A DNA stretch of 45,103 nt, from the NCBI GenBank assembly GCA_029838215.1, contig JALGVI010000015.1:1-45103 (forward strand), in the 5' to 3' direction. This document shows, piece by piece, positions 1 to 45,103 of this stretch (positions within the stretch are counted from its first letter, which is position 1; every line of letters begins with the position of its first letter). Position numbers and translations under genes: made by a program. The notes under the pieces were generated by a model. It was given only the letters and a program-made list of their open reading frames with translations. It ran no database searches and was not told the DNA's origin. This stretch comes from Candidatus Helarchaeota archaeon (lineage in GTDB: Archaea; Asgardarchaeota; Lokiarchaeia; Helarchaeales; RDOG01).

Positions 1-1820
1 GGTAATATTGGTCGTTCGGGGGGTTCATCGGGAGTGGATTCTTCAGGAATATCTGTGAAAGTGCCTATTATAACGTGATAAGTTGTAATGTTACCAGTTC
101 CTGTAGATGTATCTGCATAAACCAATAACCCAGTTTTCTTCTCATATATTAGAGTGGTATTTTGAAATAATTGTCCTGATGCGGAGTTGTTTAGCTGATC
201 CACTCGAAATTTGATGTGAGTAACATTTTCACGCCAGTAGTATTCTTGGAATTGATATCCATATCCTTCAGCAATGGTTTTTTGGTCCATGAATACTTGC
301 TTATTTTTGGTCCAGTCGTTCCAAGTCATTAGACCGAATTGAGCGTTCATGTAACCGAGGTTTAAGTTAATTCCAATCTCCTTTTGGTTTGCATTGGTAT
401 AAGTTTCATTCCCTATTTTCACCATGCCAGTCGTAAGGTTGTGTTTTATTCCAGATAGGGAAAAATTGAGACTCGATGAAAACCATCCTGATTTATTTGC
501 TGTATAATTTGCACGTTCGACAAAAGATCCTCCATCAACCCACGTAGCAGCATTGTCTGTAGCATTTGTATAGTATCCGGTTAACGTCCAATCAAAGAAG
601 ATGCTTGGAAATACATCGAATATGAGGTGAACCGAAACATGAGTGGAGTTACCAAAGGACGTGTCAGCATGCAATAGCACTCCAGATTGCTTGTGATATA
701 CAAGAGTCGTGTTTTGCCACGTGTCAAAATAGCTATCATTTTGGAACACATAGAAAACAACGTGCGTGGTGTTATCATAGATGCCATAATATTCGAACTC
801 GGTTCCATAGCTCGCAGCACTTTCAATTCCGTTGATGAATGCGTCTTTGTTTGAGTTCCAGTCAGTTGAAGCAATTAGACCAAACTGCGTAGGATAATAC
901 CCAAGCATTAGATTTGAACCGATTTCTTCTTGACCGACATCGTGAAAGGTCTCATTTCCGATACTCAGGTTACCAATTAATTTACCATTATTAATTTGAC
1001 CGAATGTATAGTTCACGTCAGGATTTAGAGTGCCCGTTAAGTTTGCGGAAAAATTGGCGACCGGTGACCATGAATTATCATACCATTCGATATAATTATC
1101 GGCACCTACGCTTTCGAATTTCGTGAGAGTCCAATTCAAATAGAAACTCGGGAACGTACCGATTATTAAATGGTATCCTGAATTTTGAGTGTTTGCATGA
1201 AGTAGAATTCCATTGGATTTATTGTAAATTAATGTTGTATTTTGCCAGAACCCGTATACAGAATCAGGGAGCTGTTCAACATGGAAAATAATCCAAGATC
1301 CATTGTCTATAACCCAATATGCATTAAAAGAATTTCCGTACCCTTCAGAAACGGCTTTCTGTGCCCAGAATAGGTTTTTATTCTGTTCCCAGTCAATCGT
1401 TGAAATGAGTCCAAATTGGGCACTAAAATAACCGAGCATCAAATTCGTGCCAATTTCGTATTGATCAACGCCTGCATAGGAAGAATTTCCAATTCGAATC
1501 GTTCCGTTGATGAAGCTGTCATCTTTTGCAGTCACGGTAAAATTAAGATCCGGATTTAAATCATTGGAAATATTTGCAGAATATGTTCCTTTAGGCGGAG
1601 CAAGCCAGTCGTATGCATCTGTCCAGTTTGCGGCATTATCTTGTGCAACTGTTTCATAAAGTATTATGGTCCAGTTATATGTTTCCGAAACTTGAATTTC
1701 GGCACTTGTCGTGGCGGCCACGGGAGATATTCCAATGAGTAAAGGAATTATCCCCATGAACATGGAACACACGATCAGACAGGTCAAAATAATACTTTTC
1801 TTCATTCTATTTGTTTTCAT
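1..1820 (-). CDS. Large secreted/surface glycoprotein with three tandem ~180-aa repeats; partial, runs off the window edge; not in the ORF track
   Basis: Manual translation is open from in-frame ATGs at 1835/1829/1820/1805 to position 3. It starts with a signal-peptide-like stretch (MKTNRMKKSIILTCLIVCSMFMGIIPLLIGISPVAA). Three repeats share IGN.(S/T)(Y/F)...Q.EIG.NL.LGY...QFGL...DW..NK and QNTTL.Y.K..G.L..A.T. Many N-x-S/T sequons. Confidence 0.9.
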   Translation of the reverse strand, partial: MKTNRMKKSIILTCLIVCSMFMGIIPLLIGISPVAATTSAEIQVSETYNWTIILYETVAQDNAANWTDAYDWLAPPKGTYSANISNDLNPDLNFTVTAKDDSFINGTIRIGNSSYAGVDQYEIGTNLMLGYFSAQFGLISTIDWEQNKNLFWAQKAVSEGYGNSFNAYWVIDNGSWIIFHVEQLPDSVYGFWQNTTLIYNKSNGILLHANTQNSGYHLIIGTFPSFYLNWTLTKFESVGADNYIEWYDNSWSPVANFSANLTGTLNPDVNYTFGQINNGKLIGNLSIGNETFHDVGQEEIGSNLMLGYYPTQFGLIASTDWNSNKDAFINGIESAASYGTEFEYYGIYDNTTHVVFYVFQNDSYFDTWQNTTLVYHKQSGVLLHADTSFGNSTHVSVHLIFDVFPSIFFDWTLTGYYTNATDNAATWVDGGSFVERANYTANKSGWFSSSLNFSLSGIKHNLTTGMVKIGNETYTNANQKEIGINLNLGYMNAQFGLMTWNDWTKNKQVFMDQKTIAEGYGYQFQEYYWRENVTHIKFRVDQLNNSASGQLFQNTTLIYEKKTGLLVYADTSTGTGNITTYHVIIGTFTDIPEESTPDEPPERPIL

Positions 1821-1840
1821 TTTTGTCATCTCCATTTGTA

Positions 1841-2251
1841 TCATGCTACTGCAATCCACAATACGATAGAATTATTTTGAATGGGATACATTATTGCAGC
1901 AACACTAGGAAAGAACCCATCAACGGAATAGCGCCAACCGTTGCCGTAGTAGCCATTTATGGCCCATATGTAGGCACGTCCATAGACGGGATGTGGTGTT
2001 ACCGTTGCAACTGCTTCAAGGACATCCAGAGCGTTATTGCCCTTGATGTCGTAAAACACTGCAGGGGAACTTCCATTGTTATAATCAATAGTGACCGTGA
2101 CGTTGAATGCAGAATAGGTGCCATCACCGTTTGGTGGGTTACTCAAGGAAAGAAGCGTGTTTTGATACATGAAATAAATGACGGCGGGCGGAACGATGGC
2201 AGTAATAATTATTCCTGTCAAGATAACAATGATTATCTTTTCTTTTTCCAT
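1841..2251 (-). CDS. Membrane-anchored DUF4430 (transcobalamin C-terminal-like) domain protein
   Basis: N-terminal TM helix, then VTVTIDYNNG, ALDVLE, YG.AYIWAING, WRYSVDG and VAA..YPIQNNSIVLW, which match the DUF4430 pattern. Confidence 0.7.
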   Translation of the reverse strand: MEKEKIIIVILTGIIITAIVPPAVIYFMYQNTLLSLSNPPNGDGTYSAFNVTVTIDYNNGSSPAVFYDIKGNNALDVLEAVATVTPHPVYGRAYIWAINGYYGNGWRYSVDGFFPSVAAIMYPIQNNSIVLWIAVA

Positions 2252-2262
2252 TTTCTCCCACG

Positions 2263-2952
2263 TTACTTTGCTATGAATTTATTGATGCGAATGATTACTT
2301 GAGGAGCTACAAGACCAAAGAGGAGTGAATTACACACGACATGGATGATTGTATAAGGGATTTGAGCAATGTAGATAAAAAAAATCAAGTTGGGAGTTAT
2401 TAGTTGAAATGGATAGAAAAACACGCTACTAAGAGCAGAACCGAGATCGTATAAGAGTGTAAGGCTTGCACCGAGGATTGCGTATTTATAAACGGTCCAA
2501 GCGCTGTATTTAATCTCCGAGTCGGGATTTTTTTTACGAATTCGTCCCAGAAGACCTCCAACTACTGCAACAAAAACATACAGGGTGAGTAATATTACAA
2601 GTGTGGGAAGGGGGGCGACACCCCATGGATTGAAGCTATGAAAGATGAGTGAAGAAATAGCAGCCATGGGGCATCCAACGCTCATTCCAAATAAGAAAGA
2701 GGTAATGAAAATGGTCAAGGTAAGGATTTCAACATTAGGAAGGAATACTAGAGCGTATGACCCCCCAATTCCCGTTGCAGTCAGAATGGCTATGAGAGAA
2801 ATTTGTAAAGCAACATTTTTTTTTCGTTCGAATTTTATTTCTTTTTCAAGTGTAGTCTTGTTTTGAATTTTATCAATAATGGGATCTTTTTTATCCTTGT
2901 CAGGGTTAGACTCTAAGGAAGGAACTCTTGTTATTTTAAATTTTTCATCCAT
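2263..2952 (-). CDS. ECF transporter S component, CbrT-like (probably cobalamin)
   Basis: About six TM helices with LPNVE.LTL, FLFG..VG and FNPWG motifs; adjacent to a DUF4430 gene. Confidence 0.65.
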   Translation of the reverse strand: MDEKFKITRVPSLESNPDKDKKDPIIDKIQNKTTLEKEIKFERKKNVALQISLIAILTATGIGGSYALVFLPNVEILTLTIFITSFLFGMSVGCPMAAISSLIFHSFNPWGVAPLPTLVILLTLYVFVAVVGGLLGRIRKKNPDSEIKYSAWTVYKYAILGASLTLLYDLGSALSSVFFYPFQLITPNLIFFIYIAQIPYTIIHVVCNSLLFGLVAPQVIIRINKFIAK

Positions 2953-2982
2953 GTCTTGACACCATTGATAAGATTTTAGGGG

Positions 2983-3016
2983 GTTGGATAATCTTGCCAG
3001 TTGGATAATCTAGCCA
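2983..3016. promoter_or_regulatory. Tandem 17-bp direct repeat; candidate operator of the ECF operon
   Basis: GTTGGATAATCTTGCCA followed by GTTGGATAATCTAGCCA. Each unit is an imperfect TTGG-N-TA-N3-TA-N-CCAA dyad. It lies between a minus-strand TTTATATA box (3038-3045) and the start codon at 2952. Confidence 0.7.
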
Positions 3017-3104
3017 ATTACTTTGATACAAAAAACATATATAAAGATATCGAGTGATTTAGATTCTTGATTCTAAAATGAGAAGAAATAAAACAATGAC
3101 AAAG

Positions 3105-3749
3105 TCATAGATTTAGAAGACTATAGGCTGCAGCCCAAGCACCCATTATGGCTTTCTCCTCAGAGTTGCCCATTCCAACAATGATAACATCGTCAGGTTT
3201 TACTTGCAAAATTTCTTTTAATCTTGCTACTAATTTGGGATTTGATTTCTCTAGATCTTCAGCAATTCCGGGCATGGAAAATTTGTTATTTTTAAATAAA
3301 ATCGTTAAAGCACCCGAAGCATCGATTCTAAGGGCAGCAGTGGTCTGTTCAAGACCAGATTTTAAATTTTTGCTACCGTTTCGCACAATGAGGATGGCAT
3401 TAAATCCTGCGAGGGAAGTGTCTTTTGGGACATCAACTAAGATTGGATCAAATGGGATGTTTTTTTCGAATGCTTTTACAGTTTCATTTCCCAATTCTGT
3501 TAAAAGGAGACCTTTTACAGTTGTTTCTATTAAATTCAAACTTTTAATGATCTTTATCAGGGTTCTTATTGATCCTGCACCTAGATTAATTTCTTCTTGG
3601 AGTTTATTTCGTCCGATAGGAGCTTTTTTTGAAATAATTCGTAGGACACGTTCAAAATGATATATGTTATAGGAAGATCTTGGACCTGCAGGACGATTTG
3701 CCAAAATATTTTTAATGTCGGTGCGAGAAATATATTTTCCACTTTTCAC
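3105..3749 (-). CDS. Winged-helix regulator-like protein, DUF4443 family
   Basis: GPRSSY..YH, PIGRNKLQEEINLGAGSIRTLIK and GLLLTELG form an HTH/wing pattern; C-terminal A.TTAA...GALT..F. Confidence 0.65.
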   Translation of the reverse strand: MKSGKYISRTDIKNILANRPAGPRSSYNIYHFERVLRIISKKAPIGRNKLQEEINLGAGSIRTLIKIIKSLNLIETTVKGLLLTELGNETVKAFEKNIPFDPILVDVPKDTSLAGFNAILIVRNGSKNLKSGLEQTTAALRIDASGALTILFKNNKFSMPGIAEDLEKSNPKLVARLKEILQVKPDDVIIVGMGNSEEKAIMGAWAAAYSLLNL

Positions 3750-3823
3750 GAAATTTCCCCTGATACTATATCAACGAGTGATTATTTTTATTGGTGAGTT
3801 TTAAAGATATATTTTCAGCTCCT

Positions 3824-4987
3824 TCAAGAAGAATTTTGTGCAGGAATAGGCTGGAGATAATCATAAGTCGTAGAGCGTTGAATTGGAATGCGATTTATTT
3901 CTTGGATGAGTGCCCGGATCTGAGATACTTCAAGAGATTCACCATAAATAGCTCCGGCACTTCTGGAGATATTTTCTTCCATTAAAGTACCTCCAAAATC
4001 GTTTGCTCCAACCTGTAGACCCTTTTGTGCAAGTTGTGGTCCGAGTTTTACCCAAGAAACCTGTATGTTTTTTACGTTGTGCAGGAATAGCCTTGAGATT
4101 GCGATTAACTTGAGATGATCTGTCGGATTCTTGATGTCTCCGTGAACATTTGCTTGGAGCTCTAAAGCATTGTTCAAATTGATGAATGCCAGCGGGATGA
4201 ATTCTGTAAAACCAGCTGTTCGGTCTTGAATGTCTCTTATGATTTTTAGATGTTGGATTCGTTCCTCAGCCGTTTCGACGTGTCCATATAGCATGGTGGC
4301 AGTGGTAGGAATTTTAAGTTGATGAGCCGTGCTAATGACTTCAATCCAAGATTTCACGCTAATTTTTTCGGGACAAATCAAGTTTCGCACGCGATCAACC
4401 AAAATTTCAGCGGCGGTTCCCGGGATCGAGTCAAGACCCTCTTTTTTAAGTAGTTGAAGAGCCGTCTTTATTGATAATCCGCTTCGTTGAGCTCCTGTAT
4501 AAATTTCCATTGGTGAAAAACCGTGAACGTGTATCCGGGGAACGAGACTTTTAATGGCCTTTATAATTTGAATGTAAAAATCAAGGTTAGTTTGAGGAGC
4601 AATTCCACCTTGGATGCAAACCTCAGTTGCTCCAAGCTCCCATGCTTCTTTCGCCTTTCGTTGTATTTCAGGAATTGATAGAAAAACACCTTTATTACTT
4701 GATGGATCTTCGGAATAGGCGCAGAATTTGCATCGAATCGTGCACTGGTTTGTAAAATTTATGTTCCTATTAAACACGTAAGTCACGATTTCTCCAACTT
4801 TGCGTTGGCGAAGTAAGTCTGCTGTCTTTAAAAGACAATCGAGCTCTTCATCTTGAACGTGCATTAATTTCAGACCATCTTTTACAGAAATCGGTCTACC
4901 ATCTAGAGCTTTATCGATTATTTCATGAACTTCGGGTTCGATCGCCTTGAGTTTGTTCTCAATTAGACTCATCGTGACTTTAGTCAA
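3824..4987 (-). CDS. cofH: FO synthase subunit 2 (radical SAM; F420 biosynthesis)
   Basis: NRNINFTNQCTIRCKFCAY CxxxCxxC motif; EVCIQGG, PGTAAEIL, TATMLYGHVE, EFIPLAF, GANDFGGTLMEENISRSAG. Confidence 0.92.
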   Translation of the reverse strand: MTKVTMSLIENKLKAIEPEVHEIIDKALDGRPISVKDGLKLMHVQDEELDCLLKTADLLRQRKVGEIVTYVFNRNINFTNQCTIRCKFCAYSEDPSSNKGVFLSIPEIQRKAKEAWELGATEVCIQGGIAPQTNLDFYIQIIKAIKSLVPRIHVHGFSPMEIYTGAQRSGLSIKTALQLLKKEGLDSIPGTAAEILVDRVRNLICPEKISVKSWIEVISTAHQLKIPTTATMLYGHVETAEERIQHLKIIRDIQDRTAGFTEFIPLAFINLNNALELQANVHGDIKNPTDHLKLIAISRLFLHNVKNIQVSWVKLGPQLAQKGLQVGANDFGGTLMEENISRSAGAIYGESLEVSQIRALIQEINRIPIQRSTTYDYLQPIPAQNSS

Positions 4988-5005
4988 GAATATTCCTCGA
5001 AAAAT

Positions 5006-6184
5006 TCATCTGACAAATCCTGATTCATCGATATGAATTAAAATTTTTTCCATGACTCGCTCCGACGTGAACTCTGGAGTTATAAAGTCGGGATAAATTG
5101 GTAATCTTTCGATTAACACGCACTCATTTGCTTCCGTGATTTTCCGAAGTTTACGAATCTCGGGCCATTCATGTTCAGGATTTACATGATCTTTAGAAAT
5201 TGGAGATATTCCCCCCCAATCATGAAGTCCTGCACTGAGTAGGTCAGGAAGTCGATCTTGATTTAGGTTTGGTGGCACTTGAACGTGCATTCGGGACCCG
5301 AAAATAATTCGTGTGAGAATGATCATTGCAACCATTTCTTGCAATGCTGGTGGGTTGAAAGAAGGATTATTAATGGTCGCTTCATTATGAACAAAGTTCT
5401 GGATAATGATTTCCTGAATATGTTGATACTTCGAATGTAATTTCTTTATTTCGAATAATGAATGGATGCGTTCTTCCCAAGTCTCTCCTATTCCGATCAA
5501 GAGTCCAGTCGTGAAGGGAATTTTTAATTTTCCAGCATTTTCAATCAATTCTAATCGTGCTTGAGGAGCTTTGCCAGGGCTTTTCTCATGGGGCATTCCA
5601 GGTAGTAGTAGTCGTTCAGAAGCGTTTTCCAGCATTAGACCCATACTTGCATTGACTTCCTTTAGAGCTTTTAGTTCATCGAATGAAAGGATGCCAGGAT
5701 TACTATGAGGAAGTAAAGAATGCTGATCCAGAATTTTCTCGCATAGGTTCAAGTGATACTCATGTGTTGAATTATAGTTTCCAATTTGTTTTAATGCATG
5801 ACGAACTTTAGAGTATCGTTCTTCGGGTCGTTCCCCGAACGTGAAAAGAACTTCCTTACAACCTAATCTTGCAGATTGTTGAACGAGTTTCAAGACTTCT
5901 TGAGGTTTCATTAACCTTGCTTGAGGATCATTTGGGTCTTTTCGGAAACCACAATATGTGCATTCATTACGACATAAATTCACTAATGGAACAAACACAT
6001 TTTTAGAATAAGTAATGGGCTTTTTTTCTTGGGTGTTATCCCGTTTATCGAGTAGTTTTGCGATTTTAAAGAGCTTTGACGATGAATAGGACGTAATTAG
6101 CAATAATTCTTCCTTTGTGAGAACTTGATTTTTCAGAATTTTTTCTGTTACTTCGGTGAATTGACCATTTTTTCTGTCTTTCAT
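5006..6184 (-). CDS. cofG: FO synthase subunit 1 (radical SAM; F420 biosynthesis)
   Basis: ITYSKNVFVPLVNLCRNECTYCGF; GCKEVLFTFGERPE, PHSNPG, SMGLMLE, KIPFTTGLLIGIGET, QVPPNL, DWGGISP. Confidence 0.93.
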   Translation of the reverse strand: MKDRKNGQFTEVTEKILKNQVLTKEELLLITSYSSSKLFKIAKLLDKRDNTQEKKPITYSKNVFVPLVNLCRNECTYCGFRKDPNDPQARLMKPQEVLKLVQQSARLGCKEVLFTFGERPEERYSKVRHALKQIGNYNSTHEYHLNLCEKILDQHSLLPHSNPGILSFDELKALKEVNASMGLMLENASERLLLPGMPHEKSPGKAPQARLELIENAGKLKIPFTTGLLIGIGETWEERIHSLFEIKKLHSKYQHIQEIIIQNFVHNEATINNPSFNPPALQEMVAMIILTRIIFGSRMHVQVPPNLNQDRLPDLLSAGLHDWGGISPISKDHVNPEHEWPEIRKLRKITEANECVLIERLPIYPDFITPEFTSERVMEKILIHIDESGFVR

Positions 6185-6280
6185 GTCAAATTTTCCTGTT
6201 GACGCAATTTTATCGAATGCGATTTTACAAGAATGCCTTTCAATTTTTTTTACTCTTGAATATTTTTAAATAGGATTAAT

Positions 6281-6316
6281 GTAGATATCTATGTAGATAT
6301 CTACTTAGAAATCTAC
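6281..6316. promoter_or_regulatory. Three tandem 12-bp palindromic sites (GTAGATATCTAC); probable PadR operator
   Basis: gtagatatctat / gtagatatctac (perfect palindrome, 6293-6304) / ttagaaatctac, downstream of a TTTTTAAATA box and 21 bp before the PadR ATG. Confidence 0.75.
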
Positions 6317-6337
6317 ACGTAAGGAAGACGCTAAAAA

Positions 6338-6970
6338 ATGTTTCGACGCGGTCGTTCTCGACAAGAAATTAGTCCAATTGGAATGCTTGTGCTTGGTGCT
6401 TTGAAGGATAAGCCACTTACAGGAATGAACATCATTCGCAAGTTAGATGAAGAATTCTCGGACACTGCTTTTAAAGCCAAGACTGGTACGATTTATCCAT
6501 TGCTTGAAAAATTGGAAAAAAATGAGTATATTGAGAGGAAAAACTTGCAAAGTCGTGAAAAAATTTACGCGTTGACATCAAAGGGAAAAAATCTCCTTGC
6601 AAATGCGATAAATTCCAATTTCAAGAGCGAAATGGCTTTTTCCAGCCGTTTTTTCGATTTTTTCCTCTCTACGGATTTTGTAGATTTCATATCAAGCATG
6701 ACAAAAAATGTCGCAGAAATTGGTGAGAGCATTGCTGGTCAATTTGACCATGGTTTGAAAGATTTCAAGTATAAGAATTTAAAAGCGGATATTAGGCGGC
6801 TCCAAAAACTCATCAATTATCACGAGTCTCAAATCGAGAAACACAGAATCGAAATTGAAAAAATTGAAGAAAGAATTAAGCGAAAACAATTCAAGCTTGA
6901 AAAAATTGAGAAAGAATTAGAAGAAACTGAAAAAGAAAAGAAAAAATTTCATGCTATTGAGATAGATTAG
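6338..6970 (+). CDS. PadR-family transcriptional regulator with long C-terminal coiled coil
   Basis: LVLGALKDKPLTG..I, GTIYPLLEKLEK..YI and KIYALTSKGK; E/K-rich heptad tail. Confidence 0.88.
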   Translation: MFRRGRSRQEISPIGMLVLGALKDKPLTGMNIIRKLDEEFSDTAFKAKTGTIYPLLEKLEKNEYIERKNLQSREKIYALTSKGKNLLANAINSNFKSEMAFSSRFFDFFLSTDFVDFISSMTKNVAEIGESIAGQFDHGLKDFKYKNLKADIRRLQKLINYHESQIEKHRIEIEKIEERIKRKQFKLEKIEKELEETEKEKKKFHAIEID

Positions 6971-6981
6971 AGGTGATTTAC

Positions 6982-7413
6982 GTGTCAGGTCCAAATTTTG
7001 GAGAAGAATTTTGGCGGAGATTTGAAACGAATATTTGGAGGAAATGGTTTCCTAGAAAAAAAGTCCACTCACCATTTCATACGTGGAGGCTGATTACGGG
7101 TTTTGGATTTCCGTTTGATGCTTTGTTTAATCCAATAGAGATCGTCGAAGAAGATGATACAAAAATCATCTATCGAGTTGTTCTTCCAGGTATCTCCAGG
7201 GAGCAAATCACGTTAGGCGCGACTTCAGGAGAATTAATAATCAAGATTCATCCAACAGAAGATGAAAAGGAACGGGCAGAAGCCGAAACGTTACGGAGAG
7301 AATTGCCGAATAGCGTGGACGTGAATGAGATCTCGGCATCACTCAAATTAGGCATTTTAACGATAACAGCTTTAAAAAAAAATGCAAACCGGCGAACTGT
7401 CGCCATTGATTAG
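6982..7413 (+). CDS. Small heat-shock protein (Hsp20/alpha-crystallin)
   Basis: VVLPGISREQI, RELPNSVDVNEISASLKLGILTIT; GTG at 6982 follows a GAGGTGA ribosome-binding site (the ORF track starts at 6973). Confidence 0.85.
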   Translation: MSGPNFGEEFWRRFETNIWRKWFPRKKVHSPFHTWRLITGFGFPFDALFNPIEIVEEDDTKIIYRVVLPGISREQITLGATSGELIIKIHPTEDEKERAEAETLRRELPNSVDVNEISASLKLGILTITALKKNANRRTVAID

Positions 7414-7421
7414 AGAAAAAA

Positions 7422-8138
7422 TCAGGAGAGTTTTACGGTCGCACTCCCTGCAATAGTTTGTCGCACGCGATGGATATGAAATTCCACGTCAGCCCCATCG
7501 TGCGTGATGTCAATTTCAATTTTCTCCTTCGGATTCGCCCAAAGCTTGATGGCACCTTCTTCCACGCTGATGTAGTTTACTTTTTTTGCCCCCATCACGT
7601 CAAACTTGATATTTTCATTTTGTTCGATGATCGTTCCTTCCTGGAAATTCACGGAGTAATTCATGCTAAGTTTGGCATTTTTCAAGTTTTTCTTGATGAC
7701 ATCGTCATTAATGGATGCATCAGTCAATGTCAATCGACCGAAAATTAATGGCGTGCGTGCGAATTGCTTTAATTCCAAGTCTATCGTTTTTTCTTCGTCA
7801 TTCTTTGCCACGACCATTGCTTCACTGATTACGATATCGCCCGGGCGGCAGCTTCCAATGAATTTTACATTCGTTGTTTTTATTTCATGTGGAGATTCAA
7901 GCCAGTCTGAAAGTTGTTGGTGAGTAAATGCTGCGAAAAATAAACCGTGTGCAATAACCCCACGAAGTCCTGCCCGCCAAGCAGCTGGATCTGACATGTG
8001 AATAGGGTTTTGGTCACCCGAGGCGTAGCCGTATTCGATTATGTTTTCTCTTGTGAACTTTTTCACGAGTGGAGCAAGCACATCTCCGACATTAACATCT
8101 TCAAAACGCGGGGGAATAGTAATCCCTCCAAAAATCAT
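7422..8138 (-). CDS. MaoC-family (R)-hydratase/dehydratase with internal insertion
   Basis: YGYASGDQNPIH catalytic D-x4-H, GVIAHGLF, CRPGD; terminal strand AGSATVKL displaced by about 95 aa. Confidence 0.85.
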   Translation of the reverse strand: MIFGGITIPPRFEDVNVGDVLAPLVKKFTRENIIEYGYASGDQNPIHMSDPAAWRAGLRGVIAHGLFFAAFTHQQLSDWLESPHEIKTTNVKFIGSCRPGDIVISEAMVVAKNDEEKTIDLELKQFARTPLIFGRLTLTDASINDDVIKKNLKNAKLSMNYSVNFQEGTIIEQNENIKFDVMGAKKVNYISVEEGAIKLWANPKEKIEIDITHDGADVEFHIHRVRQTIAGSATVKLS

Positions 8139-8181
8139 GTATTAAAGAAAATAATTCATTGTCACGTAAAAAAATAGAGAA

Positions 8182-8865
8182 TTAAGGTATGGCAACAGTT
8201 GCCGTTCCAACAATGGCATCTCGGTATCTTACGATACCGAATTTAAACTTATCGCCCTTTCTCTTGCCGATGATTTCTGCAATTACTTGGTCTTTGTCGG
8301 CTCGAACCCAATTGCGGATTAATGGTTCATTAGCGAGCAAATCTTTAGTTCGTACTTCGATTCCTTGTGGTTCAAATACCATTTCGTGTTTTTTCTCACC
8401 AGCAGCGGCAAATTCAATATTGATTTTGATGGGCGTATTTGCGAGATTTTTCAAGACTTCTTCATCGGAAAGGCTCGATTTTGCTTTTCCCATAAAATAT
8501 ACCGTGCGTGTTGTTGATTTAATGTCTAAATCGACCAATTTTTCGCCATCTTTTTCGTATTTCTTCGTAACAACAGCAGTTAGCGTTACCGTGTCACCAG
8601 GACGGGTCATACCCAACATCCTTCCTTGGTACATTCGGACGTTTCCTGTTCCGACCCAATCTACGAGCATTTTTCCGAGAAATGCATGGGTATAAAGTCC
8701 GTGTGCGATGATACCTTTGTTTACTAGACCGGCAAATTCATCAACGTGGATGGGATTCGTATCGCCACCCGTGTTTGCATAGACCTTAAATTCAGAGCGT
8801 TCTAGTGGTCCAATTGTAAGTGATGTTCCTACTTCGCCTTCTTTCAATTCGTCCCAATTAACCAT
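8182..8865 (-). CDS. MaoC-family (R)-hydratase/dehydratase with internal insertion
   Basis: YANTGGDTNPIH, GIIAHGLY, TRPGDTVT; terminal strand VGTATVAIP follows an insert of about 90 aa. Confidence 0.85.
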   Translation of the reverse strand: MVNWDELKEGEVGTSLTIGPLERSEFKVYANTGGDTNPIHVDEFAGLVNKGIIAHGLYTHAFLGKMLVDWVGTGNVRMYQGRMLGMTRPGDTVTLTAVVTKKYEKDGEKLVDLDIKSTTRTVYFMGKAKSSLSDEEVLKNLANTPIKINIEFAAAGEKKHEMVFEPQGIEVRTKDLLANEPLIRNWVRADKDQVIAEIIGKRKGDKFKFGIVRYRDAIVGTATVAIP

Positions 8866-8877
8866 AATACCATCTCC

Positions 8878-9357
8878 TTATTTTACTTCAAAACCTCCGG
8901 GCATAACTACCACGCCAACTTCTGAAATGCAAGCGACTTTTCCTTTCTTGGATTCATCCTTGCTATCAGCAATTTCAGTTTTAGTTTCAAGCGTGATGAG
9001 CAACATGCCGTTCTTTTTGACTTCCATGTTTTTGATAGTTGGAGTAGTTTTTAATTTATCACCATCTTTGATGGGTGGAGCTCCTTTAGGAAATGTATAA
9101 CCCTGACCACCGTGCAAGATTTTAAGAGGATTCGTGATTATTTTTGAACCATCAGGATTTTTTGCACCGGTAACGCCCATCAGAGCGGGAAGCACGTATG
9201 CGTTTGCATATGCTGGATGCGCAATGGGATCATCTCCGAGGTATTCAGGTTGTTTCACTTGAATCGATTCAGCGAATGCGGCTAACTTTTTTGCCTTTAC
9301 TTTGAATTTTGAGGGCTTCAAAGTTTGTCCAATTAAGTTACTAAAATCAGGACTCAT
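8878..9357 (-). CDS. MaoC_dehydrat_N / HadA-like hot-dog partner subunit
   Basis: LAAFAESI, IAHPAY, ILHGGQGYTF and PIKDGD motifs typical of the non-catalytic hot-dog half. Confidence 0.75.
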   Translation of the reverse strand: MSPDFSNLIGQTLKPSKFKVKAKKLAAFAESIQVKQPEYLGDDPIAHPAYANAYVLPALMGVTGAKNPDGSKIITNPLKILHGGQGYTFPKGAPPIKDGDKLKTTPTIKNMEVKKNGMLLITLETKTEIADSKDESKKGKVACISEVGVVVMPGGFEVK

Positions 9358-9512
9358 TTTTAATCAACTCATTTAATCCCTTTTTTTCGATTATTTAGGA
9401 AAATTTATCCTCTTGTTTTCGATAAAAAGTTTACTTAAATTTTTTTTTGTCGCATGATTTACATTGAGATCAAGACAAAATTATAAATAAACGAAAGAAT
9501 AATAGCTCTTTC

Positions 9513-10193
9513 ATGGAAGAATTTAACGTGAAATTAGAGAATTCATTAATCATCTCTGGTTCGGATGCGTTGTTAATTGTTGATGTTCAAAATGATTTCA
9601 CCCCTGGGGGAGCCCTTCCAGTTAATGAAGGTGATCAAATCATCCCTGGAATTAATCAATTAGCAACTAAATTCAAGAAGAGAGAAACACTCATAGTCCT
9701 GACACAGGATTGGCACCCAGATGGTCATCATTCCTTTGCTTCGGTCCATGACGGTAAAAATCCGTTCGATCCATTTGATGGAGAGGGATTAGGGCCCGTT
9801 TTATGGCCAGATCATTGTATTCAAGGAAGTCTTGGTGCAGAATTTCATGACGATTTGGATACGACGTTTGCCACGCTTATCATTCGGAAAGGTTTTCACC
9901 GAGAGATTGATAGTTATTCGATATTTCTTGAGAATGATAAAAAAACGGAGACGGGTTTAGCGGGTTATTTAAAATCAAAAGGGATAAAGAGAGTATTTCT
10001 GACAGGATTAGCCTTGGACTTTTGCGTGTATTACTCGGCTATTGATGCACGATCATTTGGATTCGAAACTTACGTGGTTCTTGATTTGACGAGAGGAATC
10101 GACAATCCAGAAGGGAACGTCCTAAAGGCAATTCGAGACATGGAACAGAAAGGAGTTAGATTCGTAAAAAGCCCTGCATTTCAGACGGGTTAA
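9513..10193 (+). CDS. pncA: Nicotinamidase/pyrazinamidase
   Basis: ALLIVDVQNDF, TQDWHP, LWPDHCIQG, IRKG..EIDSYS, GLALDFCV. Confidence 0.93.
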   Translation: MEEFNVKLENSLIISGSDALLIVDVQNDFTPGGALPVNEGDQIIPGINQLATKFKKRETLIVLTQDWHPDGHHSFASVHDGKNPFDPFDGEGLGPVLWPDHCIQGSLGAEFHDDLDTTFATLIIRKGFHREIDSYSIFLENDKKTETGLAGYLKSKGIKRVFLTGLALDFCVYYSAIDARSFGFETYVVLDLTRGIDNPEGNVLKAIRDMEQKGVRFVKSPAFQTG

Positions 10194-11851
10194 AGCAAAC
10201 CGTTTAGTTCCAGCTCGAAAATTGCCACGGGATTTTCGATGCCAAAATTTAATAGAACTGGGACGATAATTTCGCCAATAATTCCAATTTGATTCTTGCC
10301 GAGATTTATACTCGCCGTGCGTCCTGGAATGAAGCTGGGATGAGTAGTGGGCTTGAGGTTAAAATTTTTAACTTGTAATAAGTCCATCAGTCCTTGTAGT
10401 ATTGATTGAATGTTTTCAAATGAAACAGAGTAAGCTGTTATCGCTGTGCATAGGTGTCTTTTAACCATTGTTTTTGTTTCGGCTTTTTCATCAATGAGAC
10501 TCACGTCACCAGTTTCAAAGCACGTTTGTGGATAAGCGGCGTGAAGATTTTGACCCAAAAAGTCGAGCATTCCTGGGAGAAGAGAATCCCGCAAGATCGA
10601 GTAAGTGCTTACGACGGGATTTGCAATTTCGATGACTTCTTTTTCAGGCATATTCATTCTTGCTTGTAGGTTGTCCTTATTGGTGAGTTGATAATTTATT
10701 ATTTCTTGATAACCATAACCGATCATTAGTTCCCTGATCTTTCTCGTGAATGTTTCAAGTGGTTGTTCTTTTCCAATGGTAAGGACCCTAGGGAGTTCGG
10801 GTTTGAACACGTTATAGCCATATGCAACGGCAATATCTTCAACGAGATCTATCTCGTGAATGAAATCAGCCCTGTATGCAGGAGTCAAGACTTCCAGCGT
10901 GTTCTTATCCTTGACAATTACATCCATCCTCATCTTTTTTATGAGATCTTCAAGCTGTTTCATTTTTAGATTTAAGCCAAGAATTCGATTTACATAATCA
11001 AGGTGTAACGTTTTTGGAATAGGTGCAAGGTCAGGTAAGACTTCCACTCTTCCATCAGCGTATCGGATTTCTACCGATTTTATTTGTCCTTTTCTCTCTG
11101 CAATATTAGTTACCAATGCATTCAGGGCGATTCGTGCCACGCGTTCATCCAAGCAAGTGATATCAAAGAATAAATTTGTAGTATCGGGTTCAACGGTCGT
11201 GTCGTCCGAATTTATGATGGGAGGAAGTGAGAGAACGGTATCTTCTGAGTCCACGAGAAGAGGGTATACTGGAGAATTTTCGATTAAGTGAGCATAGTCT
11301 CTTCCTTTTTCTACTTTTTGTAGGATTTGATGACCATCCATTGCCTTGATCTCATGTAGTGGAACAAAGTATATATCTTCAGGTCGCCGTGCCGTATAAG
11401 TTATGGGAGGTTTGATCTTATCTAGATCATGCAAGCCAATTGAAGCTTTACGTCTATTACGAGAATGTGTCATGTGTAATTTTTCTTGACATTGCATGAC
11501 TTGAGCCACACCCGCATCCGAGAGCTCGACATTCTCTACAATACCACTCACGATGAATGGTCGGATTTGATTAACGACAGGATCGATATTTACAATTACG
11601 TTCGATTTTTCAACATTATATTTCGGAAGTCCTGCTTCAATTCCCAAAACACCTTTTAGAGCTCGAGCAATGCCTTCCGTAGCCAAAAGGTCCACGCGAT
11701 CGCTTTCGATTTCGACTTCCATTTCGTCATCATCATTCCAGCGATCAACCTCTCCTTTATTAAGTAGGATGAGGTCTTCTATCTTCGGTTTAGGTATTTT
11801 TTTTCCGATTAATTGGCAGAGGTCAGAATATGATACTTTTATCGTTGGCAT
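10190..11851 (-). CDS. pheT: Phenylalanyl-tRNA synthetase beta subunit (archaeal type)
   Basis: MPTI, DRVDLL..EGIARALKG, QEKLH...RNRRKASIGLHD, VLSLPPIINS, PAYRADFIHEIDLVEDIAVAYGYN, LRDSLLPG. Confidence 0.96.
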   Translation of the reverse strand: MPTIKVSYSDLCQLIGKKIPKPKIEDLILLNKGEVDRWNDDDEMEVEIESDRVDLLATEGIARALKGVLGIEAGLPKYNVEKSNVIVNIDPVVNQIRPFIVSGIVENVELSDAGVAQVMQCQEKLHMTHSRNRRKASIGLHDLDKIKPPITYTARRPEDIYFVPLHEIKAMDGHQILQKVEKGRDYAHLIENSPVYPLLVDSEDTVLSLPPIINSDDTTVEPDTTNLFFDITCLDERVARIALNALVTNIAERKGQIKSVEIRYADGRVEVLPDLAPIPKTLHLDYVNRILGLNLKMKQLEDLIKKMRMDVIVKDKNTLEVLTPAYRADFIHEIDLVEDIAVAYGYNVFKPELPRVLTIGKEQPLETFTRKIRELMIGYGYQEIINYQLTNKDNLQARMNMPEKEVIEIANPVVSTYSILRDSLLPGMLDFLGQNLHAAYPQTCFETGDVSLIDEKAETKTMVKRHLCTAITAYSVSFENIQSILQGLMDLLQVKNFNLKPTTHPSFIPGRTASINLGKNQIGIIGEIIVPVLLNFGIENPVAIFELELNGLL

Positions 11852-12028
11852 TTTCTTCGAGCTCTTTTTGTTAGTTACGGGATTAATTTAGATGGAAGTT
11901 AAAATTCTTATTAAAATTTAAATTTATCGAGATTAAATCTTTTGCGAGAGAAAATAAATAAGCATCATCCACTAGAATTTAGAACAGCATGCACCCGCTC
12001 GTAAAAAATGAAAGTGAAGTTAGGAATT

Positions 12029-13093
12029 TTATTTGAAAATTCGATAAAATCCGACTTCAACAATGGTCGTGGAGAACTGTGCAATTTTTTCTAGAAGATT
12101 GAAGATGGATTCAATTAAATAAGGAATTTCATTAATCTCAAAAAATGTTTTAAATTCATTCCAATCTTTCACGCTGCGAAAAAATTCAGCGCCTTGCATT
12201 TGTAAATCGCGAACGACTTTCAACCGTGCCTTCATGATTTCCTTGACTTGATCAAATGCCGCATTACCGAGATCAAGCATTTCGTTGAAGAATGCTTTAA
12301 AAGAGTCCTTATAGATTCCAAATGTTTTCTTGAATGTTTCTATGCAAAAGTCATACGTCTCCTTGTAGGGCTCGATTGCGCCTTTTTTTAGATACGCCCC
12401 GACATTTTTCCCGATATCCCGCAAATTATCCGCTATTTTTTCGAGCACGTATAATATAGTATAAAGATTTACTGCTTCTAGATTGGTTAGACTTAGGTTA
12501 CCCATTATTCGAGGATGTGAAAGGGCATATCGAAGCAATTTAGTATGTAAAAAATAGAGGTAATCAACATCTCCATCTAAAGGAATAACAGAGCTTGCTT
12601 GATCCACGTTTTGTTTTATCAAGGCTTCAATAAGATCTTCAAACATAGAGATGATTATTGTATGGGCTTGATAAATTCCTTTCAAGACGTCAAGATGTAT
12701 GTTTTCGACGTCGTTTTGAATGACGATTTCTTTTGAGCTCGACTTGATGATTCGGCATCCATCGAGCTCGCGAAGTTTTTCTCGGATACTTCGTTGCTGT
12801 TCCGTGCTGAAAATAGTTCCTGATTTAATATGGATGGTAGGATATCCATTGAGATATGCCGCAATAATTTGACGTAGAACGTGTTTTGAGATCGTGTTTT
12901 CATCAATGTTGATGATTTTTTTCTTAGTGCCTTTTATGATTTTCTTTTTAGGATAGACTCCCAGCCCCCCATTTTCTTGGACTGAAAAAACGAGTTGATC
13001 CCCTTTTTCTAGATTATTTTGTTCCAGCCAATCTTTAGGGAGCGAGATCACGAATGATGATTTTCCAAGTGCAACAATTTTTCGGACTTCTAT
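12029..13093 (-). CDS. AbrB/SpoVT-PhoU phosphate-uptake regulator family protein; start uncertain
   Basis: EVRKIVALGKSSFVISLPKDW AbrB motif upstream of the ORF-track GTG (13051), RQIIAAYLNGY and PhoU-like helical repeats; in-frame ATA at 13093. Confidence 0.8.
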   Translation of the reverse strand: MEVRKIVALGKSSFVISLPKDWLEQNNLEKGDQLVFSVQENGGLGVYPKKKIIKGTKKKIINIDENTISKHVLRQIIAAYLNGYPTIHIKSGTIFSTEQQRSIREKLRELDGCRIIKSSSKEIVIQNDVENIHLDVLKGIYQAHTIIISMFEDLIEALIKQNVDQASSVIPLDGDVDYLYFLHTKLLRYALSHPRIMGNLSLTNLEAVNLYTILYVLEKIADNLRDIGKNVGAYLKKGAIEPYKETYDFCIETFKKTFGIYKDSFKAFFNEMLDLGNAAFDQVKEIMKARLKVVRDLQMQGAEFFRSVKDWNEFKTFFEINEIPYLIESIFNLLEKIAQFSTTIVEVGFYRIFK

Positions 13094-13119
13094 ATTCTTT
13101 TCCCCTCCATTTTATTCTT

Positions 13120-14124
13120 TCACCATTTACTCATGAATTCAGGAATTACGGTTTTTCCAATTTGTTTTATGGCTTTCGTGATATTGGGACCTAATGGTGA
13201 TCCACAAACCAACTGAGTGCAACCGGTACTCTGCAGAACTTCAATTTTTTCAATACAATCTTTTGGAGTTCCCGCTATGCAAAAAGCATCTAACATTTCG
13301 GGAGTAACTGCATCGATGGCTTTTTTGAACTTACCTTGTTTTAGAAAACCTTCAATATTCTTAGCTTGTTCAAGAGGGATTCCGTGTCTTTCCAATATTG
13401 GAGGAATACTTCCTCCAACGATGAATGCCACGACAATTTTTGCTGCATTCTGTGCTTTTTCGGGTTTATCGTGGATGCTGAACGAACAATATGCACAAAC
13501 ATCGAATTTTCTACGTTTGGGATCTCTCTTTTCCATTCCGATCTTGAAATTCACTTTAGCTTGCTCATAATCACGGGGATGACTGGCATTTATTAGAACG
13601 CCGTCAGCCATTTCGGCTGCTAATTGGGACATTTTAGGGCCTTGAGCAGCCATATATATTAACGGCTTATGTTTAACCTTAAAATGAAGCTTTGCTTTGG
13701 GAAGTTTGAAAACATCGCCATTATATTCCACGGTTTCGTCATTCCAGAGTCGGCGAATGATGTCTATGCTCTCTCGCATGCCTGTTAATGGTTTTTTCCG
13801 TTCGATTCCGAGATTTGCCAGGGTAATTTTATCTCCCGCTCCTAGTCCCAGAATTGTACGCCCGCCAGAAATTTCCGCGATCGTGGCAATAGATGAAGCA
13901 ATGACAGCCGGATTAATGTGGTAATAGTTGGTGACTCCAGTACCAATAATTATTTTTGAAGTGTATAGAGCGACTTGAGTTAGGGAAACAAATACGGAAC
14001 GGTTGGTGAAATGATCGGTAACCCAGACATTATCAAATCCTTCATTTTCAGCTAATTTCGAATAGTATGCCACGTCAAGTGTTTTTTCGGCAGGAACGAA
14101 CTCGATTCCAAACCTAAGTACCAC
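13120..14124 (-). CDS. mer: F420-dependent methylene-H4MPT reductase, copy 1
   Basis: FGIEFVP, WVTDHFTNR, IGTGVTN, LGLGAGD, AAQGPKM, DGVLINASHP, TQLVCGSPLGP. Confidence 0.88.
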   Translation of the reverse strand: MVLRFGIEFVPAEKTLDVAYYSKLAENEGFDNVWVTDHFTNRSVFVSLTQVALYTSKIIIGTGVTNYYHINPAVIASSIATIAEISGGRTILGLGAGDKITLANLGIERKKPLTGMRESIDIIRRLWNDETVEYNGDVFKLPKAKLHFKVKHKPLIYMAAQGPKMSQLAAEMADGVLINASHPRDYEQAKVNFKIGMEKRDPKRRKFDVCAYCSFSIHDKPEKAQNAAKIVVAFIVGGSIPPILERHGIPLEQAKNIEGFLKQGKFKKAIDAVTPEMLDAFCIAGTPKDCIEKIEVLQSTGCTQLVCGSPLGPNITKAIKQIGKTVIPEFMSKW

Positions 14125-14127
14125 GTT

Positions 14128-15135
14128 TCATTCCTCCTTCTTGAATGTCGGTATGATTTTCTTTCCGATTGTTTTAATTGCTCCAGTGATGTTTGGTCCA
14201 ATGGGAGTGCCACAAACGACTTGAGTAACTCCAGTTTTTAAGAGGGCTTCAATCTTGTCAATGCATTCATCCACATCCCCAATAATGGCAAATAGATCGA
14301 CCATTTCATCAGTTACAAGATCACGTGCTTCCAGGATTTTCCCTTGATCCATTAAATTCTGTATTTTCATTGCATTATCCATTGAGATTCCGTGTCGTTC
14401 CAAAACAGGAGGAATGCTTCCAGCAACAACATAAGCCACGGGAATTCTTGCGGCTTCCAATGCTTTTTCTCGATTTGAATGAGTTGAAAAAACCGTATAT
14501 GCTGCCAAATCAAAATTTGGAGGCGTGATACACCTTTCAGCTTTCTTTGAGGCTTTTTCAAGATGTTTTTTAGCAATCATGAAATCCTGCGGATGAGAGC
14601 CGTTTATGAGGACTCCTTCAGCAATTTCAGCTGCTAATTCAGTCATATTTGGTCCTTGTGCTGCCAAATAAATGGGTAGAATGTTCTGTACTTTGAAACC
14701 GAGTTTGGCCTTTGGAATGTTAAAAACATCACCTTCAAGAGTGACAGATTTGCCCGCCCATAATTGACGAATGATTAATACACTTTCACGCAAAGCGGCA
14801 ATGCTTTTCTCACGTTTGATACCGAGTTCGGCGAGAGTTGTCCGGTCTCCTGCGCCTATACCAAGTACTGTTCTTCCTCCGCTAATTTCATCAATTGTTG
14901 CAATTGAAGATGCGATTACGGCAGGATTAATGTGGTATGGATTGGTAACACCCGCGCCTATGGTAATCTTGTTCGTGTACAATGCCACGTGCGTTAGCGT
15001 TACGTAGACATTACGGTTGTTATAATGGTCAGTCACGAAAATTGTATCAAAACCAAGATCTTCGGCTATTCGTGAATAATAGGCGATATCCAGCGTTGAT
15101 ATATTAGGAGCAAATTCAATTCCGAATTTTACCAT
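14128..15135 (-). CDS. mer: F420-dependent methylene-H4MPT reductase-like, copy 2
   Basis: FGIEFAP, TDHYNNRN, GAGVTNPY, LGIGAGD, AAQGPNM, TQVVCGTPIGP; ATG at 15135 follows a GGAGAGG RBS. Confidence 0.82.
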   Translation of the reverse strand: MVKFGIEFAPNISTLDIAYYSRIAEDLGFDTIFVTDHYNNRNVYVTLTHVALYTNKITIGAGVTNPYHINPAVIASSIATIDEISGGRTVLGIGAGDRTTLAELGIKREKSIAALRESVLIIRQLWAGKSVTLEGDVFNIPKAKLGFKVQNILPIYLAAQGPNMTELAAEIAEGVLINGSHPQDFMIAKKHLEKASKKAERCITPPNFDLAAYTVFSTHSNREKALEAARIPVAYVVAGSIPPVLERHGISMDNAMKIQNLMDQGKILEARDLVTDEMVDLFAIIGDVDECIDKIEALLKTGVTQVVCGTPIGPNITGAIKTIGKKIIPTFKKEE

Positions 15136-15170
15136 GATTAATACCTCTCCCAATTTTTTTGATCATATTC

Positions 15171-15198
15171 ATATATACTTTTGACGAATCGTATATAT
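15171..15198. promoter_or_regulatory. Inverted repeat ATATATAC-N12-GTATATAT upstream of the mer pair
   Basis: 8-bp perfect inverted repeat read directly from the sequence. Confidence 0.4.
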
Positions 15199-15222
15199 TC
15201 TCGAATTGCAGTTGAAAAAAAA

Positions 15223-15543
15223 TTATTGCATTATCGGTAATTTAACCTTCAGCTCGGATTGAATTGCTTTCAATTCCGAGAATACCATTTGAAGTGAGAC
15301 AGTATCTGCAATGAGTGCCATGGTTTGTTCGGGTTCGCACATTAATCCCTGTTTTAGTAGGAGCTCAACACCGTAATCGGAGTCAAGCAAGTCATGATTC
15401 ATTAATCGAAAAGTCTGATTAACAATAGGCTGTGGGATTTTTGACTTATGATTTGATTCTAACACGACATCCAAGAGTTTTTCAACGAATTTTTCTCGTG
15501 CTTCATCAGGAATGTTTTTTATCAAATTTTTATATCCGCTCAT
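15223..15543 (-). CDS. Hypothetical helical protein, 106 aa
   Basis: Clean ORF co-oriented with mer; amphipathic helical pattern; no function recognised. Confidence 0.75.
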   Translation of the reverse strand: MSGYKNLIKNIPDEAREKFVEKLLDVVLESNHKSKIPQPIVNQTFRLMNHDLLDSDYGVELLLKQGLMCEPEQTMALIADTVSLQMVFSELKAIQSELKVKLPIMQ

Positions 15544-15569
15544 TTTCTATCATACCCCTTTGTATAGTC

Positions 15570-15600
15570 AAGAGATATATACAATTCAAATATATCTCTT
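15570..15600. promoter_or_regulatory. Perfect 11-bp inverted repeat AAGAGATATAT-N9-ATATATCTCTT
   Basis: Arms at 15570-15580 and 15590-15600, about 27 bp upstream of the 15543 start. Confidence 0.6.
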
Positions 15601-16058
15601 CAAACTCTCCAATATATTAATTTCGGAAGGAAACGGTAATTTTGTTCTAGAAAACGATCAATCTTTCTTACATCATAACCAATCTTAAGCATTGATATTC
15701 TACTTCAATCCGTTTTTGGGACGATTTGATTCAAACTATTCAAAAGTGAAGAATTATGTAAATGGGGGGTTTCCCATCATAAAGGGGCTTAAATAAAATA
15801 TTTTATCAAGATCACTAGGGATTTGAGGAGGTATATTGAAATAGAAAGAGGTTTTGGTGGTTTTATGGCTAAAGCGATTCTTTCAAGTAAATTCAAGAAT
15901 TTCTTATAATAAGAATATTAGATATAGAAATGAGATTAAAAGTTCATTTTTTTAATTGTAATTAGTACTACTATTGAGTGATTTCCTAAATCCGTCAGTA
16001 CTTTTTTGCTTTTTTCCGCACTTAATAAAAGTATACCGAAATATATACTAAATTCGGA

Positions 16059-16298
16059 TTACGCTGAAAGCTCTAATGCATAGATGTCAGTATGTTCTAG
16101 GTTCCCTTCAAGGTCATAACGGTTTAAATGGATGATAATTTTGCCAGAGTTTTTTCCATTTTTACCTTTTTCTATTAAGATTTTCTGATCTAATTCGAAT
16201 TCATGTTCAGGAGCTTCAGGTAGTGTGAAGTTTAGTTCTTTACTCAAGATTTTAGAAGTTTGATTTTCGAATAAACATTCCATAGCCATTGTAATCAC
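16059..16298 (-). CDS. Small hypothetical protein
   Basis: AGGTGA RBS inside the first codons suggests a real start at the second or third Met; protein-like composition. Confidence 0.6.
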   Translation of the reverse strand: MITMAMECLFENQTSKILSKELNFTLPEAPEHEFELDQKILIEKGKNGKNSGKIIIHLNRYDLEGNLEHTDIYALELSA

Positions 16299-16523
16299 CT
16301 TTCTAAGTGCATCAAAAGAATATAGGTTTTTAATATTTTTCTCAAAAAAGTATATACAAGTATATACGTTTAGATGTCGTTAAAACAAGAGAATTTTTCG
16401 ACAGGACCCCGTATTTAAAAGATGATTTTACATTCATATTCCGGAAAATGGAATAATGACTTGTTTGTTACAAAATCCTTGGTTGGAAACAAAACAATCG
16501 ATATTTAAAAAATAAAAAGAGAT

Positions 16524-17600
16524 TTATTTAACCACAGGATAGCTACCAAATATTTTAAGCATTGTAGATACCTGTTTTATATCTTCGAGTGCTTCGATGG
16601 TCATTTTATCTTCTTGATGTCCTTCAAAATCCGTTATGAATAAATATTCCCATGGAGTTGATTTTAATGGACGAGATTCAAGTTTAGTCAGATTAATTTT
16701 ACGATCTGAGAATGCTTTTAATGCTTTTAGCAATGCACCTGGTTCATGTTTTACTGTAAAAGCGATGGAGGTTTTGTCTTGACCGGTTTTAGGGGGTTGC
16801 TCTCTTCCAATTATGAAAAATCGCGTGAAGTTGTTTGAATAATCTTCAATGCCTCGACTCAATATAACCAAACCGTGAAGTTTTGCTGCAAGGTCAGTAC
16901 CAATGGCTGCTGCGTCTTGTTTCGTTTTGACAATTTCAACGGCTTTTACCGTGCTTTTCGTAGCCACCGTATTCGCAGATGGAAGCTGCTCGTTCAGGAA
17001 TTTGCGACATTGTGATAATGGTTGAGGATGACTATATACTTCTTTGATTTTGTCGAATGGGATGGATTTTGGAGCCAAAAGATTCTGAGTGATTTTTTGG
17101 ATGATTTCACCGCAGACTTTAATATCACTTTCAATTAGGAGATCCAATGTATCAGCAACAGTCCCAGTTGTTGTATTTTCGACGGGGACAATTCCAAATT
17201 CGGTTTCTTCATTGATAACAGCGCGAAACACTTCAGAAATTGCCTCACAAGGAATATAGCTCGCATTTTTTTCTTTATAATATTCTCGAGCCGCTTGTTC
17301 CGAGAATGTTCCTGGAGGGCCAAGATATGCTATCCGAATTTCTTTTCCTTGCAAGCGCCGACTGATCGAAAAGATTTGTTGATATATTTGATAAATATCT
17401 TCTTTTTTAAGACTTTCAAAGGGTTGATTTGAAATTAGCTTTAAAAGTTTGATTTCCCGATCTTTATCGAGAATTGCTTTTTGTCTGTTTTTCTTTATTT
17501 TACCGATCTCGTTTGCGATTTTCATGCGTGAGTCAAGCAAGGAAAAAATCTTGAGATCGATTTCTTCTATTTCCTTTCGTTTCTTTTCCAATTCAGACAT
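16524..17600 (-). CDS. pheA: Chorismate mutase/prephenate dehydratase
   Basis: N-terminal CM domain (RKEIEEID.KI..LL..R); AYLGPPGTFSEQAA, VPVENT, SHPQPLSQC, NFTRFF; ACT domain PGALLKAL...INLTKLESRP; start likely at 17600 rather than 17669. Confidence 0.95.
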   Translation of the reverse strand: MSELEKKRKEIEEIDLKIFSLLDSRMKIANEIGKIKKNRQKAILDKDREIKLLKLISNQPFESLKKEDIYQIYQQIFSISRRLQGKEIRIAYLGPPGTFSEQAAREYYKEKNASYIPCEAISEVFRAVINEETEFGIVPVENTTTGTVADTLDLLIESDIKVCGEIIQKITQNLLAPKSIPFDKIKEVYSHPQPLSQCRKFLNEQLPSANTVATKSTVKAVEIVKTKQDAAAIGTDLAAKLHGLVILSRGIEDYSNNFTRFFIIGREQPPKTGQDKTSIAFTVKHEPGALLKALKAFSDRKINLTKLESRPLKSTPWEYLFITDFEGHQEDKMTIEALEDIKQVSTMLKIFGSYPVVK

Positions 17601-17623
17601 GCTTATTTTCCTGTAGTATTTAT

Positions 17624-18331
17624 TTAAATGCCGCGAACAAGTTCCAATTCGCTTGCACAACGCGGGCATTTATTCTTACTTATTTGAGCCCATTGAAGGA
17701 TTTCATCTTCATGCGCGGCAGATCCACAATATTTGCACCGAACCAATTTCGGATCATCAAAGGGTATCATTTTATAGCAGATAATGCATTTAAGCTGCCG
17801 TTTTTCTTTCTCAAAGGGAAGGACCATGAGTTCCTTTTTCAGGGCATCATATTCTCCTATAATATCGCCATCAAAAATTGCATCATTGATGACCCGTTCT
17901 ATTAAGGACAAGTCAAGTCCGAGTTCTGACGAGATTTGATTTAAATTTACACGTGCGAATTCTCCCGTGTTGGTAATTATCCATTCAAGGATTTTGCTAC
18001 GACTGTTGAATAGAACAGACCCGGGTAATGATTGTTGTTCCATTGCATTAAGCGCAATGCTAACATTCATATCGATGAGAGGATCTTCATACCAACTTGC
18101 AGACATTAGCATTGGAAGGGCATCAATACCAAAGCTTCCGTCACTTTCGTTTAAAATTTTTCCGAGCAGTTCATATGCATCTCTCATGAGGTCAATATCA
18201 ACATCTTCATATTGGACGGTTTGACAAAGATTAGAAATTGCATTTCGGTAATCGCCAGCCTTTAAAAGGTCTCGGACGGTCTTCAAAATGTTTTTTACTT
18301 GCCTATTACTTTCCAAATCAACAAGCCCCAT
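17624..18331 (-). CDS. Helical N-terminus + PCI-type winged helix + C-terminal RING-like zinc finger
   Basis: FARVNLNQISSELGLDLSLIERVINDAIFDGDIIGEYD resembles a PCI winged helix; CIIC...CKYCGSAAHEDE..W...CPRC resembles a RING. Confidence 0.7.
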   Translation of the reverse strand: MGLVDLESNRQVKNILKTVRDLLKAGDYRNAISNLCQTVQYEDVDIDLMRDAYELLGKILNESDGSFGIDALPMLMSASWYEDPLIDMNVSIALNAMEQQSLPGSVLFNSRSKILEWIITNTGEFARVNLNQISSELGLDLSLIERVINDAIFDGDIIGEYDALKKELMVLPFEKEKRQLKCIICYKMIPFDDPKLVRCKYCGSAAHEDEILQWAQISKNKCPRCASELELVRGI

Positions 18332-18392
18332 TAATCTTTAGTGAATATTAAGAAATCTCAACGCGGCTTTTTAAAAATTTCGCTTTCACTTC

Positions 18393-19388
18393 TTAACGGA
18401 CCATTTTTTCGATTTTCAGTCCGTCTCGAGATAGCGAAGTTGAGAAAATGTCGTGATCTTTTCGCAATTGTCTTGAAATATCTTTTATCCTACGAGGGTC
18501 ACAGAGGATGATGATGCAACCACCTCCTCCAGCACCAGTAATCTTGACACCGAATACATTTAGCTTGCGTATTTTATTGATTATTTTTGAGACTTCAGGG
18601 GTGGCAACTCCCATTGCATCAAGAAGACCTTGATTTACATTCATTAATTCGCCTAAATCTTTTAGGTATCCGCGTTCAAGGAGTTGGCGTCCTTTTAGAG
18701 AGATCTTATCCACGCTTTGAAAGATTAAAGAAAACACTTGGCGATTTGCATTATATTTTTCCTTGACCTTTCCGACCCAAAAGCTTGTCTTTCGCTTAAT
18801 CTTAGTATCTAAAATGAGTATGGGTATTTTAGACCTAACATCCATCCGTTTAACGGAACCTTTTTTATAATACACTGCACCGCCGTGAGAACTAATCGTG
18901 TTATCAATTCCAGATGGGGTTCCATGAACGAGACATTCAGACTCGAATGCAAGAGATGAAATTTCTTCGATGCTTAGGTTTAGTTCTAATAAACCGTTGA
19001 GTGCTCCGACTGTCGAGACCGCGATGGCAGCAGATGAACCGAGTCCAGCACCTAGAGGTATTTGAGACCATATTTTTAATTCAATTCCATTTTCAGGAAA
19101 TTTTTTCTTAAAAATGGACGTACAACAATTGAGAATTGGTCCCATTATTTTTAGATGAGGGATTTTTGATTCAATTGCTTCAAGATCTAATGGGAATTCT
19201 TGGCTTAAATGTACATCTTTAGCGTGAATTGATAATTGTTTTTCAGAAATAAATTTAGCAGTAACAAAAGAGCGTAAATTAATTGCCATGGCGATGGCTG
19301 CAGAACCATAAACGACGGCGTGTTCACCGAATAAAATGATCTTACCAGGCGCTGAAGCCGTGATTTCCTTCAATGTGATCGCAAGCAC
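18393..19388 (-). CDS. mvk: Mevalonate kinase
   Basis: SAPGKIILFGEHAVVYG, IPLGAGLGSSAA, HGTPSGID, KITGAGGGGC. Confidence 0.95.
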   Translation of the reverse strand: MLAITLKEITASAPGKIILFGEHAVVYGSAAIAMAINLRSFVTAKFISEKQLSIHAKDVHLSQEFPLDLEAIESKIPHLKIMGPILNCCTSIFKKKFPENGIELKIWSQIPLGAGLGSSAAIAVSTVGALNGLLELNLSIEEISSLAFESECLVHGTPSGIDNTISSHGGAVYYKKGSVKRMDVRSKIPILILDTKIKRKTSFWVGKVKEKYNANRQVFSLIFQSVDKISLKGRQLLERGYLKDLGELMNVNQGLLDAMGVATPEVSKIINKIRKLNVFGVKITGAGGGGCIIILCDPRRIKDISRQLRKDHDIFSTSLSRDGLKIEKMVR

Positions 19389-19411
19389 GAATTATATTTG
19401 ATGAAATGATT

Positions 19412-19630
19412 TCAACCTTGTTGAGAAAAGGAGCTAATTTCTTTCATTAAATCTTGATGGGTTACAAACATTCGTCGGCAACAGTAACGAGTGAAGCCCA
19501 GTTCATCAAGAACCTTCTCGCTTGATTCGTTTTCTTCATTGACCCTTCGATAATATTCTTCCCACTTGTGTGCAATGAGTTTTCCACACGTGAAGCATCT
19601 AATTGGGATTATCATGATACAATTCCTCAT
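19412..19630 (-). CDS. rpoN: RNA polymerase subunit Rpo10 (N)
   Basis: [17 protein letters not shown]. Confidence 0.97.
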
Positions 19631-20031
19631 CGATAACTTTTTTGCCGTCTCGTGCGAGCAGATGGACCGCCAAATTTCTTTGGTTCAGTTCTTCGGAAAT
19701 CCCCTACAAGCATTACACGATCATACTTGACAAATTTTGATTGTAGGCGTTGGCTTTTCGTCCATTTTACCAGAGCGCGTGCGATTGCAATTCGAACGGC
19801 TTCGGCCTGACCCATAAAACCTCCACCCTTGACGTTAATGTTAATATCTACTTTTTTTACAATATCATCTCCTGCTAACAGGAGTGGTTCCATGATTTTC
19901 ATTCGAGCGATCTCGGGCATATATAGCTCGATAGGAACTTTATTTATACGAATCTTGCCTTTTCCTTCTCTTATATTTGCCCTGGCTATTGCACTTTTTC
20001 TCTTTCCAGATGCAAGTTGAACTCTGACCAT
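19627..20031 (-). CDS. rps9: 30S ribosomal protein uS9
   Basis: [42 protein letters not shown]. Confidence 0.98.
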
Positions 20032-20047
20032 AAAAACACCTACTTAA

Positions 20048-20515
20048 CTATTCGATGACCACTCCATTCCAACCCAATTCTTTAGATAATTCTCCAAGTG
20101 AATAATATCCCCGATTTAATCGTGATGCGTTGTATTCAGAAAGAGAGATGCGTTCGACATTTTTGTATTCTTCAGGAATTCCAATAAAAGCCCTGAGTCG
20201 TTTAAGGGCATTAAATCCGCGTGCCTTCTTTTTTGGGAGCATGCCTCGAACAGTTCGTTTGAAAAGACGATCTGGACGACGGGGATGAAGCGGACCTTTC
20301 CATGGAGCAGTATGCGTACGAATTTGTAACCAAGTTTTATAATGATCTATGATTTGTTTTTTCGACCCTGAAATTACTACTTTTTCCACGTTAACAATTG
20401 CAATTTTATCTCCTAATAATAACTGTTTTGCTATATAACTAGCAAATCGACCTAAAATTGCATCCGTGGCATCATAAACGATGGTTTTATTCGTATTCTT
20501 TCGAGTGCTCATCAT
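20048..20515 (-). CDS. rpl13: 50S ribosomal protein uL13
   Basis: ILGRFAS.IAK.LL.G, GP.HPRRPD.LFKRTVRGMLP. Confidence 0.97.
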   Translation of the reverse strand: MMSTRKNTNKTIVYDATDAILGRFASYIAKQLLLGDKIAIVNVEKVVISGSKKQIIDHYKTWLQIRTHTAPWKGPLHPRRPDRLFKRTVRGMLPKKKARGFNALKRLRAFIGIPEEYKNVERISLSEYNASRLNRGYYSLGELSKELGWNGVVIE

Positions 20516-20524
20516 GAGTTCCCT

Positions 20525-20878
20525 TCATTTAATTATGGTGATATTTGTTCCGGTTGGATTTTTTTCATATAATTCTCGTATGTTCATCACGATACTTTTT
20601 GATTTTAGTAATTTTTCGCGAGCTTTTTCTGAAAAGTTAAAAGCTGCGATTTGAATCTTATGATCGAGCTCTCCAGAAGAGAGAACTTTTCCCGGAATTA
20701 TTATCATATCATTTTCTTTCGAATATTTATTGATTTGATAAAGATTGACTTCAATTTTATCTTGATTTCGTTTTGATAGGTCTTTTGCGACCTTGCGCCA
20801 TATCCTGCGTTTCGTGTTCCAGAGGAATTCTATTAGTTCCTGCTTGGGAAGGTTCGAGGATTTTAAAGGTTTTAACAT
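20525..20878 (-). CDS. rpl18e: 50S ribosomal protein eL18
   Basis: IWRKVA, EVNL..IN, IIPGKVLSSG, AAFNFSEKA, KNPTG. Confidence 0.96.
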   Translation of the reverse strand: MLKPLKSSNLPKQELIEFLWNTKRRIWRKVAKDLSKRNQDKIEVNLYQINKYSKENDMIIIPGKVLSSGELDHKIQIAAFNFSEKAREKLLKSKSIVMNIRELYEKNPTGTNITIIK

Positions 20879-20890
20879 GATTTTTCACCA

Positions 20891-21703
20891 TTACGCTTGA
20901 ATCTCAATTTTTTCTAGAAAATCTGTAACTTTCTTTTTGAATATTTCACAAGATTTTAAAACTATTTGATCGGGGGGTAATTGACCATTTGATTCAAGGT
21001 AAAATAGGAATGTTTTTTCATCCCAACATACTTTTATTGCATTATTTTCGCACATTTTTTCACATTCTCGGCACAAAGAGCAATTTAGCTTATCGTCAAT
21101 TACAATTTCGTTTTTTTCATTCTTAATAATTATGTTTCTTGGGCAAAAATCAATACAAGGAGCTGTTTCACATTTCTTACATTTTTCTTGGTCGATTTCG
21201 AATATAGGTACGTATTTAAATGAAGCAGTCGAGACAGCTTGCCATTTTACATGAGTTTTTCCAATTCCCATTTTTGCATATGCTTCTAATACGAGTTTTT
21301 GACCTTTGTAAAGTTCAACAATAAAAATTTTTGGTTCTGCAGGAATGATTTTGGGATCTTCACTTTTTAAATCACTAGAATATACAACAACATTTTCATT
21401 TTCGGCTTCCTTATCGATAGTAAAACCGACTTGACATAATGAGCAACCCACGCCCTCACATTCGCATTTATCTGGAAAATTAAAGTCTTTCATTTCACTC
21501 TTGAGTGGAATTAAACCTAACCGTTGTGCAATGTTACGATCATACAAAGAGCTTGTATTTTTAACGATCCAAACATCTTCAATTGCCAATGTTGGGACTT
21601 GGGCCAACATTATGCGTCGTAAGCCATTGACCAGGCTCGGAACACTTCCTTCTATTAATAATGTGAGTATATTTTCATATTTTTCAATGATTTGAATTTC
21701 CAC
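20891..21703 (-). CDS. rpoD: RNA polymerase subunit Rpo3 (D) with ferredoxin-like 4Fe-4S domain
   Basis: NGLRRIMLAQVPTLAI, RLGLIPL, GIGKTHVKWQ; CxxC..C...CP and CSLCRECEKMC. Confidence 0.96.
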   Translation of the reverse strand: MEIQIIEKYENILTLLIEGSVPSLVNGLRRIMLAQVPTLAIEDVWIVKNTSSLYDRNIAQRLGLIPLKSEMKDFNFPDKCECEGVGCSLCQVGFTIDKEAENENVVVYSSDLKSEDPKIIPAEPKIFIVELYKGQKLVLEAYAKMGIGKTHVKWQAVSTASFKYVPIFEIDQEKCKKCETAPCIDFCPRNIIIKNEKNEIVIDDKLNCSLCRECEKMCENNAIKVCWDEKTFLFYLESNGQLPPDQIVLKSCEIFKKKVTDFLEKIEIQA

Positions 21704-21729
21704 TTATCACATTCCTCCACGACAACCCA

Positions 21730-22134
21730 CTAGACTCGTCGACCGCGACGACCACCTGGACGTCTGGTTCCATCATGAGGCAATGGTGTGACTTCTTCAA
21801 TTCGCCCGATTCGCAGTCCAGCACGGGCAAGTGCCCTAATAGCAGCTTGCGCACCGGGTCCTGGTGTTTTTGGACCGTGTCCACCAGGAGCTCTAACTTT
21901 TATGTGAATTCCTGTAATACCTTTTTCTTGAGCCATAGAGGCCGCACGAAATGCAGACTGCATGGCAGCATATGGACTGCTTTCATCCCGGTCAGCCCGA
22001 ACAATCATTCCTCCGGAAAATTTAGCAATGGTTTCTGCACCGCTAATATCGGTTATGTGGACGATCGTATTGTTGTAGGAGCTAAATATGTGGGCTATGC
22101 CCCATTTTGCTTTTTCTCTTTTTGGGCTACTCAT
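21730..22134 (-). CDS. rps11: 30S ribosomal protein uS11
   Basis: [43 protein letters not shown]. Confidence 0.98.
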
Positions 22135-22153
22135 TATTCATTCACTTTCCATA

Positions 22154-22672
22154 TTATTGTATGTTTGGTCGGGCAACGTGTTCTGGATTATTGAGAGGAG
22201 AGCCAGGAGCATAATCAATTTCCTTCTCTTCATCACGTTTAACTAAATATCCGGGAACGTTTATCATCTCTCCACGAAGTACTATATGGTTATGAGTGAT
22301 GAGTTGGCGCGCGTGATAGATAGTACTAGCCAATCCTCTATTATAGACCATGGTTTGCAGGCGCCGTTCGAGGAGGTTTTCGATCGTTAGACCGAGCACG
22401 TCATCAAGCGTGGCATTTTTAGGCAAGACACCAATCCGAAAGAGTTTTTCGAGAAGTTCCCGGTTTTGCACTTCATCTGGATTTTCGATGCGGGAAAGGA
22501 GTTTTCGAGCACGACTGCGGTAATTTGAGATTTGAGTTTGCAGTTTCCAAATCTCTCTCTTATTTCGTAGTCCGTATCGCCCTATAAGGACGAGTTCTTT
22601 TTGAATTCTATCTTTATCCCAAGGTTTATTCGGGCGTTCAAACCTTTTTTGAGGTCTTTTTGGATCTCCCAA
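22154..22672 (-). CDS. rps4: 30S ribosomal protein uS4 (TTG start)
   Basis: GDPKR, YGLRNKREIW, LLERRLQT, ARQLITHNHI. Confidence 0.97.
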   Translation of the reverse strand: MGDPKRPQKRFERPNKPWDKDRIQKELVLIGRYGLRNKREIWKLQTQISNYRSRARKLLSRIENPDEVQNRELLEKLFRIGVLPKNATLDDVLGLTIENLLERRLQTMVYNRGLASTIYHARQLITHNHIVLRGEMINVPGYLVKRDEEKEIDYAPGSPLNNPEHVARPNIQ

Positions 22673-22692
22673 TCAATGTCACCAATTAGAGT

Positions 22693-23169
22693 TTATTTTT
22701 GACCTTTCCTTTTACGATGAACCCCAACAGCTGATCCTCTTCTTCCTGTTGTTTTAGTATGTTGTCCCCGGACTTTCAAACCCAGTTCATGTCGAATGCC
22801 CTTCCAGCTTCTCGTGCGTTTCATGCGGTCTAAATCACTCTTGAGCACGAGCATTAGATCTGAGCTTATAACGTGAAAATCGCCTCCACGGAGATAGTCT
22901 TTTTGTCGGTTGAGCATCCAAGTTGGAATCTTGTAGTCTTTCATATTTTTAATGACATCCTCGATTCTTTTGAGTTCAGAATCTTTAGTGAAACCAAATC
23001 GTATTTCAGGATCCACCTCAGCTTTTTTGAGGATCATCCGTGCCAATCGCCTGTTTATGCCCCTTATATGAGTGAGGGCGTGGTAGGCTTTTTCTTTTCC
23101 GGGTAAATCTGTTCCGTACATCCGAATGATGTGCTTAAAGTTTTCAGATTGACTCATTTCATTATCCAA
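22693..23169 (-). CDS. rps13: 30S ribosomal protein uS13
   Basis: ALTHIRGI, IPTWMLNRQKD, SWKGIRHELGLKVRGQHTKTTGRRG; the real start may be the ATG at 23157. Confidence 0.97.
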   Translation of the reverse strand: MDNEMSQSENFKHIIRMYGTDLPGKEKAYHALTHIRGINRRLARMILKKAEVDPEIRFGFTKDSELKRIEDVIKNMKDYKIPTWMLNRQKDYLRGGDFHVISSDLMLVLKSDLDRMKRTRSWKGIRHELGLKVRGQHTKTTGRRGSAVGVHRKRKGQK

Positions 23170-23552
23170 CTCATCATTTGGCTTATGGGGTTTTCTTAAA
23201 TTTATGAATAACCATCATGCTAATAAGACACGCTGAAAAATCTTTCCGAGCTTGAGAATACAGCATTTTTTGCTCGGACATGTACTCTTGATCAGGATCG
23301 ATTAAGTCAGCACGACAACGATATTGCTAATAATCAGTTAAAAAATTTTTTCGTTTGTTTGTCTTTTTCATTGCTTAGTAAGATTGAAAAGGAGTCTTGA
23401 TTCTTCGTTCCAATCACGTGAACGATAAGAATTAAATAGCTGATTTTTTTAGCAGAATCAAACATGTGTCTTTAACAAAGAGATTCGATAATAGGCGGGC
23501 TCTTTGTTTTGAGCACGAACATTCAAAAATTTTCGTTAATGAGGAATGATAG

Positions 23553-24524
23553 ATGAGTACTTTCAAGTGTCTCGTGACAGGTGGTGCAGGATTCATCGGC
23601 TCTCATGTGGTGGATGCATTTCTTGCTGATGGACATGACGTCATCATCATTGATGATTTATCAGAAGGTAACATGATCAATATTGAACATATTGCGGACA
23701 AAGTGGAGTTGGAAATCGGCACGGTTAAGGATGCTGCATTCATAGAGGAATTAGTAGAAGACGTTGACGTGATATGTCATTTAGCGGCGAATGCAAGCGT
23801 TTCAAAATCGGTGCACAATCCTAAATTAGATTTTGAATCAAACGTGATTGGCACGTTTAATCTTCTCAAGGCAATAATGAACACGGATGTTAAGAAATTT
23901 ATCTATGCATCAAGTGCTGCAGTTTATGGGGAGCCGGAAAAAGTCCCGATTAAAGAAACAGATCCATTAAAACCAGTTTCTCCTTACGGGGCATCTAAAG
24001 TTTCAGGCGAACATTATGTTTCCGTATTCAATTCGACATATGGCGTGAAATCCGTTTCATTAAGAATATTTAATTCTATTGGTGAACGACAGCCCAGGTA
24101 TGTCATTTATGATCTTTTAAAGAAGCTGATGAAAAATCTCTGCGAGTATGGAGAAACCAAAGAACTTGAAGTATTGGGAACAGGAGAAAACATCAGAGAT
24201 TTCATTTACGTTGGTGATGTTGCACGAACGTTCTTAGAGTGTGCAAAAAAGTCGATTGTAGACGGTAATATTTACAATGTTGGGACGGGTGTAGGTCATT
24301 CAATCTCATCACTTGCAGAAGAAATCTTAAAAGCATTGAATTTTACTGAAACAACAAAAATTCGATATACAGGAAGCTCGTGGCAAGGAGATGTATCAAA
24401 ACTGATTGCTGACATTTCAAAACTTCAAAATGATTTGAATTTCGAGTTCACGCCATTTCCAGAAGCATTACAACACGAAATCGACTGGTTTAACAAAAAT
24501 ATTCGAGATCTAACGGCATTTTAA
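23553..24524 (+). CDS. NAD-dependent epimerase/dehydratase (UDP-glucose 4-epimerase-like)
   Basis: LVTGGAGFIGSH, ASSAAVYG, SPYGASK (YxxxK), RDFIYVGD. Confidence 0.9.
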   Translation: MSTFKCLVTGGAGFIGSHVVDAFLADGHDVIIIDDLSEGNMINIEHIADKVELEIGTVKDAAFIEELVEDVDVICHLAANASVSKSVHNPKLDFESNVIGTFNLLKAIMNTDVKKFIYASSAAVYGEPEKVPIKETDPLKPVSPYGASKVSGEHYVSVFNSTYGVKSVSLRIFNSIGERQPRYVIYDLLKKLMKNLCEYGETKELEVLGTGENIRDFIYVGDVARTFLECAKKSIVDGNIYNVGTGVGHSISSLAEEILKALNFTETTKIRYTGSSWQGDVSKLIADISKLQNDLNFEFTPFPEALQHEIDWFNKNIRDLTAF

Positions 24525-24745
24525 TTTTTTCTCTTTTATGCTAAAAATTTTTAAAAAAAGAAATTCTACATAATCGTGATTGGTATTAATGCCAACGTTT
24601 CAGGCTTTGGAAACAAATTTCAGTGCTCTTCAAGTTGCACAGAAAAGAATCGCTTGAATTGAAACGTCAATTTTAACTAAAACGAATGAAAATCATCCAT
24701 CGATGTGAATGATAAAAAACGGACACGATGCAGTGAGGCAAACGA

Positions 24746-25315
24746 ATGGTAGAAGAGACGCAAGTAAAACTCATAATTTTTAGTGCGTTATTAAGTGCAT
24801 TGCATGATATAATGGGAAAAGACGGAAAGAATTCAATCTTGCGCTTTGCTGGCTTATCTGAATACATAGATAAAGAAATTAGTCCGTCAGTTGATGATTC
24901 CATTCCATTCGATGTGGTCAAGAGGTTAATAGATGCCATGCAATCACTGCTGGGACACGGAACAAATGCCATTCTTTATGAATCGGGACGAAAATTTGCG
25001 GTTTACTTGTCTCCTTTTGGATATTCTTTAGAAGAAGTCATTCACAAGCTAGAAAAGTGGTTTGGAGGAAAATGGCAACTTGTTAAGGCAGGTGCCGAAA
25101 ATTCTACCGTCGTGAAGATTGAAAATAATCCGATTTGTCGCGGGTGTCATTCAGACAAACCTTATTGCCACATTGTTAGTGGAACACTTGCCCGAATCCG
25201 TGAGGAAGCAACAGGGGAAAAGAGTTTTGCAAAAGAAATCCGTTGTATAGCAATGGGACATGATGCATGTCAATTTGTAATAAAACCATATAATATGAAA
25301 GGAAAACGCGGCTAG
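24746..25315 (+). CDS. V4R (4-vinyl reductase / Bet3-related) domain protein
   Basis: G..AILYESGRKF, NPIC...PYCH..SGTL, EIRCIAMGHDACQF. Confidence 0.85.
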   Translation: MVEETQVKLIIFSALLSALHDIMGKDGKNSILRFAGLSEYIDKEISPSVDDSIPFDVVKRLIDAMQSLLGHGTNAILYESGRKFAVYLSPFGYSLEEVIHKLEKWFGGKWQLVKAGAENSTVVKIENNPICRGCHSDKPYCHIVSGTLARIREEATGEKSFAKEIRCIAMGHDACQFVIKPYNMKGKRG

Positions 25316-25328
25316 TGGATGGAATAAC

Positions 25329-25850
25329 ATGGGAAGCAAGTATGTTTTTAAGATAGTCGTATTGGGTTCAGAAGCAGTTGGAAAAACCTCGCTCATCAAT
25401 AGATACGCTGAAAAAAAGTTTACTTCAGAATATCACCCAACGCTTGGAACAAATATCATCATCAAGGAAGTAAATTTGCCCGATATTCAGAGTCAGGTCA
25501 AGTTAATGCTATGGGACATTGCTGGACAACGGAAATGGACGGAGGTTCGACATTTATATTATAAAGGTGCTCAAGGGGCACTTTTAGCATTTGACGTTAC
25601 CAGACCAACTACATACAACGCGATTTCAGAGTGGAATAAAGATCTTGCGGATTTTGTTGGGGAGGTCCCTAAAATCCTGATCGCAAATAAGATGGATTTA
25701 GTTGAAGATATCAAAATAAATGAGACGGAAGGGGAAAATATGGCAAAACAAATTAACGCTTTTGGCTTTCTAATGACTAGTGCTAAAACAGGCGAACGCG
25801 TGAATGACGCATTTGAATCTTTAGCAAAAGAGATAATCAGATCATCATAA
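25329..25850 (+). CDS. Rab-like small GTPase
   Basis: G1 GSEAVGKTS, G2 PTLG, G3 WDIAGQ, YYKGA, G4 NKMD, G5 TSAKTG; no C-terminal Cys. Confidence 0.93.
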   Translation: MGSKYVFKIVVLGSEAVGKTSLINRYAEKKFTSEYHPTLGTNIIIKEVNLPDIQSQVKLMLWDIAGQRKWTEVRHLYYKGAQGALLAFDVTRPTTYNAISEWNKDLADFVGEVPKILIANKMDLVEDIKINETEGENMAKQINAFGFLMTSAKTGERVNDAFESLAKEIIRSS

Positions 25851-25883
25851 ATAATGCTCAATTCTCCAAAAACTATCAGTTAG

Positions 25884-26840
25884 GTGAAAAAAATGGTCAA
25901 TCTCAACAAATTAAATACGTTACTAAATAACTTTATTGATTCTATTAACATGGTTGAAGCCACGATTCTCATGACTAAAGAAGGGTATATTATCACATCA
26001 ATTGTAAAAGATTTAGGGGAGGAATCGATTGGCGGCGTGACTCAAATCGTTCGATACATTTCCGATGTAATAACATTCGATCCAGCCCTCTCTGAAGAAC
26101 GAGGCATCAAAGAACTTTCTACACCAGAGAAACTTTTCATTTTTAGGCAAGTCGACCCAAAGATCATGTTTTGCGTCATTTGTAATCCACTAATTAATGG
26201 AAAAATCGCAAAAGCTTATTCTGAATTCGTTGCAAAAAAAATTGAACAGCTTCTGGAAGACAAGGACATTCCCTTAGAAATTCCCAAGATGGAACCGGAT
26301 GAAAAAGAAAAGGAAAAGGGCAAAGAATATGTTTTCAAGATTTGTGTCTTGGGTGATCCTGGTGTGGGAAAAACCACGTCCATCATCCAATTTGCACAAA
26401 GCCGGTTTGAGAGCGAATACAAATCAACGATTGGAGTATCAATCATAAAAAATGACCTTAATATCGATGGAGACACAATTCATCTCCAAATATGGGACAT
26501 CGCTGGACAAGAACGATGGGCAGGAATGCGACGCGTTTATTATGCAGGGTCTCTTGGAGCTCTATTATTATATGATGTTACCAGAGTTCAATCTTTTGAC
26601 AACCTTGAAAAATGGGTAAATGAGTTCCAAACGTATACGTCTTCAGAGAATCCATTGCTAATGATTGGTAATAAAATCGATTTAGTGCAAATTCGAAAAA
26701 TATCAAAGGAAGACGGAGAAAAGAAAGCAAGTGAATTTGGAATACCATATCTGGAAACATCAGCAAAAACTGCAGAGAATATTAATAGGGCATATGAAGA
26801 ACTAGCTCGAAGTCTAATTAGAAAAATATCTGAAGAATGA
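25884..26840 (+). CDS. Roadblock/LC7-like domain fused to a Rab-like small GTPase
   Basis: N-terminal VEATILMTKEGYIITS roadblock-like pattern; C-terminal GDPGVGKTT, STIG, WDIAGQE, NKID, ETSAKT. Confidence 0.88.
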   Translation: MKKMVNLNKLNTLLNNFIDSINMVEATILMTKEGYIITSIVKDLGEESIGGVTQIVRYISDVITFDPALSEERGIKELSTPEKLFIFRQVDPKIMFCVICNPLINGKIAKAYSEFVAKKIEQLLEDKDIPLEIPKMEPDEKEKEKGKEYVFKICVLGDPGVGKTTSIIQFAQSRFESEYKSTIGVSIIKNDLNIDGDTIHLQIWDIAGQERWAGMRRVYYAGSLGALLLYDVTRVQSFDNLEKWVNEFQTYTSSENPLLMIGNKIDLVQIRKISKEDGEKKASEFGIPYLETSAKTAENINRAYEELARSLIRKISEE

Positions 26841-26868
26841 AGATAAGAAACGTAAAATGAAAATAAGG

Positions 26869-26953
26869 TGGCGCCGAGAATGGGATTTGAACCCATGCTC
26901 CCAAAGGGAACGGACTCTCAAGGCCCGCGTCGTAGCCGCTTGACTACCTCGGC
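26869..26953 (-). tRNA. tRNA-Ser (anticodon UGA), long variable arm, CCA encoded
   Basis: Acceptor stem GCCGAGG/TCTCGGC, anticodon arm CGGGC-CTTGAGA-GTCCG, T arm ATGGG-TTCAAAT-CCCAT, discriminator G73. Confidence 0.95.
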
Positions 26954-27024
26954 TTGAATTTTTATTTGATCTTTGCAATGATCATCGAGAAAAATATACT
27001 TTTTCCAAATAAAAAGATGTTTAA

Positions 27025-27870
27025 TTAGGAGATTAGGAGGGTTTGTATGAACTCTTTATCAAGATCTAATTTACGGATTCGATCCCAGTCCTTTTTAAGA
27101 TATGGAAATGCCAGTTTTGAAACGATTTCCTTCATTTGATCCTTGAATATTTCTCGCATTAAATCCACGTAGAATCGAAATATTTGAGAGAGTCCTTTAC
27201 GCAGTTCGTGTTCTTTGATGTCTTGTTGAAACACGTTTAGAGTGAGGAGATCCCAGCCTTTTTCTGTATAATTCACGTTTTTAAAAGATTTTGGAAGTAA
27301 TTGCTTGATCGTTTCCATTTTTTGGTCAAGAATTTTTTCTCTACCCTTGACAATCGTATGGGTGACTTTTGATAATAGATGAAGGAGTTGTTGATATACT
27401 TCGATGACATCCATTAATTCTGCAGCTTTTGTGATTTTCTGGGCTTTTTTCCAATCTTGGTAGAGCTCGTCCATTTTTTCCGTGAATACTTCAAACTGTG
27501 ATGTGTTTCCATCCCAATTATCTGAGAATTCGGGATCAAGAACAAATTCAAATTTATCATTGAAGTTAGTTTTTATCACGTTCAATTGCGCGCGGATTTC
27601 ATTGGAAGAATCATCCATCTCGGCTGCCGTGATGAATAATAGGTTTGGATCTTCAATATAAACCCACTTAAGTCCTCCCATTTCAATGCTCTCTATTGCT
27701 TTAAACTCTCGGGCTTTTTGATCGGGAGAGCAAGATATTTCTTCAGCAAACCGATAAAGTGCGGTTAGAAATGAAGTTAAAAGGTCGGGATCGGACACGG
27801 CTTTAGCATATGCGCGGTTAAAGATGTTTCTTCCTGATTTCAAATCTAAAATCCAAACCTCACGAATCAA
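27025..27870 (-). CDS. Longin-like domain protein with unknown helical C-terminal domain, paralogue A (TTG start)
   Basis: IREVWIL...SG..IF.R.Y, LLTSFLTALY.FAE, IESIEMGGLKW.Y, LLFITAA; homologous to 35852..36646. Confidence 0.7.
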   Translation of the reverse strand: MIREVWILDLKSGRNIFNRAYAKAVSDPDLLTSFLTALYRFAEEISCSPDQKAREFKAIESIEMGGLKWVYIEDPNLLFITAAEMDDSSNEIRAQLNVIKTNFNDKFEFVLDPEFSDNWDGNTSQFEVFTEKMDELYQDWKKAQKITKAAELMDVIEVYQQLLHLLSKVTHTIVKGREKILDQKMETIKQLLPKSFKNVNYTEKGWDLLTLNVFQQDIKEHELRKGLSQIFRFYVDLMREIFKDQMKEIVSKLAFPYLKKDWDRIRKLDLDKEFIQTLLIS

Positions 27871-27984
27871 GGGAAATCATCTCCTTCTTAATTTCCACCA
27901 TGCTAATCATTAATAGGGTTGTTCAAATATTAAAATCTATAGAAAAATCGGTTTGCAAAAAGTTGCGGAAATTCGTGATGAGTC

Positions 27985-28470
27985 GTGAAACCAGAAGATA
28001 TTCAATCATACTTGGATGAGAAATTTAGTCGAATTGAAGAGCTTCCGCACACGGCAGATGTAAAATATCGCCTTTTTGGAATGAATCTCGCCGATGCATT
28101 TGAACTGGCAGGATATGTATTCACGGATACGCATGCAGACATATTCTCGGTAAATCCAATAGAATCAATTGAGATTTCAGTTAGTGCAGAGGACTTAGGG
28201 AGTTTACTTTTTGAATTCATCGATGAACTCATTTTCATTTTATCTACTAAATTTCTCTTGATTTCATATTTCGAGAATTTAACAATAAATGAGAAGGATG
28301 AAGGGTTTATTCTTCACACGATTGCTTGGGGGGAGGAGCTTGATCCTTCGAGACATGATTTGAGAACAGAGGTAAAAGCCATGACATATCACGACCTGAG
28401 CATTAAATTTGAGAAGGATAATCAATCGTTATCGGGTCCTGTTTGCATTACCTTGCTTTTTGATATCTAA
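27985..28470 (+). CDS. Archease
   Basis: EELPHTADV, DL..LLFEFI.ELI, AWGE, TEVKAMTYH, LLFDI; adjacent to rtcB. Confidence 0.93.
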   Translation: MKPEDIQSYLDEKFSRIEELPHTADVKYRLFGMNLADAFELAGYVFTDTHADIFSVNPIESIEISVSAEDLGSLLFEFIDELIFILSTKFLLISYFENLTINEKDEGFILHTIAWGEELDPSRHDLRTEVKAMTYHDLSIKFEKDNQSLSGPVCITLLFDI

Positions 28471-28750
28471 AAAAATCAGTCTTTTCATTGAAGGAAACGT
28501 CAGAAATCTGTCTCACAAGTCTTAAATATATTTCTTGATGTATATTTTATCATAAGAGGCATTGGTGCGATAAAGCGACATACTAAGACTAAGCAAGAGT
28601 TTTAAAGAATTACGAAAAAGATAGGAATTAAGAAAATTCTTATTTAAAATCGTTAAAAATAACATCATCTCATCATGTTATTTCACGAATGAGTTGATTT
28701 ACTATTTTATATCGTTCCTGTTGCCTGCATGGATAATGAGGTCACTTGTC

Positions 28751-30280
28751 ATGAGTAGAAGGCATCCAAGAAGAAGAGGAAATAGATATAGAGATAAGTC
28801 CTTTCGAGGTGGAGAAAGGAGAGAGAGACCACCATTTGATGGTCCTATTGATAAGATTGCCGACAATATTTATGAGATTTCGGAGACTTTTCGCCCTGGA
28901 ATGCGAGTTCCCAGCAGGATTTATTGCGATGATGTACTTTTGGAAAAAATGAAGAAGGATAATACTTTAACGCAAGCCACAAACATCACGTTCTTGCCGG
29001 GTATCTATAAATTTTCCATAACTCTGCCCGATGGTCATTCGGGGTATGGGTTTCCAATAGGAGGAGTGGCAGCAACAGATCTTGAAGAAGGAGTCGTATC
29101 TCCTGGTGGAGTTGGTTATGACATCAATTGTGGGGTACGGTTATTAAGGACAAACCTGCAAAAAAAGGAGTTAACGAATTTAAAAGAGTTAATGGAGCTC
29201 TTATTTCGTTCGGTTCCTTCAGGTTTGGGTTCGAAGGGTAAACTCCGACTTACGGTTTCCGAGTTAGATAAAGTCTTACAAACAGGTACTGAATGGGCAA
29301 TTGAAAGGGGATATGGATGGGAGGAAGACGCGATTCACACGGAGAATGCAGGTTGTATCGAAAATGCGAATCCCAGCTTGATTTCTGGTAGAGCCAAGGA
29401 GCGAGGATTGCCTCAGTTAGGAAGTTTGGGATCTGGTAATCATTTTTTAGAAATTCAGTATGTAGACAAGATCTACAATTCAGATGTAGCAACAAAACTG
29501 GGCATTAAAGAAGAGGGTCAGATTATGGTCATGATTCATACAGGAAGTCGTGGATTTGGTCATCAAGTATGTTCGGATTTCTTGCGAATAATGGAAAGAT
29601 CAGTTAGGGATTATGATATAAAAATACCAGATAGGGAATTAGCTTGTGCGCCGATAAAAAGCAAGGAGGGACAACAGTATCTCCAGAGTATGGCTTGCGC
29701 TGCGAATTTTGCATGGGTAAATAGACAGATGATAATGCATTGGGTTCGTGAATCCTTTGAAAAATTATTTCATCAACAAGCAGAAGATCTGGACATGCAC
29801 CTTCTCTACGATGTTGCTCATAACATTGCAAAAATCGAAATGCATGAAATTGAAGGCAAGAAGGTGAAGGTTTGCGTTCATCGAAAGGGTGCCACGCGTG
29901 CATTTCCTGCGGAGCATCCAGAAGTGAACAAGGATTATCGGTCGATAGGACAGCCCGTGCTCCTTCCCGGATCAATGGGAACCGCTTCGTATCTTCTTAT
30001 AGGGGGGAATCGATCAATGGAATTGTCTTTTGGTTCAACGGCTCATGGAGCGGGTCGCGTGTTATCCCGTTCAGCAGCAACAAGAAAATATTGGGGTGAA
30101 AAGGTTCAACAAGAGCTCATGAAGGAAGGAATGGTCATAAAAGCCGCATCAAAGCGTGTATTAAGCGAAGAGGCTCCGGGAGTCTATAAAGACATTGATC
30201 GTGTGGCAAATGTTAGTCACAACTTGGGTATTGCGACAAAAATAGTCAGGTTACGTCCTTTTGGCGTGACAAAAGGCTAA
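28751..30280 (+). CDS. rtcB: RNA-splicing ligase RtcB with Arg-rich N-terminal extension
   Basis: PDGHSGYGFPIGGV, GYDINCG, GSGNHFLE, HTGSRG, HNIAK, HRKGATRA, STAHGAGR, EEAPGVYK; start probably at 28751 rather than 28694. Confidence 0.96.
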   Translation: MSRRHPRRRGNRYRDKSFRGGERRERPPFDGPIDKIADNIYEISETFRPGMRVPSRIYCDDVLLEKMKKDNTLTQATNITFLPGIYKFSITLPDGHSGYGFPIGGVAATDLEEGVVSPGGVGYDINCGVRLLRTNLQKKELTNLKELMELLFRSVPSGLGSKGKLRLTVSELDKVLQTGTEWAIERGYGWEEDAIHTENAGCIENANPSLISGRAKERGLPQLGSLGSGNHFLEIQYVDKIYNSDVATKLGIKEEGQIMVMIHTGSRGFGHQVCSDFLRIMERSVRDYDIKIPDRELACAPIKSKEGQQYLQSMACAANFAWVNRQMIMHWVRESFEKLFHQQAEDLDMHLLYDVAHNIAKIEMHEIEGKKVKVCVHRKGATRAFPAEHPEVNKDYRSIGQPVLLPGSMGTASYLLIGGNRSMELSFGSTAHGAGRVLSRSAATRKYWGEKVQQELMKEGMVIKAASKRVLSEEAPGVYKDIDRVANVSHNLGIATKIVRLRPFGVTKG

Positions 30281-30362
30281 TTTTTTTCATTCTATCTCAT
30301 TTAGTGCCTCGATAAAACTCGTGATATTTAGATTATGCAAAATAATTAAAATGAGGCTACTA

Positions 30363-30406
30363 ACTTAAATTTATTAAGTCATAACGAAAACTTAATAATT
30401 TTAAGA
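30363..30406. promoter_or_regulatory. Two CTTAA-N5-TTAAG palindromes upstream of the roadblock operon
   Basis: ACTTAA-attta-TTAAGT (30363-30379) and ACTTAA-taatt-TTAAGA (30390-30406). Confidence 0.45.
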
Positions 30407-30482
30407 TTCAAAAACGATTCACATAGGAGAAAAGTAAGAATCTAAATATTATTCATGATATTTCACATGCTTGGTGGATTAG

Positions 30483-30941
30483 ATGGGTACTAAAAACATA
30501 GAAGAGAAATTAAAAAAAGTTCTCATCGAATTAATGGAAAAAACTTCTATCTACAATGCCGTGGTAGTGGATAAAAACGGGTTGCCCATCACGTCGTGGG
30601 ATGGAAAAAAAAATCAACCAATGGAAAGTGAAATTGAAATATTGGCTGCAGGTATTAGTTCTAGCATTCTGAATTTAAGCAAAAACATAAACCACATGAT
30701 GCGGATTAATCACGGTGATTTACAACAGATGATCATCGAAAATAAAAAGGGAAAGACAATTATTTGTGAAGCGGGTGAGAACTCACTAATAATTAGCAAT
30801 GTACCAGCGGATGCGTCATTAGGCATTACATTGCTTGCTTTGAAAAAAGCCGCAAAAGACGTTAGCAAGTTACCTGTCGGTCCTAAAGAGGTAAAAAAGA
30901 TTCCTGCAGATTTTGATTTTGAAATTCCCACTATTGATTAG
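30483..30941 (+). CDS. Roadblock/LC7 (MglB/LAMTOR-like) protein
   Basis: AVVVDKNGLPITS, LAAGISSSI, QQMIIENKKGK.II.EAG, ASLG..LL.LKKAA. Confidence 0.9.
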   Translation: MGTKNIEEKLKKVLIELMEKTSIYNAVVVDKNGLPITSWDGKKNQPMESEIEILAAGISSSILNLSKNINHMMRINHGDLQQMIIENKKGKTIICEAGENSLIISNVPADASLGITLLALKKAAKDVSKLPVGPKEVKKIPADFDFEIPTID

Positions 30942-30949
30942 GTGATTTC

Positions 30950-31237
30950 ATGAAAAGTTCACGAGATATCTTGCAGTCATTTTTTGAGCTTTCTGCTTCA
31001 ATGGAAGAGAATCCAGAAATTAAGAAAAGGATTGATGCTTTTATTGCAACGTTCAATCGCAGGGATCTTCGAAAAGCCAGTACGCGCATCCGAATTTGGA
31101 AGTTTTTAAACGATCTTCGAACTAAAGCCAGTCCAGACTTGAAAGATGGTTTTGAAGGTATTATGGCAGATTTGACAGTAAAATGGGAAGGCTCCCTTAA
31201 CCGGGCCTTGCGTGAAAACAAAATACGCGAAGAGTAA
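30950..31237 (+). CDS. Small helical hypothetical protein
   Basis: AGGTGA RBS; 8 bp after the roadblock stop and 5 bp before the next start. Confidence 0.75.
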   Translation: MKSSRDILQSFFELSASMEENPEIKKRIDAFIATFNRRDLRKASTRIRIWKFLNDLRTKASPDLKDGFEGIMADLTVKWEGSLNRALRENKIREE

Positions 31238-31242
31238 CTCTA

Positions 31243-32526
31243 ATGGAACCAATAGAACTTATTTTTAAATTACGTGAGGGAATAGACGAAACTAACTTCC
31301 AAATAAGCGATTTAAAAGACCAGCTTTCAGCAGGAAAACTATCCATTAAAGAACATGAAAAAAAGAAAAAGAAGTTAGAGAAATATATTGCTGAATTAAA
31401 TGCAAGAATTGATGTAATCAAGAAGAAGTTTTCACCATTACAAAAATACGTGTTGAACCAGACCGATGAGGTTCTCGAACATTATCAAGCAGAGTTGGAT
31501 CTCACGCAAATTGGCATTTTAAAGGTTCTTTTTCTGTTGGATCAAGAAACGTATTTCATAGTTCCCGTAGATTTTCGCGACCCAAAACATGTAAAAGTCG
31601 AATTTCCAACCGAGTTGAGTGATTTAATCGGATCGGCAGATGAATTGCAAGCATTAAAAGAAGTTCCCGCAGATGGATTCCAAGTCAAAGTCATCCTTGA
31701 TGAAATTCAAAGCAGGTTAAATTCGAAACAAGACATGTTCAATGAAATCGACTTGCTTTCCGAGCAATTTACCATTTCAAAAACATCTTCAAAAACACGG
31801 GTTGAGGTAACGCTCTATGGACTTGACATGCAGGAATTCTCTCTTTTCGTGGATGTCGGACCATACCCTGATCCTCCCGTACTTCAATTGACACCATCGT
31901 TACAAAAGCACGTGTCGCTGAACGCATTACGAATCTTGAAAAATTGGGATCCGCAAAGGTTTCACGTGTATAACGTAATACAAGAGATTTCGTTGATTTT
32001 AGATAAAAAATTGCGACTTAATAGGGAGATGGAATTATTTGAGAAGTTTAAGATTCCTGCAACTTTGGATGAAACGAATGGCATCATAAAAGTAGTGTTG
32101 CAAGAGAGTCCGCAAAGTCCTCAAATCACATTCCTCATCAAGATACCTCCAAATTATCCACACTCACCCCCATTAGTCGAACAAGTAAACCCCATGTCAA
32201 ACGAGGCATTGAATGAACAAATTCTTACCCGATTGAATCAGGCCACGTCGGAATATTTAGAATTACAAAATTTTGCAGAGGTCTTTTCAGAGATCTTGGA
32301 CATCATGAAAGAACATTCAGAATACGTGTGCGTTGAATGTAAGCAATTCAAGTGCCCAACTTGCGGAAAAAACTTGTTTAGTTCTATTGCAGGAGTCATT
32401 GGAGAAAATAATTGTTATCGAAGAACCAAGTGTTGTGGTGCCACGTTACATGAGTGCTGTTATAGGTTCTTTGTTGGACGAGACCATAAGTGCCCTGCAT
32501 GCGGAGCTGCTATTAGTCGCCTCTAA
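31243..32526 (+). CDS. Coiled coil + three UEV/RWD (inactive E2-like) folds + C-terminal zinc knuckle/RING
   Basis: YPDPP and NYPHSPP motifs; ALRILKNWDP matches the E2 C-L-x-I-L-x-x-x-W-x-P region without the Cys; CVEC-CPTC...CCGATLHECC...CPAC. Confidence 0.75.
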   Translation: MEPIELIFKLREGIDETNFQISDLKDQLSAGKLSIKEHEKKKKKLEKYIAELNARIDVIKKKFSPLQKYVLNQTDEVLEHYQAELDLTQIGILKVLFLLDQETYFIVPVDFRDPKHVKVEFPTELSDLIGSADELQALKEVPADGFQVKVILDEIQSRLNSKQDMFNEIDLLSEQFTISKTSSKTRVEVTLYGLDMQEFSLFVDVGPYPDPPVLQLTPSLQKHVSLNALRILKNWDPQRFHVYNVIQEISLILDKKLRLNREMELFEKFKIPATLDETNGIIKVVLQESPQSPQITFLIKIPPNYPHSPPLVEQVNPMSNEALNEQILTRLNQATSEYLELQNFAEVFSEILDIMKEHSEYVCVECKQFKCPTCGKNLFSSIAGVIGENNCYRRTKCCGATLHECCYRFFVGRDHKCPACGAAISRL

Positions 32527-32600
32527 AAGATATAACAAACGAAAAACAAGAAACTCATTTTAAGAGAAATAAAAAAAAATTGAAGGAATAAGTTGAGGAT

Positions 32601-33017
32601 TTATCCGCCCATATCAAGCCCTAATTCTTCTCCCACGATCTCTAAGATGGAGCGAAGAGCCATGGCTTTTGCCATTTCACCAACGATTTTAATATCGCCA
32701 GCCATATATGCAGAAGCAGTATCAACTTCACCAGTTAAAAGTCCAGAAGCAACATCTTCATTCATTTGGACTGTTACGGTGGGATTGTCAGGCATTCCCT
32801 CATCAGCTTTGAGTTTGCCGTCCTTAATCTCCATGTATGCAGCAGTAAGTCCTGGAACTTCCATGGCAATGATGACGTCTTCTTGATCTTCTAATTCTTC
32901 TTGAAGATCTTCGTTAGAAGCTGCTACTTCTTCGACGGCTTTTAAGAACAGGGGGAGTTTATTAGGATCGAATTGTTTTGATTCGATTAATTTTTTAACT
33001 TCGTCAACTGCACCCAT
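32601..33017 (-). CDS. Stand-alone SCP2 sterol/lipid-binding domain protein, copy 1
   Basis: EIKDGKL....G....PTVTV, LLTGEVD..SAYMAGDIKIVGEM..AM.L. Confidence 0.9.
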   Translation of the reverse strand: MGAVDEVKKLIESKQFDPNKLPLFLKAVEEVAASNEDLQEELEDQEDVIIAMEVPGLTAAYMEIKDGKLKADEGMPDNPTVTVQMNEDVASGLLTGEVDTASAYMAGDIKIVGEMAKAMALRSILEIVGEELGLDMGG

Positions 33018-33085
33018 TTTCTTTCACCAATTTTTTCTTTTTGATGTTTTTGGGTTATTTTTAATTAATAGATACGAGAGATTCC

Positions 33086-33101
33086 TAACTCACGTGAGTT
33101 A
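33086..33101. promoter_or_regulatory. Perfect 16-bp palindrome TAACTCACGTGAGTTA
   Basis: Read directly from the sequence; about 70 bp upstream of the SCP2 copy 1 start. Confidence 0.55.
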
Positions 33102-33367
33102 ATTTGATTTTGGTTCAACCTCTCGATCCGGTAATTTTCATTTGTCTGTGAAGACTAAATTTAGCTTAATTAATTCACTTAAAAGCTTTGCGACAAAAAT
33201 GTATCTAATTACAAACATAACAAAGCAGAAATTCATTGAAAAACGTGAAAAAAAAAGCACGTGAATCAAAAAAACTGTTTTTTTTGGAAATTAGAATATT
33301 TTCCATAAAATAATGAGATGTCAGGGGGGTATTAACAAAATTACCCGATAATTGGGCTAAACACGTG

Positions 33368-34405
33368 TTAAAATTCACGAATGTCGCCGATCTTTTCTAA
33401 TAATTTTCCGTGTCTGACCGTAATTAATTCCCAATCTTGTAACTCGTGCCATCCCTCAAGATGGGGATCATTTTTTTTCAAGATTCGATTGGTAAATGGA
33501 TCTGAACAGACTTCCACCATTGAACCACCATGATAATTGGTTGAAAGGAGATCTTCCCATTCACGAAGATAGAGATCAAGATGATCTTCAAGAGATTCCT
33601 TCCAAATGCATGTCCATAGGCGTTGTGTTTTTCGTAGATATCTCCGGACTCGTTTTCGAATTTGTTCGGAAGCATTTCCAAGTTTTTCACGTAATTCACG
33701 ATGATTTTTTGCGTTTCTACGGATAAAGAATAAACGTGATCGGTCTTGGTTACTTTTCTTGAAAGCATATAGTGTCGTTCCATCGGAGAAAAGGAAATTC
33801 AAGGTCAGGTGTTTTTCATTAGTATTGACTGCAACCACATCTTTTATTAAAGATGCGAGAATGGATATGGTATCTCGGAAAGACCGCCTTTTAGTCGAAT
33901 CTTGCAAGTATTTTTCTAAAAGAAAAAGAAAGACTTTTTCAGAATCAGTGGTTCCTTTTTGTTTAAGTTCATTAAGAGAAAGATATTTCGTGGTCATGCG
34001 GCCATTATGTGCGAAAACCCAATTTCTTGTTGATTTGAAGTTAGGGTATGCCCAAGAAAGAAATGGGTGGCAATTTTCAAGCATTGGATTTGGGCCTAGT
34101 CGTAAATGGGCTATCCCTGCATCGAGATAATGTTTTTCCATATGAATTTTTTCTCGCAAGGAATAGAGCGATTTAATAACTCGTGCCATTTTAATGCGTT
34201 TTTCAGGTTTCTGAATTTCATACCAACGAGCTCCTGATTGATGCATGACCACTTGCGGAACAACTTTTCCTTTTCGGAAACCAGCGAATCCAAATCCGTC
34301 CAGATTGATTCCTGCTGGTTGCCAAGTTTCGAGTATTTCGAATAGATATAAGGAGAGAGAAATGTTGGAAGAATTGCCAGTACTAAAACCGTAAAGCCTG
34401 CACAT
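33368..34405 (-). CDS. Class II (Ntn) glutamine amidotransferase, YafJ/EgtC-like
   Basis: N-terminal M-C-R, NLDGFG, IAHLR, ENCHPF, WVFAHNG, GTTDSE, LNFLFSDG. Confidence 0.88.
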   Translation of the reverse strand: MCRLYGFSTGNSSNISLSLYLFEILETWQPAGINLDGFGFAGFRKGKVVPQVVMHQSGARWYEIQKPEKRIKMARVIKSLYSLREKIHMEKHYLDAGIAHLRLGPNPMLENCHPFLSWAYPNFKSTRNWVFAHNGRMTTKYLSLNELKQKGTTDSEKVFLFLLEKYLQDSTKRRSFRDTISILASLIKDVVAVNTNEKHLTLNFLFSDGTTLYAFKKSNQDRSRLFFIRRNAKNHRELREKLGNASEQIRKRVRRYLRKTQRLWTCIWKESLEDHLDLYLREWEDLLSTNYHGGSMVEVCSDPFTNRILKKNDPHLEGWHELQDWELITVRHGKLLEKIGDIREF

Positions 34406-34525
34406 TCGTGATCACTTGTCATATATGGGGAAAAAAAGGAGCTGAGCCATATTAGAACGTGAAAATCATCGTGGCACTTTCTATTTGGATGAAGTAATCC
34501 GAGGATTTTTGAAACAAACTCAATA

Positions 34526-34939
34526 TTATGTCCCGATATCCAAACCTAGATTTTCACCAACAATTTCGAGAATAGAACGGATGGCAAGTGCTTTAGCCAT
34601 CTCACCCGTGATTTCAATGTCACCTGAGGTATATGCGGTGGCAGTGTCAAGCTCGCCACTCATGAGATTTTGAGCAACTTGTTCGGACAATCGAATAGTG
34701 ACCGTGGGTTGTTCATGCATTCCTTCGCCCGCAGTAAGTTTGCCAGCTTTTATCTCAAGATAGGAAGATAAAACGTCTTTAACATCGAGTTGTATGACAA
34801 TATCGTCCTGTTCTTTTAATTCATTCGTTAGTTCTTCATTTGAATTTGCTATTTCTTCTATGGCTTTCATCAACAATGGGATGTCTTTAAGTTGATAATC
34901 CTTGTTCTTAATTTTCTCTTTAATTTGGTCTACAGCCAC
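34526..34939 (-). CDS. Stand-alone SCP2 domain protein, copy 2 (GTG start)
   Basis: Closely parallels 32601..33017 (PTVT, GELD.ATAY.SGDI.I.GEMAKAL.IRSILEIVGE.LGLD). Confidence 0.9.
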   Translation of the reverse strand: MAVDQIKEKIKNKDYQLKDIPLLMKAIEEIANSNEELTNELKEQDDIVIQLDVKDVLSSYLEIKAGKLTAGEGMHEQPTVTIRLSEQVAQNLMSGELDTATAYTSGDIEITGEMAKALAIRSILEIVGENLGLDIGT

Positions 34940-35092
34940 AATTCCACGGCTCCTTGGAGTTCTTAGTTTAAATTTACGTTAAAGCTTTATAAATTTTCAT
35001 GCTTTGTTTTAAGGACAAATTGCCTGCGTTTTAAAAAAAAAGAAAAAAGAGCTAATTTATTGTAGATTTACAGCGGTTGAAGCACGAAAATG

Positions 35093-35656
35093 TTAGTATG
35101 GTCTTCCAGGGTGAGAATCTCGAGTATATTTGCTTCTTCCGCGATTTATACGGCCGCGGCTCCTATCATAATATCCGTCTCTATAACTTCTCTTTGGACG
35201 TCCATATTTGGGTCGCATGTATTTCTTATCTGACAGGTTATTGTCCAGACTCACCTCGGGGATTTCCTCATCGGAATCTTCGAGTTGTCCAAACTTTCCT
35301 AAATTTAATCTTAAATTGCCTCTAAAGATGGAAGTATAGGCGTTGATGATGTTATAACACTTATCGGGTTCGACTTTATCAATAGAATCATCCCACAACG
35401 TCAATATAATGGCTCCTGTTTCATCTCCAATTACAGCTTCAGCCACTCTATGAGTCGAACCATCCTTTTTGGACGTAACTTCTCTAATTTCGCTCTTTTC
35501 AACACATTTCACTTTTAAATTGATATTGTACATTTTAGGTCCCAATTCTTCTAAAACCTTGTATTCCTGCGTGATGGGCATTTCTGTTGCCGCTTCTTCA
35601 TCAGTAGATTCTAATTCTTCGGGACTTTCCTGAATTTCGTTATTTTCTTCGCTCAT
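35093..35656 (-). CDS. ssb: Single-OB-fold single-stranded DNA-binding protein with acidic N-tail and Arg/Gly/Tyr-rich C-tail
   Basis: HRVAEAVIGDETG.I.LTLWD, INAYTSIFRGNLRLNLGKFG; start probably at 35656 or 35665, not 35758. Confidence 0.88.
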   Translation of the reverse strand: MSEENNEIQESPEELESTDEEAATEMPITQEYKVLEELGPKMYNINLKVKCVEKSEIREVTSKKDGSTHRVAEAVIGDETGAIILTLWDDSIDKVEPDKCYNIINAYTSIFRGNLRLNLGKFGQLEDSDEEIPEVSLDNNLSDKKYMRPKYGRPKRSYRDGYYDRSRGRINRGRSKYTRDSHPGRPY

Positions 35657-35851
35657 TTTTTTCATCACGTTATTTCTAGTATTATTTTTGAAATTCCGGC
35701 TCAAAAAGTTCCGTAAAAGCTTACGATACAAAATTCGAGAAGGAAAATCAAAATACAAAAAAAAATTTCAAATTTAAGTGTTGTTTTTCCAGAGCATGAT
35801 TTATTAATTATGAATCATGACGAAGTAAAATAAAATAAAATTTATGAAGTC

Positions 35852-36646
35852 GTGAGAACGATGATTAAAGAATTATGGATTGTCGACAAGCAATCGGGAA
35901 CCACTCTCCTCCAGCGTGGTTACGGGCAGACTCAGACGAGTGAACGTTTAATGTCCGGTTTTTTACAAGCAATTTACGGACTTTATCAGTATGCGGAGTC
36001 GGAGTTGGCATCAGCTGAGGGTGGTAAGGGCTTGGAAAGCATAAACATGGTCGGCATGAGATGGTTATATGAAGAGAAAAAAGGATTGATTTTTATTGCT
36101 GCCACGGACAAGGAAACTCAATTGGAATTATTGCTAAGTCAATTGAACTTGATAGCTGACACGTTTATTGAAAAATTCGGCTCGCCGTTTGAAGCACTTT
36201 ATGGGGGGGGCTTGGAAAAATGGCTTGAAGGTGATTTTTCTCCATTCCTACTTGAATTGGATGATATTGTCTCGCAATGGGATCAGATGAAGCGTGTTGA
36301 GAATGCGGCAAAGGTCATGGATTTTCTTGACGTTGTTCAAAACGTCATGGAGCGATTCCAGAACTTCCCAGGTTTTGACACATTAATTGAAGGGGGGCAT
36401 CTCGACATTTTGGGACAGGCATTTGCAGATGGGAATTGGGACATGTCTTTTCTTTCAAGCATAGATGAATCCGACTTGCGAGAAAAGATCGAACGGATCT
36501 TCGGTCATATAATGGAATTCTTCATTTCCCAGGGCTTAGACGTTATCACGTTATGCAGGACATATCTTCATCCGTATTTCAAAACAGACTGGACGCGGAT
36601 AAAAGAAACGGGCTTGGACGATCTTTTAATCCAATTATTCATATAG
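35852..36646 (+). CDS. Longin-like domain protein with unknown helical C-terminal domain, paralogue B
   Basis: IKELWIVDKQSG..L, LMSGFLQAI, LESINMVGMRWLY, LIFIAA; homologous to 27025..27870. Confidence 0.7.
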   Translation: MRTMIKELWIVDKQSGTTLLQRGYGQTQTSERLMSGFLQAIYGLYQYAESELASAEGGKGLESINMVGMRWLYEEKKGLIFIAATDKETQLELLLSQLNLIADTFIEKFGSPFEALYGGGLEKWLEGDFSPFLLELDDIVSQWDQMKRVENAAKVMDFLDVVQNVMERFQNFPGFDTLIEGGHLDILGQAFADGNWDMSFLSSIDESDLREKIERIFGHIMEFFISQGLDVITLCRTYLHPYFKTDWTRIKETGLDDLLIQLFI

Positions 36647-36663
36647 AAAAAGATTAAATGTTT

Positions 36664-37302
36664 TTAAAAAAACTTTACTTTTTTATTACAATGAGGACAA
36701 ATTGTCATTCCCGGAGTGTAATACACCGTTTCTCCGCATAATGGACAGACCATTTCAATTTCTTCAACTTCAGCTTCTTCGAACATCTTCTTGCGTTTTA
36801 ATTCTTCCTTAGATATTTGAGTTTCGAGAGCAGATTTCTTTTTATCGGCCTTTTGTTTTTCCTTTTTTTCCGGTTTATCAAATGTTTTCAGAACATCAGA
36901 CAAATTTTGGATGTTGGTGTTTATGTACTCGGTGATCATGGGCAAGATATCACTTGGGATTTTCTTGAAGTATACGCGGGCTTTTACGGCTTTTTTCCCT
37001 CCTCTCACGATGCACAAGATGCTGAATTTTCCTTTTTCCACCTTGATTTTTTCCATGTCATTGTAGAAAATGCTAATCCCATCAAACGCATCCCTGTTCA
37101 ATTCTTTAACTTTCTTGACCTGACCAATGAAAGCCACTCGATTAGTGGTGACATAAAGATCTCCTTTTTTCAAGTTTCGGAAATCCAAACGTTCTGCAGA
37201 TGTTGAAGTTCCGCTAATTTCGACTTCAGGGACTGCGTGAGCAATTGTTTCTCCTTCAAGGACATATGGTTTTCCTAACTCGTCCCAAAACCTGTCAGAC
37301 AT
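36664..37302 (-). CDS. PH-like (GRAM/GLUE-like) domain + Lys-rich linker + zinc ribbon
   Basis: LEGE, GDLYVTTNRVAF and ISIFYNDMEKIKV follow a PH-like pattern; C-terminal CPLC-x12-CPHC. Confidence 0.6.
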   Translation of the reverse strand: MSDRFWDELGKPYVLEGETIAHAVPEVEISGTSTSAERLDFRNLKKGDLYVTTNRVAFIGQVKKVKELNRDAFDGISIFYNDMEKIKVEKGKFSILCIVRGGKKAVKARVYFKKIPSDILPMITEYINTNIQNLSDVLKTFDKPEKKEKQKADKKKSALETQISKEELKRKKMFEEAEVEEIEMVCPLCGETVYYTPGMTICPHCNKKVKFF

Positions 37303-37328
37303 GAAAACTTCTCCTTTTTCACGATAAA

Positions 37329-37538
37329 TCATTCAAATCCAATAAATTTTCGGGCTTGTTTTTCCTCTTCTTCTTTTTTCATTTTCTCGGCCATTTCAGG
37401 GTCCACATTTGTAATTCGATCAAATGCTGATTCAGAAGCATTCTCCAATCCCAATTTCTTTAGTCTTTCGCGTTCACGCAGGATCTCTTCTCCTTCCACG
37501 ACTTCCGTTTCTTCTTCAGTTTTTTCTTCGTCACTCAT
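37329..37538 (-). CDS. Small acidic (Glu-rich) hypothetical protein
   Basis: MSDEEK start after an AGGAAG-like RBS; sits within a co-oriented gene run. Confidence 0.65.
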   Translation of the reverse strand: MSDEEKTEEETEVVEGEEILRERERLKKLGLENASESAFDRITNVDPEMAEKMKKEEEEKQARKFIGFE

Positions 37539-37580
37539 ATAATCATCTTCCTTTTCTACTTTCCACAAATAACTATTCTT

Positions 37581-38108
37581 TCAAATTGCCGGAGTAAGAA
37601 ACATCGGAATTGCTCCAGCGGCACCTAGAAAGGCGAAGTTTATGAAAAACGGTATCAACCAGACGAGAGCAAATACGAGCAAGGATGGAACCCAAGACAA
37701 ACTAAATTGCTTTTTCACGAATACTAATTGAATTAATGGAATGAAGAGCGTGATGATCATGAGAGCAAGTCCCAGCTGATCAATAATACCGGGAATTCCT
37801 GGAATAATGAATGTCATTGGTTGAAATATGAAAGGCACGAGAGCACCAAGCATGAAAGATAAGAGAAAAGTATAGAGAAATCCAATGACGAGACCACATG
37901 CCAAGAAGATCATGAATGGTAAGAAAGCAAGATAGATTGAGATTCTTAAGGTATTTCCAACCGTGAATTTTTCGGGAAGATCGTCAGTCGCCATTTCTAG
38001 GCGATCTAACACCCGAAAAACGACAAAGTAGAGCATTATGGCATAAAATACAAAGTCAAACACGAGCATTCCAATCATCATGACTCCAACGAGATATATC
38101 GTAGGCAT
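37581..38108 (-). CDS. Multi-pass membrane protein
   Basis: Four to five hydrophobic segments; GAGGTGA RBS. Confidence 0.8.
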   Translation of the reverse strand: MPTIYLVGVMMIGMLVFDFVFYAIMLYFVVFRVLDRLEMATDDLPEKFTVGNTLRISIYLAFLPFMIFLACGLVIGFLYTFLLSFMLGALVPFIFQPMTFIIPGIPGIIDQLGLALMIITLFIPLIQLVFVKKQFSLSWVPSLLVFALVWLIPFFINFAFLGAAGAIPMFLTPAI

Positions 38109-38231
38109 TGATTCACCTCATCCAGTTAATTATGACAATATAACGGATTCTTTATTAATTTATTTTTGATGGTGTTCATTCGACTTGAACGTCCGCCGTG
38201 ATTAGCGTGAATTGGTTGAGAATCAGGGCAT

Positions 38232-38990
38232 TTAAGGTCGTTTGACTTGATTAATGATCCAATTGAAGATGATCTTGAGAACACGTGAGTCTCGGTGGAG
38301 TTTATGACCACCATTAGGAATGAGCATCAATTCTTTTGGATTATTTGCTGCCTGATGGAGTTTTATTGCATTTTCCTTTGAGATCAATTCGTCTTTCTCC
38401 CCATGCACGATGAGAATTGGTGCTTTTACCTGCTTGACGTGAGTTAGTGGATTAATCTCGACCAGTTGTTTTTTGATTTCTCGTATTTTTAATTTCTGAT
38501 CGGCAAAAGTCATGAGAATTCCGAAGAGGAGCCTATCGAAAAAAGCAGATTCCGGATTCAAATCAGCAGGAGGGGCTGCACAGACGAGAAATTTTGGACG
38601 TGAATCACGTGCTGCGAAGTACGGAGTGATCATGGCACCTGCACTAAAAGAGAGGATTCCCGCGTGGTCAGGATTGAGTCTCGGTTCGTGCTCTTGCACG
38701 TGATTGAAAATGTCTTTCACGTTTTGAACCCATCCGAGCGGAGAATACTTGCCAGATGATCCCTTACATCCTTGAAAATTAAATAAAGCCACGATAAAAC
38801 CGTGATCGCAATAAGGCGTGCAAATTTCCAAATAGCCTTTTTCTTCCACGGAGAGATTCCGACCTTCAGGAGAAGGAATTCCGTGTAGAATAGCGAGGAA
38901 TGAATATTCATCCTGTTCTTTGTCAGGATAACAAACCGTCCCTGAGATTCTTGAATCATTACTTTGAATCGTCTCACGAATTTCTTTCAT
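38232..38990 (-). CDS. Alpha/beta hydrolase (peptidase S9/esterase-like)
   Basis: LHGIP, FNFQGCKGSSG, nucleophile elbow SFSAG, HGEKDELI (Asp), GGHKL (His). Confidence 0.88.
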   Translation of the reverse strand: MKEIRETIQSNDSRISGTVCYPDKEQDEYSFLAILHGIPSPEGRNLSVEEKGYLEICTPYCDHGFIVALFNFQGCKGSSGKYSPLGWVQNVKDIFNHVQEHEPRLNPDHAGILSFSAGAMITPYFAARDSRPKFLVCAAPPADLNPESAFFDRLLFGILMTFADQKLKIREIKKQLVEINPLTHVKQVKAPILIVHGEKDELISKENAIKLHQAANNPKELMLIPNGGHKLHRDSRVLKIIFNWIINQVKRP

Positions 38991-39073
38991 TATACCATCC
39001 GTTATTGATTTCGATTTAAATTAAATTTCGTCCTTCCTTGTGAAACGGGATTTTTTTGAAGTCTTCTTCTCGG

Positions 39074-40489
39074 TTATTCAATCATCACGTCAATTTTCTT
39101 TTTTCTCAATTTCTTTAGGATTTTTTGCTGGACCTTGTCCATTACGAGGGGATTTCCCACGAGCTCAAGTCGAGTCAGTTTCGGGAGATTTGTCAGTGAT
39201 TTTGGGAGTGTTTCTATTTTATTCCCACTGACATGGAGTTCCTGTAAGGCTTTCATCTCGTGAATTTCAGTTGGTAACAATTTCAGGCCAGTATTGTTTA
39301 ATCGCAATTTTTTCAACTTTTTCAGTTGAATGATTCCATTTGGTAGCATCGTGATTTGATTATTGCTCAAATCCAATCCTTCGAGATTTGAAAGCTCCAA
39401 TATCTCGTTCGGAAGTTCATCAAGTTGATTGTTGCTCAGTAATAGGACTTTTAGGGAAGTTAATTTCCCGATCCACGATGATAATGAGCTTAATAGATTG
39501 TTTCTGAGGTCTATTCCCTCCAATTTTGGAAGCATGGCGAAGGTTTCTGGAAGGCGACTTATTTTATTATTATTCAATCGCAGGATTCTAAGTTCCCGCA
39601 GTTTTTCTAATGAGTTCGGGAGTATTCTAATCTGGTTTTCGCTCAAATCAAGGATTTCGAGTGCTTGCAAGCTTCCATCCAAGATAGTAATATCTTCGAG
39701 TCTATTTCCTTTGAGATCCAATGTTTTCAATGAATTCATTCCGTGGATGGTGATTCGTTTAAGACCATCATACTCGAGTTCAAGTTTTTCAAGCGAGTTT
39801 AATTTCAATATCGAAGAAGGCAAGTCCTGTAAAAACTTATTATTTATTTTTAGTGCATGAACCACTTTTTTTGCTGAGAAAAAAACTACGGGCATTTCAT
39901 TTTCCTGATATGCATTCCATCCGTTTTCCTTTTCTGAAAATATGTTGATGGTTATTGTTCTTTGGTTCATTTCATCATAAAACTCTTTGAAAGCATTCCT
40001 TTCTTTTTCCGTCAAATTTAGCAATTGTTCCTTGAATTTCAGGTCTCGCAAGATCTTTCTGGATAAGATCATCTCTTCCGTGATTTCGTCGCTATTAATG
40101 AGCGATTCCAAGAGTTCCATCGCCTTTTCGCCACCGATCTCACCAAGAGATTTGATTGCAATTTCGCAAATGGACGAATATTGGCTGTTTAGATATTTTC
40201 CGATTTTTTTAACATTATTGGATGTAATGAATTTTTCCAATTCCAGTTTTTCTTTTATTTCCATCAGGAGGTCATCAATTATTTCTTGTAAGTCGATTAG
40301 TCCATCTTGTTTTACCAATTTTTTTAGCTGTTTTGGGGTTTTTTTATCAGCCATCAAGACGATTGCTCTTCGTGCTTTTCTTTGCTTTATTCTATTTTCG
40401 TGCTTGAGATAATTCAACAATCCATAAAGATCGCCGTTATTGGTCAGATCACTCATTTTTTCTTCGTCTAAATCAAATTCTATGTTCAT
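39074..40489 (-). CDS. HEAT-repeat + leucine-rich repeat protein
   Basis: AIKSLGEIGGEKAMELL HEAT-like motif; about ten LxxLxLxxNxLxxLP repeats. Confidence 0.9.
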   Translation of the reverse strand: MNIEFDLDEEKMSDLTNNGDLYGLLNYLKHENRIKQRKARRAIVLMADKKTPKQLKKLVKQDGLIDLQEIIDDLLMEIKEKLELEKFITSNNVKKIGKYLNSQYSSICEIAIKSLGEIGGEKAMELLESLINSDEITEEMILSRKILRDLKFKEQLLNLTEKERNAFKEFYDEMNQRTITINIFSEKENGWNAYQENEMPVVFFSAKKVVHALKINNKFLQDLPSSILKLNSLEKLELEYDGLKRITIHGMNSLKTLDLKGNRLEDITILDGSLQALEILDLSENQIRILPNSLEKLRELRILRLNNNKISRLPETFAMLPKLEGIDLRNNLLSSLSSWIGKLTSLKVLLLSNNQLDELPNEILELSNLEGLDLSNNQITMLPNGIIQLKKLKKLRLNNTGLKLLPTEIHEMKALQELHVSGNKIETLPKSLTNLPKLTRLELVGNPLVMDKVQQKILKKLRKKKIDVMIE

Positions 40490-40689
40490 CTGAAACAAAA
40501 CCTCGTACTTGAGATATTTTGAGAAGATTTATCATCGTACAAATTTTTCTTTGATTTAATCTCAAAATTGGATTTTATTCTTTTTCCAAGATGGTTGTCT
40601 TGACTGGTTGAGTATCTCTCTAGATTTCTTGCCATGAAATTTGTGAAAAAAGCTCGAAATTTCTTTTCTTGCTTGGGGAATACTTTCAC
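40486..40689 (-). CDS. Possible small ORF coupled by an ATGA overlap to the LRR gene
   Basis: GAGGT upstream of GTG; stop overlaps the LRR ATG; the translation resembles no family I know. Confidence 0.25.
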   Translation of the reverse strand: MKVFPKQEKKFRAFFTNFMARNLERYSTSQDNHLGKRIKSNFEIKSKKNLYDDKSSQNISSTRFCFR

Positions 40690-40811
40690 TGACCTCTCTC
40701 TATCTCCCCTCGGTTTAATGGCAGTTTAATTTAGTAGAACCTATTTAATGGAGAATCTAAGCGAGTAATTCAGATGAATTTAACTTAAAAATTAAAAAAA
40801 ATGATAGGTGA

Positions 40812-41570
40812 TTGGAAGTGAAAGGCGCAAAGAATGAGAACCGTGGTCAAGTGCAGGACATTTCGAGCGTGAAGGATAAATTCATTGTTAAATCCTATTT
40901 TCGTCATGATGGAAAGTATGTAAGGCAGCAATTTAGGGATGGAGAGGATTTAGTTTTTGCAGGCTTTCGTGATGATTCCATTTGTTTTTTGGAAATTGAT
41001 TTTAATTTCCCAGGTCTTGATGCCTTGGAGATTATTGAGTTTGAATCGATAAACGTGATGATGTCTGCATCAGTTTATCGAAGCAAGGATCCCCTGTTAT
41101 GGCAAACATATCAAGAGATGATGGCTTATCATTGGGATAAATTTTCAAACATATGCCAAAAACATCTTGCAATATTATCCGATGATCCTGCTTGCATTTA
41201 TAATGACAAGGCTACGTGGTTGCTTGAAATCATCGTGCAACCGGATTTGACGTTTTCTCGGCTTCGTGATCTCGTTAAAGAAATCGTTGATTTTTTTTCG
41301 GATTTAATTCGGAGGATCCAGTTGGAAATTGAGTTTGAAGAAGGTAATATTGATTTTTTAAACGTGGAGGAAGAGCTTCGTGAATATTCTAGATGTACTG
41401 CAAATGTTCAAAAGAAAGATTTTGTTGTACGACTTCCTGTCACTGTTTATGAACGGCTGAGTTCTTTTCCCGACATAAATTGGTCCGAACTTGTCAGCAT
41501 GGAGGTCGAAAAGATCCTTGCTAGTCTTGAATTGGAAAAACTGATTGATGAATTTGACGTAAAATCTTAA
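40812..41570 (+). CDS. Hypothetical protein with C-terminal ribbon-helix-helix antitoxin-like segment
   Basis: C-terminal FVVRLPVTVYERLSSFPDINWSELV resembles archaeal INWSE-type RHH antitoxins; N-terminal domain not recognised. Confidence 0.55.
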   Translation: MEVKGAKNENRGQVQDISSVKDKFIVKSYFRHDGKYVRQQFRDGEDLVFAGFRDDSICFLEIDFNFPGLDALEIIEFESINVMMSASVYRSKDPLLWQTYQEMMAYHWDKFSNICQKHLAILSDDPACIYNDKATWLLEIIVQPDLTFSRLRDLVKEIVDFFSDLIRRIQLEIEFEEGNIDFLNVEEELREYSRCTANVQKKDFVVRLPVTVYERLSSFPDINWSELVSMEVEKILASLELEKLIDEFDVKS

Positions 41571-41887
41571 AAATTCCCTTTTTTGAGAGATGGTTATAAA
41601 AGATCAGGAAATTTTTTTATTTTGAAGCAATTTCCATTTTATAATATTTATTCAGTGGAAGTAATGGGATATTTTTGAGAAATTATATTTAAACGTGATT
41701 GAGATCCTTTTTCTTTTTTTGGAATAAACCAGTCATGGAAGTTCTGATGATTCACCATTTATTAAACGAACTGTTTGAATAAAAATTTGATAAAATTTTA
41801 ATAGCATTCAATCTTTACTTAGAATAGATTATTCATCAGAAGCAATCGTACGATAAATTTAAGTTTAGGACAGGTGGAAGTGGACTC

Positions 41888-42481
41888 ATGCCTTCAAGAA
41901 CCGTTTCTGGAGAACTTTACTTTAAAATTGTATATTACGGACCGGAATTGGCGGGAAAGACCACGTCAATTAAATGGATACATGAAAAGGAAGAGGGAAT
42001 TCGAACAGGAAATCTCACGTCAGTAAAAGGTGGCAAGGATGCAGGATTTTTTGACCGGATGAGCGCACAAATTGGCAAGTTGAAATTTCAGGTCTGGTCT
42101 GTGGCAGGTCGGAGTAAGGGTCTTCAATCACTACGTAAGGTAATTCTTGAGGGTTGTGATGGCTTGATTTTTGTTTGGGATGTCCATAAAGATACGTGGA
42201 AGGAGAATTTGGCTTCTATTAATGAATTGATATCAATTTTAAAAGGTAAATTAATCGAGATGCCAATTATCGTCATGGTTAACAAGATGGATTTGGCCGA
42301 TCAAGATATTGTTGATAGGAAGTCCATTGAAAAGATCTTTAAAAAAGCAAAACTCAATCACGCGCAATTCGTTGAAACCGTGGCGATTTCAGGAGAAAAC
42401 GTGAAACAAGCATTTACAGCTTGTGCCAAGGCCATCCTAACGGCATATTCAGAACAAAAACAAAAACCAAATAAGAATTAG
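41888..42481 (+). CDS. MglA-family small GTPase with altered switch motifs
   Basis: KIVYYGPELAGKTT, G.L.S, FFD, RKVILEGCDG.IFV.D, NKMD, AISGENV. Confidence 0.85.
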   Translation: MPSRTVSGELYFKIVYYGPELAGKTTSIKWIHEKEEGIRTGNLTSVKGGKDAGFFDRMSAQIGKLKFQVWSVAGRSKGLQSLRKVILEGCDGLIFVWDVHKDTWKENLASINELISILKGKLIEMPIIVMVNKMDLADQDIVDRKSIEKIFKKAKLNHAQFVETVAISGENVKQAFTACAKAILTAYSEQKQKPNKN

Positions 42482-42540
42482 ATGGTTCTAAATTATTTTT
42501 TCGGGTATATTTCACGAACGGGTGCAGGAGATCGCGTTAC

Positions 42541-43872
42541 ATGATTTCAAATCCAGATGTTATAATTTGTGGGGCTGGTATTGCAGGATTATTAACGGGA
42601 GCGGTACTTTCACATAAAGGATTAAAGACTTTAGTGCTTGAGAAGACGAATCGGGTTGGCGGACGCTCCAATTCTATTGAATTTAAAGAAGGTTACGTGG
42701 TGGATAATGGACTTCACGTCATCAGATATGTCAAGAAAAGTCCCACGTGGAAGATCTTCAAGAAATACTTGGGGATTAAACTTGACTTGATAAACCTCGG
42801 GGATACCAAGTATTTTGCAAATGGTAAATGGCATGATTATCCGCTCTCAGTTCGTGCTTTAGGCACTACCACATTATTCAATCAAGATGAAAAAACGGTT
42901 TTTGGAAAGATACTCGTGGAGGATATTTTAAAAGCTAAGATAGAACCGTTTTTAGAAAAAGACGTGGCAAGTTGGATTAATGAAGTTGAGAATAAACATG
43001 ATTTTCATTCAAAAAACGCGCGTTTTTTTCTCGAAACGCTTGCGAAGTTCATGCTTGTTTCTCCAGGAATGTTAGATCTTTTATCAGTCGGAGAGTTCAT
43101 TGAGGGAATTCAGACAGGAGCCAAAGCTTCTGCAGGCGCAGCTTATCCGAGAGGTGGATGGAAGCCGTTGATCGAGCAACTGTGCGATATAATTAAAAAA
43201 AATGGGTCAATAGAACTAAATTCAAAGGTTGAGAAAGTCATTATCGAGGCAGGAAAGGTTCAAGGAGTAATGAGTGAAGGAAATAAAATTCAAGCTGATA
43301 CCGTTATTGTTAACATGCCTTGCACGCAAATTTTTTCGGTTCTCGATGAAAAATTATTTGATCCAGCATTTATCCAAAAATGCAAGTCGATCAGACCATC
43401 TGCAGGAATTTTCATGGATTTTGGATTGAGGGGGAAGATTTCTGAAAATAATGGTAGTAATATTTCGGCTGAACCGTTTACCATGTCCATTTTCACGTCA
43501 AATATCGACCCGAGTGTTGCACCAGAAGGTGAACAGCTTTATACGATCTTACAACCCACGACTCCCGAGATACTTCAAGACAAGGAGAAACGTGATGAAA
43601 TCATTAATGGGATGAATAATTTAATAGAAAAAATGTTTCCGGGTTTTTCAGATCTCGTTTTATGGAAGCGCGTTTCTGTTGGTCACGTCGTGGATGGAGC
43701 CATCCCATTGATATCGCAACACCAAAAAATTCGACCGAGCGTGAAGGGTCCATTTCAGGGACTTTATTTCACGGGAGATACTTATAATGGTCCAGGAACG
43801 GGCGGTGAAATTGCCCATAGTTCTGCGTTATTATGCATTCAACAGGTTTTAAATGATTTAAATATAGAATGA
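42541..43872 (+). CDS. FAD-dependent oxidoreductase, phytoene desaturase/amine oxidase-like
   Basis: GAGIAG, LEK..RVGGR, DNGLH, YPRGG...L, LYFTGD. Confidence 0.85.
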   Translation: MISNPDVIICGAGIAGLLTGAVLSHKGLKTLVLEKTNRVGGRSNSIEFKEGYVVDNGLHVIRYVKKSPTWKIFKKYLGIKLDLINLGDTKYFANGKWHDYPLSVRALGTTTLFNQDEKTVFGKILVEDILKAKIEPFLEKDVASWINEVENKHDFHSKNARFFLETLAKFMLVSPGMLDLLSVGEFIEGIQTGAKASAGAAYPRGGWKPLIEQLCDIIKKNGSIELNSKVEKVIIEAGKVQGVMSEGNKIQADTVIVNMPCTQIFSVLDEKLFDPAFIQKCKSIRPSAGIFMDFGLRGKISENNGSNISAEPFTMSIFTSNIDPSVAPEGEQLYTILQPTTPEILQDKEKRDEIINGMNNLIEKMFPGFSDLVLWKRVSVGHVVDGAIPLISQHQKIRPSVKGPFQGLYFTGDTYNGPGTGGEIAHSSALLCIQQVLNDLNIE

Positions 43873-43908
43873 GATATGAAATATCGCCAGACAACTCAGA
43901 ATTCGTAT

Positions 43909-45062
43909 TTAAATGCTATATGAAAAAGTTAATGGAATTTCGATGATGAAGTTCATGTATTCATAGTAGCTGAGAGTTGCATATGCTCGTTTTTGTAAAT
44001 CCGATGGGAGTCCAGTTTGGTAATGACTAACACGACTCAGACCAGGATCACTATAGATATCTTGCAGTAGAATTCCCTGACATTGAGCTACCACGTTATC
44101 TTCATTTGCTAATAGATTGACATCGGTATAGTTTCCTGAAGAGACTACGGTGATTCGAAACTCAAGTTCGGCGATTTGGTTCACTTCTAAGTCAGTCACC
44201 GTTTTGTAGAAGGTCATTGAGTCTTTTTCCAACCAGACTGAACCCTGTATTGGGACGGGATTAGAAAATGACATGTTTTCATGAGTTAAATTACTAAATA
44301 CAAGGTTGAATCGCAGTGAATCTATTTTATTATCTGCAAGGACACTTAAATCGGACCCGACCTTGAATTTGACTTTTACTAACACTTCTTCAGAAGATTG
44401 AGTGAGATTACGCGCGCCCGATCCAGGAGTAACTTCAATGTCATTTGAAAGGAATTTTTCCAGATTGCTATATTGTCCATCAAAACCAGTGATTGGTGCT
44501 CCTGTTAGCTCATATTCCCATTCAAGAGTACTGGAATATTCGAATTGTTCAGATCGTCGTTTTGCGATTTCCCATATTACATCTTGAACCAGCACTTCAT
44601 ATCCGATGGAATTCGAACCAAGTCGATCTCAGCTCCGAGAAAATCCGTGGTTGAGCTTGGTGTTGAGACGGTGGCTCCACTCGGGAATTTATCCGTGAGA
44701 GAAATCTGTAAGTGCGTCCCTCTAGCTGCAATGCTTATACTTGACACGATCTTATTAACTTTCAGGCGTTGTCCAGCATCATTCATGTCGTAAGTCAAAT
44801 GTAAGTTGTCACCTTCGACAATCATCGTTCCAGGATTTGAGTTTGCGAGAAAATATGTCACGGTCATGGGAACAATGACTGCAGCCGCTACAATGATTAA
44901 AATGATGACAATTATTGCCGTAGATATGTTTCTTATTTGGTATCTTGATTTTTTATACCAAGATGCTTTTTTCTTTGGTGCTTCTTTAAGCGTGGCTTCT
45001 TCTTTCTTACTTTTCGTGATTTTCTTGCGAGTTATTGGCTTTCGATGTTTTGATTTTGTCAT
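43909..45062 (-). pseudogene. Membrane-anchored beta-rich protein apparently split by a one-base frameshift (ORFs 44577..45062 and 43909..44595)
   Basis: The ORF1 tail (LVRIPSDMKCWFKM*) overlaps an open -1 frame reading DRLGSNSIGYEVLVQDV that continues into ORF2; ORF2 has no clear RBS. Confidence 0.5.
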
Positions 45063-45103
45063 TTTCGTGCCTCACGAGCACCACGTAAATAAATAGGAAT
45101 AGC

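What the first reader, a model, noticed from the sequence alone, without database searches (positions are those of the whole stretch)
24746..26840. V4R - Rab-like GTPase - roadblock/Rab fusion operon: a possible proto-TRAPP/Rab switch
Seen in sequence: three co-oriented genes with gaps of 13 and 33 bp. Both GTPases keep G1-G5, the catalytic Gln (WDIAGQ) and Rab-like YY(K/A)G(A/S) motifs, and neither has a C-terminal prenylation Cys. The second is fused to a roadblock-like domain. Established: V4R domains are related to the Bet3 subunits of TRAPP, a Rab GEF. Roadblock/longin domains are the usual GEF/GAP platforms of small GTPases, and Rag GTPases are GTPase-roadblock fusions. Inference: a ligand-sensing V4R protein may control a two-GTPase cascade, placing TRAPP-like, Rab-like and Rag-like parts in one transcription unit.
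Basis: partly seen in the sequence, partly recalled or inferred. Interest (0 to 1): 0.75.

Follow-up and report, generated by a model that had tools for sequence, protein, structure and literature searches.

The report
Sensor-fold protein paired with Rab-like GTPases
In this Helarchaeales-type Asgard archaeon a zinc-site V4R sensor-fold gene sits directly in front of its own Rab-like GTPase gene, a pairing kept throughout the class Lokiarchaeia, and here a roadblock-Rab-like fusion gene follows; this names testable partners for GTPases in the closest prokaryotic relatives of eukaryotes.

Summary
The three co-oriented genes are a V4R protein (24746-25315), a 173-aa Rab-like GTPase (25329-25850) and a roadblock-fold domain fused to a Rab-like GTPase (25884/25893-26840).

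The V4R-to-GTPase adjacency is strongly conserved. I found it in every related locus with enough sequence: 29 of 30, 76 of 80 and 9 further contigs. These span Helarchaeales and Lokiarchaeales, while the flanking genes change. The roadblock-GTPase fusion is a Helarchaeales-only accessory, and I found it only close to this pair.

- The V4R protein matches Pfam V4R and not Pfam TRAPP. It keeps a conserved Cys/Glu/Cys/Cys set whose spacing I recall as that of the MopR zinc site.
- Its model ties structurally between H-NOX, Thor-TRAPPC3, V4R and Bet3.
- The fused G domain is Rab-like, not Rag-like.
- Thorarchaeial proteins that do match Pfam TRAPP had no Rab-like GTPase gene (by this pair's GTPase profile) in the stretches I examined.

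A V4R+GTPase complex prediction gave only weak support (0.39 against 0.00 for the best control).

I found no paper that describes this pairing. Tran et al. 2024 state that MK-D1 GTPases are generally not in operons with such genes. This scan has already found the same pair on other Lokiarchaeia genomes. This window adds the Helarchaeales form and the fusion gene.

The parts
24746..25315 (+). V4R-domain protein, 189 aa (P0001). Full-length H-NOX/V4R/Bet3-superfamily fold, with a conserved Cys141/Glu164/Cys167/Cys175 candidate zinc-ligand set.
   Evidence: Pfam V4R 58.8 bits against a cut-off of 31. AF2 pLDDT 89. VIA Z 12-13 to H-NOX, Thor-TRAPPC3, MJ1460 and PoxR. C141, H142, E164, C167 and C175 are invariant in 14 Helarchaeales orthologues.
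25329..25850 (+). Rab-like small GTPase, 173 aa (P0002). It is the GTPase that follows the V4R gene across Lokiarchaeia. No prenylation Cys.
   Evidence: Pfam Ras 1e-46. Best solved relative is Thorarchaeota Rab 7ezb (7.4e-37), then Rab23 and Rab14. The GTPases downstream of the V4R gene in 22 other loci are 43-55% identical to it. It lies immediately downstream of the V4R gene in all loci with sequence.
25884..26840 (+). Roadblock-fold N-domain (about aa 1-135) fused to a Rab-like GTPase (about aa 146-318) (P0003/P0005). The likely true start is ATG 25893.
   Evidence: AF2 model plus Foldseek place the N-domain with roadblock/MglB/LAMTOR structures. The G domain's best PDB hits are Rab2B and Rab8A at 1e-44. 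The orthologues recovered from proteins and fetched loci all lie beside the V4R-GTPase pair wherever context was readable, and a weaker match in G003 lies 7.5 kb from its V4R gene.

Best explanation
This is the Helarchaeales form of a two-gene module found across the class Lokiarchaeia. A stand-alone V4R-fold protein with a candidate zinc site is encoded directly upstream of one particular Rab-like GTPase. In this lineage a third gene, a roadblock-Rab-like GTPase fusion, has joined the unit.

Shown here:
- The domain identities of all three genes.
- The conservation of the pairing through several different flanking contexts.
- The near-exclusive co-location of the fusion family with the pair.

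Inferred mechanism:
- The V4R protein is the input device of the switch. Its pocket or its Cys/Glu/Cys/Cys site senses a small hydrophobic ligand or the thiol/redox state, as V4R domains do in PoxR/MopR/DmpR and MsvR.
- It binds its cognate GTPase directly and biases that GTPase's nucleotide state or output.
- The roadblock domain of the fusion most likely dimerises, as roadblock domains do in MglB, Ragulator and Rag C-terminal domains. It then provides either a platform or GAP-like surface for the neighbouring GTPase, or a second coupled switch.
- The three genes are probably co-transcribed, given the gaps of 13 and 33-42 bp.

This works like other prokaryotic operons that encode a small GTPase with its dedicated regulator. 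It is not a member of the TRAPP family.
For: Domains.

Conserved adjacency of the V4R gene and a co-oriented GTPase directly downstream:
- 29 of 30 loci from 41 related genomes; the exception is cut by the contig end.
- 76 of 80 loci from a species-level genome collection; three of the four exceptions are cut at a contig end.
- 9 further metagenomic or MAG contigs, with gaps of -14 to +31 bp.

The flanks differ:
- epimerase / longin-like / archease-RtcB;
- glycosyltransferase / S13-S4-S11 operon;
- PPC-GTPase upstream and an aminotransferase downstream in Lokiarchaeales.

The two V4R subfamilies are homologous over 146 columns (hhalign 99.3%, E 1e-20).

The downstream GTPases are mutually closest. 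After its Helarchaeales orthologues, P0002's next best hits are the Lokiarchaeales V4R-linked GTPases (170-160 bits), ahead of its own genome's best paralogue (159 bits). The margin is marginal.

The roadblock-GTPase family:
- same-strand three-gene unit in the window, L151, L152, the P0008 contig and L153;
- divergent neighbour in L038 and L039;
- 7.5 kb away on the same contig in G003.

Candidate zinc-ligand set: C141, E164, C167 and C175 are invariant in 14 orthologues.

Complex prediction, V4R + GTPase: weak support, score 0.39 with the best of 3 controls at 0.00.
- The mark was reached by 58 of 80 solved complexes and 2 of 110 mismatched pairs.
- At 0.60 or under it was reached by only 7 of those 80 solved complexes and by both mismatches that passed.
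- The runs agree in at least 97% of contacts, and the partner's pLDDT is at least 78.
Against: - There is no experimental or transcript evidence. Co-transcription is inferred from gap sizes only.
- The complex score is in the range where a pass is more often wrong than right unless the guess was likely beforehand. Solved TRAPP-Rab complexes could also give a pass from memory.
- One Lokiarchaeales genus (4 genomes, 90-100% complete) lacks the V4R gene but keeps the PPC-GTPase-GTPase cluster. The GTPases can therefore persist without it.
- In Lokiarchaeales the V4R-GTPase gap is 40-130 bp, enough for a separate promoter.
- The quick tree does not resolve Helarchaeales and Lokiarchaeales V4R-linked GTPases as one clade.
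- A V4R paralogue in the same genome is not next to a GTPase.
- Within Helarchaeales the pair always lies near the S13-S4-S11 operon, so part of the local synteny may be inertia.
Confidence: 0.55

Rival explanations
1. Proto-TRAPP reading. The V4R protein is a Bet3-like subunit of a primitive TRAPP-type exchange factor. Possibly together with a longin or roadblock partner, it catalyses GDP release from the adjacent Rab-like GTPase.
For: - V4R and Bet3 share a fold and ancestry (Podar et al. 2008, PMC2253512; Tran et al. 2024, PMC10933270).
- The model aligns to Bet3 and Thor-TRAPPC3 at Z 11.9-12.6.
- hhalign of the Helarchaeales V4R family against the Thor PF04051 family gives 93% probability, E 2.4e-7.
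- A longin-like gene lies convergently downstream here and in family-level relatives.
- The complex score is weakly positive (0.39 against 0.00 for the best control, with the calibration caveats).
Against: - None of the 24 aligned family members matches Pfam TRAPP, while the 7 Helarchaeales members match V4R.
- The fold match is tied with H-NOX and phenol-sensor V4R domains.
- The protein keeps the conserved Cys/Glu/Cys/Cys set. From memory, sensor V4R domains (MopR/PoxR) use ligands with this spacing. Mouse TRAPPC3 has a hydrogen bond in place of the zinc site (Tran et al. 2024).
- From established knowledge of the TRAPP-Ypt1 structure (PDB 3CUE), the Rab-binding surface is made mainly by the longin subunits Bet5 and Trs23. 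Bet3 contributes only its C-terminal tail. The C-terminal tail of P0001 is variable and modelled with low confidence.
- Asgard proteins that do match PF04051 had no match to this pair's GTPase profile in 30 loci and two 12-kb stretches.
- The longin-like neighbour is kept only at family level and is on the opposite strand.
Confidence: 0.12
2. Effector reading. The GTPase is upstream and the V4R protein downstream. GTP-bound GTPase recruits or opens the V4R dimer, which carries or delivers a hydrophobic ligand (for example a lipid or hydrocarbon). The module then controls ligand handling rather than sensing it.
For: - Tran et al. 2024 propose ligand binding or transport for Asgard TRAPPC3/V4R proteins, from cavities in the crystal structures.
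- Some public records name the orthologues 'predicted hydrocarbon binding protein'.
- The conserved adjacency and the weak complex score (0.39 against 0.00) fit binding in either direction.
Against: Nothing here distinguishes the direction of control. No membrane-targeting element was seen on either protein: there is no prenylation Cys. GFP fusions of related Asgard proteins were diffuse in HeLa cells (Tran et al. 2024).
Confidence: 0.15
3. No direct interplay. The genes are only neighbours that share a promoter or a stable chromosomal position next to the ribosomal-protein operon. The V4R protein works on something else.
For: - These genomes carry 40-70 small GTPase genes each, so GTPase neighbours are common.
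- One genus keeps the GTPases without the V4R gene.
- A V4R paralogue pairs instead with an OST3/OST6-family membrane protein.
- Within Helarchaeales the pair always lies near S13-S4-S11.
Against: - The pairing survives at least four different flanking contexts and two orders. V4R identity falls to 25-28% while gene order, strand and immediate adjacency stay fixed.
- It is always one particular GTPase subfamily, not any GTPase.
- The fusion gene family occurs only beside or near the pair.
Confidence: 0.12

Closest known systems
V4R sensor domains (Pfam PF02830): MJ1460 (PDB 2OSO/2OSD), the PoxR/MopR/DmpR phenol sensors and the MsvR redox-sensing domain
   Same: The Pfam V4R match is above the cut-off. 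The best PDB sequence hit is MJ1460, and there is an NCBIfam partial match to the MsvR V4R part. VIA Z is 12.1-12.4. The conserved Cys/Glu/Cys/Cys set has spacing 23/3/8, which I recall as the spacing of the MopR zinc site.
   Different: The protein stands alone, with no DNA-binding or AAA+ output domain. Instead its gene is fixed next to a Rab-like GTPase gene. An N-terminal helix aligns over the full length to H-NOX domains, but the H-NOX haem histidine position (His100 here) is not conserved.
Asgard TRAPPC3-like proteins (Thorarchaeota, PDB 7YH2/7YH3) and eukaryotic Bet3/TRAPPC3
   Same: Same fold (Z 11.9-12.6). Remote profile similarity centred on the Cys-rich C-terminal part (hhalign 93%). 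Eukaryotic TRAPP acts on Rab GTPases.
   Different: No Pfam TRAPP match. The Thor PF04051 genes sit behind a roughly 310-aa protein with a weak winged-helix match, and no match to this pair's GTPase profile was found in the stretches examined. Tran et al. 2024 report no operon link between MK-D1 GTPases and TRAPPC3 genes.
MglA-MglB and the roadblock/longin-GTPase fusions of Prometheoarchaeum MK-D1 (Tran et al. 2024)
   Same: A Ras-superfamily GTPase is encoded with, or fused to, a roadblock-fold regulator. The N-domain matches MglB, MglC and MK-D1 Roadblock3. In MK-D1, 26 of 74 GTPases are fused to roadblock or longin domains.
   Different: The roadblock domain is not detectable by the Pfam profile. 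The G domain is Rab-like and keeps the catalytic Gln. This fusion family is confined to Helarchaeales and tied to the V4R-GTPase pair.
Rag/Gtr GTPases with Ragulator
   Same: A GTPase domain joined to a roadblock domain that could dimerise.
   Different: The order is reversed: the roadblock is N-terminal. The G domain has no Gtr1_RagA match, and its best hits are Rab2, Rab8 and Rab1.

Membership tests
V4R domain family (Pfam PF02830) | Match to the family profile above the curated cut-off | tested here: met
   58.8 bits against a cut-off of 31, E 5.7e-16, aa 122-181. All 7 Helarchaeales-order members of A1 match. The 17 Lokiarchaeales members do not match at E 0.01.
V4R domain family (Pfam PF02830) | Two-layer alpha/beta fold shared with MJ1460 and PoxR/MopR | tested here: met
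   AF2 pLDDT 89. VIA Z 12.4 (rmsd 4.0, 145 aligned) to 2oso and 12.1-12.2 to PoxR, MopR and DmpR.
V4R domain family (Pfam PF02830) | Zinc site formed by Cys/Glu/Cys/Cys ligands | tested here: inconclusive
   C141, E164, C167 and C175 are invariant in 14 orthologues. The spacing 23/3/8 equals that of MopR C155/E178/C181/C189, which I recalled from memory. Metal binding itself was not tested.
TRAPP Bet3/TRAPPC3 family (Pfam PF04051) | Match to the family profile | tested here: not met
   No hit at E 0.01 for P0001 or any of the 24 family members. The whole-genome search of G000 found none, while 43 of 43 genomes of one other Asgard family matched.
TRAPP Bet3/TRAPPC3 family (Pfam PF04051) | Fold closer to Bet3 than to other members of the superfamily | tested here: inconclusive
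   Z 11.9 for Bet3 and 12.6 for Thor-TRAPPC3, against 12.8 for H-NOX and 12.4 for V4R. All are within 1 Z unit, which is a tie.
TRAPP Bet3/TRAPPC3 family (Pfam PF04051) | Assembly with longin subunits into a Rab exchange factor | not testable with these tools
   Only a weak two-chain prediction with the GTPase is available (0.39 against 0.00 for the best control).
Rab family small GTPases | G1-G5 motifs with the switch-II catalytic Gln | tested here: met
   Read directly. The motifs are conserved in 23 orthologues.
Rab family small GTPases | Closest solved relatives are Rabs | tested here: met
   P0002: Thor-Rab 7.4e-37, Rab23, Rab14. P0003 G domain: Rab2B 6e-44, Rab8A, Rab1A, Rab11A.
Rab family small GTPases | C-terminal Cys motif for geranylgeranylation | tested here: not met
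   The C-termini are ...EIIRSS and ...RKISEE. None of the 23 orthologues ends in Cys. Hence 'Rab-like', not Rab.
Roadblock/LC7 (Pfam PF03259) | Match to the family profile | tested here: not met
   No hit at E 0.01. Only 1 of 7 orthologous N-domains reaches E 0.077. A profile search of PDB sequences found nothing.
Roadblock/LC7 (Pfam PF03259) | alpha-beta-beta-alpha-beta-beta-beta(-alpha) roadblock fold | tested here: met
   The AF2 topology is H4-17, E21-28, E33-38, H45-59, E73-76, E81-88, E91-97, H103-121. Foldseek probability is 1.00 and TM 0.68-0.77 to 9jue, MglB, MglC, Thor roadblock and LAMTOR.
Rag/Gtr GTPases | Gtr1/RagA-type G domain followed by a C-terminal roadblock domain | tested here: not met
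   P0003 has no Gtr1_RagA match. Its roadblock domain is N-terminal and its G domain is Rab-like.

The most novel reading that the evidence does not exclude
The V4R-fold protein is a direct nucleotide-state regulator (exchange factor or GDI-like lock) of its Rab-like GTPase, gated by a ligand or by thiol chemistry. The roadblock-Rab fusion would be its GAP-like or dimerising partner. A Bet3-fold/Rab functional relationship would then have existed in Asgard archaea before TRAPP, and could be reconstituted from three small soluble proteins.
Probability: 0.13. Interest if true: 0.85.

Novelty: new variant of a known kind. Interest (0 to 1): 0.6.

Why it matters
Asgard genomes encode dozens of eukaryote-like small GTPases. 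Almost none has a known partner, and the one structural study of these proteins concluded that genome layout does not help to pair GTPases with regulators (Tran et al. 2024, PMC10933270).

A sensor-fold gene fixed beside one GTPase subfamily across a whole class gives a concrete pair to purify and test. In Helarchaeales it gives a trio. A positive result would show what kind of input an archaeal Rab-like switch reads. It would also show whether the Bet3/V4R fold already worked with Rab-like GTPases before eukaryotes arose.

If there is no interaction, the module is just a conserved neighbourhood of known domain types.

Tried and rejected
- RNA evidence: no RNA holder is listed for window:24400-27000. 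Only one DNA run held a small share of the words, and I laid no reads.
- The sigma-70 promoter and terminator scan was not used, because the organism is an archaeon.
- Sequence-only detection of the roadblock domain failed: Pfam, PDB phmmer and PDB profile search. The assignment rests on the predicted fold.
- H-NOX haem-sensor reading: rejected. The Pfam HNOB hit is below its cut-off (17 against 25.5 bits). The histidine at the position of the haem ligand (His100) is not conserved among orthologues.
- Phyletic-profile test: genomes without the V4R gene have lower best scores to the GTPase profile (253-272 bits, against 300-310 in three Lokiarchaeales genomes that have it). However, the tandem GTPases they keep fall inside the same cluster clade, so loss of the GTPase together with the V4R gene is not shown.
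- The careful maximum-likelihood tree did not finish in the time allowed. Only the quick tree (SH-aLRT) is cited, and its deep nodes are open.
- Paralogue test: the second V4R gene of this genome (contig C111) and its counterpart in G001 have no GTPase neighbour.
- Literature searches for the pairing found only Tran et al. 2024 and Podar et al. 2008. None describes the operon. Subscription-only papers are not covered.
Full report
**What is there.** One search lists three + strand ORFs at 24746-25315, 25329-25850 and 25884-26840. ORFs on the opposite strand inside them are short and lie within genes that have clear homologues.
- Gene 1 matches Pfam V4R (58.8 bits against a cut-off of 31).
- Genes 2 and 3 match the Ras family (E 1e-46 and 7.8e-52).
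- Both GTPases show G1 (GxxxVGKT), the switch-I Thr, WDIAGQ, YYKGAQG or YYAGSLG, NKxD and TSAK. Neither ends in Cys.
- Gene 3 probably starts at ATG 25893, which has AGGTGA upstream. The public copies are 315 aa.

**The organism.** The closest loci are from Candidatus Helarchaeota MAGs (Hel_GB_A, Hel_GB_B and 'Helarchaeales archaeon'). More distant ones are labelled Promethearchaeota/Promethearchaeia. The window therefore comes from a Helarchaeales-type member of the class that contains Lokiarchaeales. The assembly has 3.6 Mb in 170 contigs and is 94% complete. It has about 55-60 Ras-superfamily ORFs, many with long N-terminal extensions.

**Gene 1.**
- By sequence, the best solved relative is the V4R protein MJ1460. 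NCBIfam gives a partial match to the V4R part of MsvR.
- An AF2 model built on 24 relatives has pLDDT 89.
- Structural comparison gives a tie within one Z unit: soluble guanylate cyclase H-NOX 12.8, Thor-TRAPPC3 12.6, MJ1460 12.4, YslB 12.4, MopR/DmpR/PoxR 12.1-12.2 and Bet3 11.9. The fold places it in the H-NOX/V4R/Bet3 superfamily, but not specifically with Bet3.
- Pfam TRAPP (PF04051) matches none of the 24 family members, while V4R matches the seven Helarchaeales ones.
- In 14 Helarchaeales orthologues C141, H142, E164, C167 and C175 are invariant. The Cys/Glu/Cys/Cys spacing is the one I recall for the MopR zinc site. That comparison is from memory, not tested.
- The His at the H-NOX haem position is not conserved.

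**Gene 3.**
- Its first roughly 135 residues have no detectable sequence family.
- They fold with confidence (pLDDT 82.8) as alpha-beta-beta-alpha-beta-beta-beta-alpha.
- They match roadblock proteins: MK-D1 Roadblock3, MglC, MglB, Thor roadblock and LAMTOR subunits, at TM 0.6-0.77 and Foldseek probability 1.00.
- The G domain's best solved relatives are Rab2B, Rab8A, Rab1 and Rab11, and it has no Gtr1/RagA match. It is a roadblock-Rab-like fusion. It is not a Rag homologue, and its domain order is the reverse of Rag.

**Conservation of the pair.**
- A search of 41 related genomes found a V4R homologue in 34. In all 30 loci fetched a Ras-family GTPase lies directly downstream on the same strand, except one locus cut by the contig end.
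- A scan of one genome per species found 121 relatives. Of the best 80 loci, 76 have the downstream GTPase, and three of the four exceptions end at a contig edge.
- Nine more contigs from protein look-ups show the same pair, with gaps of -14 to +31 bp.
- The surroundings change:
  - epimerase upstream with a longin-like gene, archease and RtcB downstream;
  - glycosyltransferases upstream with the S13-S4-S11-RpoD operon downstream;
  - in Lokiarchaeales, PPC/DUF296 and one or two extra GTPases upstream with an aminotransferase downstream.
- The Helarchaeales and Lokiarchaeales V4R subfamilies are only 25-28% identical, but they are clearly homologous (hhalign 99.3%, E 1e-20).
- The family is restricted to this class. 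In 201 genomes across the phylum, the only strong matches were in the window's own genome and in 35 of 40 genomes of the main Lokiarchaeales family. Elsewhere there were only weak generic V4R hits.

**The GTPases.**
- The GTPases downstream of the V4R gene in 22 other loci are 43-55% identical to P0002 and share many invariant positions.
- In a quick tree, the GTPases of the Lokiarchaeales cluster (downstream and upstream copies) form one clade (SH-aLRT 98). The Helarchaeales V4R-linked GTPases form another (87), and the fusion G domains a third (99). The nodes joining them are unresolved.
- By BLAST, after its Helarchaeales orthologues, P0002's next best hits are the Lokiarchaeales V4R-linked GTPases, marginally ahead of any paralogue in its own genome. 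The nearest relatives of the fusion G domain outside its own family are V4R-linked GTPases. This is consistent with orthology across the class, and with the fusion arising from a local duplication. It does not prove either.

**The fusion gene.**
- All relatives of its roadblock domain found in 5.8 billion proteins (five clusters), plus those in fetched loci, sit by the V4R-GTPase pair.
- There are five same-strand three-gene units: the window, L151, L152, the P0008 contig and L153.
- There are two divergent arrangements (L038, L039), and one copy 7.5 kb away on the same contig (G003).
- Other Helarchaeales lineages have the pair without it.
- It is therefore a lineage-specific accessory of the module.

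**Physical interaction.** The one complex job (V4R + GTPase, each with its alignment) gave weak support: score 0.39 with the best of three controls at 0.00.
- The mark was reached by 58 of 80 solved complexes and 2 of 110 mismatched pairs.
- At 0.60 or under it was reached by only 7 of those 80 and by both mismatches that passed.
- The runs agree in at least 97% of contacts, and the partner's pLDDT is at least 78.
- Solved TRAPP-Rab complexes exist, so some memory effect cannot be excluded.

**Against the TRAPP-specific reading.**
- Proteins matching Pfam TRAPP occur in 43 of 43 genomes of another Asgard family (the Thor-TRAPPC3 type). They occur in 0 of 40 Lokiarchaeales genomes, and not in this genome.
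- In 30 such loci, and in two 12-kb stretches, no ORF matched this pair's GTPase profile.
- Instead each TRAPP-like gene follows a roughly 310-aa protein with a weak winged-helix match, and one is followed by a true V4R gene.
- The Helarchaeales V4R family relates to these proteins only remotely (hhalign 93%, E 2.4e-7, mostly the Cys-rich part). The Lokiarchaeales subfamily barely relates to them at all (33%).

**Limits of the link.**
- One Lokiarchaeales genus (four genomes, 90-100% complete) lacks the V4R gene yet keeps PPC-GTPase-GTPase.
- A V4R paralogue in this genome and in G001 has no GTPase neighbour. It follows an OST3/OST6-family membrane protein gene.
- No RNA data were available.

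**Literature.**
- V4R-Bet3 homology is established (Podar et al. 2008, PMC2253512).
- Tran et al. 2024 (PMC10933270) solved Thor-Rab, Asgard roadblock and Thor-TRAPPC3 structures and catalogued roadblock/longin-GTPase fusions in MK-D1. [quoted passage not shown]
- Six full-text searches found no description of a conserved V4R-Rab-like operon.

**Earlier notes of this scan.** Earlier AI notes report the same V4R-to-GTPase pair on other Lokiarchaeia genomes. They also report other Bet3/V4R-fold-GTPase cassettes. I re-derived the pair's conservation independently here. The other cassettes were not tested.

**Verdict.** The best-supported reading is a sensor-fold partner wired to a dedicated Rab-like GTPase, with a Helarchaeales-specific roadblock-Rab fusion added. 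The TRAPP and Rag labels are analogies at fold or architecture level, not memberships. The mechanism (binding, direction and effect on the nucleotide cycle) is inferred and needs biochemistry.

Noticed in passing
window 26869-26953 (-): A tRNA-Ser (anticodon TGA) lies between the end of the fusion gene and the convergent longin-like gene. It marks the 3' boundary of the three-gene unit.
   Followed up: partly
window 27025-27870 (-): A 281-aa protein has only a weak first-longin-domain match (Fuz_longin_1, E 0.008, below cut-off). It is conserved in the same convergent position, followed by archease and RtcB, in family-level relatives: G001 at 55% identity, and 275-283-aa ORFs with no Pfam match at the same position in L151, L152 and L154. 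A paralogue lies at 35852-36646. Its fold was not modelled.
   Followed up: partly
G000 contig C111:221-1352 (L115) and G001 C1 (L116:4708-5957): The second V4R paralogue of this genome (about 32-33% identical to P0001) is preceded by a roughly 185-aa membrane protein. That protein matches OST3/OST6 (PF04756, 31.5 bits against a cut-off of 27). The V4R gene is flanked on its other side by a RadB/KaiC-like gene. The arrangement is the same in both genomes, with no GTPase.
   Followed up: partly
L158 (G045:C81:50000-62000), L159 and L121-L150: In the Asgard family whose proteins match Pfam TRAPP, two TRAPPC3-like genes lie about 3 kb apart. Each sits directly behind a 304-325-aa protein with a roadblock/longin-like N-terminal sequence and a weak C-terminal winged-helix match. 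The first module is followed by a V4R (PF02830) gene. No ORF matched this pair's GTPase profile.
   Followed up: partly
L040-L114 and L118 (G032:C10:207000-218000): In Lokiarchaeales the cluster reads PPC/DUF296 - GTPase - (GTPase) - V4R - GTPase - aminotransferase. The extra GTPases are local duplicates in one clade. One genus has PPC - GTPase - GTPase with the V4R gene missing.
   Followed up: partly
G000 whole genome: About 55-60 Ras-superfamily ORFs occur in 3.6 Mb. At least ten have 120-180-aa N-terminal extensions. Three of these (on contigs C103, C90 and C110) are recognisably related to the roadblock domain of the fusion.
   Followed up: no
L155-L157 and L036: In one Helarchaeales lineage the V4R-GTPase pair sits directly upstream of, and co-oriented with, the S13-S4-S11-RpoD ribosomal operon. 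An unusually long non-coding stretch of about 570-620 bp precedes the V4R gene.
   Followed up: no

Follow-up and report, generated by a model that had tools for sequence, protein, structure and literature searches.

A Helarchaeales operon predicted to co-express a roadblock protein, a 95-residue protein and a pseudo-E2-array RING ubiquitin-ligase-like protein

Three genes on the + strand, at positions 30483 to 32526 of a 45,103-nt stretch of DNA (hereafter the window) from Candidatus Helarchaeota archaeon (contig JALGVI010000015.1, assembly GCA_029838215.1), form a Helarchaeales-specific operon that is predicted to co-express a roadblock platform, a 95-residue partner and a RING ubiquitin-ligase-like protein. 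That the three products act as a roadblock-associated ligase is a reading whose chances we judge to be about even. RWD- and UEV-type pseudo-E2 domains fused to RINGs, as in FANCL, Listerin, RNF25 and WDR59, are regarded, together with roadblock platforms, as eukaryote-style machinery. The novelty lies in the operon that joins such an E3 with a roadblock protein and a 95-residue protein. In the literature searched, no roadblock gene paired with a RING protein was found; neither was a description of the Asgard pseudo-E2-array RING family and its roadblock operon in the literature on Asgard RWD, FANCL, RING, UEV and roadblock proteins, with Liu et al. 2021 (Nature) as a possible exception.

The operon and its two small proteins

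The three co-oriented open reading frames (30483-30941, 152 aa; 30950-31237, 95 aa; 31243-32526, 427 aa) are separated by gaps of 8 and 5 bp, the tight packing described in an earlier note on this DNA. A 202-bp AT-rich intergenic region 3' of an RtcB gene (30281-30482, + strand) would contain the putative promoter and 5' leader. A Shine-Dalgarno-like GGTGG is located 5 nt before the ATG of the roadblock gene, and a similar GGTGA precedes the ATG of the second gene. No GTPase gene is found within the operon itself; a Rab/Rag-like GTPase module (V4R and two Ras-family genes) is conserved a few kb upstream. As for sequencing runs, only one sediment DNA run contained a small share of the locus words, and no RNA run was listed.

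The order of the trio and its short gaps are kept in five genomes, namely that of the window and those of L001, L002, L003 and L008, the E3 proteins of which are 65%, 56%, 34% and 32% identical to the window protein, respectively. The synteny that the earlier note had asked for was seen in all four of the relatives carrying the gene. The flanks vary among the five loci: the RtcB gene lies directly upstream, or PHP and/or UbiA genes are inserted, and an SCP2 gene is present on either strand or absent. Genes have been inserted or exchanged in either flank, but none between the three members of the trio.

The product of the first gene (30483-30941) is a 152-aa Roadblock/LC7 protein whose C-terminal tail (about aa 116-152) is conserved. 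It matches Pfam Robl_LC7 (PF03259) at 37.7 bits against a cut-off of 23 (1.8e-9); in a PDB search, its closest solved chains were archaeal-type roadblock proteins (9jue_D, 1.3e-13). Orthologues bearing the tail were found only within the order Helarchaeales. Roadblock domains are dimeric platforms for small GTPases, for example MglB, the LAMTOR subunits of Ragulator and Asgard roadblock dimers (PMC10933270, PMC3747258). With these platforms the window protein shares a bona fide Robl_LC7 domain, but it differs from both MglB and LAMTOR in remaining below their thresholds (17.8 bits against 200 for the MglB NCBIfam equivalog, with MglB chains in the PDB at only 4e-3; 21.2 against 27 for LAMTOR5 in Pfam), and in belonging to an operon without a GTPase. 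The analogy with GATOR2 WDR59 and Ragulator, put forward earlier, found no support: in addition to the sub-threshold LAMTOR5 score, Pfam detected no WD40 domain, and the RWD of a SEA-complex chain was only one of many tied E2/RWD structural matches.

The second gene (30950-31237, + strand) encodes an orphan protein of 95 aa, small95, which had no match in Pfam or NCBIfam, no PDB sequence match with an E-value of 0.03 or lower, and no homologues outside its own orthologues; its Atlas feature matches were uninformative. In an alignment of 7 sequences 23 columns are invariant, and in families f1 and f3 the small95 gene adjoins that of the roadblock orthologue. A kinship between small95 and the N-terminal hairpin of the E3 was rejected (hhalign probability 0.8%).

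Pseudo-E2 domains and RING of the 427-residue protein

The third gene (31243-32526, + strand) was characterized by its open reading frame, Pfam, AF2 and Foldseek. In the AF2 model (pLDDT 90), an N-terminal helical hairpin (aa 1-61, 31243-31425; helices 3-29 and 35-61, pLDDT 85-96) is followed by three alpha-beta4-alpha units at about aa 65-161 (31435-31725), 163-255 (31729-32007) and 257-357 (32011-32313), and then by a Cys-rich tail. These boundaries are almost exactly those proposed earlier for an N-terminal coil and three repeats of ~95 aa, and all the motifs then named were recovered as written: YPDPP (208-212) and ALRILKNWDP (228-237) in domain 2, YPHSPP (305-310) in domain 3, and CVEC (363-366), CPTC (371-374), CCGATLHECC (397-406) and CPAC (417-420) in the tail. 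Compared with hhalign, the three repeats resemble one another at the sequence level beyond chance (domains 1 and 2, 99.3%, E 2e-20; 2 and 3, 95.6%, E 1e-8; 1 and 3, 93%, E 3e-7).

In domain 3, aa 279-350 matched Pfam RWD (PF05773) at 25.4 bits against a cut-off of 22.8, a model also matched by 22 of the 27 relatives of the protein; PDB profile matches to E2s were obtained at 3e-6, E2 and RWD chains matched in VIA at Z scores of about 11, and hhalign aligned the domain with the genome's own E2s (96.6%), the catalytic position being occupied by a residue other than Cys. Domains 1 and 2 had no significant match of their own in Pfam or in PDB sequence profiles, and they were assigned to the fold from the models and from their profile-profile likeness to domain 3; by VIA, domain 1 resembled E2 and RWD chains (Z 9-10) and domain 2 the UEV domains of VPS37A, Tsg101 and Vps23 (Z 8.5-9.9). 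Since residues 1-362 contain no Cys at all, thioester formation is impossible in each of the three E2-like folds, and the catalytic Cys that follows the HPN motif in active E2s (UQ_con) is lacking. The earlier description of UBC/RWD-type repeats preceding a RING, the second of them apparently inactive, is supported by the models and by this lack of Cys in all three. The equivalence then drawn between ALRILKNW and the C-L-D-I-L..W of E2 enzymes is tentative, because the profile comparison of domain 2 with the genome's own E2s yielded a non-significant E of 0.03.

All 11 Cys of the protein, together with His403, fall in residues 363-420 and make up 12 ligands (C363, C366, C371, C374, C391, C397, C398, H403, C405, C406, C417 and C420) of a C-terminal finger (aa 360-427, 32320-32523) resembling the three-zinc finger of Rbx1. 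Among 26 sequences, nine of the ligand columns show little or no variation, and profile matches were obtained to RNF4, RCHY1 and RBX1 at about 1e-5 (7e-6 to 1e-3 when Arkadia and HRD1 are included). With its conserved Cys/His set and this profile similarity, the tail is, on sequence grounds, a RING finger. Of the FANCL-type C4HC3 RING suggested earlier, RING-like sequence features and a C4HC3-like core were found; the finger does not appear to be of the plain FANCL type, as four further ligands are conserved, bringing the total to 12 as in Rbx1. The two N-terminal C-x2-C pairs, the inserted Cys and the H-x-H/C-C stretch align with the three-zinc RING-H2 fingers of Rbx1 and Apc11, which have the same number of ligands; the spacing around the third and fourth ligands is not the same, however, and the archaeal finger closes a multidomain protein at its C-terminus rather than forming a small cullin-bound subunit.

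The first C-x-I-C loop has Glu or His in place of Ile in the window subclade; in the window protein the residue is E365, which in the profile alignment corresponds to Rbx1 I44, a position that we take to be an E2 contact. In addition, the window protein has Tyr (Y407) in place of the Trp that follows the sixth ligand, the basic "linchpin" after the last Cys is absent, and one ligand is displaced by two positions (C397 in place of position 395). Because of these four changes, canonical activation of E2~Ub may be weakened.

The best structural match was FANCL, both for the whole protein (Foldseek; chain 7kzp_L, E 6e-8, 398 columns, about 10% identity) and for domains 1-2 folded alone, for which an unbiased VIA search of 48,161 PDB chains placed the double RWD of human FANCL first (3zqs_B, Z 10.5, 169 of 186 residues). 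The FANCL-like domain order noted earlier is in agreement with these matches, as is the expectation that the repeats would model as UBC/RWD folds related to FANCL, RWD and UEV structures. FANCL, the E3 of the Fanconi anaemia core complex, consists of an ELF domain, a double RWD and a RING (PDB 3k1l, 3zqs, 7kzp_L; PMC4951507). It shares with the archaeal protein a row of three Cys-less UBC-like folds and, after them, a C-terminal RING; the archaeal protein differs in its low identity, its extra N-terminal hairpin, its 12-ligand finger, and its location in a roadblock operon outside any FANCD2/I or UBE2T context. None of the FANCL Pfam models (FANCL_d1/d2/d3, FANCL_C) matched the window protein, and FANCL_d1 was found in two of 27 relatives (2e-4). 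A search of the window's genome for FancD2 (PF14631) was blank, as it was in the control genomes. The resemblance to FANCL may reflect either common descent or convergence. Domain 3 and the RING (residues 252-425) superposed on the RWD-RING of Listerin (Ltn1; Z 10.3, 156 residues), and the nearest eukaryotic Atlas clusters were Listerin, FANCL, RNF25 and BRE. In Listerin and RNF25, too, an RWD is directly followed by a RING; the archaeal protein has three UBC-like domains against their one, and neither HEAT repeats nor a ribosome-quality-control context.

Family, ubiquitin context and history of the linkage

Judged by sequence similarity, the 427-residue protein is a member of a class-wide family (Lokiarchaeia-type Asgard) whose strong matches are confined to this one archaeal class and whose proteins carry either three or four pseudo-E2 domains. 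The Asgard host proposed earlier is in line with the relatives, which are named Helarchaeales or Helarchaeota. The four-domain Lokiarchaeial form (about 560-600 aa) matched at E 1e-20 to 1e-30, shares the domain types and the identical 12-ligand finger, and is the nearest Atlas cluster to the window protein (TM 0.60); the window clade differs from it in having three pseudo-E2 domains, an N-terminal hairpin and partly degenerate E2-contact residues. No roadblock, Ras, E1 or Ub gene neighboured any of 39 Lokiarchaeial family loci, and the window clade was the only clade of the family found next to a roadblock gene.

Ubiquitin, E1 and E2 genes, the co-occurrence of which had been raised as a check, are all present in the window's genome, which encodes Ub-GG, E1, three E2s and nine JAB proteins (JAB proteases). 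A paralogue of the 427-residue protein is found there directly upstream of a ThiF-type E1; the pair recurs in three further genomes (G126, G127 and G128), in the last of them with an E2 as well. A Helarchaeial E1/E2/RING cascade was functional in vitro (bioRxiv 10.1101/2023.07.25.550441).

The E3 gene accompanies the roadblock gene only in f1-type genomes, which represent one family of Helarchaeales. As the E3 joined the roadblock gene in that family alone, the roadblock link is a lineage-specific innovation. Of the Asgard E3-roadblock module proposed earlier, what stands is an operon conserved in five genomes of one lineage; its extension to Asgard at large does not. Orthologues of the roadblock gene are distributed throughout the order, and the roadblock/95-residue pair is present without the E3 in f3. 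In the tree, the roadblock-linked clade (support 100/99) has as its sister (96/92) a clade that lies elsewhere in f2/f3 genomes. The hairpin is present in the former and absent from the latter; in the alignments it appears only in P0001-3, P0006, P0007 and P0022, the similar coil of the last belonging to an unlinked clade (P0022/G279). Alignments and tree together indicate that the gain of the hairpin coincides with the relocation of the E3 gene next to the roadblock gene.

Possible roles of the trio

The 427-residue protein is probably a ubiquitin ligase. In the roadblock-associated ligase that we propose, its RING would recruit the E2~Ub conjugate of one of the genome's three E2s, its pseudo-E2 domains would bind substrate, ubiquitin or partners, like the ELF and double-RWD domains in FANCL, and its clade-specific hairpin would dock the pre-existing roadblock/95-residue pair, with the roadblock dimer as a regulatory or targeting platform. 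We infer for the trio a physical complex, ligase activity and a GTPase link; a complex prediction with two roadblock copies, the 95-residue protein and the E3 scored 0.00, which is evidence neither for nor against binding. Counted against this explanation are the degenerate E2-contact features of the RING, the abundance of roadblock genes in the window's genome (17 matches), and the confinement of the roadblock link to one family together with its absence from all the Lokiarchaeial loci. A more specific version, in which the trio is one complex and the ligase is directed at or switched by the upstream Rab/Rag-like GTPase module, appears improbable.

The degenerate E2-contact features of the window subclade and the absence of Cys outside the finger would also be expected of a non-catalytic scaffold that no longer activates E2~Ub, in which the zinc finger has a structural role and the array of pseudo-E2 domains, with the coiled coil, holds the roadblock dimer and the 95-residue protein, or binds ubiquitin or E2. 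The tandem RWDs of kinetochore proteins, BRE/BRCC45 and Mediator would be its counterparts, and non-enzymatic tandem-RWD coiled-coil proteins (Knl1, CENP-O/P, BRE, Med subunits) were indeed among the Foldseek/VIA matches. We consider this rather unlikely, as the 12 zinc ligands are retained in every member of the roadblock-linked clade, the Ile in L008 and the Trp in four of the five members, and canonical RING features are seen in the sister and paralogous clades, with family paralogues in operons with E1/E2. A similarly low probability is assigned to a purely transcriptional association, whereby the E3, equivalent in f1 to the sister clade that lacks the hairpin, works as a ligase on its own, shares the promoter of the older roadblock/95-residue pair and is otherwise uncoupled from it. 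The E3-less pair in f3, the unrelated loci of the sister clade and the other family members with no roadblock neighbour are in its favour; however, the genes have stayed adjacent although the E3s have diverged to 32-34% identity, inserted genes flank the trio and never split it, and the hairpin was gained at the relocation. That the protein is a true FANCL orthologue in a Fanconi-like DNA-repair pathway is highly improbable: the best structural match, the identical domain order and the two FANCL_d1 matches in the family are outweighed by the low identity, the lack of a FANCL Pfam match in the window protein, the Rbx1-like rather than C4HC3 two-zinc finger, the three- and four-domain family forms within a single archaeal class, and the absence of a DNA-repair context.

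An Asgard lineage encodes a pseudo-E2/RING fusion and a roadblock platform in one conserved operon. Its weight for eukaryogenesis is limited, as a linkage seen in one Helarchaeales family looks like a local innovation. If the trio is one complex whose ligase is directed at or switched by the upstream GTPase module, it would constitute a prokaryotic precedent for an RWD-RING ligase coupled to a roadblock GTPase platform, comparable to GATOR2 and Ragulator in eukaryotes. The trio offers an experimentally tractable three-protein system for studying the role of pseudo-E2 arrays in an archaeal ubiquitin pathway, and whether a roadblock platform may regulate or target a ligase.

The operon and its pseudo-E2 array

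The three genes lie on the plus strand at 30483-30941, 30950-31237 and 31243-32526, exactly where the earlier note had placed them. Gene 1 encodes a Roadblock/LC7 protein, an identity proposed in that note and borne out by Pfam (37.7 bits; cut-off 23). Gene 2, 8 bp further on, encodes a 95-aa protein without a match in Pfam or NCBIfam; homologue, Atlas-feature and PDB sequence searches likewise returned no relative beyond its own orthologues and no fold assignment. The start codon of gene 3, which encodes the 427-aa RING protein, lies 5 bp past the gene 2 stop. Shine-Dalgarno-like motifs were seen 5' of gene 1 (GGTGG) and gene 2 (GGTGA), and an AT-rich gap of 202 bp separates the operon from the RtcB gene upstream. 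A look through listed sequencing runs for this sequence turned up none from RNA.

An AF2 model of the 427-aa protein, built from a 27-member family alignment (mean pLDDT 90), begins with two helices paired as a hairpin (residues 3-29 and 35-61), continues with three alpha-beta4-alpha(alpha) units (D1, D2 and D3, at about 65-161, 163-255 and 257-357) and ends in a tail rich in cysteine. By hhalign all three units are homologous (D1-D2 99.3%, E 2e-20; D2-D3 95.6%; D1-D3 93%). All tests assign D3 to the UBC/RWD fold: Pfam RWD above threshold (residues 279-350), E2 enzymes among PDB sequence profiles at about 3e-6, an hhalign probability of 96.6% with the E2s of its own genome, and a VIA Z of about 11 with E2 and RWD structures. 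Neither Pfam nor PDB sequence profiles matched D1 or D2. Folded in isolation, D1+D2 reached a pLDDT of 93, and the closest of 48,161 PDB representatives was the human FANCL double-RWD (3zqs_B; Z 10.5, 169 of 186 residues aligned, rmsd 5.1); taken singly, D1 resembles E2/RWD structures and D2 the UEV domains of VPS37A, Tsg101 and Vps23. Foldseek with the whole model also placed FANCL first (7kzp_L; E 6e-8, 398 columns; also 3k1l), followed in order by BRE/BRCC45, the Listerin RWD-RING, Knl1, CENP-O and Mediator subunits. Since residues 1-362 contain no cysteine, each of the three domains is an E2 variant without catalytic capacity.

The earlier note had described three E2-like repeats, the second of them apparently inactive, followed by a RING likened to the C4HC3 RING of FANCL; the repeats and the inactivity held up, and the finger did so in part. 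Profile matches to RNF4, RCHY1, RBX1, Arkadia and HRD1 (7e-6 to 1e-3) identify a RING with a C4HC3-like core, and it is probably not a plain FANCL finger: all 11 cysteines of the protein plus His403 fall within residues 363-420, giving 12 ligands, enough for three zinc ions. Since the RBX1 alignment covers both N-terminal C-x2-C pairs as well as the H-x-H-C stretch, and in view of the 12 ligands, the finger is an Rbx1-like RING, probably with three zincs. Among 26 relatives, nine ligand columns show little or no variation. In two short relatives the first C-x2-C pair is missing, and so are the inserted Cys and the additional His or Cys, a co-variation consistent with a separable third zinc site. 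Compared with the family consensus, the residue aligned to Rbx1 Ile44 (C-x-I-C loop) is Glu or His in the window subclade, Tyr replaces Trp after the sixth ligand in the window protein, the last Cys of the subclade lacks the following basic residue, and one ligand (C397) is displaced by two positions. At RING-E2 interfaces these four are E2-contact or E2~Ub-activating positions, and their deviation makes canonical E2~Ub activity of this subclade uncertain.

A family linked to the ubiquitin pathway by genomic context

An exhaustive profile-free search gave 31 family clusters at 50% identity, and when 400 genomes from the phylum were scanned, strong matches fell almost only inside the class. In the largest family of that class 126 of 135 genomes had one, usually a form of 560-600 aa with a fourth pseudo-E2 domain at the N-terminus. 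Three distant members (P0025, P0027 and P0028; columns 1-100 and 260-400 of alignment A1) carry an extra N-terminal RING-like finger (C-x2-C ... H-x2-C ... C-P-x-C) before the array, and P0029 is an apparent chimera with a cation-ATPase N-terminus.

Genomic context ties the family to the ubiquitin pathway, through gene pairs and through the toolkit encoded in the same genome. In the window's own genome a hairpin-less 423-aa paralogue (contig C155:20321-21472; locus L007 8304-9575, minus strand), with three pseudo-E2 domains and a RING, precedes a ThiF-type E1 gene (412 aa) by 55 bp; the pair recurs in three further genomes (G126, G127 and G128), in G128 followed by an E2. The co-occurrence with ubiquitin, E1 and E2 genes that the earlier note had suggested examining is found in the window's own genome, which has a Ub-like protein, E1, three E2s and nine JAB proteins. 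These are partly arranged in pairs: a Ub-like gene, whose product carries six further residues after its GG, immediately before an E2 (C112:19206-19884), and two further E2 genes, each with a JAB/MPN protease gene after it (C161:8729-9695 and C122:27018-28071). In vitro reconstitution of an E1/E2/RING cascade of Helarchaeial origin has been described (bioRxiv 10.1101/2023.07.25.550441). At 39 Lokiarchaeial loci of the family, no neighbouring gene encoded roadblock, Ras, E1 or Ub.

Origin and surroundings of the roadblock link

Four other assemblies carry the roadblock gene first, then the 95-aa gene and the E3, with short gaps, upholding the proposed synteny; the E3 there is 56% (L001), 34% (L002), 65% (L003) and 32% (L008, from G128) identical to that of the window. 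At the loci where E3 identity drops to 32-34%, the small partners are more conserved, at 48-56% and 50-55%. The flanking genes vary: upstream, RtcB adjoins the trio directly in two, and UbiA, alone or with a PHP gene, is inserted in two; downstream, SCP2 is on either strand or absent. Roadblock orthologues with the C-terminal tail occur throughout Helarchaeales and none beyond it. The 95-aa gene is confined to families f1 and f3; in f3 it adjoins the roadblock gene, divergently transcribed, with no E3 nearby, and in f2 the roadblock orthologue stands alone. At two f3 loci (L068 4216-7939, L069 7096-10662) the divergent pair lies between RtcB and Archease.

In a maximum-likelihood tree the roadblock-linked E3s form a clade (support 100/99) separate from the E1-linked and four-domain clades; its sister (96/92), with proteins of about 365 aa that lack the hairpin, is encoded at other loci in f2 and f3. 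The simplest reading is that the roadblock/95-aa pair is the older and was joined by the E3 in the f1 lineage, the E3 gaining its hairpin at that time. Sister-clade genes (L046 3208-4356; L048, L050, L052) form a tandem RING pair with a downstream protein of about 360-380 aa bearing zinc ribbons and a RING_2/Prok-RING_1 finger.

A V4R gene and two Ras/Rab-like GTPase genes (24746-26840) lie 4-6 kb upstream of the trio; Pfam called no roadblock domain in the 150-aa N-terminal extension of the second GTPase. Genomes of f1 and, in rearranged form, of f3 keep this block close to the roadblock/95-aa pair (L001, L043, L068, L069). The link to GTPase signalling that the earlier note envisaged may exist; synteny kept inside a single order is weak evidence for it, and RtcB and Archease are conserved near the pair just as well. 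Two paralogous proteins without a Pfam match, earlier described as longin-like, are encoded at 27025-27870 (minus) and 35852-36646; three f2 genomes (L046, L052, L053) also have homologues of the former, 2-3 kb away from sister-clade RING genes. Two paralogous SCP2 sterol-carrier-like genes (32601-33017 and 34526-34939, minus) flank a class-II glutamine amidotransferase-like gene, an arrangement conserved in L001.

A possible roadblock-associated ligase

FANCL contacts UBE2T through its RING, FANCD2 through its double RWD and ubiquitin through its ELF domain (PMC4951507). By analogy, the RING of the 427-aa protein would recruit E2~Ub and its pseudo-E2 domains would bind substrate, ubiquitin or a partner, while the N-terminal hairpin may dock the roadblock/95-aa pair. 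With moderate confidence we take the domain architecture, the synteny and the E1/E2 surroundings of the family to point to a roadblock-associated RING ligase module, whose products would act as a complex. The protein may instead be a non-catalytic scaffold, to which the degenerate E2-contact residues of the window subclade and a likeness to assembly proteins of the coiled-coil plus tandem-RWD type would both lend themselves; we consider this improbable. It is also unlikely that the genes are functionally uncoupled and share only their transcription; the three-gene arrangement has, on the simplest reading, been kept through extensive divergence. That the protein is a true FANCL orthologue we regard as very improbable: FANCL is its best structural match, both whole and for D1+D2, but the C4HC3-like core here sits inside a larger ligand set.

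One Asgard RWD-like sequence was noted by Tromer et al., who placed FANCL among atypical RWDs (PMC6601020). Tran et al. found that Asgard roadblock proteins form Ragulator-like dimers, and remarked that roadblock and GTPase genes generally do not share operons (PMC10933270). The literature searched, with Liu et al. 2021 outside its scope, held no description of the pseudo-E2-array RING family or of a roadblock-RING operon. To this family the window adds the roadblock operon, the N-terminal hairpin and the restricted distribution of the clade.
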